From Pocillopora damicornis (lineage: Eukaryota), in contig NW_020845264.1 in NCBI RefSeq assembly GCF_003704095.1, positions 868,001 to 931,977 on the forward strand: 63,977 bases of DNA. Reading direction: 5' to 3'. A program made the translations under genes and the position numbers. Below the pieces are notes generated by a model, which ran no database searches, was not told where the DNA came from, and saw only the letters and a program-made list of their open reading frames with translations. Of the stretch, positions 1 through 63,977 are shown in pieces. The first letter of the stretch is position 1. Each line of letters begins with the position of its first letter.

Positions 1-1182
1 CTACAATTGCCACACATGACATAGCACCTTTAGCATTCCCCCTGGAATATGAAGCTTGCCCTCCAAGTGATATCCAGCTGGTGCCTCTGGGAAGACAAGA
101 GGAAATAACTGCTGAACAGCTGATAACAGACCTAAGAGCAGAAGCCATGAGACAAAAACAGAAAACAAAAAGAAATCCTTTTAAAACTGGACTTTTTAAG
201 TATGATTTTATTTCCTGTTATTAACAACAACTCTGAGTTTATCTTTTTAAAAGATGAATGTTGAATCACAAATTTTTTCTGTTTCTTACAGGATGTTATC
301 TATGTAGCTCTATAAACAGGGCTTCTTCAGATATTTGTAACTGATTTTGTTACTATTTTAAAAAGATGACTAAATAGCCTATAGAAATGGATGGGATGGC
401 TACTGAAAGAGGGTTTACTTAACTATTATGCAGCAACATGCTTTTGACTGGCTTGTAAATGCAGTGTACAGTGGCAACCCTCACACTGACATCATCTTTA
501 TCTGTTTCTTGCAATAGGTATCTTACTCTTATTGAAGGAGCAGAGTCATATGCTGTATTAAGAGACTCAAGTAGAACTGTTGTGTCTCTGCCTCCAGTTA
601 CTAACTGTGACAAGAGTAAGGTAAAGACCCCATCAGGTCATACATACAACATTGGTGTACACTTGGTAAAAGTGCCCTCTGTTTGTTTTCTGGTGTGTTG
701 TGTACAGATGATGAGGAGAGGAACCCCATTAGAGTCATTCTTGCTTATCCCATTTTAATCAAATTTTTCAAGGATGTTTGTTTGTATCATTGCTATATGC
801 CATGAGACGTGAACCAATTTCCCAAGATATTGGACTTATTCATAGAAAGTGCAAAGCAAAAGAAAACAATTTTTTTTATTATTATTTGCAGATAACAGGG
901 AAAAAGATTGATGTACTCCTGGAGGTAACATCACCAGTCAGTCTTGAAACTTGCAAGACTGTAATGGACAGTCTAATTAAGATGATGTTGGAAGTTGGTT
1001 TGTTTTCGGAAGCCAACACTTTGGTTGATGATGTAGAATGTGCAACTTCCTTGTCAAACCAAGAGCTTGTTATCGAACAAGTTAGAGTATTAGGCAGTGA
1101 TGGACAACTCAGAGTTGTTTATCCATCAAGAGTTGACCTGCAGTTTGAGTCAGTCAAAGTTATTAGACCAGAAAAAGTTTAG
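1..1182 (+). CDS. LRRC47: LRRC47 (leucine-rich repeat + PheRS-beta B3/4-like domain protein), 3' portion; exons <1-199, 518-620, 892-1182
   Basis: The spliced translation TIATHDIAPL...LVPLGRQEEITAEQL...YLTLIEG...VVSLPPVTNCDKSK|ITGKKIDVLLEVTSPVSLETCKTVMDSLI...LVIEQVRVLGSDGQLRVVYPSRVDL matches the LRRC47 C-terminal motifs (ATLATH, ISFPPITNSEKTK, LEVTS, LVVEQVRV..VVYPS). GT-AG introns are phase-consistent. The 5' part lies outside the window. Confidence 0.9.
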
Positions 1183-1958
1183 GAAACGATTATGTAACAA
1201 GATATGGACATGTAGAAAAGGGTGTTGTCTCATTTGTAGGGGCTGTCTTGGTGTACCGGTACACGGAGGAATTCCTATTGTTTTCATATCCATACATGGA
1301 GTTGTGACGCAGTTCGTTAATGTTTCGTTCCTTTGTGTAACGGTTCACAAGGACACAACCCATTTGTACCACTTACTTTAAACTTTAAATTCAACCATTT
1401 GCCTCAAAGGCAATAATGAATTAGCCCCTTCTCTGTCGGCTTAGTATTAACACCCCCCTTACTGAATCCATTTTTGGTGTAGGTTAGTTTTTCTTAATGA
1501 CCAGTATATGGTTCGGTTTGGTCCTGTAAGGGTAAACCAAGTAGATAAATGTTTTTTTGTAAAGATTGCTTGGGACGGAGATTATTGGAGATGGATTGTA
1601 AACATCAGAAATGACATTAAAGCAGTCGAAAATCATTAAAGGTGGAATATTTTGAGTCTGTGGAGTGACTGTTATCTGCCCTCCTCACCCACTCTCTGAA
1701 ACAGGAGAAATGCTCGTAAATTTCGCCTTAAAAAGATAACGATAACCTAAAAAAAACCCGAAACGGCAATAAACCAGTCTTGCGCGTTCTTATCTTTGAT
1801 TCATCCCCAGGCCGCGCACTGGCAAGTCACAGACAGCCATGTTACAAACGTCCGGTAACCAATCAAACGCCGCCAAGTGATTTGCCCTTCTGTTCACTTC
1901 CGTCCCTTCGAAGTAACCGCCACAATCTTGGTAATTTTGCTGAAGAACAGCAAACTCT

Positions 1959-3035
1959 ATGGCGAACCAAAAGAGTTTATTACTAACGTATATTATTTGG
2001 CTCATATGGGGATGGCTCGGTCTGCATCATTTATATCTGGGTCGAGATATCCAAGCATTTATTTGGTGGTCAACAATCGGAGGTGTATTTGGCCTGGGAT
2101 GGTTTCGCGACCTTTGGCGTATTCCAGAATATGTTGACGATGCCAACGAAGAACGGTTTTTCGTCGAAGAACTCAAAAGAAAGATAAAGCTTAGGGGAGA
2201 ACCAGCATTTAGTGTAACCAGATTTTCAGGACAGATGCTTGTAGGATATTTTTACGGCATATTAGTTCGACTAGCGATACCTGAGGAGGCGAAATGGCTT
2301 CCGGCGTTGTTGGTACCTCTTGGGGTCGCCGTTGGTGTTTATCTCGTTGGAAACATTGGTCGAGAGAGGGGAGATTTTAAATATCCTTTGATGGGAGCTT
2401 TTATTGCTAATATAGCTTTGACATATCTTACTGGGGACGAGGCTGGTGCAATGTATGTGGCTCTAGTTGCTGCCATTTTTTTCCAAAACCGCCGCCAGTT
2501 TAGGAAGGAGAAACCGCAGGGCAAGACCTTATGCAAGCGGCTACAGTACTTGGCGATTGGCGGCTTAATTATTTGTTCCCTGTGGGGATCGTTCCTCTAT
2601 TTCAATGCACAAGTCACCACAGAAGATGGAGAAACTGTAAAGTTACGTGACGCTATAAATCACTTCTTCAATTCACCGGTGTGGCTCGAATTCAAGGAAG
2701 TATTTTGGGGTCTTTATGAAGAAGGTCAGAAGAACGGCTGGGACAATTTCTACGACGAGTTTGTTAAAGCGTTGGATCCCAGGGGAGAAAAGAACGCTTA
2801 TCGTGTCCTAGGGCTAACAGAAGATGCAACTCAAGAGGAAATAAAACGAAGATACAAGAAACTTGCAGTAAAGTGGCATCCAGACAAAAATCTAAACAAC
2901 AAAGAAGAAGCCCAACAAAAATTCATGGAAATTCAAGAAGCTTATGAAATTCTTTCGAAACTCAAAACAAAGAGAGCTTCTAAAAACACCAGAACAAGAA
3001 GTGAATTCGATCAACACGGTCATGAAGAATATTAG
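1959..3035 (+). CDS. DNAJC22: DnaJ homolog subfamily C member 22 (TM2 domain + TM helices + C-terminal J domain), intronless, 358 aa
   Basis: N-terminal TM2 motif (WLIWGWLGLHHLYLGRD...GLGWFRDLWRIPEYV), several hydrophobic helices, and a C-terminal J domain with HPD (AYRVLGL...KWHPDKN...FMEIQEAYEIL). Confidence 0.92.
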   Translation: MANQKSLLLTYIIWLIWGWLGLHHLYLGRDIQAFIWWSTIGGVFGLGWFRDLWRIPEYVDDANEERFFVEELKRKIKLRGEPAFSVTRFSGQMLVGYFYGILVRLAIPEEAKWLPALLVPLGVAVGVYLVGNIGRERGDFKYPLMGAFIANIALTYLTGDEAGAMYVALVAAIFFQNRRQFRKEKPQGKTLCKRLQYLAIGGLIICSLWGSFLYFNAQVTTEDGETVKLRDAINHFFNSPVWLEFKEVFWGLYEEGQKNGWDNFYDEFVKALDPRGEKNAYRVLGLTEDATQEEIKRRYKKLAVKWHPDKNLNNKEEAQQKFMEIQEAYEILSKLKTKRASKNTRTRSEFDQHGHEEY

Positions 3036-4604
3036 TAAAAATTAACTTATAGCCAAGTGCAATTTATATTTTAGATAATCCATAGAAACATGACAATGAG
3101 CAACAGGTGGTTAAACTACAAACTATTGATAACAATAATGAGTGGTGATCTGTGATTCTTTTACCACCTGCTAGAAAATCTTACTCCAATACTCCCTATT
3201 TATAAATTATTACTTCTAAAGGTAATTTAAGGTAGCACTTACATACATTTTTTATGCAGGTTATTTATTGCATTTTTATGGTGATGAGCTATACCATAAC
3301 TGACAACACAGAAAAAATGATAGTTTGAGAAAAACAAAGTACACATTTCTAAAGTTACATTTACTACAACCACCAGTAAATAGTGTGAACCATGTTATCC
3401 TATTTCCATGAAATGATGGCTACCATCTTCATTTCATAACTCTGAGTTATTGTGGCAGGTATATTTTTTTTCACTGAATTGAGGAGAGGGTGTTATGTAC
3501 ATAGAGGCTTATCTTTTTCTTTGTTAAAGAGAAATGATAATTCCAACATAAATAATGACCAAGTACTGTAATAAGTGCAGTGCAGATTATTTTCCTTGTA
3601 GCTGTTAAAGTGAAAATGCATGCAGATGTTGTAGACGTTTTTTTGATGTATTTCAACATCATCCAAAAATTTCTGTTAATTTCACTCATAGAAAATATGA
3701 CAGTGGTTTTAGAGATGAATGTTTGGAAAGTCCTAACCCTTGGGCATTGAAAATGTACTAATTTTGTCTGAAGAGGTATGTTCATAGAAATTATATTTAG
3801 GCTTGATCACTAGAGATGAACTAATTCTGTTTACCAAGCAAGGTAGTGAAGATGAATTAACTGTCAAACATTGCCAATTGCAAATGATCAATAGAATTAA
3901 GAGGTTTACAAAGTGTGCTCTTCTTTGGCCAGGCAAAACTTTTTAAACAATCAGAATTAAATCTACTTCAGTCTACACCCTGCAATTTTTAAATAAAGCA
4001 TGTTAAAGTAATGTAGATGAACCTTACATAACATTTCCTTGACTCTGATGATACAAAGTTGGCTCATGAGAACCAGGCTAACACTGGAAGATGTGTAGGA
4101 AGAACCAAAGGCAGTTGTTAGATGATAACTTTGTTTGTTCTGGGCTACAAAACAAGAGCATGGACCAGGCTGCGAAGTGACTGTCTAGAATTTGTGGAAA
4201 ATTATGTCATTGGATGCAAGTCTGAAAAAACTGATTGAAAGCTTTCCATTTTTCAATATATGTTGTAATGGCTAATAGAGTTGAAAGATAACTTTCAAAG
4301 TTGATGGGAAACTAGTGTTGATGTTTATTTTAATCCTTAAAGTGAAAATAACAAGGTTTTGGTGCACCAGTAACATTTTATTGAAGAGTGTGGTTTGTTT
4401 TCCTTAATACATAAAAGAAGTTAGTGACTTTGTGCAGCCCATCACTGAAAAAAAGAATTCTTAAAATCATGAAATTAATTGGGCTAAGTGAAGTTAAATT
4501 AGAAAAAAAGTTAAAACTTTGATAATAAACGAGCAGAACTTAACTCGACAAGTCACTATTTTTGCAGCAATTCAAAGAAAACTAACTTTCCATATGACAG
4601 CATT

Positions 4605-4814
4605 TTAACCCTTTATACTCTTAGAGTGACTAGCATCTAATTTCTCCTCACAATATCACCCATGAATCACATGTTAAGATTGTGCAAAAGGAAATGATTC
4701 ACCAACTAAAGAAGCTCTTGATTGTTACACAAATTCTCCTTGTCAGCACCATACAAAATGCAAGAAGAACTGTTTGGAGAATATGTATACAAATGTTAGG
4801 GTGTAACAGGTTAA
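4605..4814 (-). mobile_element. About 200-bp piggyBac-type MITE (TTAA-CCCT...AGG-TTAA), family A
   Basis: TTAA target duplication and CCCTT/AGGG-type ends. It is the reverse complement of the copy at 7322-7533. Confidence 0.8.
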
Positions 4815-4938
4815 ATAACTTGTTTCAGTCTCTAATGATAATTGAGAACTGGGTGTGACTGGGAGAAATTTGCCCAAAATTATATCAGAAGAGAAGGACT
4901 TTAAATTTCTTTCACTCTGTGAAAAACTGGTATGTTTT

Positions 4939-6825
4939 TTAGTTTACAATATCAACATAAAGCCTGACAAGTTGTTTTGATGCACTTGGCAAATGTGTGA
5001 CTGGACAGCATCCATGTTGATTGAGGTATTTGTGGATACAAGGGTAGCAGAAAACATAACCAGAGGAAGACAATGCTGTAGGATTAGTGCGAACTCTCTT
5101 ACACAGTGGACACTGAGCTGGATGTGGAGGGAGTTGGGCACCATGTTGGGCAGGCTGTAAACAATAACAAAAATGATGAGTACAGTAGAACCCTGCTTAC
5201 TCAAACTCAGTTCACCTCTTCCTACAACAAAAGTGATGAGTACATCAGAACCCCACTAACTCAAACTCATCAAGATAATTTGGGTTTCAATTGAGTTGAT
5301 AACGTAAATTGGCCACTGCAAAGAGATTCTAAGCTGATGTTTCAATTGCTAGCCCTTTATATTTTGCTCTGAAGAAGGGCTAACGCTTGAAACATTAGCT
5401 TGGAAAATCTTTACAGTGGCCAATTTACATCATCAACTCAGTTGATAAAACTCAATGATCTTGTTATACTTCCCCACCAAGTCAGCACCACAGTTTCTCC
5501 AGAAGTTTACCATATCACGCCATTAACTAAAACTCAGTTAACTTGAACCCACCAAAAAAGAGTGAGCACAATAGAGCCCTGCTAACTCCCAAACAGGATA
5601 ACTGAAATACACTACTCCCATTATCTCAAGCCCTGGTAACTCAAAGCATTTTCCTTTCTCTTGAGAGTTTGAGTTGACAGGGCTCTTTGGTAGTTTGAAA
5701 GGTCGGTAATCAGATTTACAGATGTCTCAAGCTACAAAATATTATCGAGTTTTGGGATCATTTGAGTGCCAGGCTAAAAGCTGTAATCATCATGTTTTGT
5801 ACAATCACACAAGCCTCATTTACCTCCTCTCTTTCACCTTGCCAAACACTTTGGCTTCTCTGAGAATAAACTGCCATGCAAATTCAGATATGAACATATC
5901 TCATGAATATCAAACCTTCCTTCTACATAAATACTCCAAATTAAATACCTCTGAGACAACCTACCTTAGGCTGGGTTGGTGGAGAGGGGACTGGTAACTG
6001 CATTACTGATTGAACAGTGCTTCTATTGTCACTTGAATACCACCACTCTATGAATTTAAGTGAAAACACAGCAATAGGAAGACCATTGGCTAACAATGAT
6101 GATAGCAGCCTTGTAACTGAGCATGGAATGGCCAGTATCTGTTTAACCATAGTCTGTCTGTAAGGAACTGTAGGAAGACTTCTCTGCAGATTGTGCACGA
6201 CAATGTCTCGTTGTGTGAATCTTTGTAAAGAGATTCCCACAATATGAAGTAAAGGAGAGTGAACGCCAGAGACTCTAAAGATATACAGCATGTAATAACA
6301 CAAAAAGATCGATTCCCACGCGCAATGCAAGAAGGGATACAAGTAAATAAATATTCTCTTGAGGTGCAGAAAATACAACCGCTTCCTGGCTGGATGGGAG
6401 GACAATGAACCAGTAACATACTCTTCTCTTAATCTTTCAAACAGCTGATCAAGTTTAAGTTTAGCATATGGAAGTACCACTAACATTAATAAAGACAAAT
6501 ATCTCTGCAAACTTGATAGTTTATCATCGGCATTGTTATTAGGGGTTCTGCTAACTCTTTTGAGCCCATAAAAATGTTCAGATATTGAACCTTCAAAGTT
6601 CCTTAAATAGTGACTCTGGAGAATATATTCTAAACATAGGTGAAGTTCGTCTCCGAAACGCCAAATCCAGCCCCATCTGTCAGGATTAGAACTTGCCAGC
6701 ACTTTCAACGCATAAATAACAGCCGGTCTTAGCACTGATGCCATAGATTCTTGGGCGACTATCTCAAATATTGTTGGTTGAGCGTTCAAAGTGCCTTGGT
6801 TCAAATGGGCTGCAAATTCCGCCAT
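4939..6825 (-). CDS. PEX12: Peroxisome assembly protein 12 (Pex2/12 N domain + C-terminal RING); exons 6825-5965, 5154-4939; 358 aa
   Basis: The start MAEFAAHL...PTIFEIVAQE..LRPA, SEHFYGLKR and FSLKFIEWWY motifs are typical of PEX12. A phase-0 intron after QPK leads to exon 2, which encodes the RING CPLCKRVRTNPTALSSSGYVFCYPCI...CPVTHLP...LVRLY. Confidence 0.95.
5290..5515 (+). mobile_element. Penelope-like fragment: long inverted repeat with a degenerate hammerhead core, in the PEX12 intron
   Basis: Arms at about 5292-5357 and 5375-5441 are inverted repeats. GCT-CTGAAGA-agggctaacgctt-GAAA-cATT-AGC at 5366-5399. Same family as 19712-19880. Confidence 0.65.
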
Positions 6826-6909
6826 ATTGAAGTTAGAGCGACTGGGTAACCAGGTGACTTCAAAAGACCGAGTAACCGAGAAGTAACCGAGTGAGTCGAT
6901 GATGTGTTG
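6826..6909. promoter_or_regulatory. 84-bp bidirectional promoter between PEX12 and the RJL-like GTPase, with an RFX X-box-like site and repeated GTAACC half-sites
   Basis: Divergent ATGs at 6825(-) and 6910(+). GTAACCAGGTGAC at 6846-6858. AGTAACCGAG occurs twice (6871-6891). Confidence 0.6.
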
Positions 6910-9900
6910 ATGGAGCGAAAGGCAGGGCACTTGACAAAGTCTGTGCAAGAGATTGCTGGATCTTTGTTCTGGATAAAGGTAAAAATTTCCTTTTAACTTT
7001 TTGTTCTATCTCTGTAATTCTTCAGTCTCATCGAATGGTTTGTGTCGTAGCTGAGCTAGTCTCGGAATTTCAAGTGCAACCAAGATTACTGATATCTCAA
7101 ACGAATTACGGTCGTTCCGCTGACGACCAGTTCGCTTACCTCTCATGAGACATAAGCGAACCGATCATAGGTCGTTTCGTTAACGTTTTATGATAAATTT
7201 TTAATTCCTCGAACCCTTACCGATTTTAGGGTTACTGACTCAACTGAAAATATCTCTTTCTAGCCCTGGTACCCACATTCATTACAGGATCACATTGTTT
7301 ACTAATACAGTCGAACCTGTCTTAACCCTTTACACCCTAGCATCAGTATGCATATTCTCCATACTGCTCTTTATACATTTCCTAAGGTGCTGAAAAGGAG
7401 AATTTGTTTACCAATCAAAAGCTTCTTTCATTGGTGATCATTTCCTTTATTCTCATGACCAAAACGTGTGATTCAGGGGTGATACTGTAGGGAGAAATTT
7501 GATGCTAGTCACTCTTAGGGTTTAAAGGGTTAAGCAGTCAACCAGGGGGAATGACCACTTAATACAGGTTGACCGCTAATGCAGGTTCCACAGAATAGGA
7601 GTATTATATATAAAAACCATAAGAGATGCCATGTTTTGCCATAATTGACCACAAAAGCTTGGTTAAAAAATACTACTTGCTTAGGGTCAGGTGAAGAGAT
7701 AAAGAGATAAAGATGGATTTAATTTCACTTAAAATATTATTCTTAGTTCTATTAGAGTGGTTGTACTTCAAGTGACCATACTATAAAGGTGGAAAACAAT
7801 ACAAACAGGCCATTGGGACTTAGTAAAGGGTGACCACAACCGCTTTATAGAGGTGACTGCTCAATAGAGTGTAAATTACAGTGATAAAGGGGAAGCAATT
7901 GGTGGATTTTGAAAATGTACCACTTAATGCAGGGTGATGGCTTAATACAGAGGTGTTTAATACAGGTTTGACTGTATACATTACTGTTTAGGCAGGAGAT
8001 TAATAGAGAAAACTTTTCTTTACCTGCAACCTGCTTCTGCATGGTTGTATCATTGAAAATATAATTGATGACAGAAAGTAGATTCAATGCCCCACATTTT
8101 GATGAGTGTCACAACAACACTACATCTGGACAATAGGAACAGTAACAATTAAATTCTGTTCGTAGTCCTATGTGAATATCTTCAATTCTCACACATTAGC
8201 TCTGATTTCTTTTAGGTTGTAGGAATAGGAAATGATGGCGTAGGGAAGACCTGCCTTGTCAAGAACTTTTGTGAGAAAAAGGTATATCAACAAGTTTCCT
8301 TGTTTGCAGAAGAACTGCACTAACTTAAACTTCCAGAGAAGACAAAATTGGTTCTTATCCAAGGAAAATCATCTTGTTTGAGTTAGTTGGGGGTTTGAGT
8401 TGACTGACTTGGGTTAATGAGGTTCTGCTGTATATAATCACGTTCTGTAAAACCATTTACAATATATGATAAACTATACATCTTTATAATTTTATTCAGT
8501 TTTCATTTGATGGAAAAACATGTGCACAACAGGAAAAACTACAGACTTTGTGTTCATGAACAGCAGCTTCAAAACTGATCTCAGTAAGAATCCTTTCACT
8601 TCTGTTTCCTCTCTTTAGTTTTCAAAAAGTTACCACCCAACTGTAGGAGTTGATTATGGTGAGTTAAAACTCCTTCTTAACCCAGTCTTTTTGGCTTGTT
8701 TATATATTTATTAATGATATTCAGACAGTGTGGCCCAGTTCAGCTGTATAAACAATAACTAGAATGTCTAGTAAAGGCAGCACATTCTTCTCAATTACTT
8801 CAAGACCCTGAGTGTTGGTCTGCTCTGGGACTTGAATTCTTGATTTGAGCTAGTATGAGCTATATTTCACCAAGCATGGTTGTATCATAATGAGTATATG
8901 ATCTTCATATTTTTTATAATTGTCTAGGCTTCAAGCTGCACAAAGTCAACAACATTGACTGTAAGTAAACCAACTCTATTGTGTTTCTGATATCTCACAG
9001 TGTCAATTACATGAAAATGTATGTCTCTTGGCCAAGTGGTTTTCTGAGCCACATTGCCTCTTGATGGAAATTGGGATGAAAAATCTTTTTCAACACCAAA
9101 GTTGAGTGTATGGGCAAAACCAAAGCAAAAACAATTCATAAGAAAGAAACATAAAACTGATCTTTTGTATTAATGGTTGAGTATAAAGGAAAAAAGTTAG
9201 AGCTTTCCCTCAGTTCTCCTTAAATTCAAAGTTTTATAAATAGCCCAGATTGAAATAATTTGCTGTATCTTAGGGTGCAACCCTTAACCTTCTACACCCT
9301 ATCATCAGTATGCATATTCTCCACACTGTCCTCTAGACATTTACTAAGGTGCTGACCTGGAGAATTTGTTGAACACTAGGAGCCTCTTTAGTTGGATATC
9401 TTTCCTTTATTCTCTTGACCCTAGTGTGTGATTCAGAGGTGATATTGTAAGGAGAAATTAAATACTAGTCACTCTTAGGGTTTAAAGGGTTCAAAGCTTT
9501 CACTTTAAGATTAATGTGATAGAAAGATATTCAGTAGCAGAATATAACTGGAGACAGTAAAATGACCCTTCTGCTTCTATGTGTGCATGTGCTTTGCAAT
9601 GACATAATTTCTTACCAACGACTTCTTTGAATGAAAAAAAGAAAGAACATGATACCACTTTTTAAAATTTTTGCATTATTTAGTATATATATCTTTTAAA
9701 CATGGACTGCTCTTAATAAGTTACCTGTGATCTCTCCTTTTTTCAGACAGAATTAACTTCTGGGATTTTGGAGGTCATACAGATTATGATGAAATTAGAG
9801 TAGAACTGTATGGCCAAACACAGGTTTGTCCATTGTTTCTTAATGGCTTTTTTCTGACCTCAGTTCAAGAAAAATCAATATAAATGTAATTGGTACTAAT

Positions 9901-12034
9901 TTTTAGGCCTGTATTCTGGTGTTTGATGTTACAAACAAGCTGTCGTTTGACTCTCTGGACTATTGGATGCAAGAGTTTATTAGTAATGGAGGCAAACAAG
10001 CAATAGTAGCTGTGGTGGCTAACAAGGTAAACATTGATTCTTATGTACATTTATTATTTATTTATTTGCCATAAAACATTTACTACAATAAACAAGTTAT
10101 CAATCAATAATTACAGGATTATAACTTAATACACTTATATACAAATTTTTCAACAACTAAAAAGGAATTTAGTGACATAGCAAAGAAGCCAAATAGATAC
10201 AGTGGATGGAAAGAACACATATCAGGGGGCAGAAATTTTGATACTAATAGTATTCTATAGATTATGAATTTTTCAAGCAATATCATAAAGCTAGAATATC
10301 TGTGGGTAAGGTGATATCTCTGGACAGGGAGCTCCAAACCATCAGATCTTGGTGAAGGATTGTAAACTAGTGCAGTTTCTGTCATTTTGTGTATTGTATT
10401 TTATTATGAACTTAATGATGAGTAGAGAAGAGAGTATTTAATTTTCTGAAGCTTGCTACAGTTTTATTATGCACTCATTGAGGAATTACTACTCCTCAAG
10501 AGGTGACAGGAGAAAGACTATCTTTTGTATTTTCTCTTTAGTACCTACTGTTTACTGGGCTTTGTGTTTAACACTTTCACACCCAAGATCATTAGTAATT
10601 CTTCTCATTCTTCTTCTTCTTCTGAGAATTTGGCATTAGATCAACTAATAATCCCCTAATTGATATTTTTCCCTTATCCTCAGCACTTTCCTACTTGATA
10701 TTGTAATGTTATTCTGTGGAGAAATTCTGTCTCAGTTAATTATGAGAGTTGACCCATTAACCCCTACAAGTAATTAGTATATAATTTTTCCTTACAACAT
10801 TACCACTGAAGGACACACTGGGTCATAATACTCAAGGAAATGATCACCAACTAAAGAAACTTTCGATTATCAAACAAATTCTCCTCTCAATCTCCTTTGA
10901 AAGTGTAGAGAACAGCATGGAGAATATGCATAGTGTTGTGAGGGTGTAAACATGAGGTCCTTGCAGTGTTCTCATCAGTTACTGAGAGATGTTTGTTTTC
11001 TATCACAGACTGATCTTTCCTCTAAAAGAGTTATAAGTAGCAAAGATGGGCAGAGATGGGCCAAGTCACGTGACTTACGGTTTGTATACATCTCAATTGA
11101 TATTTTATTTTAATTTTTTTTCATGATTGATGAATTACAGATATCTCACATAAGTTACTGAAACAAAAAGTCACATTTTTTTCACCATCTCAGTTTATCA
11201 ACACCATAAAAAAAATTAACCACACAAACCTTTATTTCCTGTTTAAAAAGAAAAAAAAACAGAGACTGTTGTTCAATGCCTTAACATTTGTCCTCTGTTA
11301 AGAAGATTTCATTCATAAATAACTATGATCAAAGCAATTAAAGCTCCCAGTCTCAACTGAAAAACCAAATGTTCACAAAATCAGCTGCAGGTGTGGTTAA
11401 AAATGTCTTTTTTTTTTAAGTTGTAAAAACTTTTTTTACCCACATGGTCAGTTCAGCTGATGCATCCTAGAAATTGGCAGTCAACAAGACTGTTAGTAAT
11501 ATCCTTAATAAAGGGGGTGTGTTTCTATTTTTCCCTCACTCTGACTAATGTTTTATGTTTGAAATGTCAGCTTTAGAAACTCTCAATGTTGGCCAATTTG
11601 TCTTGAATTATAAGCTCAGCTGATAAAACCAAATCATCTTGTATTATTCTGTGTTGATTAACCCTTTAAGTGATGAGCATCTAATTTCTCCCTTTAGTAT
11701 TACCCCTGAATCAAACAAAAAGGTCATGAAAATAAAGGAAATGATGGCAAACTCAAGAGGCTCCTGATTGTTAGACAAATTCTCCTTATTAATATCATAA
11801 AAAATATTTAAAACAGTATGGAGAACTTGCATATTGATGTCAGGGTGTGCAGTATGTAAGGCATTTGGTCAAAGTATGACAATCCTATTTTTCAGGTATT
11901 ATGAAACATCTGCAGCCACAGGCCAAGGTGTTCAGGATATGTTTAGTGGAGTGCTAGCAGCAGTAGCAGAAGGGAAGCTAGTGAAGGCCAAGCCAGTTGT
12001 TAGTGCTGAGCAAAGTTCAAGTAAACATAAATAA
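6910..12034 (+). CDS. RJL-family (DNAJC27/RBJ-like) small GTPase without J domain; exons 6910-6978, 8216-8281, 8619-8658, 8928-8960, 9747-9823, 9907-10026, 11009-11079, 11896-12034; 204 aa
   Basis: Eight GT-AG exons join in frame (615 nt). G1 GNDGVGKT, G2 YHPTVGVDYG, G3 WDFGGH, G4 ANKTD and G5 ETSA are all present. FCEKKF..DYG, the G3 His and GQRWAKS resemble RJL/DNAJC27 (YCEKRF, GIDYG, DMAGH, GRLWAES). There is no C-terminal cysteine. Confidence 0.85.
7306..7976. mobile_element. TA-flanked Tc1/mariner-type non-autonomous element with about 18-bp TIRs; hosts the nested TTAA MITE
   Basis: TA-CAGTCGAACCTGTCTTAA at the left end and TTAATACAGGTTTGACTG-TA at the right end, with internal short repeats (GACCACTTAATACAGG-like). 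Confidence 0.75.
7322..7533 (+). mobile_element. piggyBac-type MITE family A, intact copy
   Basis: TTAACCCTTT...AAAGGGTTAA. Related copies are at about 9284-9493, 10757-10951, 11658-11850, 27011-27221, 34162-34353, 34777-34957, 50711-50920 and 59101-59292. Confidence 0.88.
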
Positions 12035-12734
12035 AACAAATCAACAAGAATGAGTCCTGTAAATAACATATTTATTTGTTTAACACTATAGTACTACATC
12101 TCATTGTATTGTCACTATAAAACCTGCTCTAAAATGACAACAAAACCTTTGAACAAAAACTACTCAGAAACTTCACACCCTTTAAAGCTTAATTTTTACA
12201 GTTGTTTCTGTTGAGAAATATTTGTAGGAAGGTCTTCAGCATGAAATGATGTGCTATGTACATTAACTGGGAAGAGTTCAAATACATCAAATAATAACAA
12301 AAAATTTAAATCATCTTAGCCTATAAGTAGAGCAATGTAGTTTTTGTTTTCCTTTTTGGACTCAATATCTCATTAACATTGTTTGACAGATAAACTGTTG
12401 CTAAAAAGTAGAGGACTAACATGGTTTGGTTTCTTTGATTACTAAACAGAGGTATTGGTCTGTGAATGGACTAAAAGTATGATTTCCTACAAACCATGAT
12501 TTATATTCAGGCATGTACAATAAATACTGTGTCTGTGACTGTCTGTTGAGCCTTGCCCCCAAATGAGAAATCAAAATGATGAAAATAACAAATCATTTCC
12601 ACTGCCTATCACAAATTTCATTTGACTTCTTATATTAAACAACATTTCACAAGTCCATCTACTACTATCCAGCAGAACAGGAGCAACTTATCGTTTCATA
12701 GTAAAAATTATTTTCGTTAGATATAATCTCATAG

Positions 12735-16277
<3,543 letters not shown>

Positions 16278-17408
16278 TTCGTTTCTACAACAAGGAAGCA
16301 AGACCACCAGTATTTCTGTAGACGAAATTTTTGGTTGGAATCCGTTTCACTCTACATAACGAGATCAGCCCTCTAAATAGAAACCGCTGGAAGTGTCGCT
16401 AGAAGTATCACCAGAAACTCTTGCTTCCAGTCTTTCTCAATTCTTGTTTGGCCGATCTCGAATAAAAATCATACATTCTTTATCTTGAGTGTTTGACTGA
16501 TCATCGAATGTTTTTCAAACCGTACCTTCTCAGTTCTAACACTAGCCTGCCGTCAAAAGTTTTCTACTGTTTTAACCAAACACGCTAACGGAAGCGAAAA
16601 AAAAGTAGATAAAAGGTGAAGTACAACCAAACCTAGAGCGTGTTTCCTTAAAAAAAGTCACTGAGATAAATACTGGTTCAGAAGTTTGCTTTTACATGTC
16701 TGAACTGTGTACATAAGTATTAAAATTTTATATTCAGCTTCATTCTGCGTCTGGACATTCTGAATGAGTACCAAGTCCGGTTAACGAATCTTTTTATAAA
16801 AAAAAATTGTTCTGTTTGATGTAGAAAGAAAGAAAGTTGTCCACCTGGTTGCCGTGTGAACTAACCCTAAGAACCAAAATTTTCTAGACGAACACTAAAG
16901 CTATTTAATTCGACCCCCGAGGATTTGACCCAGTACGGAGAGGTGGCCATGTTTACATGTATTTTTCATTGAGATGTCCATACGTTGTATCGAAAATTCA
17001 GCGATTTGTGAAATCTGTGAAAATGGTTAATGAGTTAGTGTCAGTAAGAATCAAACCCTTCATCCTTTTATGAACTTGCACTTCGCTTTCTGTAACATTT
17101 CTAATGTTTTTTCTTTTTTAACTCAATCTTCCTTTGTTTTGATCTTGGTTTTGTTTTAGAAAAAACAATGGTTCGTTCCCTCGCCTTAAACCTCTTAAGT
17201 TGTCTATCAGTTGTTACACGCGTTACGAAGTCATTAAAAATTGAAAGTTATTAAGCATGAAACGTCCAATCAAAACAATGTCGAAGTCAATCCGAGGCTA
17301 AATCTTTGTTTGTGCCATGACATCGCCCACTGACAATAACTTTTCTGTGACTGAAATTTAATTCATTCAGTACTAGAAGGCAGAAGGTCTGGAAAATCAA
17401 ACTGAAAA

Positions 17409-18818
17409 ATGCTATCTGAAAATGATGGTGATTGCCAAGAAAGGATAAGCCGACGCGTCGAATTTAAGACAAGCTACAGTGTTGAAAGTTTAACATCAGG
17501 AAGTAGCGACGGAGAATCCTATTCGCCGCGTTTGCCTCATGTAAGGAGAAGGGACAGTCTGTTACAAAGAACAAAATCCTTCAGTCAGATCATCCACGAA
17601 ATGGGCTCAAACACAAAGAAGTTAGAAGAAGAAATGTATGGACTTCTACGCGATATGGTAAGCTTCTACTTCAATAAAAACCTCTTTTGTTGCCATATTC
17701 GACCTTCTTGTACCAAAACATAGCGTTATGTCTTTGATAATCGCTGCGCTTAGAGGCGAATCTCGCGTTAGATTGTTACCAGAAAGGATTTTTCTTCTCC
17801 ACTTCTATTTTCGGAATGATTTTGACTAGTTAGTTATGGCATAAAGCTTCTCGAACGTGATGCGGCGGTATCACACAAAGGATGCTTTGCGTAACACTGG
17901 TGATAAGAAGCGTTTTGTCCGACAAAAGCCCTCGTGTTTAATTATTACAGCAGCCATTGTGCAAACATCGACAACACTAACCAATTCCATTTCCCATAAC
18001 ATATTAGAGTCGTATGCAGATTTACAAAAAAATTCATGCAGATATATTCAATTTAATTTACTTTAATTTTTTTGGATCAGTCCAGAATCAAAGAAATTAC
18101 GAGGAATCTCAATGTTTAGATTAGTGTTCTTGTCAGAATTAAGGTTTAATTTCCACCTGCTTATCACTTACAGCCCCTGGGAATCTTCTGTTTAAGTCTT
18201 CAGCTCGCGAACACTAAGATATGATTTATTGTGTTCAACTTGTATCATCCTTTTTAATGAAAGAATATAAGTATGATTGGTAAATGACGGCGAGATTTTA
18301 CTGCTTAATAACTTTTAACTTTTAAGTTATTATGATAAGTTGTTAGTTCTATTTATTTTTTAAGTTGATTGGTTTCGTCTCCCATTTGCAAACGTTTTTC
18401 AACTCTCGACAATTTTCACTTTGCTCAGTGCAGTGTATAGTAAAACAAAAGAGCTTAATGTTCTCAAGAATAAATGTTTTGGGCCCAACTCAGACTCCTT
18501 TTTGGCTCGAGCCGCTATGTATCAACCACATCTTGTAATTGATTCCTGTTTAGTACTAGTAAAAGGTAGCATACTAGGTGTTCTAAATCTTTCACTTGGT
18601 TTGTGTCACAGGATACCCTTCGTAATCAGAACCTCAGTACTGGCCGGCGGCTTCAACGTCTACAGAGAGTGTCGGGAGCGATGAAAGAACAACTACAGGC
18701 CTTCAGTCCTGTGCGGTCAGCAGCGAGTCATCGACATCTTAATCACACGAACATTATGACCATGAATGAAAAGAGAAATTGTTACTCAATAGAAAATCTG
18801 CCCACAGAATCAACTTGA
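17409..18818 (+). CDS. Orphan two-exon protein with predicted coiled coil; exons 17409-17657, 18612-18818; 151 aa
   Basis: An ATG-initiated ORF ends at a strong donor (ATG|GTAAGC) and joins phase-0 to an acceptor (TCACAG|GAT). The junction gives the heptad-like IIHEMGSNTKKLEEEMYGLLRDMDTLRNQNLSTGRRLQRLQRVSGAMKEQL. AATAAA lies about 100 bp after the stop. No family recognised. Confidence 0.6.
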
Positions 18819-19034
18819 GTCCGAAATAAGGGAAATTGGCTATTGTAAACATCAATTTTATGGATCAGCTGGCTTTGTTTATTCAACAATTAAAAGAATC
18901 AGTAACACAGGATTCCAATAAAAACAGATGTAGACAGTCATCTAGTCAGTAGACTGTTTTCGTGTCCATCTTTGAGGTAAATTCAATCCGAGAAAGGAGT
19001 CATAGTTTTATTAAGTTTTGATAAAAGTAAGTGA

Positions 19035-19045
19035 GGGGACTTTCC
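19035..19045 (+). promoter_or_regulatory. Canonical NF-kappaB site GGGGACTTTCC
   Basis: Exact match to the immunoglobulin kappa-B sequence. Function is not shown. Confidence 0.4.
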
Positions 19046-19711
19046 GTGGTTTTCTATGTGTAGTTATTGAATCCAGTCAAGAAGTTATCTACTTGTAATT
19101 GTTTAACTGGAGTATTTACTGATTAAAGTGAAGTGTGACTATAGCCTGGCGAGAGATTGTAAGATCATTCTCTGCGACACCACTGTCTTGGTTAGTGTTG
19201 GTAGCAACATTCACATTCAAAGGGCCCGGTGGCTTCTGGGACAATTGTTGCCCTCTGGGGTGACCGCATGTTGTGTGGGACACCCCACTGAGCGAGAGTT
19301 TGAAGAGTGTCCTACTTGCTGTGCGTGATAGAGAGTGTTATGTTCTCCAGATCATGGCTAACCGCACGCTAAGAGTAAAAAAGCGTGACTAGCAGCACTT
19401 GAGATGTGACGTAAGCACTTGAATGGGTTACGCGCATCGAAAGCTCATTTCCGGTTTTCTAAAATATTCTTATAACTCACTAACAAGAACATTTGAGGCT
19501 ACTTCAGAAAGAGGAAGCATACATCACGCTTTCTAGATCTTCAACCCCCTATCTATAATACAAACGAGCCAAAAAGCTAATCAGCACATCGTCGGAGCCT
19601 TTGAATTATAGGATACTAAGTAAAATCTCGTTGATATTGTTGGACAATACAAGCCGCCTTGTTCACCCACTTTTAAAAAATTCGGACATTAAGCCTTACC
19701 AATATCATTAC

Positions 19712-19837
19712 TGACGTTTCGAACCCCTCCTATTGCCCTGACGAAGGGCTCGAAACGTCAGCTTTTAAACTCTTTACGGCAGCCAATTTACGTTATCAAC
19801 TCAGTTGATAATACTTAATTACCCTGTTATACTCTCT

Positions 19838-19877
<40 letters not shown>

Positions 19878-19880
19878 CAG
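19712..19880 (+). mobile_element. Penelope-like retroelement terminal fragment with minimal hammerhead core, flanked by a 9-bp direct repeat
   Basis: CTGACGA-agggctc-GAAA-cGTC at 19738-19759 and an upstream inverted copy CTGACGTTTCG. TATCATTAC occurs at 19703-19711 and 19881-19889. The 3' part ACCACAGTTTCTTTAGAAACTTACCCC is shared with 5290-5515 and, inverted, with about 47530-47680. Confidence 0.7.
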
Positions 19881-20800
19881 TATCATTACCGACTGTCAGC
19901 TCCAGTAAAATCTTTAGAGAATTTTTCATTCAATGAATGTCATAGCTTTTCACTAGTTCATCGAAAGAAAAAATAGATTCAAACCTCCTTTTTCTAAAAA
20001 CAATATAGCATTTTGCACTCTCGAAAGTTGTTGACCTTTGTTTGCTGAAAACAAATGAATTTCCTGTCAGATCTGTGTTTTTTTCTTCACCCAAGCAGAA
20101 AAGCTTACATTAGCTTCTTAAGAGATGTCTCTTGAAGAAAAAAACAGAGAAAGTTTATCGGCCTGACTATTATATTTATTTTGACTTGAGAAAGTGATTC
20201 TCCCGCATAATATTCCTAAATTAATTGTTAAAAGAACTATCGAAACTGATGAAATTGAAATTGATTACAAATCAAACATTCCAATCAAACGCACTTGATA
20301 TAGTTCAGCAAGAGAGAATCAAGTTTGATTCTTCAGCGTTTACATTATTTTGTACACGCTCGCATTCAAAACAAGCGTGGTTTGTTTTTTTTTTATGAGT
20401 AACGTACACCTTTTTCCTTCCTCTCAAGAGTTTTAGGGTGCGTCAAACCTTATAATTAGCATGTGAAACTGCTGGGCAATAACTATATTAGCTGAAGCAG
20501 TCTTTCATGTTCACAGGCGTGTTATTAAGGCTTCCCTCGGGGACAATTTAAGTGTTATTAATCATACGGTCTCGTGACGCATAACTAGTAGATATATCGC
20601 CACAAGCCAGGCCGTAGATCACTCTTACGTGGCCACAGATTCCTTGCGGATAATTTGGCGATGAAGGGTGAGACTTGTTTGACAAGTTCCTTTAAACAAA
20701 TATGTTTTGAATATTTCTGACTTGGTCAACAGATAGCAGGGAAACATCATTTTCCTATGGCTGAGAATTTCAGCACTAACCTCGTATTTGTCTTTTACAG

Positions 20801-23023
20801 AGTACAATTTTGTTGAGTCAGATGATGACTCAGGTTTCAAAGATGATTCAAGCGTCGCATTCTCAGTGGAAAGCGGCCAGTCAGAGCGAGTTGCCACTTA
20901 CAAAACTAAATCTTGGAACTGCTTCGCCACAAAAAAACAGAAAGCTAAAGTAAAACAAGAACAGGAAGAAAATGGCACCGGGTATGACAACCCACGAAAA
21001 CAAAACTTCTTTAAAAGAGCAACCAGAAAGATCTTTGGCAAGACCAGGCGGAAGTTTAATAAGAAACATCAAGATAACAAAATGAATACCACAGTGAAAA
21101 CGGAAAAGAAACTGAGAGAAAATTATACGGAACAGGTGGCCATTATAATACCGTCAGACAGCTGTGCGAGTGTGAATGAGGAGCCAGCACCTTACCCTCA
21201 AAATGTCAACTTCATTCGAGCAGAGAAGATGCGATGCTCGATTCGAGAATCCCGCGGCTTGAACCCGCGGGAAGCTTTCCGGCTTCGCGAGAGACAAACC
21301 ATGCTTCGAGTTCTGTTTGATTTTCAAGCATGTGATGACGATGATATTTCCGTGATGAGAGGAGAACTTGTTCAAGTACTCAACAAAGATGATAAGGATT
21401 GGTGGTGGGTTGAAAATGAACATCGACAGAGAGGATTTGTGCCGCGAAACTTTCTTTGGCCCTGTGGCTGTTACGGTAAGACAACATCTTTTATATAGAA
21501 CTAACATAACTTAACTAAGTTTCTCCTTTTGAAGAAACAGTACATAAATGGCTCCTTTTTTCAAGTAATTTTCTTGTATGAGTTGGCATATTTACAAAAA
21601 CATCGGTATAATAAAGTCAATATATATCAGCGATGCTTAAAAGTAAAAAATCATCCAAAACTGAATGGGCCAAAACGAGGTTGTCAAAATTGCTAACAGA
21701 TTATTGGACACCTTTTTGTTTTCGTTCATTCAGTATAAGGATAATCCAGTTCGAGAATTTATTTTTCTGAGGGAAAAAAAGAACAGAATTGACTCTGTTG
21801 ATCTTTGGTTTTGTTATCAGCAAGAGAAATCTTTATTGCTAAAGCTTTATTACCTGCGACACACATTACCCGGGAGATGTGCTTGAGAAAGCACACCAAT
21901 GAATAAATGAATACGTTGAGTCCGATATCACTTCGGAATTGTTTGAAATTCGCTCAGTCGCTTAAACAAAGAAGAATAGAGATGAGTGGTTGGAAATGGA
22001 AATAAAAATTTATTCAGGTTCATGGCACTTGACATGCACTCTGTCGATATTTTTGAAATGTCATGCTTACTGTGGGAAACTGAAATGGAATTAAAATGCC
22101 ACTATGTTACAACCGAGTATCAAAACATTGACATTTCTTAACGACTATTATTTTTACCTCATTAGTATCTTATTCCCGCGTTTAATTCCATCATAAGAAT
22201 GCTTTTATAGTATTTGCCCATTATGATACATATTTATATTGAGAGATCAGTGAGAGTATTATCACATCGTAAAATACAGGCACGAACTTTGCATTGGGCG
22301 CACTCCTCTGTGGTCGGGTGGGACATAAATACTTCGTAGAAAATATTCTTAAAGCTAACTTCATTGATTCAAGATTTGAAAGTAGATTTTATGGTTTGTA
22401 AGATCATTATAAGGACAAATTGAGGGAAAGTTATCGCTCTCCTAATATAGAAAAAGTGATATTGCTTCTTAGATCATTTTCAGGAATGATGACGACTCTT
22501 CGCTTATCTCACAATGTTCTTGTATTGTCAACGGCTATTGACGTTAAAACGCTAAGCATCATTCACAAATGTAAAATTCGAGACACAAAGACTAAATGTA
22601 GTGTCGTTATTTTGAGGGAAGGGGTGGGTTTGCTTTTTGGTGAGGTATTGGTAACTAATATGAAGATGAGATCTGGCGCAAAGTGTTACCGTGCGCCAGT
22701 GGGCACGAGGAGGGTTAAAACTTGTCATAGCTAACTCTCTATCTTTAGGTGCCTATGTTAATTTAATTGCCTTTTAGTTAATTAACGTTTAATTTGTGAT
22801 ATAAATGGTTGAACAGCTACAGAGTTTTCAAATGCCTTTTTTTTCTACTGTAGTGTGTCAACAGTTTATTTTGGACAGAGTGACGAATGTGGGCCCAGTC
22901 CTCAGCGACCAGAACATTGAACAGCAACGGTTCCAGGCAACTGATCAATTCATCAGGGAGGAATCGTTTGGCGAAAGAACACGGCTCATTGGAAACAAAA
23001 GATACACGAGTACATGGTGCTGA
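20801..23023 (+). CDS. SH3-domain protein (basic N-terminal region + single SH3); exons 20801-21475, 22854-23023; first coding exon not located
   Basis: SH3 motif VLFDFQACDDDDISVMRGELVQVLNKDDKDWWWVENEHRQRGFVPRNFL. The phase-1 donor at 21475 (TACG|GTAAG) joins the acceptor at 22854 in frame to ...RYTSTWC*. The exon at 20801 needs an unidentified phase-1 upstream exon. Confidence 0.8.
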
Positions 23024-23849
23024 CGACCTGGTCATGTAAACCTGGAAAATCCCCGCAAGAGATTTAAAACAACACCTGATTGAAAGTGTTGGGCTGAAAA
23101 ACGCTAATGACACTGCTTTCTTCGCTTTGTTGCTGTTCTGCCGAAAACACACTCGAATAATTTTGAATTTTATTCATGTAATCTGTTTTATGGAAAGTGG
23201 ATGAATGAGTGAGATAAAGTTAAAAGTGGGCGGCTGGCATAAGAAGCCGTTAGTTTTTCATCTGGTCAAATGTTGTTTGTAAAAAATTTCAGTGTTTTGA
23301 GAGGTTACTTAAATAGATGCAATTTTGAGACATTATTTCGAGAAAAGTGTGATAGAAATCAATGCAATTTTGTTTAAATGTTAATCTCTATAAAGAGGGG
23401 ATTTCCCACTATATTTGTCATGTGGCCAGTCCTAGGGTAGGTTGAAATACGAAATTTGTCAAGTTTTGTATTTTTGAGAAGCGTATGTAACTGAAAGCGC
23501 CTTTCCACCAGTCTGAGTCAGGTTTTAGAATAACGTGAATGTACCGTTCGTCGATATTCTCATATCCTATAAGCAGGCCCCCGTTTTTTCTTCGACTTGT
23601 CTCAAATCTTCCCGCACGCGGAGAAACTCGTGTAATGCAGTGAGTAGTTACCTTAACCTACGCCGTTTGAAAGCGTAACTTTTGAGGGCTATTGCAATAG
23701 ATATTGAAAAATTGGAAAGTTTTTCCTCCTCCAAATGTATAAGAAATGACGGCCTAACGATTTAAGATTCGGGATGAAATAAATAGCTTATAAATAGCTT
23801 CTCATTCGGAGCACCCATGATACCTATGAAGGACCGAGATTTTGTATAT

Positions 23850-24078
23850 TTTTAAGTATTATTATACTGTACGTAAATTGCTAGATTAGTTTGTAACTTT
23901 TATTTGTCAAAGAACCTTATATTATTGTCTTGTACTGAATTAAAATACAATAGGGTGATTTTACAATTTATTTTGTTTATTATTTCACATTTTATTAGTT
24001 AATTGTAGGTCCGCATCAGCCTCATGGCTGCCACTTTTGTAACCTGCATCACTAAATAAAATGACTGATTGATTGATT
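23850..24078 (+). mobile_element. Probable LINE (L2/CR1-like) 3' end
   Basis: An AT-rich tract, then a short GC stem region, AATAAA at 24055-24060 and a (TGAT)n tail. Confidence 0.45.
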
Positions 24079-24161
24079 AATGAAGAAAGGATGCTAGAGC
24101 CTCTTTCTTGGTATTTCGTGACTGTCTATCATGTAGCATAAATCGAAAATACTGGGCGTGT

Positions 24162-24178
24162 TCATGTGATCACGTGAC
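24162..24178 (+). promoter_or_regulatory. Tandem E-boxes (TCATGTGA + TCACGTGAC; MITF/TFEB CLEAR- or USF-like) upstream of Hsc70
   Basis: TCATGTGATCACGTGAC lies about 90 bp upstream of the ATG. Confidence 0.45.
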
Positions 24179-24263
24179 ATTCGTGGTTATTGTAATCGCT
24201 TTGCCTGCAGATTTCTAGTTGCGTTGTATTGATTCGACTCAAAACCTTTTTTTCTCGGTTGAC

Positions 24264-27200
24264 ATGTCGAAAGGACCAGCAGTTGGAATCGATCTTGGTA
24301 CCACGTATTCTTGTGTTGGAGTTTTTCAACATGGGAAAGTGGAAATTATCGCAAATGATCAGGGAAATAGAACAACACCAAGCTATGTAGCGTTTACTGA
24401 AACGGAACGCCTGATTGGAGATGCTGCAAAAAATCAAGTCGCAATGAATCCCTCAAACACGATTTTTGGTGAGAATTCAAAACATATACATTCTTTATAA
24501 TCGAAGAGCGATGGCTGAATGTGTGCCCATGTTCCTTTGCAGATGCTAAGCGATTGATAGGTCGACGATTTGACGATCCTTCGGCGCAGGCAGATATGAA
24601 ACATTGGCCCTTCCAGGTGAAAAGATGTTGGCTTTTTCGGAATTTGTTGAGTCTTGATTGAAGTCTCAGATTTTAATTGAACATCTTATTAAAAACTGAT
24701 ATGATTATTGTACAAAGTGATACCATTCTTTCTTAACTGTCAGTCAAAAGAAACGTTACCTTTATCTAAGTAACTTACTTTCGTTTTCTAGATCATTAAT
24801 GACTCTGGGAGACCTAAAATACAAGTGGAATATAAAGGAGAAACTAAAACATTCTACGCTGAGGAGGTATTTAAGAGATTAATTAGTTTCATCGAGGAAA
24901 ATACTTTCTGGAATACGAACTCATTATATCAATAGCCCCAGCCATGCCTGCTAGTCATACCTCCCAAATTTTACTTCACAACCAGTAACCGTCGATGAAT
25001 TATTGATCTGCAATGACTCAGCCATGATTGCAACAATTCACTAAGATTTTGTAACTAACATCTGTAACAAATTACTTAAAATCAGATATTAGATAGATGG
25101 GTCAAGCTTCTAAAACCATGATAGGTTTTCCCTGCAACATCAGAAGTCATGTAATATTTTTAGGGCCAAGTAATCCTACTCCTTGTTTTGGACGGTTACC
25201 TCCAAGCTTTTGATCAAGATTTATTGGGTATTCTTTAACTACCAACAGAACCCTCCTTTTATCATTTGTCAATTTCTTGTTTACAGATTTCCTCTATGGT
25301 GTTGACAAAAATGAAGGAAACAGCTCAGGCATATCTTGGAAAAACTATCACAGATGCTGTGGTGACTGTGCCAGCGTATTTCAATGATTCTCAGCGCCAG
25401 GCTACAAAAGACGCAGGTTGGTTTAAGTGATACAAATAATGGGAGATTTTACAAACTATAGTAATGATTTAACCTTTTAACTCTGAGTAGTGATTGACAT
25501 GTAACTTCTCTCTATGATATCCAACATTATCAAGCAAACAGGTAATTAGAATACTCTTAATTATCAGGTAGAATTTGGTATTTTGATTTAATACAAAATT
25601 CCCATTTATTAATTTATAAATGTGTAATGAAGTGTGTTGTAGCTAGAGGGGAGAATGAACAATCAGATCTTGGAAATTAAACCTGAATAACAGGCCCAAA
25701 CAAAAAACTTAACTGAGGTGGCTTTTGTTGGTTATTTTCAGGTAGAGTGTGAAGTAATAAAGTATATAAAGTTTTATGATATGATGAGCACACTTGTGTT
25801 TAATGTGTTATCTGAACCTTGTTCTACTTTGCTCATCCTGTGCAAGTAAACGTGAAATTTTAATACGGAAAAATTCCAAAGTTGATTTGGAAAATTACGA
25901 TGAATGTAATTTACAATGAACTCACGATGAACCTAATTTGTGCTTTAATGTTCTTTCTAAGGTGTGATTGCTGGCTTAAATGTCTTGCGTATTATCAATG
26001 AGCCAACTGCTGCTGCCATTGCATATGGTCTGGACAAGAAAGTTGGTTCTGAACGCAATGTCCTTATCTTTGATCTTGGTGGTGGTACATTTGATGTCTC
26101 CATTTTGAGCATTGAAGATGGTATATTTGAAGTCAAATCTACGGCTGGAAACACTCACCTTGGGGGTGAAGACTTCGACAACAATGTTGTTGATTTTTTT
26201 GTGAATAATTTCAGAACAAAGTACAAGAAAGATCTTTCAACCAATAAACGTGCTCTGCGTCGCTTGAGGACAGCCTGTGAACGTGCCAAGAGGACCCTCT
26301 CCTCCAGCACCCAAAGTAGTATCGAGATTGATTCCTTGTATGAGGGAATTGATTTTTATACCTCACTTACTCGTGCCAAGTTTGAAGAATTGAACAGAGA
26401 TTTATTTGACAAAACCAAAGACCCTGTTGAAAAGGCTTTAGGTGATGCTGGATTGGCCAAGAACCAGGTTCATGAGGTTGTGTTGGTTGGAGGATCAACT
26501 CGCATCCCAAAGATTCAAGAGAAGCTGCAGGATTTTTTTGATGGCAAAGAACTCAACAAAAGCATCAATCCAGATGAAGCTGTAGCCTATGGTGCTGCAG
26601 TTCAAGCTGCAATTCTGAGTGGTGACAAGAGTAGTGAAGTTCAGGATTTGTTGCTTCTAGATGTAGCACCATTGTCACTTGGAATTGAGACTGCAGGAGG
26701 AGTTATGACAGTTCTTATCAAGCGCAACACAACCATACCCACCAAGAAGACAGAATCCTTCACTACCTATTCAGACAATCAAACCAGTGTCCTAATCCAG
26801 GTAAGCAGTGGTGTCAGGGAAGAAAAATCAAAGAAAAGTGTAACTGTGCTCTTAGAATTCAGCTGTTGCCCTTAACCCATTAAATCAAGAAGAGCTCCCC
26901 AAAAAACCTGNNNNNNNNNNNNNNNNNNNNNNNNNNNNNNNNNNNNNNNNNNNNNNNNNNNNNNNNNNNNNNNNNNNNNNNNNNNNNNNNNNNNNNNNNN
27001 NNNNNNNNNNGCTCTTCTTCACAATTACCCTAACATTAGTATCTATATTCTCCAAACTTTTCTCTAGACATTTCATTTTGTACCTGACAAGAAGAATTTG
27101 TTTAACAGTCAAAGCTTCTTAGGTTGGAAATCACTTTATTCTTATGATGTTAATAAATGATTCAGTAATATTACTGTAAGGGGAAACTAGATGCTCGCTG

Positions 27201-29327
27201 CTCTAAGGGCTTGAAGGTTAAAGAAATCATCTCATATTCTGAGATGACATTGAGGCTCTATATTTGTACCTCCTTTTAGAGTGAGACAGTTCCTCTTTTA
27301 ACTAATCAAAAGAAATACAAACCAGAAACAAATTAATAAAAGAGCTCATAGAGCAGTTGTTGTAAGTCTTAGTTCCTTGTTTCAAATTCAGCCCAGAAAT
27401 AAATATCAAAAGAGCATAAAGAGTAGTTGTAATAAGTTTAAGTTCCCTGTTTCAAGTTCAAGGAATTACTCAGTGTCTTTGCTAAGGGAATGCCACTGAT
27501 CATGCCATTAGTAAAGTAGTCCCTCATATTAACAGTATACCATAGGAAGGAACCTAACAGAGGCTGGTTTCCTTTCTGTTGTTAAAGGTCTTTGAAGGAG
27601 AGAGAGGAGTGACATCAGGCAACAATCTGCTTGGAAAATTTGAGCTGTCTGGCATTCCACCAGCCCCACGAGGAGTTCCACAGATTGAAGTGACTTATGA
27701 CATTGATGCAAATGGAATCTTGAATGTTTCAGCTGTTGACAAGAGCACTGGTCGTGAGAATAAGATCACCATCACCAACGACAAAGGCAGATTGTCCAAG
27801 GATGATATTGATCGCATGGTGCGTGAAGCTGAGAAGTACAAAGCTGAAGATGATTTGCAACGTGACAAAGTCCAGGCCAAGAACTCACTGGAGAGTTATG
27901 CATACCATATGAAGAGCACAGTGGAAGATGAAAAGGTGTGAACTTACTATGATTTTCAGTTGAGTCAGGGGTGAGATGGAAATTTGGCAACATGTATTGA
28001 CATTGAAATTGTGTTGTTGCCAAAGGCAATTGGTTCCATTTCCATCAGGTTCAATATGTCATTTGACTTCTTTTGGGGTTTTCACGTTTGATGGTTGGTG
28101 GCACACAGCTCTTGAGATTCATTTACCACTGCAAGTAAGGAGGGTTGTCCATGAAAACTCAGTTATTTAATAGTCAAAAGACTTATCACCAATTTTTTTC
28201 TGGGCTTCACTCAACTGAAAATTTACCTGAGTAAAATTAATGTAGTATGCATCAACACTTAAGTGTGTACTGATATACTACTTGATCTCAAACACATCAT
28301 TGGTCTTGCGTCATTTAAAAAATATAGGCATCTGCAGCATGCAAGAATTGTTTTTTTAGCTTGATATGTCAAGATAGAACAATTATTGTTCTTAATGTTT
28401 TCATAACTTTCAAAAGAACAAAAATCTTGCATTACTTTACTTAAAGAGAAAAAACACAATTTATCTAAACTTGCACAGGTATTTTGTGGTCTCATGTCTC
28501 TTTTATCCAAATACTTCTGAGAAAAAATAAAATGTATCAGTGCCTTGCTTACTGTAGTCTCCTTTGCAGCAGTTGTTTGGTCTTGTCACACAATACCCTC
28601 TATTCCTCATTTAGGAAAGAGCCATTGTGTGACGAGACCAAATAACAGTTGTTAAAGAGACTATGCTTACAGTCCTTCCTCTAACAGAAAGAAAACCAAT
28701 ATTATTCATCAACAGTTAGTCACCACAAAAATATAATTCCACATAATTTTACTGAGAAAAGCTGACTGAAACTGTTGTATCTCCGATAGACCCTAACCAA
28801 AGATATATTGCAATCTTGTATAAGGGAAAACGCACTGAGCAGGAGGAAAAGATAATATTTCAAAGAGGGCTCCTTGAATGGTTGCTGACTTTCTGGATTT
28901 TGCCCTGTGTGTGTGAAATAAGTGACAAAATGCAGGTTGTTTACAAGGAATTGACAAACAATTGGGTCATTTTTGTTGAAAATATCAGTTGAAGTCTGAG
29001 ATTTTTCCTTTTTAAGTTATTAATGTTTTTTATTTATAATTATTTCTTCAGGTGCGAGATAAGATCTCTGAAGATGACAGGAAAACAATTGTCGACAAGT
29101 GCAATGAAACTATTAGCTGGCTTGAAAGCAACCCTGATGCAAGTAAAGATGAATATGATAAGCGACAAAAAGAATTAGAGAGCATTTGTAATCCAGTGAT
29201 TACAAAGTTATACCAGGGTTCTGGAGGTGCCCCTCCTCCAGGGGCAGGAGGCTTTCCTCAGGGGGGTGGGGCTCCTACCTCTGACTCGGCTAGTTCTGGA
29301 GGACCAACCATTGAAGAAGTTGACTGA
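24264..29327 (+). CDS. HSPA8: Cytosolic heat shock cognate 70 (HSPA8/Hsc70-like); exons 24264-24468, 24543-24616, 24792-24866, 25287-25416, 25962-26800, 27588-27935, 29052-29327; 648 aa
   Basis: Hsp70 signatures [23 protein letters not shown] and [12 protein letters not shown], plus the cytosolic C-terminus GPTIEEVD. Seven exons join in frame (1947 nt). The introns suggest a cognate rather than an inducible hsp70. Strict orthology to HSPA8 is not established. Confidence 0.93.
26911..27010. other. Assembly gap (100 N) inside Hsc70 intron 5
   Basis: Run of N. Confidence 1.
28556..28663. mobile_element. Palindromic (hairpin) MITE in Hsc70 intron 6
   Basis: TAGTCTCCTTTGCAGCAGTTGTTTGGTCTTGTCACACAAT ... 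ATTGTGTGACGAGACCAAATAACAGTTGTTAAAGAGACTA form long imperfect inverted arms. Confidence 0.7.
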
Positions 29328-30129
29328 GGAAAATGTTGCCTGAGGAAGGAGATTTGTTCACTGAACTTTTTTAGATTAAATTGAGTTATTCAGTGTTTCC
29401 TGTATGCTTTAAGGTAAAGAGAGCTCAGATTGTTTGAAGTTTAATGTGGTGAAGCTCCAAGAGTAATGCATGAAAAAAGCGGAAAAAGCATTCCTTGAAA
29501 ACTAGATCAATCCTGTCTCATTTGTACACAAGTTTTGGAAACACCTTGTTTTGATCTCTGGTGGCTTAGTTAGGTATTGTAGCTTCTCTATTTGTTAAGG
29601 ACCATGACTGAAAACTTTTTGGCCTCAGAGTTAAAGAGCCATTCACTCGGAGTTAGGACTGGAACATTGGGATCCTCTGCTTAGCAGGAGCAATTTTGAT
29701 ATGGATTTTCTGAAAGTTGATTTCACAAGTTTGTAGTGTGTATTTTGTTAAACTGAGTAAGAGGGCGAGAGTTTGTCAGGTGTGTGGAACACCTTAAGTA
29801 TTCTGACAAATATTAAAACAAGATATGCAGCAAAGAAAAGAGGGGCTCAATCATAACATGCCTTACTTTGTGTTCATGTTTGTTTGTTGTGTGAGGGAGA
29901 AGTGGGTGGTGGTGGGGATAGAGATTTTACTTTGGGAGGGTCACAATCAACTAGCTTTGGTAAACGTTGTCTTCCATTTGATTTATTTTTGCATTCTATT
30001 TTAACAAAGATGAACCCTTAGTCACCAAAGAATGTATTCCATACCATAAACTGTACTTTTAAGGGTTTTTTTTCTCTCAAGGGATTTACACTGTTGATTA
30101 GGTTGTACGTGATCCCCACATACGTGCTA

Positions 30130-31930
30130 TTCCAGCAGTCCAGTTGTTCCCTTGTTCCAACCTTTCCTGAATATTCAATTATTTCTCCCAAACTCCGTCT
30201 TAGCAAAGTAGTATTTGGTTTACCTAAAACTGAGACAACACCTAGTCACGTTTTGGAGCTGGAAGTCGACTTCTTTTTGTGCTGATGCACCTCTTGTATA
30301 GCTCATAATTTGGTGGAGAACATAGGTGGCAATGATTCCCGAAAATTATGCGTGCCTCTTTATTGGTAAGTTTTACTTTGTTCGACCTAGCCTAGCGACC
30401 GTCATTTAAACTTGTGCTGTTACTCGATTGTTGTACGAAACTAGTATGTGACTGATAAACTAGTGACTATCGAAGACTCCCTCATTCTGTAAAGTCGTCG
30501 AATCCCGACTTAGATTACTGTTTAACAATCTTTAAGATCATCCATGAACCAAACAGTCGAATTGTTTTAAATCTGAACTACGACGTAGTAGTTTTTTTTT
30601 TTTTAGTTTTTTTTTTCTCGAGACGTGAGCTTGGGCCGCCTGTGATCTGAAAACCCTTATGCATGAAGTACGCTCCAGAGTTGCTGTTGGGAATGGGCTT
30701 GATAATTTTTGAATTACAGAGTAGTCACTGTCGTAAGATTTTCGTAAGTTTGAGCTTATTTGTCTGAAAGCTTGGCCAATTTTGTTTTAACTTAAAAAAG
30801 AGTGAATGTCTTAGTAGGTACACCGAACAACATACGCGCACGACAACGCAAATTTCGAAATCTCATTCAACACGATGAACAATCTTTCCGATGCGCTTTT
30901 GTTAAAATTGTCAAATTTGACATAACAAGAATCACCTCTGCAAATTTTTCGTTTGTTATGTTCCCTTAATATGAAAATTACAAATTTAATGACACGAGGA
31001 ATTAATACTAGCAGCTTGGGTAAGTACCCTTATATTTTTGGGCTTTCAAATTTTACTCCAGCAGTTTGTCGTTCCAGCAGTTCAGTTGTTCCACCGTTCA
31101 AACCTTTCCGGAATATTCAATTATCTTACCCAGTCCCCCTCTTAACGAAACAGCTTTTAGTTTCACTAAAACTGAGACAACACCTAGTCACGTTTTGGAG
31201 CTGAAAGTCGACTTCTATTTGTGCTGATTCACCTTTAGTACAGCTCATAATTTGTTGTAAAGGGTAGATGGTAGTGCAATGACTCCCGAAAAATATGCGT
31301 GTCTCTTTATTGGTAAGTTCTACTTTGTTCGACCTCGCTTATTGACCGTCGTTTAAACTCTGGCCCGGGATCCGATTATTCAGCGAAACTAGTATGTGAT
31401 TGCTAAACTAGTTACCTTCAAAGACTTCTTTAATTCCGTAGAGTCATCGAATCCCGACTCAGATGACTGTTAAAAACTCTTTAAGGTCATCCATGAAACA
31501 AACAGTCGAGTTGTTTTAAATCTGAAAACCCTTATAATAATTTACCTTGAAAAGTTGCAATTAGGGATAGGCTTGATAATTTTCGACTTATAGAGTAATT
31601 ACTGTGGTAAGGTTAAGCTTATTTGTATGAAAGCTTGGCTCATTTTTTGTTTTAACCTTAAAAGAGTGAATGTCCTAGCAGATACACCGAACAATACTCG
31701 CGCACGACGACGTAAATTTTGAAATCTTACTCATCACGATTTACAATCTTTCCCATGCAATATTTCCGCTTATGTCAAAATTATCAAATTTGACATAACA
31801 AGCAACATTTCTGAAAATTTTTCGCTTGTTGCGTTTTCCTGAAAATGAAAATCACAAACTTAACGACACAAGGAATTAATACTAGCACCTTGGGTAAGTA
31901 CCCTAAGATTTTTGGTCCCTCAAAATTTAT
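30130..31930. repeat. About 0.9-kb tandem segmental duplication carrying the first exon of the DegT-like gene; third partial copy at about 32500-32645
   Basis: Unit 1 (about 30130-31058) and unit 2 (about 31070-31930) align along their length, for example CTAAAACTGAGACAACACCTAGTCACGTTTTGGAGCTG, CTCTTTATTGGTAAGTT and GGAATTAATACTAGCA.CTTGGGTAAGTACCCT. Confidence 0.92.
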
Positions 31931-34900
31931 TATTGTCAGGCGTTTATCATACGATACCAAAGACTAACTAACGGCTGGCGTGTGTCTGACTAAATAAAAC
32001 ATCAAGGTTTTGTTTTAGTTAGATACTCTATTTGCTCAGTCAAGCATCAACCGTCAGTAAGTCCCACATCATTAAAAAGCGAAAATTCTTGTAAGTACAC
32101 TTACTACCATTCCTGAATAAATGCAGCCTCAAACGAGTACTCTTGATTTGGTAATCTTTGAAAAATTTTAAAGAAGTTGTTGTTCACTCGACTGAATTGT
32201 GACAGTTTCTCCAAAGTCCATTAAAAAGAGACCTGCATCTGAGAGTAACAAGATTGTTCAGTACTTACCACAAGTAAATGCTGCATATAAATTTTAACAA
32301 TAAATTTTGTCAGGTGTCATTTCCGCAAGCATACTGTATTTGTGCATTCAAGAGCTTCTTTTAGAAGCATGTGGGATCAATTGTGAAGGCCAGTCCTGAC
32401 TAATTGCCTCATCTATGATTCCCTAAATATTGCAATAAGGAGATTTAAGTTCCATAGAAGGGACTTTTGTGGATTTTGTTTCTTGGGATTTTCACTGTTT
32501 GTCTAGTTGTACTCCACATACCTATTATCCTTTCCAGCAGTTCAGCTGTTTCACCACTCCAGCCTTTCCTGAATATTTGTGTACTCTACTCAATATCACT
32601 TGTATACAAAGCTTTACTTGTTACCATAAAACTGAGACTGGTAGTGTAACTGAAAAAATAACATGGTATGTTCTTGTCCTAAATAGCCCTGAAGTCTTAA
32701 GCTTTGATAAAGAGGTTTTAAACAACAAAATAGATTTGTGGCTGGTATGGTAATGTTGAATAATAATTCTTGAGATGTTTGTGCCAGAAAATGTTTAATG
32801 TTTTGTTGTAGTTCCAGCCTACAGGTAATGCAGAACAGTTAACCCTATAACTTCCATGAGTGATCAAGACAGAATTTCTCCTTACTATATCACTACAATA
32901 TCAAGTAGACAAGAGATAAGAATAAAGGAAACTATAAATTAGGGGATTTTTAGTTGATCCAATACCAAATTATAAAAACTAACAATATGAGAATTGCATG
33001 GCAGTGAGTAAGGGGAATTACTGATGAGATCTTGGGAATGAAAGGGTTTGTCCCGCATGCAGCAATACATGACTGAGGTATAATAGGAGAGACAAAAGTA
33101 TCTTGAATATCATTGTCTTTTTTTTATTTTTTCTTCAGATGCAACATGGAAAGACATCATAGCTGCTTTCCGTTGTTCAGCTGTCAATAACAGCTCTCAA
33201 GAGAGAAAGCTTATTCAAGGCAAACTTGAAAAACTGTTTGGTGGCTCAGAACAATGGCTTGCATGCCTTTCAATTCGAACTGCTTTAGATGCATTCTTAA
33301 CTGTTATGAATTTTCCTCATGGATCAGAATTAATTTTCACTGCCATAAATATTCCAGATATGGTATCAGTAGTTGAAAGGCATGGCCTTAAGGTTGTACC
33401 AGTGGATTTAGATCTTGATTCACTAGCCCCCAAACCTGAACTTGTTGAACTTGCTGTAACAGATAAAACAGTGGCAATTTTGGCAGCTCACTTGTATGGG
33501 AAGTGGATCAATTTAGACAAAGTGTTCCAAGTGGCACATTCACATGGACTATATGTATTGGAAGATTGTGCTGAATCATTTCAAGGCCTGGGAAGAAAAG
33601 GCCACAAACTGTCTGATCTGACATTTTTCAGTTTTGGTTCAATCAAACATTACACCTCTTTTGGTGGGGCCATGGTCAGGGTGAAAAACTCACAGATTCT
33701 TTCAAAAATGAGAGCAAAGATACACGAATACCCAGTCCAAAACCAGTGGACCTACTTTAAGAAACTTTCTTGTTACTCTCTGTTAATGGCAGCTGTATTA
33801 AACAATTCACTGTCCAATTGGTTCTTGGTCAATTTGTTTCATCTAATGGGTTTCAAGTATAAGGAATATTTCATTTCCCTGCTGCGAGCATTTCCTGGTG
33901 GTATAAGTTTGGACAAACTTCGTCTTCAACCATCTGCTATGCTTTTGGAATTCATGTTATACCGGCTGAGTAGAGTGAAAAGTAAAGACTTCCGTATGAT
34001 CAAGTTAAAAGGAGATTTTGTGAGCAGTAATCTGCCAAGTAATGTGTTTGTACCTGGTCAAAGAGCAGACATAAAAAGTTATTGGTTGTTTCCCCTGATA
34101 GTGGTAAGTATGCAATGTTATGATGTGTCAGACCCCTTCCCTCTTCCTTTCTCACTTGGATTTAACCCTTTTCACCCTAAGATCAGTATGCATATTCTCC
34201 ATACTGTTCTCTACATACATTTTGTAGGGTGTTGACAAGGAAAATCTGTCTCACAATCAGAGCTTCTTTTGTTGGTGATCATTTTCTTATTCTCCTGACC
34301 TAAATGTATGATTCAGGGGTAATTGTGTAAGGAGGATTTACATGCTTGTCACTCTGGAAATTTTAGTAAAGCAGAAGCAGCATTTTCTGATATTACAGAA
34401 GGAAAACTCAGTTGACCATCAGCTTTAAACAGGAGAACATGCTTCTAATTGAAAAAAAAAGGTTTACAAAAAGGTTGTCAATTCTGATGATTCAACTGAA
34501 CCTTTTCTCCTCTGGGATCTGAATTTCAATTCTCGACACTGTCTATCACACAATTTTTACTACTTTTGCACTGGAAATTTGTTATTTTAGCAAACAATAT
34601 CATACAGTTGATATTTTTCTTTACATCTCACTGCTGCAAATTGTATTGATATAGAAATAAAAAATTACTTTCTCTTCATTCCTGAGAGTGAAGGGGTTAA
34701 GTGGCTAATAAATAGGAAAAGTACAGCCTGCCTGCCTGCCTGCAGAATGTAAACCTAGCCTGTCATTGTTTTTTCTCTTTACATCCTTACATCAATATCC
34801 ATATTTTCCATACTCTTCTCTAGATATTTTCTTTGTTACTGACAAGGAGAATTTGTCATCAACTCAAAGTTTCTTAGATTGGTGGCCATGTTTTCATTCT

Positions 34901-35519
34901 AACTCCTAGGAGACATTACTAGTGTATGCTGGTCACAGTTAGGGTTTGAAGGGTTAAAAGTTATTCAGAGAAACTAAATTCAAAAACATAATGCAAAATG
35001 TAAAGCAGTCCTTATCTGATTTTTTTTAAGGATGACCCAGATGAAGTTGTTACTGCACTTGAGAAGGAAGGTGTTGAGGCATACAGAGGCGCAACGCAAC
35101 TTTCCACTGTTTACAGAACAAAGCCTACTGCAGCAGACCAAAAAGACAAGGCTAAGATCAGGCAGGAAAATCAAACGGAAAAGCTCCTCTATTCTTTCTC
35201 AACATCTCAACCAGAAGTAGCTGCTGGTTCTGGTTCATCTAAAGGAAATGCTGCCAGCAGATACACTACAGAATTCATTTGCTCTGCACCAGTCAACACT
35301 GCAACCACAAAACACACCTTTAGCAAAGAAAAAGATGATGTGCTCTTTCCTCACAATGCCAAATACCTGATTGATCATGTGGTGTACCTGCCAGTGCACA
35401 AGAGAGTTTCATTTTGGTATCTTGAACATATATGTAATTCTGTGGAGAAAGTTATGAAAAACCGAGTAGGGGTCAAAATTGCCAATACCAGCAATGTGTT
35501 ATTTAAGTCCAAGTTGTAG
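31279..35519 (+). CDS. DegT/DnrJ/EryC1/StrS-family PLP-dependent aminotransferase-like enzyme with C-terminal PTS1 (-SKL); exons 31279-31312 (or duplicate 30332-30365), 33139-34103, 35031-35519; 495 aa
   Basis: Family motifs GLKVVPVDLD, AILAAHLYG, VLEDCAESF (PLP-binding Asp), FFSFGSIKHYTSFGGAM (Schiff-base Lys), YWLFP and VVYLPVH. Exon phases 1 and 0 are consistent. The protein ends FKSKL*. The choice of first exon is inferred. Confidence 0.85.
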
Positions 35520-36875
35520 ATTTCAGAAAATTTTATTTTATTATTTGAAGATGTACTATATTTCCTTGAATAAGGGCCCATGCTCTACTATTAGCCCTCT
35601 GCCCTGAATAAGTGCCCCCCCCCCTCCTGCTCCCTTGAAAGAGTTGGTATTTGTTTCATAATAGTTGTTATGTTTTTATGCAGAGGAGTAAACTTAAATA
35701 TGAATCAAAGATTGAGCTTTTTATCCATCATGAGATAGATAAGTAGTATCAACAAAATCACTATTAATGAATTATCTGCTATTTTCCAAGGTTTCTTAAA
35801 AATTATATTCATGGTAAGAAGTAAGAATTACAAAGGGAATAAGCAAGGATTATTTTAAAATGTTGAGTAATATATGCACCAGAGAGGAGAGACAAAAATG
35901 TCCTTTTTCTTATTATTGAAGTACCTCCTCAAAGTACAATGAATTAGTAAGTTTTAGTAATGTTTTCTTCATTGTTTTCCTTTTTTACATTCAGGTTCAC
36001 AATCCAGTGTTTCCTTTCTTTTAATTATTTATTAGCAAAATGAATCTAATAAACAGAAATCTCAAAATGATTAAAAATAACAATTGCTGTGAAGCCTCAG
36101 TACTTTTTTTGCTGTTTGTTGTGATCTCTTCTTGAATGTGACTTTTCCTTCATATCTTACTTTGAAACTTTAGTAGCATCTTTTGTGCTCCTCAAAATTG
36201 AATTTTGGCAGCCATTTTGGTAGCCAGTAATTAGTGCTATAGTCACCTGGCAGGAGGTGAGAGATGATGCAATCCTCAACCAATGAGAACACAAGAATCT
36301 CTGTAATCACTTGGGCAATTATGTTAATATTGTATAACTATTTTCTGAACAAATTCAGGTTGTTTTTGTGTAATTGCCAGTTACAATAAGAATACTATTA
36401 ACAGAACAAAGTGCATGAACATCACCACAGAAAGTTCCTGGAATGAACAGAAGTTTACAAAATGCTGAGGGGGTGGGGGGGGGGGGGGAGCAAGGCTCTA
36501 AGACCCTGCAGGGGAGCATGTGGGAAAGGATTGCAGCCCAGGTAACAAAAAAATCTAAGTTACAATGCTCCACATTTATTATAAATACAAGAAATCCATA
36601 CAAGATTGCATCTCAACATTTGGAAAGATACAAGGGAAAGGAAATAATCCTAGCACTCAGATTTGTACTGGGGGTGCCATATGTACAGTTATTATTGTTA
36701 ATAAAAAGTAAAAGACACTCTGAAGACCAAATTATAAATACAGCCTAGTTTAAAATGTACATCAAAATGGTCTAGAGACACTCGAGGACATGTTTTTGCT
36801 AACTGATTTTCTTCCAATGTACAGGATTAAATTTATTTCACAATCTCCCCACACACTATTGGTGTGATCCACCTG

Positions 36876-39800
36876 TTATCTAGTTGATTTGTTTGCCCTG
36901 TTAGGTGGTAGAGCTATCACTCTGCTCCGCAATGTCAAGTTAACCTCTCCACAGTTTGCTTCTGTTAGCAAGTTTAAAATGGAATTTTCAAGAACAGATT
37001 CCACCAATGACTCAAACTCTGGCAATCTGAAACACAAAGAGCGGTTATAAAGTGTTCAGTAAGGTTTGTCTTTTAGTTAAAAATGTGTGTTATCTTAGGG
37101 CACAGGGGGAGATCTGGAGAAGGGTAGCAGAGTGTGCACATCCCCTCCTCCCCCCGAGATGAATTGCAGCCTTCTAATAATACGATTAGTATTCTGTAAA
37201 GAAATTGTCTATTTCATTTGTCAGATATCTCATTCCTTAGTGGAAGCACGCCCCTTCTAAAAAAAAGAAAAATCCTGGATCCACCATAAATATTAGAGGA
37301 ACTAAATGCAAAAAAAACTATTTGTGTGAGGGAACAATTGTACAAACAAGAGTGATTGTAATTTTCTTGCTGCTAAAATGAACCACAATAAATGATATTC
37401 ACCTTGAGGATGACAACAAAAGTAACTGTTGTCAAAGTGTCATAAACATAGATGTCAGTACACAAAATAAAAAGAATAAAGTATCAGTTTTGTTCAAATG
37501 AGAACTGAGCTCTTGGGTGTGATTTCATAAAAAACTGCAGTAATGAGGGCATACTTTGTCAGGCTGTGATTGCAAAAAAGAAGAACATAGTAATGACAAA
37601 CCTTCGCACTGCCTGTCTTTGTACAGTGCTTCTTTCATGATCTCTGTCAGCATCTGTCAATCTATCAGCTATGGACAGCGATGACTCTGAATTATGCTGT
37701 ATAATCTGATGAGTTCTACTCATAACTCTCTCCTCTGTATTTTGATCCACAACAGCCTGTCATAGTACACAAATACAGCAGTTGGTATAATCTGTCTACA
37801 TGTAAAGTCACCTTCATTGGTGGCTTCATTTATTTAAAGCAACTGTTTATCAGCACCAAAATAAACTGACAGTGTGTTCTTATTTCCAGCTGACTATAAT
37901 GTCATTATAACAAAAATTGTTTTCCACATGTTACCTGTCTGTTGAAGGGAATTTGTTCCAGGTCACCTCCAAACTCACCATCCACAAGAGATTGGTCAGA
38001 ACTTTGACTACTGGCTGAGGAGGGCCTGGAGCTGGTGGTGTATTGGGTTTCACAAAGCTGTCTGAAGTAGGGCACAGGTTCCTGGTTGATCTCACTCATC
38101 CTCTGATAGAAATTGTCATCATCAAGAAGACCCCTTGAGGAACACACACCCACAAAAAAAAATAAAGCTTTAATACACACTCTTTAAAAGAGGCTGACGT
38201 ACAATGTACCTAAATATGCACTACATTGCCATATAAAAACCCTTCAATCTAGAAATGGATTAAACAATATTGCTATTAATAACATTATTTAAGGGAGCCC
38301 TGATTGAAAAGATTGCACATGTGAGATTTTCTCATACATATCAACATACTGATTTGACAGCATTAGAAGTATATATATATGCAGCATTCCTTTGTATGGC
38401 TTATCCCTTCAACTCTTAAGATCTGATTGTTAATTCTGCCCACCAACTGCTACACATTTCCTTGTGAATTTGCCATGAGAATCTGGTGCTAGATCAATAC
38501 AACAACTTCTACCCCATTCCTGATAAGTTTGCCTTTCTTATTACCTGTTTGCTGGATAATGTATGGATATAATAAGGTGAAATTACATGTTAATCACTTC
38601 TGGGAGTTAAAAGGGTTAATCATTGAGCAAACAATTAAAAAAGGGAGCCTTTACCTGAATATAACAGAGAGTACATCCTGGATAATCCCTATCTCATGTC
38701 TGGAGCAGGAAACTAAAGCAGACAGCTCTTCTCTCTCTTTGTCACCAGTCCCTTGTGATAATACATAATGTCTGCAAAGATTTAAGTCACTCTAATGAAA
38801 TCAACATTTCATGTGCTTAGAGACCCCACAAATAACAGCTTCAACATCTACCTTGATTTTCTGTATCAATTTACTTGCCACATCAACCACTACCCTCAAC
38901 CATCAACTAATTACTCCCTCTGACACTTTCCAAAAAGCAGGAGTCATTCTCTTCTTTTCTCTCTCTCTCTCTCTCCCTTCCTCTCTCTCTCTCTCTCTAT
39001 TCTCATTCATCATTTCATTTCTCTTCCTCTATCATCGTCCTTGGTGATCAACAATCCTTCCTCAGACTGCCTCTCATGTACATGACTATGAATATCTGCA
39101 GCCTTTTTCTAGATAGTGTAACTCTACAACACAAATACAGCTACTCACTGGTCAATCATAAATTTGTTGATTGCAGATGGGAAGTTGCTGTAATACTCTC
39201 CAATTGCATGAGTCCTTGCAGTGATTCCCAGATGGAGAAGGAAAGACTCTGGAGGTACAGGTTGGGGGGGTGTTTCTTGTCGATCATAGTTGCTTGTTTT
39301 TTTTCTTTTCGTTTCTTTGGGTGAACCAATTGGTGGCAAAGCCTGATATTTTTTCAAATCACCTTCAGAATGAGACACAGGTAGGTGAGGGTGGCTGATG
39401 GATTTAAGGTGTGGTCCAGAATGAGGTCTCTTTATATTATCTTCAGTTATTGTAAAAGTGTACTGTTTCTCTTCCTTCATGTTGGTCCAGTCAATCAGGA
39501 GCTGGTTGTACTCTGCCATCTCAGTTTCATCTACAATCTAAAATTCCAAAGACCTTAATTGTCAACTAAATAAATGGAAGAGCTTGGATTAAACAATAGC
39601 AAAGTAAAAACTGACAAACCTCGCATATTATATCCATATCATAAAGTGATGGTGTGCCACAGGAGAAGAAAGAGACCTAGAAGGTTTAAAGAACAATTAA
39701 GCTGAGCCTTGCTTCCTTTGAAAATACGACACAAATACCAAAGAGAGGTCCATACAATAAAATGTAATTCAGTGCATAATTGAAAGACTTAATATAATGA

Positions 39801-42800
39801 GGCCTATACCTTAAGCAATACATTCTGCTGTGGTTTGAGGAAGCCATGATCAGGTTCTATCATTACCACCTAAGATAAAATTCATTACAAGTTGAGATCA
39901 ACAGAACCAGAGACAAACTGAACCTCAACCACCTAAACATACAAGATAATGGTAAGTTGAGGAATTTCAATTCAGTGTCGATAGTAATCTGACATAACAT
40001 TGGTTTTGCTTTACTTCACTCTGTGATTGGTCCAGAAAAGTTGTGCCACCATCTCAACCAATCAGATACAAAACTAAAACCAATCACAACTTGGTTGCTC
40101 ACATTTCCCCATGCTTGTGACAGTTTGGTGGTTCTAATACTGTCTCATTGTTCTCATTCACTGTAAAGATATTTTCTTTCTCCTGATTGGCCACTGCAAT
40201 TACTTTGGGTCTAGATTTATGACAATTGAAAGGCGCTCTTTAAGAAATACAATTTTTATCAATTAGAAACTGATTGCTTTGTTTGTTTAGTACCTGGTCT
40301 AAAGCTGATACCCATCTGAAGGATATGATATGGTCCTGTGATGTGTTTGTTAGAAAAAACATGCGACGAGACATGGTGTAAAGAGGAACATCACCAAATG
40401 GAATGCACTCTACTGACAAATAGGCCAGCTGAAAAAACACAAGTCAAAGTCATTAAATATGATAATACACCTCAATTAATACATAAAAAGTTCATAACTT
40501 CATTTTTACCACTTTTGACTTTAAATTCTTGTTAACTCTGAAAGGCTGAAGTCAGAGTGAATCATCAGACATTGAAAGCCAATCAAAGAACCAGCATGTC
40601 AAGTAATGATGTCTTTTGATTGACTTGAGACCAATTATGGCTTAAAGCTTGAGGCATAGTACTAGCTGTGGCAAAGACAGTTAAGAATTAACAAGAGGAT
40701 GGCCTGTAATTTGGTGTTGGCAGTAGCAACACCTTAGCTGAGGTGATACCAACCTGTTTAGGCACCTGGACAACCTGCTTGTCAGGGACTGTGTTACTGG
40801 CAACATCCCTGATAGGAAGAGTCTCTCCCATGATACGTTGGTCATATCCCACTCCAGTGAATGTTACCAGAACTGTCTCACCACCAATAATACGCACTGG
40901 TATATCAACCTACATGTTAAAGACACACCATTTAATAAGTAAGTGATGGACCAGAGAATCTAAGATTAAAAAATTTTATAAACTTAACTTAAACTTATTA
41001 GGAAGAGCTTTAAAGCACAAACATTTCTTAGAAAAAATTTTAGGTCTTGGGAAACTCAAGCCAGTGAGTGGTCTGTAAGGGTCTAGCACTGATAATTAGT
41101 ACCAGACCCCAGTGCTCAAACCTTCTCCCTGCCTCCAGTCACTGGTCCAAAATCTTCCTCCAGGGAGAGAAATGCTTGTCTTGAAGGGGTAATCAGAATC
41201 TACACACAGGCTACCATGAATGACAACTTACCATGTATGTCCTGGCCTCCAATGGAGCAAACTGCCAGTAAATCAGAGCAGCACACCCTGGGGGAATCTC
41301 CCCTGATGGATTCAGACATTCAAAGATGCGGCAGCCATAGTTTTGCTTTAAACAAATGAAACATGAAGTCATTAAAAGTTAAAAAAATGTTGGCAACATA
41401 CCAGAGACTTGATTGGCCGAAATGGATGTCATAAAAAAGAGCCCAGGGTGGGTACCTAGGTCAATTTTTGTTGGGTATGTGCCACTGGCCTCTTAGAACC
41501 CCAAGCTACCCCATTATAGTTTATTCTCTGGCTAATTATAGACTCCATCTTAGTCAGTTTTGGACAAAACATTTTTTCAATCCCAACTTAGTCACTTTCT
41601 GTTTGTGCATCTACTTTATCAAGCCTTTTAAGTTGTTTTTAATGTACCATTTTTAAATGCCTATTTACTTGAATTTTCTTAGCCTAAAAATCCAGAAAAT
41701 GTGTGACCCCACTCAAGTAACTATATTTAAATGGCAACCCCATTAGTCAATTGAGCTGAGGAAGTTTGATCTCATCCAGTGGCACATCTCCATAAGCCTA
41801 TTATCAGCAGCACATCTCCATAAGCCTATTATTAGGAAGTAACCCCCTCTTCCCTGGGAAAAAGGTCTCAGTGAAAGGAGCACAGTGATCATAGTGATAA
41901 AGTAATACTAATACTAGTAATACTAGTAATATTGTTGTCAAACAAAAAACTTAGGATCCTTGTGTCTGGCTTTTTTTTGATAATAAATAAATGTAATAAG
42001 TCAAGTAATGCATCCATAGTTTATTCTGTCAATATCTCAAAATCAAATGACGATAATGAATCCTGCTGAATTAACTGAATGCAAACATTAAGACTTACAG
42101 CCTGAACTTGTGCAAGAGGCTCCATATCCAGCTCATACTTTACAACTCTGGATCCTCCATTGTACAGTTCATAGACTTGTACTGGTGGTGATGTCCCTCC
42201 AACAGGGACTGGCTCAAAAAGGTGCCTTGTACTGGCAAAGTGAACATAGTAACTGTCAGGGTCCACAGTCACACCAATGAAGTTCAGCTGGGCAAGTAAG
42301 CAAATAAACAAAGTTATAAGACAAAATTATAGTGGACTGTGACAAATTAAATGAGATTTTTGTTTCAGATTTAGACTTATTTAAGTGAAACAAAGTTACT
42401 TCCATTTTTCAACTCTGCCTGACTTGAGGTGAATTTCTACTGAAATTTACACAAGGAGTATATTCATTTAATTTGTAGTAATATATATCATACCAGGATT
42501 TCTCTTCCTCTCATCACCTTGAACAAGACAGGAAGCTTGTTGGTGCCAATAAATGAGTGGCTGCAAGCGTGATGAAACCAAAGAATTGATAATCGGATTA
42601 AAGGAGAATCAGACATGTGTATGGCTCATGGGCCCATGGCTGTTTTATTTAATGATGATCAAAGTAAATATATGGGAAAGTTTTCCTGCATAAACAGTGA
42701 TGTAAATTGTGACACTGTGTTTTATAGATACCTGTATGTAAGAGTAACAGTGTGACACTCTCCAGCCAACAACTTTCCTCTTCTGGGTTCAATGCTGAAC

Positions 42801-45800
42801 AACTTATTATCCATGACCTGCATCTAAAGGAGTATACAATTCTTAACAAATGTTAAACACAATTAAAATTCCAAACTAAAGTATGTAAAACTCATGTCCA
42901 GGTTCCCAGTTTTTGTACTCTTGTCTGTACCTCGTGCAGTTCATCTTCATCATACTCTCCTGTTTCTGCCCAGTATTCTAACTCAAGCTGAAGATCACTT
43001 GGATACAAGAATGCCCTGCAAGGTAAAAAATTCTCTGTCATCAGTTCTTGGGGATTCAATACAACTTCTGATAGAAGTGACCTGATTTGACTTGGGGGAT
43101 TCATTGACATGATTAGCCATCAAATATATTAAGTCATGAAGTTTACTATAAAAGCTGTCTTACAACAGTTTAAGCAGTGCAGCCACATAACTGTATCTTT
43201 TATCATTTGATTTATATTTTATAAGCTGAATATAAACTGAATGCAAACTGCAAATTTAAGTCTGTAAATTAAAAGAATATCTTCATTTTCAAATTGAAGT
43301 AATTCATCAGAAATGACAATCTTGGTATTAACATGGATTGAAAAGGGTAACCTATCATTACCTACAGATAGAAACTGACCAATCACACTTGATTCTTATT
43401 GCCAGTATATATTATAACATCAAGGCTTAACTGACTTATCAGTTTATGTGAACTGGACTTATAACATGTGACTGCTGACAGCAACTCTCCTTTTGAATCT
43501 GATGACTTCTGCCTAGGTTGTCAAAATGTCAGTCATTACTACCAACAACAGTCCTTCTCAGGACTACTCTCACTTAGATGATCAGACTACATGATCACTT
43601 GGTATTATCAGGAGTTATAATTACCATTCAGCAGGAACTGTGCCTGTGTTTTGTAGGTTTAGATGCACCACACATGGATCTCCATTCAAAGGTGCAGCTC
43701 CAAAGTTTAAGTCCATAATCGCTCGTGTATTGACAGGGACTCTGCGCCTGGTACTGTGTAAATTTGGATCACTTCATCAGCATGATTTGTGATTGAGTTA
43801 ATTATTACTGACAGTCTGAGGTGTTACTTACCTGTGCCTTGTGAACTGTGTAAATTTGGATCACTTTATTTTAATATTCATCAGCATGATTTGTGATTGA
43901 GTTAATTATTACTGACAGTCTGAGGTGTTACTTACCTGTGCCTTGTGACTGCAGCATAAAGGAGTTCTGATGGAGACGGATCTGCCTCCAAACATTCATT
44001 GAGACTGCAAGTTAAAACAGTAAAGTTTTGACAAACACAGTAAAATGACACAACATTGATTCAAAATTAGTTTTGATAAGATATTATAAGTAATATTGTA
44101 TTTAATCTTATTTTTGTTGACAAATGCTCAATAACACCATCCCATTATACAAAAACAGAAGAGTTTTCAATTTCAATTATTCCCTGCTAATAAATTGACC
44201 GAAGAATTTTAGATAACTTGACTTGCTGCCTCAAGAGCATCAAAGACCTGACAAAGACATTTAAACATTAGAATCTTTAGAGGATCCTGAAGGAATCTCT
44301 ACAAGGTCTTCAAAGATCTCTTACCAGTGAGAAGACACTGAAGACTTCCTTAAGATTCTTGAGGAAATAATAAACACACTTCAAAGACCTTGCCAAGATC
44401 CTCACAAATATTTTTGTAAAGACCCTCACAAGGATCCTGCAAGGATCCTTCAAGATCTTCAAAGATTTCACTTGGGATAATTATGAATAACTATTTAAGT
44501 CTACCTGTCAAGTGATAGGAGATTCCATATCTGCACTTTGCTGTATGCTTTGCCACTCCCCAGACAACGTACATCAGTCACAGACAGAGTAGGATACACT
44601 CCCTGACACTGCAGTTCAGCTAGTTGTCTTTTGGGGCAAGTCATCAGAGGTTTTCCACCATCTGCCAGAGGAAAATCAACATTTGAATTGGATGTGTCTG
44701 CTGTTAACACTCAATTGCAAAAATGTTGACACCTAAAAAGAATTTTCAATAAACAAAGACACCCTACAGCTTTATGTGTCTACAAGGTAACTAACATATG
44801 TTGCAAATGGTGAAATATGGAGACTGTCCAAGCTTTCCTGAAAAGGAAGCTAGGAACATTGTGAAAAAAGATTTTACATGGATTGAATAATAAGAAAAGT
44901 AAATGAATGATTATGTGTCTGTGCAAACAATTCTCATGAAGCTAAGTCTCATTGTTCGTGGATCATGCTATTCAGGTGTCAATATTATTAGTAATCAAGA
45001 GTAAAATAAAATGACTAAAAAAGGAAATGTAAGGGTGTACCTGCCAAGTCAACAATATAATTTTGAGTGGGTCAGTGAAAAAAAAATTTTAACATACCAC
45101 AAATTGAGAGAAGTTCATAAAAGAGTTTGAACTTGTAGGAAACACGGCGTGAAGGATAGGCAGTTGCTGTTATTTTCTGGGAAGTTCTTGCTGGAATAAT
45201 CCCATTTTGATTGCTTATTTCCATTGCTGCAATACACAAGAGAACAGTTAAAAACACTTCCATCAAACCAAGTATACTTCTTTCCAGATATTTTTATGCA
45301 GTACCAGGTAAAATAACATAAAACTTAAAACAAAAAAACCGAAAAAAACTAGATATGACAAACTTACCCAATACATCTCTTGCAATCTGTTCATCATCAT
45401 AGGGTCCCAATATCTCCTGGTCAATAAGTAGGTTATAGTGGAGACTGCAGTCACTATTATTATGGATTGTTAGCTCTTGAGATGCAGAGCTTCCCACAAC
45501 AATGTCCCCAAAAGTCATAGCCTCCTCTAGACACTTTAAGATGAAAAGAATAAATTAATGCTCATATATATGTAGAAATAAATAAAAGGAATGATGCCAA
45601 TTGGAAAGACATCCAGTGGAAAATATATATGTTGACTTGGCCCTTTAACTCTGACACACAAGTGATTAACTGCTCCCTGTCATATCCACACATTATCCAA
45701 TGAAAGGGTAATAGAAGGGCTCAAAATTATCAGGTAAAAGTTGTTATCTTGATCTAGCACTAAACTCCTGTTAATTAATTGACAAATGTCTAGCCCCTAG

Positions 45801-48800
45801 AGGGGAGAATTAACAATCAGATCTTGGGAATTACAGGGTTAAATGCTTACCACAATTTCCCCAAGAGATCCTTCACCAATAACTCTCACTAGATAGGACT
45901 TATCTTCTTGTGCTCTAGAGGTAAAAGACAACCCAAGTCAACTACTTGGCTTTGAATAATTTTCTGCTTTAGACAACAGTTAAAATGATGAACTTCAAGA
46001 GTTCTCTCATTCTCTGCATGTAGCCCTGCTACATTCTCAGTAAAAACCAAAACTACTCCACAAAAAGGTTGCATTATAATTGAATTAGCTAATTGATTTA
46101 GAGAAACATTATGATGACCAAACGATGATCAGGTTCCAGCTGACATTTTATGAACTCCTTACTGTTGCTGGGATTCTGGTTGCAATCCTTTCACAGAGAG
46201 TTTTGTCTTGATCACATATTTTTCTTCTTCATGAGGTTTAAAGCTAAAAGTGTGAGCCTATGGGAAAAAAAGGAGTTGTTTACAACACATTGCTTATGAC
46301 AGCTTCACATTGAATTCTGCAAAAGATGATAAAACTGATAGAGGATAAGACATGTAGATAAGACCAAAATTGTTTTGTCTTACTAGTAACACTGTGATAA
46401 TTTACAGGGATCTTGGAAGACAATTACCAAAAAAAAAAAATCATTGCAACACACTGCTCATGCCCACCTGAGTTTCATTGGGTAGAATGACTCCATCAGA
46501 GGGATCAATGCTAAGACTTTTAAAATGAGGTCCAGGGATCTTCCATGAAAACCTGATAAGCAAAATTAGTCTTGTTGATGTTATAATCATATTATAATAA
46601 TGTAATTATCAATCTTATAAAAACACATTGCTGGACTCTCATTCTAAGAAAAAAGATAGATTTTATTTCTATTAATGAGAAAAAGGTGGGATTTAGTTTG
46701 ACATTTAAAAAGGTTAACATAATTGAACAAACCTCAGTGGAATCCTGGAGGTATTCTTTACTTCAAACAGCCTTGTTGATGCTGTACCCAAACAAGTTGG
46801 TTTGAAATAAACAGTTCCCTGTAAAACCCAAAAAAGTTACTGTCAGATGAAATAATCATGGAAAGTCACTAGACAGATTCAATCAGAAATCACCTGATTT
46901 TCAAACTTTTCACACTTACGAAAAACAACAAAGATACTTAAATTAAGATTTCATTCATAGCAGTAACTGATGTGTAAAATCTGATCAGTAAATCTCCTAT
47001 AGCCAAAAAAACAAGCTGCTTACAATGACTAAGCATAGAAATATGAACCCATGAAAATAAAGGATTAGTGGTTTAATAACAAATATAATTATATGAGTAT
47101 AACCTGATTATTGAGTTTTAGAGATGGAGTCTCTGCTGATCCAACAAGGTTGATTTCCTGTTTAAACAAAATTGTAAAGTACTCAGTATAAACTATCACA
47201 TATTATACATTACAAAATAAATGTGCTTGCCAAAAAAATTTGGATTTAATTTTATGAACAAAAATTCATATCTATAAGTATGATACAATGTGATGAAAAC
47301 TCATTTCACTTAATTTACAAAAAAAGTTAAAATAACCTGAGTAAACTTGTTTGCATCATTCAGCTTACAATTGACTGTGCACCTAAAGGCTTTTGCTTCT
47401 GTTGGTGCCATTTTGAAAATAATCAACTGGAAAAAAAAAGAGAGAAGGTTTGAAGTATTTAGAAAGTTAATCATCCATGGTCTAAATAAACAAGTTGACT
47501 GCAGATCATTAATGAATGATGGGGCAAGCTTCTAAAGAAACTGTCAGTGGTGCTGCATTGGTGAGGGGTGTTACAAGATTATTTGGTTTAACCAGATGAC
47601 AGAGTAGATAAACAATGTGAACTGGCCACCCAAAAGTGTTCCCAATACTGACATTTCAAGCCTAAGCCCTTCATCCGAACAAATCATTATTAACCATCAT
47701 TAAAACACAATTCTAACCTGATATTTATCAGTAAGCAATCCAGTTCTAGGTCTACATGTAAACTCTCTGAAAAAAGGAACCAGAAACACTTACAGTTAGC
47801 TCAGCATGAGAGATTTAAAACCAGAATTTATAATTAAGTTTGTTCAACTTTAATCACAATTATTAAATTATTATTATTATAAATACTACTAAAAGCTCTT
47901 AGGAGCTTCAGCCTTAAATTTATAGAACTTATTCTGCTCAATTTTCAATAAACAGGTTCACTTTCCCCTTTGATATAATTGTCAAATGCATATTTAAAAG
48001 GAAAAATCTATTGATCATTAATATTTGAATGTCATAAGCTGAGTATTTTGTTCACAACAGCCTGCAAATTAAACATAGGCCAGTTTGATTTGAGTACCAA
48101 ATACTAAACTACTTACTAACCTTGCTTGCTTGAGCCACACTGCGGAACATTGGCCCCCTGTTATTTTTGTACAGACTTTGCAATGCACTTGGTCCACACT
48201 GCCACAACCTCAGGCCAATATTCCACAGTAATAACCTCACACTTGGTTAGTAAAAAGTTATTTTTTAACTTATCATGTATTATTAGGGTTAATTTTTTTT
48301 AAAGGGTTGCACTTCTATTTGCCTTTTACAGACTGCTATAACTTTTTCCTCCTCTAGTTTCACCCACACTTGGTCTTTGACCTTTTGTGGAAAAGTAAAA
48401 GTAACATATTACAATTTATTTTGTCATTACCCTGATGGATCATCATCAAATGCAAAATGGATTGGATTCTGCCCATTGTTGCTCAACAGCAATGTTCTGT
48501 ATGACATGCCATCCACAGTGGTAGCTGGAAAGACCTAAACATTGGAAAAAAGGAACGAGTTACGAATCAAGTTTAGAAAGAAAAAGATAAAACAGCAACA
48601 TTCTAATAGGAGTAGGGTAGGGTAGAATCTTCCTCATTCACACCAGCAAAACATGCTTTGTTAAATCAGGTTGAACTGAACAAAAATAAGGAACAGAAAG
48701 CTGAAAAACTAAATTTTAAAGAGGGTTCAAGTAATCACTAACTTTAATTTCATTGTGCTAAATTTGAGGTCACCAAACATCAGTTTGAGCAGTTTAAATG

Positions 48801-51800
48801 GAGAAAACATTTGACGAAACAGCTTAAAAGCCATTAGCTTTAGTTTACATTCCCTTATTATCTCATACCAGCTGTTTTACATCCCACTGACTTCTGGGGA
48901 TAAATGTTTCAGTCCCCATTGCAAATGTGTGTCCTAAAAATAATTTAAAAAAAAAAACTTTTTTCAGTGAAACAAGGAACTCAGATTCATTGATGTTTCC
49001 TCAACGAAAATTCTAGAAATAACATTAAAACACATATATAAGAACTCATTAAAGTGTATGGCAACAAAAACAGAACTAAAGCACCATATCCTTGAATCTA
49101 ACCACAAACAGAGTTCAGTTCATTACTAATTACTAATTAAAGTTACGTTCAGCACAAACCTGTAGCACTGAGTGAAAGGCACCAGGGAGGGCACAAAGTG
49201 GTATCCTCAACCAGGCGATAATCTCTCATACTCTGTACCATGATAGAAATAACATGATATAAATTTCATCAAACTATCAGTGTGTGACACAATAAGATCA
49301 ATCTATCAAACATTGTCAAAAATGTACTTCAATGGATAAGCAAAAAATTATACTTAAAAAAAATTAATGACATCATCAGAACTCTTAATTAATGACAAAG
49401 AGTAAGATTTTCCACAGAAGAGTGTTCAATTGTGATGCCATGGGCATCACCATCTGGGGAGGGGTGGGGGGTAAAAGGGCATTCTCCTCCAGGAAATTGT
49501 GAAAAGAAATAGTTATTGCAGTAACTGTAACTAAGATGTGCATTCCTTCATTCTTAGCTATAAGTTCCACTGTTGAAAAGTGTTTAAAGCAAGCACAAAG
49601 GGAACAAAGAGTAAATTACATTTAAATGAAAATGAACTTCAAACAGCAGTTTGCTATCTTGAACTCAATATTTTAAATCAGAAGCCTTAAATGCATGAGA
49701 AATATGTTTGTTATGAGCTTGGAAAAGAAACAATCAAGTTAGGGTTCCTAACAAATTCACAAGCTCTTGTAACAGAACCTCACCTTATAAAATGCATAAC
49801 ACTCCAGGTCAGCACTAAAAAACTGATTGGCAGCATTCTTTAAAAAAAAAATACAGTCATAAATCACACTGTAAACAGAATCACAGTAATAGAAAAAGGA
49901 ACCATGTGAATGAAAAAGGCACTAACAATGATTATTGAAAGTATCAATAACTTACTGGTCTAAATGTCACTCGGAATGATGCAGTTTTTAAGGGGAGGAT
50001 GTCTGCTTCATCAGGGGAAACAGAAAATATCCCTTTTGTATCTATCAGACAGAAAGGAGCAAAAACATTAATTGAGTATAAATCACAATACCATTTGCAA
50101 TAATTATAATTGGTCTTAAACTAGAAATGGGCAAACAACAATTGTTAATGACCAACAAATTACAATTTAAATTAACCATAATTACCTTTCATCCACATGC
50201 ATGTGATTTTTCCCTTTGTGTGATTTGTGATGTTTACTGTCTGTAAGTAAAAATAGAAAAAAAAAGTGAAAACTTGAGCTCATAATCAAGGAAAATCAAA
50301 AAAGTGTTCTGAAACTATTTTACCTTCTGCTCCACAGCTTTAGGATCCAGCAGCTGCCCAAAGTCTGTGTGGTGAACATCTAAACTGACATGAGGAACAA
50401 TGGCAGTCTGCAAATCATGAACATAGTGATTACATTTTAGAATCAAGCTTCAAATAGTAAATTTAAATGGAAGAAAAACATGGACCTAAACAAACAAACT
50501 ACTTACAGTTTCTCCAACTGATGCATGACAAAAGAACTCTTCCATAGGTGAAAGTTCATGAACTGATGGCAGTAATTCTCTAGAGGAAGTATTATGCTAA
50601 AAAGAGAATACATTGAATGTTGTAATTAAACTACATCCTTTATTTCCTAAAGGCAAAACTCAAAATGAAAGGGATGATGTAATATTGTAATAATAAGCAG
50701 TATATGTTTTAGCTCTTTAATCCCTGAGAGTGACTGACTTCTTCGTTCTCCTTACAGTATTATCATTAAAGAAAATTTACAGGGCACGAGAATAATGGAA
50801 ATGATCACCAACCTAAGAAGCTCCTGATGGTCACATAAATTCTCTTTCTCATTACCACAGGAAATGTAAAAAAAACGGTGTGGAGAAAATGAAAACTTAT
50901 TTTAGGGTGTAAAGGGTTAATGTCACATCAACCTTAACTCTCAGGGTACCAACCTCCAGTGCCATTAGAGTTCCTTCTTCATCAAGTTGAAGTTTGTTTG
51001 TTCTCAGATCTTCATTAAGTTGCTATAAATAAATAAACAAATTATTCAGCTAGGTTATTTAATACATTAGATGTACGTTTAGATTTTGTTGAGGGCTGTT
51101 CTAGGGCAAAAGCATTTTGAAATAACTTAAATTCAAATAATTATACATCATGTTGATCAAAATTTATCTCTAGATCTCTTTTAGCAGGAACACCACCACT
51201 TACCTCCGGTGAGATTTTTGAGAATCCACGTCTAACATGGATGTGATACCTGTCCAGATGTTTCTTCTGCAAAACAGCTGATAAACAGATCAATTTATGG
51301 TAAGTCATTTTTCTTGTTTCATGTAGTAATTGTTCAGTATCCCCACCAGCCCAATTGTTCATTTTATTTAAATATGATAAAAAAATGTAAGACTGAGTTT
51401 CACGCTTATTTAAAAGTAAAATGCATAAACACTAACCCATTCACTCCCAAGATCTCATTAGTAATTCTCCTTAGTGTCAGTGCCATAAAAATACTCATGG
51501 AGTTAATTCTGAGAATTTGGTATTGGATCACCTAATAATCTCCTAATTGATATTGATATTGTTGGGAGAATTTCTATCTTGGTCACTTACGGGAGTTAAA
51601 GAATTTCTAAATTATAAACATAGACACTGAATGTACCTGGTTTAACTTGTTCTGTATGACAAGTTCCAAACAAATCAACATACAATGGATCCTGAAAAAA
51701 TCAGATGAACAAAACTTAATATAAACACTTTTCAAGATTACAGTTTAGACAAACAGAAAAATATTACCAGCCTAATACTAACACTGACCTGGTTTTGCAC

Positions 51801-54800
51801 TAGACAAGTTAGTCTCCTGTAGTAATTAATTGGATTTGTTGGAGAAAAGCGTAGAATTATGACTTGAGAACCCTTGCCAGGTAATAAACCACATGTTGTT
51901 TCCAGCTTGAAGACACTTTGATTGCAATCGATCATGAACTAAAACATACGTTACAACGATTATCATAGGTACAAATGAGTAACTTTTAAACTTAAGTTTT
52001 TCAGTTGATATCAAGTTATCTCTAATATTTCTTTTCCAAAAAACTGCCATTAAGAAGAATGGCACCTTTCTGAAAGGGGCACCTACAATTTATTTGTAAA
52101 TCCCTTCAGTGGACACTTTCGGGCAACAAAAACAGGAAAACATCTTACAAAAAACCTGAGCTGATTTATTTCTTCATTCTAAAAAAAGAAGCATCTGTTC
52201 AATGTAAAACATGACAGTTACCTTGAAAATTTTAGTGACCTGTATCTAGTAGCAATAATTACAAAATACTGTATGGATTTCAAAGGCTTTAGGGACTCAG
52301 TACATATTTTTTGCTCATAATTAAGTATGAAATTGGACTTGATACTTTTTCTCTAATCTTAATGTGATGCCATTCCTTTAATCATCAAAGTTGTCAATCT
52401 CCCAGATATCATACACCACACTAGCACCATTCAGTGCCCAAAGGAGCTGACCTTGCACAAGTAGAAAATAAAAATATTTCAGAAGGTCAAATAACCCTGT
52501 TTTTACAGAAAGCATCTGAGCAGTTACAAGTCTAATATTTACCTTTTGCAAATAATTGTTAAATATTAAGAGTTGTATTAATCTGAAAGTGTTTGATATC
52601 AATAATCCTTTAGAAGACAAAAATTTGCATATTACATTACCTGAAAAGCTGCAGGAACATCTGAATTGTTAACAACCTTGAAACTTTTAGCTGAAAACTT
52701 GCCAGATTCTACAACTCCCATATCAAGATAGTCACAGTCAAGAACAACTTCAGGCCCTAACAAACAGAATTAAATACAAAATACTGATTTGCACTGGAAA
52801 TTAATTGATTAGACGGCAAGGGTGGTTCATAATATAACGCTCATAGTTATTATAAGATTACAGCTGACCTAGAATGAGGGTCAGGGGAAAACTTGGGTAA
52901 ATTTTTGCTGGATATGTGCCACTGGTCCCTCAGAATTCCTGACCCATAAAAGTTGATTCTGTGGTAAACTAAAGATCCCATCTTAGTCACTTTTGGGCAA
53001 ACATAATTTTTACGATCCCAAGTTGAAGTCACTTTCAGTTCATGCATCTAAACACTGCACCCTAAAAAGGCCTTTTAAGTATATCATCCTAAAATAAATT
53101 ATAGTACCCCCCCTTTCATGCAGCGGACAATGTTAAAATTGACATGTCCCAGTATAAATTATTTCAATTAATCATTTTATATTTCCAAGTTCAACTTCAT
53201 GAACTGTCAGAGCCTGTAAAAGCACTAAACATATCACTACCTTTGCCTATTCCTGTGCATTTAATAACAGAACAATTGGTAGCTCCAAGAGCTATAACTT
53301 CCAGATAATCCACTGAGTGAAAACCAGGATTCTGTGGAGTAAATGACACCTGAAAAAGAATAGCGAGAAAGAAAAAATACATTTTACATAAAGATCACAT
53401 ACCTGTGAGCCGTTTGCAAGAGAAGTAATATACTCAAGTGAGGATACAAGAAGAATAGAGAGAAAAATCTTCAGTTAAAAATTACTGTTAGCAAAGAACA
53501 AAGCAATTGAGTCCTTACTGGGTAATATAAATGAGCACATTCACCTGCAACAAAAAATTACCTTAAGTTTGATGGTACTTTCTGCTGGGACAACACCATG
53601 ATAATGTGAACATGAGAACACCATGTCCATATTGAAGGTAGAAGACGGTTGTAACACTTGGTATGGTGCATTAACCTATAAATTAAATTGAAAAGCTCCA
53701 ATATAAAAAAATCAATAATAATATCCCTTGTATTTAAGGAACTGGTCAAGAAGAATAACTCTTACTGGAGAGAAGTTATGTAGCTCAATCCACTTGACAG
53801 CTGTTGTTTGAACAGGGACTTCACCAAAATTTAAATCTAATTCATCCTTGGTTGTGAACTCAGTAGAAGGAGTGTTCTTGGTCTGCCTGGATATGCTGGC
53901 TACAAGATGGGGAAATTTACCTGATGCGGGAGATGAAAAATAAGTTCAAAGGATGATAATGCAACCACTGATCAAGAAAACAATATGGCTTGGGGACATG
54001 CTGTGGCCTGATAGTTAGAATGCTGGACTACAGGTTGAGAGGTCTGGGTTCAAGACCTGGCTGGTTCACCATGTTATGCAATTGAGCAAAACACTTTACT
54101 CCCACCACGCTTATCTCCATTCAGGAGTATAAATGGATGCTGACAATCATCAGGGAGGTCTGATGAAATGCTGGGGAGTAACCTTGTGATGGACTAGCAT
54201 CACATCCAGGGAAGAGTAGTAATACTCCTAACTGCTTCATGTAAAGGAAGGTAGGATAGGCTTCTGCTGGGTGTGCCACTTGGCTCAAGTACAGACTTAC
54301 CTAACATAATATGCTAGAAATGTATGTTGATCAGTTTACCTATTCCTTCCAATCTGACATGCTTTGTAAAAGGAACTTTTTGCTCAGCACTATAAGAACA
54401 CACTGCAGTGCCTTCATAAACCAATGCTGCCTACAAAATAATGATCAGTAAAGGAATCAATACAAGATTCTGAGAGAGTTAGGGCATTGGAATCATTCAA
54501 AACTCCACATTGTAATCACCCAATACCCAATAATCAATGCGCACCATAGACATCTTGAAACATATACCTTTGGGCTAAATGTCGCTTTGATATTGCATGA
54601 TGTTTGTGGTGACAGAGTACCACTTTCAGGAACAATTGAAAATGGCTCCAACACTTTCCAATGGAAATTTGTTACCAGTTCACTGAAAAACAGGCAAAGA
54701 GAAAGTACAGTTGCTTGTCATCAATAATATTCCATAAAACAGAGAAGTAGCTAAAAATTTTGTTTACATAGAAATATATATACACAACAGGTTAGTACTA

Positions 54801-56245
54801 AAAGCCTTGAGGATCTAATTCTTATACACTGTTATAAGCCTGAAAAAGGATTTTGATCAGCAAATGTTTTGCTTGTATATCCAGTAGCTACATGTATATT
54901 TATCAAAAATACATATACCTGGTATTTGTGATTTGAAATACAACTTGCACACAGTCCTTTACAGCACACATGTTGAACTTAAGTGATTCTGGTACTGCTA
55001 TATCTGCTTTTGGTAAGACTGCTTTCATAGGAACTGAAAAAATTCCCTCCTAAACAAACAACAGAGTAAAACACTGTAACATCAAAAAGCAAATTATAAT
55101 AATCAGACAAATGCAGGACATCTTCGTAAGCAAATAGTTTTTCATTAGTTTGTCTTTGCATTAACTATTTATCATGCCAGTAACATCCAAGCTGGGACTC
55201 AATTCACAGTAACTTACATTTGTTTCAAATTCTATGCAATCTTCATAATGTCCCTACAAAATAATAATGACAGATCTTGTAAAAACAAAAATGAAGCAAC
55301 TGTTTCAACTAAGCTCTACCAGATATTAAATCAACTCGGATAGTTTAAGAATAACCACATCATATTATACCTTTTCAAGAGGTCTGAATGTGACAGGCAA
55401 AGTAAAGCTGGTTCCAGAGCTTAGCACAATTGGCTTAGGGTAAAGTGTTGTAAAAAATCTACTAGATGGAGACCTGGAAATAGAAATAATACAATGTGAT
55501 AAGAGAGTAATGAAGGAACTGTTGGCTCAACACAGAGACGTGCATATGCATAAACTTTTTCTACTTTTTTAATGCAAAGGGAAAAATGCTTAACTTACCC
55601 CCATGGCTAGACAAATAACAACTTTCTTTCCTTATTCAAAAAATTGTTCATGGTATTTATGTACTGATTAGTTGGAAGCTTCAACATCCTCTCCCCTGGC
55701 AACCTGTGGGAGTGGGGAATTTGAACCTTGTCTCGGTGGGGTGGGGTATTTCAACTATAATTGTCCAGTCCTTCCAGCCAAATACATGTCTTGGAAATCA
55801 GAGTTTTAAGGTAAAGAGTCTGTTGTTGCCAGCAAATTGCTTAGAAAAAAAAATTAACATCATAAAATGACACTTACAAGCTAATAATCCCATAGAAGCA
55901 TGAAAAACTAATACATGCCTTTCCTAAATTCTAAAACAAATGTTGATCATACAAAGAATACTACAACAAATTTTGCTTGGGTAGGTCATTTGAAATCAAC
56001 TCTGGCTTGGGAGTAGAGGGGGTGGAAAATGCTAAAAATCTAATTGAATCATTGCAGCATTTTAATTGAATAAGCTCTGAGGAGCAAAGTACTCACTTGT
56101 AGTGCAGCTTTTTAGTTTTAATCTGCACATTCTTAAGCACAATTTGCTGTGTGTACTCTCCACCAGGCTCCCATCCTTGCCATGTGATGCTGTTGGCAAC
56201 CTCTATTCCAAAATGATTGACACTTCGTTCTGTTTGTACTGGCAT
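36876..56245 (-). CDS. CFAP65: Cilia- and flagella-associated protein 65 (CCDC108), about 47 coding exons
   Basis: The N-terminus [39 protein letters not shown]...[29 protein letters not shown] and the C-terminus [41 protein letters not shown] match CFAP65. Many short GT-AG exons carry Ig-like ASH/MSP-repeat sequence. A probable 5' UTR exon has its donor at 56826. A further upstream coding start cannot be excluded. Confidence 0.9.
38401..38619. mobile_element. piggyBac-type MITE family C
   Basis: Ends in GGGAGTTAAAAGGGTTAA. The internal AGATCTGATTGTTAATTCT motif is shared with about 25469-25680, 45641-45842 (inverted) and 60226-60382. Confidence 0.72.
39958..40239. mobile_element. MITE with degenerate TIRs (TTTCAATT / AATTGAAA) and internal TGATTGG/CCAATCA repeats
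   Basis: Imperfect terminal inverted repeats and multiple internal CCAATCA motifs, inside a CFAP65 intron. Confidence 0.55.
41442..41857. mobile_element. Dispersed repeat/MITE with CCC(A/G)GGG..GTAC termini
   Basis: GGGTATGTGCCACTGGCCTCT..AGAACCCC..ACCCCATTATAGTTTATTCT is shared with partial copies at about 13853-13990 and 52885-53115. Confidence 0.7.
43754..43948. repeat. Tandem duplication of a CFAP65 intron plus 13 nt of the upstream exon
   Basis: Copies 43754-43844 and 43846-43948 are identical apart from a 12-bp indel. Confidence 0.92.
53995..54303 (+). mobile_element. tRNA-derived SINE (degenerate)
   Basis: A-box-like TGGCCTGATAGTTAG and B-box GGTTCAAGACC, followed by a central domain (GCAAAACACTTTACTCCCAC...CAGGAGTATAAATGG) and a body ending in ...GACTTACCTA. 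Confidence 0.75.
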
Positions 56246-56826
56246 GGTGAAAAATATAAGACCCTGTAACTGAAAAAGAAGTTAAGTTTGGTTAGGTATT
56301 GTAGTATGACAGCAGGTGGCGAAAAATGCAACACTGCAAAGGATCAAAGAATGATAAAAAGCAATCATACTAAATAATACTATAGCACAACACAACTACC
56401 AGGTGTTGGAGCAAGTTCTCACCATCATAGACATATGAATGTAATTTCTAGGAAATGCAGGAAATAAACCTGGTGGCCCCACCATGATATAAACAAACTC
56501 ATCTCATCATGCCTTATATTTTCAATCAATATGCACTTCAATCCAATCAAAGAAGCCTTTCTGGCCTGGATTGCGCATATTTGCAGTCCTACAGTAAGCT
56601 CCAGTTTCGGTAGCGAATAAGAGTATCTAGACATCGAGATCTGTGCATGCACCGAGGTGCACGATATACAATTTTCCACTTTGCATTGCTACTGCGCTGT
56701 ATTCTTCCAAATGCAGGAGGCAATTTTCCCATCTCATCAGCTAAAGTTGTATTTGTACAGTTCTCACCAATCCTTGAAGGAATATTGTTCATCATTTAGT
56801 TAAACAGCATCATTGAATGAACTCAC

Positions 56827-57040
56827 CGACTAAATTAGAAAACCATTACTCTCTGAATACAATAATCGATATTCTAGGCTGTTCTCGATGACAGTACACG
56901 AAAGATCAAATTCGCTCCAGATTTACAAAGATGGCGCCTACAAAGTTGTTGTTGAGAATCACCGTAGTTACGAAATTACCATATTTGGCATAACTCGCTC
57001 CAGGTCTCTTGCTATATTTGACCTCGGCCGTGAACATAAT
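56827..57040. promoter_or_regulatory. Bidirectional promoter region CFAP65 / DAPP1
   Basis: The probable CFAP65 5' UTR exon donor (GTGAGT on the - strand at 56821-56826) lies about 215 bp from the DAPP1 ATG. YY1-like AAGATGGCG at 56928-56936 and CArG-like CCATATTTGG at 56979-56988. Confidence 0.5.
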
Positions 57041-60000
57041 ATGGACTCATCATCAAAGGAGAGTATAGAGGATATCCCGTAAGTTTTTTCATTTTAGCGC
57101 TGATTTCTGGTAATATAGCAGAGGATTAAGGCAAATAATCTCAAATTGATGTCAATAGGACGGGATATCCAAATATACAACGAATGTGGCGAACGTTCAC
57201 GAAATGCTCAAACTTTTGTGGTTCAGCATACTAAATCAGCTGTGATCTTTTCTTCTATTCTGTATTTTTTGCGATAGTTTGAATCACATAGGTAAAATTG
57301 ATGATCTCGTGTTGTTTTTCATCAGAGTGGCATTATTACTGACTGATCCTATGTTTTAATGCGATTTTAAAGCTTCTATATTGCGTTGTGCACAGATGTT
57401 GATATTGTCAGCTGTACATCTATTCTCCAGTCATGCATATATTTAACGCGGTTTCCAGGAGTTATAAAAACAAGTTCAGACAAGCAGCTGATGAGTACCT
57501 TATTCAGTCACCTGATAACTTGATATCTTAATCTATTAATCCTGATGATTTTTAACTCAAGATCTTAGAGTTGATACCCCTAACTAATATTTAAACATTT
57601 GTTTTTTTGCTTTAGAAAGTACTGGGAGTATATTCGAAACTAGATCAGAGGGACATTATTCTTTTATGGTATCTTCTCAATCATGAGCAGTCTTACTACA
57701 CCTGTCTGAGCGACAGGAAAAAAATTCAAGTGAAAGAATTAACTCTCTTTTTTTGGTCTCAAGCCTTAATTTTTTGGGTTTGGTTTTAACTTTTATTAAA
57801 TTCCTTATTTTGTTGAATTTGACTGCTTTTGCACCTATGATGCAATATAAGTAACGTTGTTGCCTGGGTAAGTGACAGCTTTTTAAAATTGAATACTGTC
57901 AATTTTTTTACATACTTTCTCTTTCCCCTCATCCTGATTTTCTGATCTTTCACATATGAAGTTTATGTTGTTCATAGCTACTTCCTGGTTTGGGGTCTTT
58001 GACCATTATTCATAGTGCTCTTGCTCAATCCGAACAGATTCTCTTAGAAAACTGAGATCTCCTTTAATGAGGTTTCTGATCTTTATAGTATGACCTTAAA
58101 GGTAAATTCTGATCTGTCAGATGGTACCACGCTAACCTGACAAGGAATGGTGCCGAGGTGTTGCTGCTTGCTTATGGCTGTGAAGGAAGCTATTTACTGA
58201 GACCAAGTAAAAACAACCCAGGGAACTACACTGTATCAGTCAAGTATGCTCTTAATTTGTAATGTCAATAGGTTTACCTAATGTGGCTGTTGTTCTTTTA
58301 TTTTGTTTTCACAGGTTGTACAATTTTAGGCCCAGTCTTAATTAAGACACAATTTGATCTTGACAAATTATGGTGAATAATTGATGATTGTCTCTTTCTT
58401 TTAGGAGTGTTGATTCAGTAAGGCACTTTCCACTGGTTTATGATAACAGAAAGTTTGTCTTTGGAGTTGGAGAATTTTTTAATGTTGAGCAGCTACTGGA
58501 ACATTTCCAGAATTTTCCAATCATTGCAGGAGATACAGGTTTGGTAATTTGTACACATCTCCATTTGAAATCAATCAGAAATCAAAATCTACTTTTGTCT
58601 GTTATTTAATTCTTTGGCATTCATGTGAAGCCTCTTTCAACTTCTTAATCTCTTATGTATAATTATTGAAAAAAGGTTGGGTTTTTGGGGCATTAAATTT
58701 CTTCCTGACTGTCTAATTTTTATCAAGTTGATATTTAGACTGATCAAACAAGCATACCTACTAACATTGCTTAATATTCAAAAGCTTTAAGGTGATACTA
58801 CTGTTGGATTATGAAATCATAATAACAAAATAATGTAAACTGAATTGACCAGTATCTTGCTAATTTGATGATTGTCTATTACAAACAGGTCAAGCTGTTA
58901 CACTTGCTTATCCATATCCTTCTACGGTTAAGGAGCCATCAGTATATGAGGACATCACTAGACATGTAGTGCGCGGGAGCTCTTTAAAGTGTCACACCTT
59001 TTCCAACCCAATTTCACCTGAAAAGGTATCATCAGACATGGATTGGTCGGTGAGTAAAAAACAGTATGAAATTAGCAGTAATTCAATGTTTAGAAATGAT
59101 TTAACCCCTTAACCCCTTAGGATAGCTAGCAGGTAATATCAGATTTGAATATTAAGCCCTGAGAATAAAGGAAATGATAATCAATTATATTAGCTCTCAA
59201 TGGTCAGACAAATTCTTCTTGTCAGCACCAAAGGAAATAGATAGAGGATAGAATGGAGAATATGCACACTGATGTTAGGGTAGAAAGGGTTATGGTCCAA
59301 GGTTTGCAGCAGAGTTCATGTAGAAAGTTAAGTATTAGAGTTTTCATTATTTTTTAATGGGATTGCTCTATCCAGTTATGTAGGGAAAAAAATTGTCCGT
59401 AAATTTTTTCATTGTGATTTGTAGGTTGCATCAAAGGAAGGATTTCTTACCAAAAGAGGAGCTGTTCATAAGGTAAACATTCTCATCATAGATTCATTTA
59501 TTTGTTTTGAAATGTTTGATAGAAAAAAAAAATCACTCTTCATTTGTTTCTTATGAAGGAAAGTCTATGAAAGTACCAAAGACTCAATAAATAAAATGTA
59601 AAAGTAAACATTCAAATTCATCTATCAATTCAGAAAAGTAGTCAAATCACACTATTTGATTATGAAACCATGTTATTTTCTTGTAGAACTGGAAGAGACG
59701 GTGGTTTGTTACAAATAGATATATGCTTCAGTACTATAACCAACGAGGGGTAAGGATTGTGTGTAGTAGCTATTATGCATGTTGTGGTATTGGTGCACAT
59801 TGGTTGAAGTTTATACTATTTTTGCAACTACTACTACTAGATATATTATCTGTTTAAACTCTCAAGGTGGTTACAGTAATTTAATACAGCTTTGATTTTT
59901 AATGTACAGTGTATGATTGTTCTTGCTAAAATTGGCACTCATTCTTGATCAACACACTTGAAAGGAATATCTAAATATAAACTTCAACTGCCTCTTTGCA

Positions 60001-61673
60001 GGATAAGAAACCTTTAAGAGTACTTGACCTCCGCCTAGCAGAAGAAGTCTTTAAAAATGACACATGTGGAAAGCCTAATGCCTTTAGGTAATTTGTTAAG
60101 AAGAGGAAATTGTAATGTTGATTACATGTATAGCACAGAAACCTATCCATCAGGTATTTTTTAGTTAACAAACCAGGATAGTTGATGTGGATTTGAGTAT
60201 TAGTGGAGAGTCATACTGTTGGGGGTTAACCCTTTAACTTCCGAGATCTGATTGCTAATTCTTCCCTCCGGCTACCACACATTTCCTTGTAGATTAGTTA
60301 CGAGAATTTGATTTGTTGATCAAGCTAGGTAACAACTTTTACCCCATTAATTTGAGTATTCTCATCACCTGTTTGCTGGATTAAAAACAAAGATTACCCT
60401 GACCTGTTGTGCTTTGTTTTTTTTATTTCATCTACCACTGATAAAAATTTGTGAATTTTTATTTTTTTTAGCTTAGTTTTTCCAGACAGAACGTTTTTTC
60501 TTTATGCTGACTCTGTGCGAGAAATGCAAGAATGGATTGAATTGCTCAAATGGAAATTGGTAATTTTCTTTTGTGTGAAATGTGTTTGTTCTTCAGTTTG
60601 GTTGTATTAATTACCTGATAAATTTGTTTGCTGGGTAATGCGTGAATTTTAAAGGGAGGTCACATTTTATCTTCTTTGTGGAGTTAAACGGTTACTAGAT
60701 ACAGTCATTCCTAATTGTAAGATTGAGACTGCATCTGTAAAGTTACATGCAGCAGCAACCCTTATCGAATGTGATTACTTTCTGACCATTTTTTTTTATA
60801 CAGAAAAAAACATTATTACAAGACCACATTTTGTAGAGTTGTATTGTTGTAGTTCATTTTGTTCCATTTGAGTGATAAATTGATGGTACAGAATTTGATA
60901 ATACAATAATTTCAGCTTCTGTAGGGTTTCCTCAGATCATTGCACCCCTCAAAATTGCTAATATTACTTAACTGCTTTAAATTTGAATAAAAATGATAGT
61001 CACTGTGATCTCTGTCATCTTTGATATAATTATGAATTCTGTGGCCTCTGTAAACTTCCATCTTTTTATGTTATGTGGAAAAATAAATGTATGAATAATT
61101 TCAAATCATTAATTTTTCCTAACAGAATAAAGTGAAGCTAAAAACTCGCTGTGGTAAGTATTTTGTAGCAAGTGCCATGATAATGAAGATGTATCTTCTC
61201 TATGCCCACCTTGGTAGGCCTTGTACTGAATGTAAGCCTGCCGGGGGCAGTGTGGCTGTGTGGTGCAGTCGCTAGTCTTGTAATCTGGTGGTCTCAGGTT
61301 CAAACCCCCCACCTTGCTACTTACTTGATTTATTTTCAGTTGCCCTGTATATGGCTAACTGGTCTGCATCCTGCCAACTGGGGTTCCTAAACACTATTTT
61401 GATGTTTATTTACTATGTTTATTTCCAATTTGTTTGAATCAATTTTTTTTCTAACTTTGTAATTGCACTGAGACTTGTGAAATGAGTTATAAGAATGGCT
61501 TTGTTATTACTAGTATTGTTATTATTATCATTATTATTAGTTTCCCTAAAGTATACTCATCACACAATGTTTGTCTTTCTGTATGGTGTATTACACATTT
61601 TATGTTCATATTGTTTTCCACATACAAAGTTGTTATAATATTTCTTTTTTTGTTGTTTTCAGACACTTTATAA
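57041..61673 (+). CDS. DAPP1: Dual adaptor of phosphotyrosine and 3-phosphoinositides (Bam32), SH2 + PH; exons 57041-57078, 58121-58243, 58405-58538, 58889-59049, 59425-59472, 59687-59749, 60002-60087, 60472-60559, then alternative last exons (60804-60836, or 61126-61153 + 61663-61673, or 61663-61689)
   Basis: SH2 WYHANLTRNGAEVLLLAYGCEGSYLLRPS...DSVRHF, linker YPYPSTVKEPSVYEDI, and PH KEGFLTKRGAVHKNWKRRWF...LVFPDRTFFLYA...EWIELLKWKL closely follow DAPP1. All junctions are in phase. The last exon is uncertain. Confidence 0.9.
61244..61540 (+). mobile_element. tRNA-derived SINE with (TTA)n-like tail
   Basis: A-box-like TGGCTGTGTGG, B-box GGTTCAAACCC, core CTGGTCTGCATCCTGCCAACTGGGGTT, and an ATT-rich tail at about 61503-61540. 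Confidence 0.65.
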
Positions 61674-62388
61674 AAGTGAAAGGAGGTAATTAGCTCGCAG
61701 ACATCAAAACACTTAGGAAGTTTAAAATATTCTGCACATACTATAGCTAAGTTATTATGTAAATATTGTTCTCAGAGTTTTTTATATACTTTTGTAAACA
61801 TTTAATACATTTACTTAAAAGTGATTTTGAAAAAAGTTAATATTTCCTATTTACACAGACATCTATTGATTAACTATCTGTTACACTTAAGTGCAGTTTT
61901 TACAATAAGAAAAAGAATGTTAAAATTTTAAAATAAATTCTAGAATACACTCTAAAATGTGGTTTGATGATGACAATAACATGGTGACATGATGATGGTT
62001 TGACATTTCAAGGTAGATTATTGATCTTGTGGGGGCACTGATGTGCTGGGTTTAAAAATCAGAGCCCTCTTTTAACCAGATTTTTATCATTCTTAGGATT
62101 AAAGGGTTAATGCCATAAACTTCCAGTCTGTCTACTTACACCCAATGGTCACCATATCTTCATTATTTGCAGGGTGGGAAATTTTTTTATAGATTACTTG
62201 TATTTGCTTACTTAACTGTATGCTACAATCTGCAGGTATTGCCACATGTATTATAAAAATTATTGTTACTGTGTATATATACATATTAGAAAGATAATAT
62301 ATTAAACAGTTGTTTTGAAATCTGACTTGTGATAAGTCCCTCACTCTTATCCTTAAAGGTATGAATCTGTCTCATCACTATTTGTATA

Positions 62389-62517
62389 TGTTGTGGTTCA
62401 ATTTTATCCTTTGTTTAAATTTTATGTTCTTTTGATTTTGGGTATTGTAATGTATAATAATGAGTTTGAAACAAAGGAAAATAAAATTTGAACCAAGGAG
62501 AAAATTGAACCACAACA
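62389..62517. mobile_element. MITE with 17-bp terminal inverted repeats
   Basis: TGTTGTGGTTCAATTTT ... AAAATTGAACCACAACA. Confidence 0.8.
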
Positions 62518-62955
62518 ATATTTATTTGGTCATTTGAAGAATTTGATCCTCATAAGCTGTTTCTAAGCAATTCACTCAAGAGAAACCTAGTGTGATTGGC
62601 CATTTCCTGTTTAGGACATTGACTGTCCCCCTGTCCCTATTGATGTTACCCTGCGATACTTCTCGACTACGACAACAACAATAAACAACTGTTATAGCAT
62701 ACAAACAACCTCTCATTATGTTGTTGCTGTTGGACGAGGATCTCGAGCCCCATTTGGGTAGTTCTCTTGGGATGCTTTCTCGGTCTAGTAGCAATGAGTA
62801 GGTTATAAATTTATCCAACTAACGTAATGCTAAATCCCTCACAATGGGAAAAGAAAAAGTCGACAAATTAAGTCCATTACATATTGGTCTCGAGCATCAA
62901 TATAGGTAGCTTATTTTCAGAAGTAGTACCAATCTCCAGTGTGTTCCAATTTGCA

Positions 62956-63333
62956 TTATGTACTTCGGCTGACTTCCATATCCAGAATATATCCCCATGT
63001 GTCGGCACTCAGTGGTCCAAGGTGGTTAATATCACTAGGAAGTTCGTCGAGTGCTTTTGTTTGACTGTATCTTCCCTCAAGCCATCGCTTTTTTATCAGA
63101 TTTGTCCCGTAATTTCGGATGAAAATACTTCGCCACCACAAACCAGATTCAATGTCTTGCTTTATATCCTCTTGATTGAGAGAATAACATTTCCCCTTCC
63201 AAAGAAGATCGGAATTGTAAATAAAGTCATACCAGTCTTTACAAGTCTGTGATGCTTGACAGAGACTGTGTGTATCCAAGAAAGAAAATATTGCTAAAAT
63301 CATTTCAGGTGGAAGTGAATTAAAGTCGCACAT
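62956..63333 (-). CDS. FBXO48: F-box only protein 48-like, 125 aa
   Basis: F-box FNSLPPEMILAIFSFLDTHSLCQASQTCKDW followed by LLWKGKC...DIESGLWWR..FIRNY..KKRWLEGRYS...ADTWGYILDME, which follows the FBXO48 C-terminus (WLSGRYS, DADTWGEILEAE). Confidence 0.85.
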   Translation of the reverse strand: MCDFNSLPPEMILAIFSFLDTHSLCQASQTCKDWYDFIYNSDLLWKGKCYSLNQEDIKQDIESGLWWRSIFIRNYGTNLIKKRWLEGRYSQTKALDELPSDINHLGPLSADTWGYILDMEVSRST

Positions 63334-63977
63334 CTTACAAATCTGACGCTTTTGATTTCTATGGAATCAGGTGTCATGAAAGGCGCAAATCAAGGTGTAT
63401 TTTAGAGATACCATGTTGTACATCGAAACGACTTCGATATTGTTTTGTTTCGCTTTGTTTACACGCGTACTCTTCCCTCAGCTGATCACTACAATAATAA
63501 CAGCAGTTTCTTGGTCAGCGGTTTTTTAAAATAAAATTTTGGAATATTAGTAATATGGAATGGACTACACAGCTCTGTGAACGGTAGAACTCATAGCGAT
63601 CTAAATTTTTTTTCTTCAGTCTTTTTTATTATCAAAATTACCAGCTAATCTTCTTCCCTATAAAATAAGCTCCGGTTTGGATTCCGATGGGGACTATCTC
63701 TTTGATAAAGTCTTTCGTGCTAACACCCACTAGGGCTAACACTAGTGGTCATCTTTTGATCTCTCAATGGAATTTACTTCAAGAGAAGAGCGCTATCATT
63801 GGTCTTACGTGTTTGTAGGTATTTAAAAAGTATTTATCGAATTATTTTTGATATGATAGACCACCGGTAAGCGGTCACCAAACGGAGAAGCCTCGGTTTG
63901 GGTGTGAGGTCATCTACAGTCACGCAATGAGTTCAGCGGTAATTTTGGAAAATTGACACCAATATTAGATCAGTTGA

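What the first reader, a model, noticed from the sequence alone, without database searches (positions are those of the whole stretch)
31279..35519. Intron-containing, bacterial-type DegT/DnrJ/EryC1/StrS PLP enzyme with a perfect peroxisomal PTS1 (-SKL)
Seen: once the third exon (35031-35519, missed by the ORF track) is spliced on, the 495-aa protein keeps the PLP Asp (EDCAE) and Schiff-base Lys (SFGSIKH) and ends FKSKL*. Known: this family is mostly bacterial and makes amino sugars for LPS, antibiotics and AHBA, and SKL is the canonical PEX5-bound signal. Inference: this is a domesticated gene (it has spliceosomal introns) of ancient-retained or horizontal origin, and it gives an animal peroxisome an aminotransferase-type activity on an unknown substrate such as an amino-lipid, amino-sugar or secondary metabolite. 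It is the best candidate here for an undescribed pathway.
Basis: partly seen in the sequence, partly recalled or inferred. Interest (0 to 1): 0.8.

Follow-up and report, generated by a model that had tools for sequence, protein, structure and literature searches.

The report
Peroxisome-tagged DegT-type PLP enzyme gene
A three-exon coral gene encodes a bacterial-type (DegT family) vitamin-B6 enzyme ending in the peroxisome import signal SKL. The same gene, introns and signal are kept in most invertebrate phyla and some protists, yet I found no paper describing what it does.

Summary
Exons at 31279-31312, 33139-34103 and 35031-35519 have GT..AG borders. RNA contigs from four studies carry the exon 2-3 junction, contigs from two of them carry the exon 1-2 junction, and one contig spans all three exons. 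The product is 495 aa. Over exons 2 and 3 it is 100% identical to the deposited Pocillopora damicornis protein RMX46425.1 ("hypothetical protein"), so the gene model is not new.

Exon 2 matches Pfam DegT_DnrJ_EryC1 (E 2e-29). Asp154, Ser176 and Lys181 are invariant in 71 relatives. The predicted fold (pLDDT 88) matches sugar aminotransferases.

The gene is single-copy and not a recent transfer. Orthologs occur in Cnidaria, molluscs, annelids, nemerteans, echinoderms, hemichordates, amphioxus, tunicates, a centipede and tardigrades, and their tree follows the species tree. Both introns sit at the same codon position and phase in coral, anemone, abalone and amphioxus.

A canonical PTS1 ends 24 of 28 named animal orthologs and 35 of 46 eukaryotic members, including Plasmodiophora, Pythium and Leptophrys, against 1 of 77 bacterial relatives.

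Bacterial relatives are stand-alone genes outside sugar clusters and only sporadically sit next to oxidoreductases. The substrate is unknown. I found no paper on this clade.

The parts
31200..31278 (+). 5' UTR (at least this much); in-frame stop TAA at 31258-31260
   Evidence: RNA contigs X8 record 17 and X9 record 24 cover 31200-31311 and run past the left end of the laid stretch; sequence read
31279..31312 (+). Exon 1 coding part: MTPEKYACLFI plus the first base of the Asp12 codon; GTAAGT donor follows
   Evidence: P0140 begins with the same residues
31313..33138 (+). Intron 1 (phase 1, inside the Asp12 codon), GT..AG; carries repeat copies
   Evidence: joint 31311/12->33138/39 in RNA contigs of X8 and X9; same position and phase in Exaiptasia, Haliotis and Branchiostoma
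33139..34103 (+). Exon 2: residues 12-333, the PLP-binding large domain and helical region of a DegT-family fold
   Evidence: Pfam PF01041 E 2.2e-29; PDB sequence hits 7b0m 7e-19 and BtrR 2e-17; 100% identical to P0140 13-333
33564..33566 (+). Codon of Asp154 (EDCAE), predicted partner of the PLP pyridine nitrogen
   Evidence: aligned to the family Asp; invariant in 71 sequences; coordinates
33645..33647 (+). Codon of Lys181 (SFGSIK), predicted Schiff-base lysine
   Evidence: aligned to the family Lys; invariant in 71 sequences; coordinates
34104..35030 (+). Intron 2 (phase 0, after YWLFPLIV), GT..AG; holds two copies of a high-copy repeat
   Evidence: joint in all four RNA runs; same position and phase in Exaiptasia, Haliotis and Branchiostoma
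35031..35519 (+). Exon 3 coding part: residues 334-495 plus the TAG stop; C-terminal small domain
   Evidence: 100% identical to P0140 334-495
35181..35315 (+). Codons of residues 384-428: predicted disordered, lineage-variable loop
   Evidence: pLDDT under 50 in the AlphaFold2 model of the 90%-identical ortholog P0002; sea-urchin orthologs carry about 390 aa at the same place
35508..35516 (+). Codons of Ser493-Lys494-Leu495, a canonical PTS1 at the extreme C-terminus
   Evidence: kept in 24 of 28 named animal orthologs; last four residues have pLDDT under 50, so are predicted flexible
35520..35700 (+). 3' UTR (at least this much)
   Evidence: RNA contigs of all four runs continue from exon 3 to 35624-35700 and beyond

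Best explanation
[quoted passage not shown] Shown: it is transcribed and spliced from three exons into a 495-aa protein. That protein has the family fold, the Asp154/Ser176/Lys181 PLP triad, no N-terminal extension, and a flexible C-terminal tail ending -SKL. Inferred: the folded, PLP-loaded protein (a dimer, by family analogy) is recognised through -SKL by the PTS1 receptor PEX5 and imported into the peroxisomal matrix. There it works as a ping-pong aminotransferase. An amino donor (Glu or Gln, by family analogy) converts PLP on Lys181 to PMP, which then aminates a carbonyl substrate; the reverse reaction would serve catabolism. The substrate is not known. My best guess (about 45%) is a free or phosphorylated keto-sugar, keto-cyclitol or polyol-derived ketone rather than a nucleotide-sugar. 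A keto-lipid or keto/amino acid (about 30%) is the next option. The speculative reason for the peroxisomal address is coupling to an H2O2-producing flavin oxidase that makes or removes the carbonyl. The gene was inherited vertically from before the cnidarian-bilaterian split, and probably from earlier eukaryotes. No vertebrate, insect or nematode ortholog appears among the named hits, which suggests loss there.
For: Gene model and expression. Family and catalytic residues: Pfam PF01041 E 2.2e-29; PDB sequence hits; invariant R58, I83, E153, D154, A156, S176, F177, K181, W327, P454 in 71 sequences. Fold: AlphaFold2 pLDDT 87.9, pTM 0.86; Foldseek top hits are all sugar aminotransferases or dehydratases with TM about 0.75 on the target. 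Single copy and the only DegT gene in the genome. PTS1: 24 of 28 named animals; 35 of 46 eukaryotes against 1 of 77 bacteria, Fisher 7e-20; residues upstream of the tripeptide vary while the tripeptide is kept. Vertical descent: animals form one clade (SH-aLRT 96) with Cnidaria|Bilateria and Protostomia|Deuterostomia as in the species tree; 45 eukaryotes form one clade (96). Shared intron positions and phases in four species of three phyla. The N-terminus aligns with the bacterial N-terminus, so there is no presequence. Not a sugar-cluster gene: no neighbour family occurs in more than 8 of 80 bacterial loci, and no nucleotidyltransferase, dehydratase or glycosyltransferase is among the top neighbour families. 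Sporadic operon partners are carbonyl-making oxidoreductases: FAD_binding_4 of the sugar-lactone-oxidase/DprE1 type overlapping upstream, DAO-type flavoprotein overlapping downstream, and GFO/IDH/MocA dehydrogenase. A Pex2/Pex12 peroxin gene lies in the same window, so the import machinery exists.
Against: No localisation or enzymology exists; everything after 'spliced mRNA' is inference. The Pfam model covers only positions 37-203 of 360, so the C-terminal half is divergent. The aromatic residue that stacks on PLP in solved relatives is an invariant Ile here, and the SGT phosphate motif reads S-I/V-R, so cofactor binding or chemistry may differ. No NCBIfam equivalog is approached (best 64 bits against a cut-off of 631). 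Bacterial contexts are heterogeneous: besides oxidoreductases they include lipid-type enzymes (Asp_Arg_Hydrox 5 loci, PlsC-type acyltransferase 3, FA_hydroxylase 2) and a beta-keto-acid cleavage enzyme. They therefore do not fix a substrate class. Orthologs of the bacterial FAD_binding_4 and DAO-type partners were not found in the coral genome. Four animal orthologs lack a canonical PTS1 (two tunicates, Capitella -SQL, Hypsibius).
Confidence: 0.8

Rival explanations
1. It is a bacterial contaminant or a recent horizontal transfer into corals.
For: The closest non-eukaryotic relatives are bacterial (Planctomycetota, Alphaproteobacteria, Cyanobacteria) at 32-44% identity. The family is overwhelmingly bacterial.
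Against: There are two GT..AG introns spliced in poly(A) RNA. GC content is 36-37%, like the rest of the window. Orthologs occur in at least nine animal phyla with a species-tree-like topology. Both introns are shared with anemone, abalone and amphioxus.
Confidence: 0.02
2. The protein is cytosolic or dually located; the -SKL is masked or only weakly used.
For: PTS1 function depends on context. The two tunicate orthologs, Hypsibius and Capitella have non-canonical ends. Nothing was localised.
Against: The tripeptide is conserved across Cnidaria-Bilateria and in Rhizaria and an oomycete, while the preceding residues drift; 1 of 77 bacterial relatives has it. The tail is predicted flexible. There is a basic residue at -4 in the coral (FKSKL).
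Confidence: 0.1
3. It is peroxisomal but not an aminotransferase: another PLP chemistry (dehydratase, lyase, epimerase/racemase, decarboxylase) or a non-catalytic scaffold.
For: The PLP-stacking aromatic is replaced by an invariant Ile and the SGT motif is altered. The C-terminal half is not recognised by the Pfam model. The DegT family also contains dehydratases (ColD, E1) among the fold matches.
Against: The known family dehydratases replace the Schiff-base Lys by His (recalled from the literature on ColD/E1; the E1 H220K entry is among the hits). Here Lys181 is invariant. The Asp154/Ser176/Lys181 triad is fully kept, which argues against a pseudoenzyme.
Confidence: 0.15
4. It is a classical nucleotide-sugar aminotransferase making an amino sugar for invertebrate glycans. 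This is what the automatic database names suggest (ArnB-like, perosamine-synthase-like, BtrR-like).
For: Best sequence and fold matches are such enzymes. Source names given to orthologs are listed.
Against: All NCBIfam equivalog scores are far below cut-off. Bacterial members of this subfamily are stand-alone, without nucleotidyltransferase, 4,6-dehydratase or glycosyltransferase neighbours. I know of no nucleotide-sugar pathway in peroxisomes (own knowledge). It is the only DegT gene in the coral genome.
Confidence: 0.12

Closest known systems
Bacterial DegT/DnrJ/EryC1/StrS sugar and cyclitol aminotransferases (ArnB, PseC, GDP-perosamine synthase, BtrR, 7b0m)
   Same: Pfam family, predicted fold-type-I architecture, catalytic Asp/Ser/Lys, and size of the core.
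   Different: Only 14-18% identity in structural alignments. The C-terminal half is not matched by the Pfam HMM. Ile replaces the stacking aromatic and S-I/V-R replaces SGT. It is a eukaryotic, intron-bearing gene ending in a PTS1. It reaches no curated equivalog cut-off.
Stand-alone bacterial subfamily (N-terminus MWxRKRLDxxW; Planctomycetota, Alphaproteobacteria, Cyanobacteria, Chloroflexota; at least 577 species loci)
   Same: 32-44% identity over the full length, with the same subfamily signatures (R58, INIPDM, EDCAE/Q, FSFGxIK, YWxFP).
   Different: No PTS1 (1 of 77), no introns, uncharacterised, and on the other side of the best-supported split in the tree.
Alanine-glyoxylate aminotransferase (AGXT), the textbook peroxisomal PLP aminotransferase
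   Same: A fold-type-I PLP enzyme sent to the peroxisomal matrix by a C-terminal PTS1 and imported folded (own knowledge). It may work in a similar way.
   Different: Different family (class V, PF00266). The window protein hits PF00266 only at E 0.04, below cut-off. AGXT's substrate is known; this one's is not.
'Novel aminotransferase' of the DegT family in Andalucia godoyi, apusomonads and an amoebozoan (PMC7050145)
   Same: A DegT-family gene of bacterial ancestry resident in eukaryotic nuclear genomes, with function unknown.
   Different: That group is predicted mitochondrial, from an N-terminal presequence, and is reported from only three protist lineages. The clade here is PTS1-tagged and spans animals and SAR protists.
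Karenia brevis wecE-17 and mviM/wecE genes (PMC2064935)
   Same: DegT-family genes in a eukaryote, one fused to a GFO/IDH/MocA-type dehydrogenase. This echoes the dehydrogenase-plus-aminotransferase pairing seen in L050 and L051.
   Different: Described as a lineage-specific horizontal transfer with an N-terminal extension. Not PTS1-tagged and not in animals.

Membership tests
DegT/DnrJ/EryC1/StrS family (Pfam PF01041) | Score above the Pfam gathering threshold | tested here: met
   103.3 bits against 19.8, E 2.2e-29, but only profile positions 37-203 of 360; the same hit appears in the six-frame genome search
DegT/DnrJ/EryC1/StrS family (Pfam PF01041) | Schiff-base lysine, and aspartate to the pyridine nitrogen, at the family positions | tested here: met
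   K181 and D154 align with the Lys and Asp of 7b0m and BtrR; invariant in 71 sequences, as is S176
DegT/DnrJ/EryC1/StrS family (Pfam PF01041) | Fold-type-I two-domain architecture like solved members | tested here: met
   AlphaFold2 model of ortholog P0002 (90% identical), pLDDT 87.9; Foldseek probability 1.00, TM about 0.75 on 7b0m, TlmJ, ArnB and perosamine synthase. This is a predicted structure, not a solved one
DegT/DnrJ/EryC1/StrS family (Pfam PF01041) | Aromatic residue stacking on PLP and the SGT phosphate-binding motif | tested here: not met
   Invariant Ile83 aligns with the Phe/Trp of solved relatives; the motif reads S-I/V-R (R58 invariant). This is a subfamily deviation shared with the bacterial relatives, and the alignment around SGT is gapped
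Named nucleotide-sugar aminotransferases (ArnB, WecE, PseC, RfbH, DesI, LegC equivalogs of NCBIfam) | Score above the curated equivalog cut-off | tested here: not met
   Best is ArnB at 64.4 bits against a cut-off of 631; all others are lower
Named nucleotide-sugar aminotransferases (ArnB, WecE, PseC, RfbH, DesI, LegC equivalogs of NCBIfam) | Relatives embedded in sugar-nucleotide, O-antigen or antibiotic gene clusters | tested here: not met
   In 80 bacterial loci no neighbour family occurs in more than 8 loci, and no sugar-nucleotide enzymes are among the top neighbour families
PTS1-targeted peroxisomal matrix proteins | Extreme C-terminal tripeptide [SAC][KRH][LM] | tested here: met
   -SKL followed by the stop codon, carried by the spliced RNA contig
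PTS1-targeted peroxisomal matrix proteins | Signal conserved in orthologs and absent from non-peroxisomal (bacterial) relatives | tested here: met
   24 of 28 named animals; 35 of 46 eukaryotes against 1 of 77 bacteria
PTS1-targeted peroxisomal matrix proteins | Accessible, unstructured C-terminal tail and no competing N-terminal signal | tested here: met
   pLDDT under 50 for residues 492-495 and 73 for 481-490; the N-terminus aligns with the bacterial N-terminus from residue 6 or so. Prediction only
PTS1-targeted peroxisomal matrix proteins | PEX5 binding and localisation in peroxisomes | not testable with these tools
   Needs cell biology. Only the presence of a Pex2/Pex12 peroxin gene in the window was seen

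The most novel reading that the evidence does not exclude
Peroxisomes of most non-vertebrate animals and of several protist lineages run an undescribed amination or deamination step. In it this DegT-type enzyme is paired with an H2O2-producing flavin oxidase to make or degrade an amino-sugar, aminocyclitol or amino-lipid. The pathway would have been overlooked because vertebrates, insects, nematodes and yeast, the organisms in which peroxisomes were defined, appear to lack it.
Probability: 0.35. Interest if true: 0.85.

Novelty: new variant of a known kind. Interest (0 to 1): 0.66.

Why it matters
The list of peroxisomal matrix enzymes comes almost wholly from mammals, yeasts and plants. Here is an enzyme of a family known for bacterial amino-sugar and aminocyclitol chemistry. 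It carries a peroxisomal address that has been kept since before the cnidarian-bilaterian split and also in distant protists. It is annotated everywhere as 'uncharacterized', or with mutually contradictory by-similarity names. If localisation and activity hold, it points to a metabolite class and a peroxisomal function with no counterpart in model organisms. It would also be a clean example of a gene apparently lost in vertebrates and not seen in insects or nematodes, and a handle on invertebrate-specific metabolism in corals, molluscs and echinoderms. The question is directly testable with one recombinant protein and one GFP fusion.

Tried and rejected
1. Conserved bacterial neighbourhood as a guide to function. 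BLAST clustering of 983 ORFs from 80 loci and Pfam tallies of 134 immediate and 145 wider neighbours gave no partner in more than 8 loci. Only sporadic pairings appeared: FAD_binding_4, DAO, GFO/IDH/MocA, SDR, Asp_Arg_Hydrox, PlsC-type acyltransferase, FA_hydroxylase.

2. Co-inherited partner in the coral. The bacterial FAD_binding_4 partner finds only a BBE-like single-exon oxidase without a PTS1 (E 2.6e-9). The DAO-type partner finds nothing with that query. Both leads were dropped.

3. Fusions as Rosetta stones. The 680-812-aa sea-urchin forms are an internal loop expansion, not an added domain. The Saccostrea innexin fusion looks like a merged gene model. The Chromera DegT-Redoxin fusion was noted but is uninformative.

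4. Eukaryotic gene neighbours in Exaiptasia, Haliotis, Branchiostoma, Pythium and Plasmodiophora showed nothing shared.

It was repeated with a 13-sequence bacterial alignment.

6. Literature. DegT+peroxisomal, DnrJ+EryC1+peroxisom, DegT+PTS1, EryC1+coral, EryC1+metazoa, locus tags, and PTS1+sugar aminotransferase gave no paper on this clade. Hits were name collisions (Degterev, Degtyareva) or other DegT groups.

7. C3/C4 specificity motifs of nucleotide-sugar aminotransferases could not be applied, because the motif matrices are not in the text.

8. Not done. Exons 2 and 3 were searched by reference, exon 1 (11 codons) was only read, and full-length work used the database proteins P0140 and P0002. 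The large representative search was not run because the word searches settled the family. The tree was not rooted with canonical DegT outgroups.

Full report
**What is in the sequence.** The window has about 36-38% G+C throughout and comes from a 234.35-Mb, 4393-contig assembly. The exact protein match below names the organism as the coral Pocillopora damicornis.

On the + strand an ATG at 31279 follows an in-frame TAA at 31258-31260. Ten further codons and one base lead to a GTAAGT donor at 31313. An acceptor (ttcttcag) precedes 33139. The frame then stays open to GTG|GTAAGT at 34103/34104. A second acceptor (tttaag) precedes 35031, and the frame ends AAG TCC AAG TTG TAG at 35519. The three parts add up to 495 codons.

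**Transcript evidence.** I laid RNA contigs from four runs of four different studies (coral and marine poly(A)/oligo-dT libraries) on 31200-35700.
- The 34102/03->35030/31 GT..AG joint is in all four runs.
- The 31311/12->33138/39 GT..AG joint is in two runs, with a variant of it in a third.
- One 1722-nt contig (X9, record 24) carries exon 1, exon 2 and exon 3 in one piece.
- No alternative 3' exon was seen.

Intron sequence is also present in low-depth contigs. The very high depths inside the introns belong to repeat copies, not to this gene.

**How the full-length protein was handled.** Exons 2 and 3 were always given by reference. Exon 1 is too short to search and was only read. For full-length work I used two database proteins returned by the tools:
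- P0140 (RMX46425.1, 'hypothetical protein pdam_00000612 [Pocillopora damicornis]', 495 aa). It is 100% identical to exon 2 over residues 13-333 and to exon 3 over residues 334-495, and it starts with the exon-1 residues.
- P0002, a 90%-identical Stylophora-type transcript product.

So the public annotation already contains the three-exon model. The exon was 'missed' only by the ORF track.

**Family and fold.**
- Exon 2 scores 103 bits (E 2.2e-29) on Pfam PF01041, but only over profile positions 37-203 of 360. Exon 3 has no Pfam hit.
- NCBIfam equivalogs (ArnB, WecE, RfbH, PseC, DesI, LegC) are hit at 47-64 bits against cut-offs of 375-650. The protein therefore belongs to none of the named enzymes.
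- Fifty-three solved DegT-family chains match by sequence. The best are 7b0m (7e-19) and the 2-deoxy-scyllo-inosose aminotransferase BtrR (2e-17). Asp154 and Lys181 sit on the catalytic Asp and Lys.
- In a 71-sequence alignment the invariant residues are R58, I83, E153, D154, A156, S176, F177, K181, W327 and P454.
- An AlphaFold2 model built on that alignment has pLDDT 87.9 and pTM 0.86. It has a disordered loop at 384-428 and a floppy last tetrapeptide.
- Foldseek returns only sugar aminotransferases and the related dehydratases, with TM about 0.75 on the target.
- There are two deviations from solved relatives, both shared by the whole subfamily. The aromatic that stacks on PLP is an Ile, and the SGT phosphate motif reads S-I/V-R.

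**Distribution, descent and the PTS1.** The gene is single-copy and is the only DegT gene in this genome. Two word-based searches found orthologs, all named 'uncharacterized' or given contradictory by-similarity names, in these groups:
- Scleractinia (Pocillopora, Stylophora), Actiniaria (Exaiptasia, Nematostella) and Octocorallia
- many molluscs
- annelids (Owenia, Capitella) and nemerteans
- sea stars, brittle stars and sea urchins
- hemichordates, three Branchiostoma, and two ascidians
- the centipede Strigamia and two tardigrades
- outside animals: Plasmodiophora, Pythium oligandrum, the vampyrellid Leptophrys, Chromera, Teleaulax and unnamed marine protists

No vertebrate, insect, nematode, fungal or plant name appears among the best 120 hits. 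That is soft evidence of absence.

In a 123-row maximum-likelihood tree, 45 eukaryotes form one clade (SH-aLRT 96). The 28 named animals form one clade (96) that splits into Cnidaria and Bilateria, and then into protostomes and deuterostomes, as the species tree does. Pythium and one unnamed -SHL sequence sit weakly on the bacterial side. The tree is unrooted.

Both coral introns are at the same codon position and phase in Exaiptasia, Haliotis and Branchiostoma. Intron 1 is in phase 1 inside the Asp codon after (F/Y)(I/M). Intron 2 is in phase 0 after YWLFPxxV. Many genomic read-through ORFs of other species end ...YWLFPxVV-VS, which is the translated GTAAGT donor.

A canonical [SAC][KRH][LM] end is present in 24 of 28 named animal orthologs and in 35 of 46 eukaryotic members, including Plasmodiophora -SRL, Pythium -SRM and Leptophrys -SRL. 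Among bacterial relatives the count is 1 of 77 (Fisher 7e-20). The rows are related, so the p-value overstates independence, but the tripeptide is held while the residues before it vary. The exceptions are the two ascidians, Hypsibius, and Capitella (-SQL).

This rules out contamination and recent transfer. It places both the gene and its peroxisomal signal before the cnidarian-bilaterian ancestor, and probably earlier in eukaryotes.

**What the bacterial relatives say.** At least 577 species-level bacterial loci encode relatives at 32-44% identity, mostly in Planctomycetota, Alphaproteobacteria, Cyanobacteria and Chloroflexota. Clustering all ORFs within 8 kb in 80 loci, and Pfam tallies of neighbours, show no conserved partner and no sugar-nucleotide, O-antigen or antibiotic cluster.

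Recurrent but rare partners are carbonyl-forming oxidoreductases:
- an overlapping upstream FAD_binding_4 protein of the sugar-1,4-lactone-oxidase/DprE1 type in Planctomycetes and a Nitrospirales genome
- an overlapping downstream DAO-type flavoprotein in two Alphaproteobacteria
- an operon of GFO/IDH/MocA dehydrogenase, unknown protein, DegT, class-III aminotransferase and APH-type kinase in two Alphaproteobacteria

Also recurrent are lipid-type enzymes: LpxO/OlsC-like Asp_Arg_Hydrox in 5 loci, PlsC-type acyltransferase in 3 and FA_hydroxylase in 2. These fit an 'alcohol or amine to carbonyl to amine' module, but they do not fix the substrate class. Orthologs of the two flavoprotein partners were not found in the coral.

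**Mechanism proposed.** Shown: a spliced, expressed mRNA for a DegT-fold protein with an intact PLP triad and a conserved PTS1. Inferred, in order of decreasing confidence:
1. PEX5-dependent import of the folded, PLP-loaded protein into the peroxisomal matrix (about 0.85).
2. Ping-pong transamination through Lys181 (about 0.75).
3. A non-nucleotide keto-sugar, cyclitol or polyol substrate (about 0.45), or a keto-lipid or keto/amino acid (about 0.3).
4. Coupling to an H2O2-producing flavin oxidase as the reason for the compartment (about 0.35).

**Comparison with what is known, and novelty.** The family is well known, and the coral gene is deposited. In the searchable library I found no paper on a PTS1-tagged DegT clade in eukaryotes. 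The two eukaryotic DegT groups I did find are different:
- a predicted mitochondrial one in Andalucia, apusomonads and an amoebozoan
- dinoflagellate wecE genes with N-terminal extensions

The nearest functional analogue is AGXT, a class-V PLP aminotransferase with a PTS1. I rate the finding a new variant of a known kind: a known enzyme family in a new, deeply conserved compartment and lineage, with unknown substrate.

**Limits.**
- No experiment was done.
- The tree is unrooted and was built with a quick search.
- Absence from vertebrates and others rests on named hits only.
- The structure model is of the 90%-identical ortholog.
- The literature library lacks most subscription journals.

Noticed in passing
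window 30130-31060 and 31072-31930: A tandem duplication of about 940 bp (80-89% identity) covers the promoter/5' UTR, exon 1 and the start of intron 1. The upstream copy keeps an intact ATG, ten codons (MIPENYACLFI) and a GTAAGT donor at 30332-30371, so it could be an alternative first exon. None of the Pocillopora transcript products seen starts that way.
   Followed up: partly
window 32710-33160, 34069-34370, 34824-34974: Repeat copies inside both introns have RNA k-mer depths up to about 50,000 in all four runs. They produce many false 'joints' between 3421x and 3483x. This is a very abundant, transcribed short repeat family of the coral.
   Followed up: no
window 5944-6948 (-): A 335-aa ORF matches Pfam Pex2_Pex12 (E 1.8e-35). 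A peroxin of the matrix-import machinery thus lies about 25 kb from the PTS1-tagged gene. This is probably coincidence, and the neighbours seen around the Exaiptasia gene are different.
   Followed up: partly
window 1959-3032 (+), 20788-21495 (+), 25964-26872 (+): Other long ORFs in the window: TM2 + DnaJ domains, an SH3 domain, and an HSP70 fragment (profile positions 158-444 of 599).
   Followed up: no
window 35520-35700 and beyond: RNA contigs that start in exon 3 run 0.7 to 4.9 kb past the stop codon (X1 record 8, X8 record 23). This means either a long 3' UTR or overlap with a downstream transcript.
   Followed up: no
P0161, P0167, P0169, P0179, P0187, P0205 (sea urchins): Sea-urchin orthologs are 680-812 aa because of an insertion of about 390 aa with no Pfam domain. 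It sits exactly where the coral has its 78-aa, partly disordered linker (residues 361-438). Most of these forms still end -SKL.
   Followed up: partly
P0232 (Chromera velia): The DegT domain is fused to a C-terminal Redoxin/AhpC-TSA domain (PF08534, E 2.6e-30), and the protein has no PTS1. AhpC/Redoxin genes are also immediate neighbours in 2 of the bacterial loci.
   Followed up: no
P0049 (Clavelina), P0164 (Phallusia): Both ascidian orthologs lack a PTS1 (-NML, -IFP) and form a long-branched pair. This may be relocalisation in tunicates or errors in the gene models.
   Followed up: no
L090 10030-10050 (Exaiptasia): Intron 1 of the Exaiptasia ortholog appears to use a GC donor (G|GCAAGT) at the conserved position.
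   Followed up: no
L091 751-2292 (-) = G000:C2671: A single-exon 513-aa ORF encodes an FAD-linked oxidase whose C-terminus looks BBE-like by eye. It has no PTS1. It turned up while looking for a partner oxidase.
   Followed up: no
L094 14540-17119 (Plasmodiophora): Within 3-6 kb of the Plasmodiophora ortholog lie an Aminotran_1_2 gene and a TRAM_LAG1_CLN8 (ceramide-synthase-type) gene on the opposite strand. This may be chance in a compact genome.
   Followed up: no
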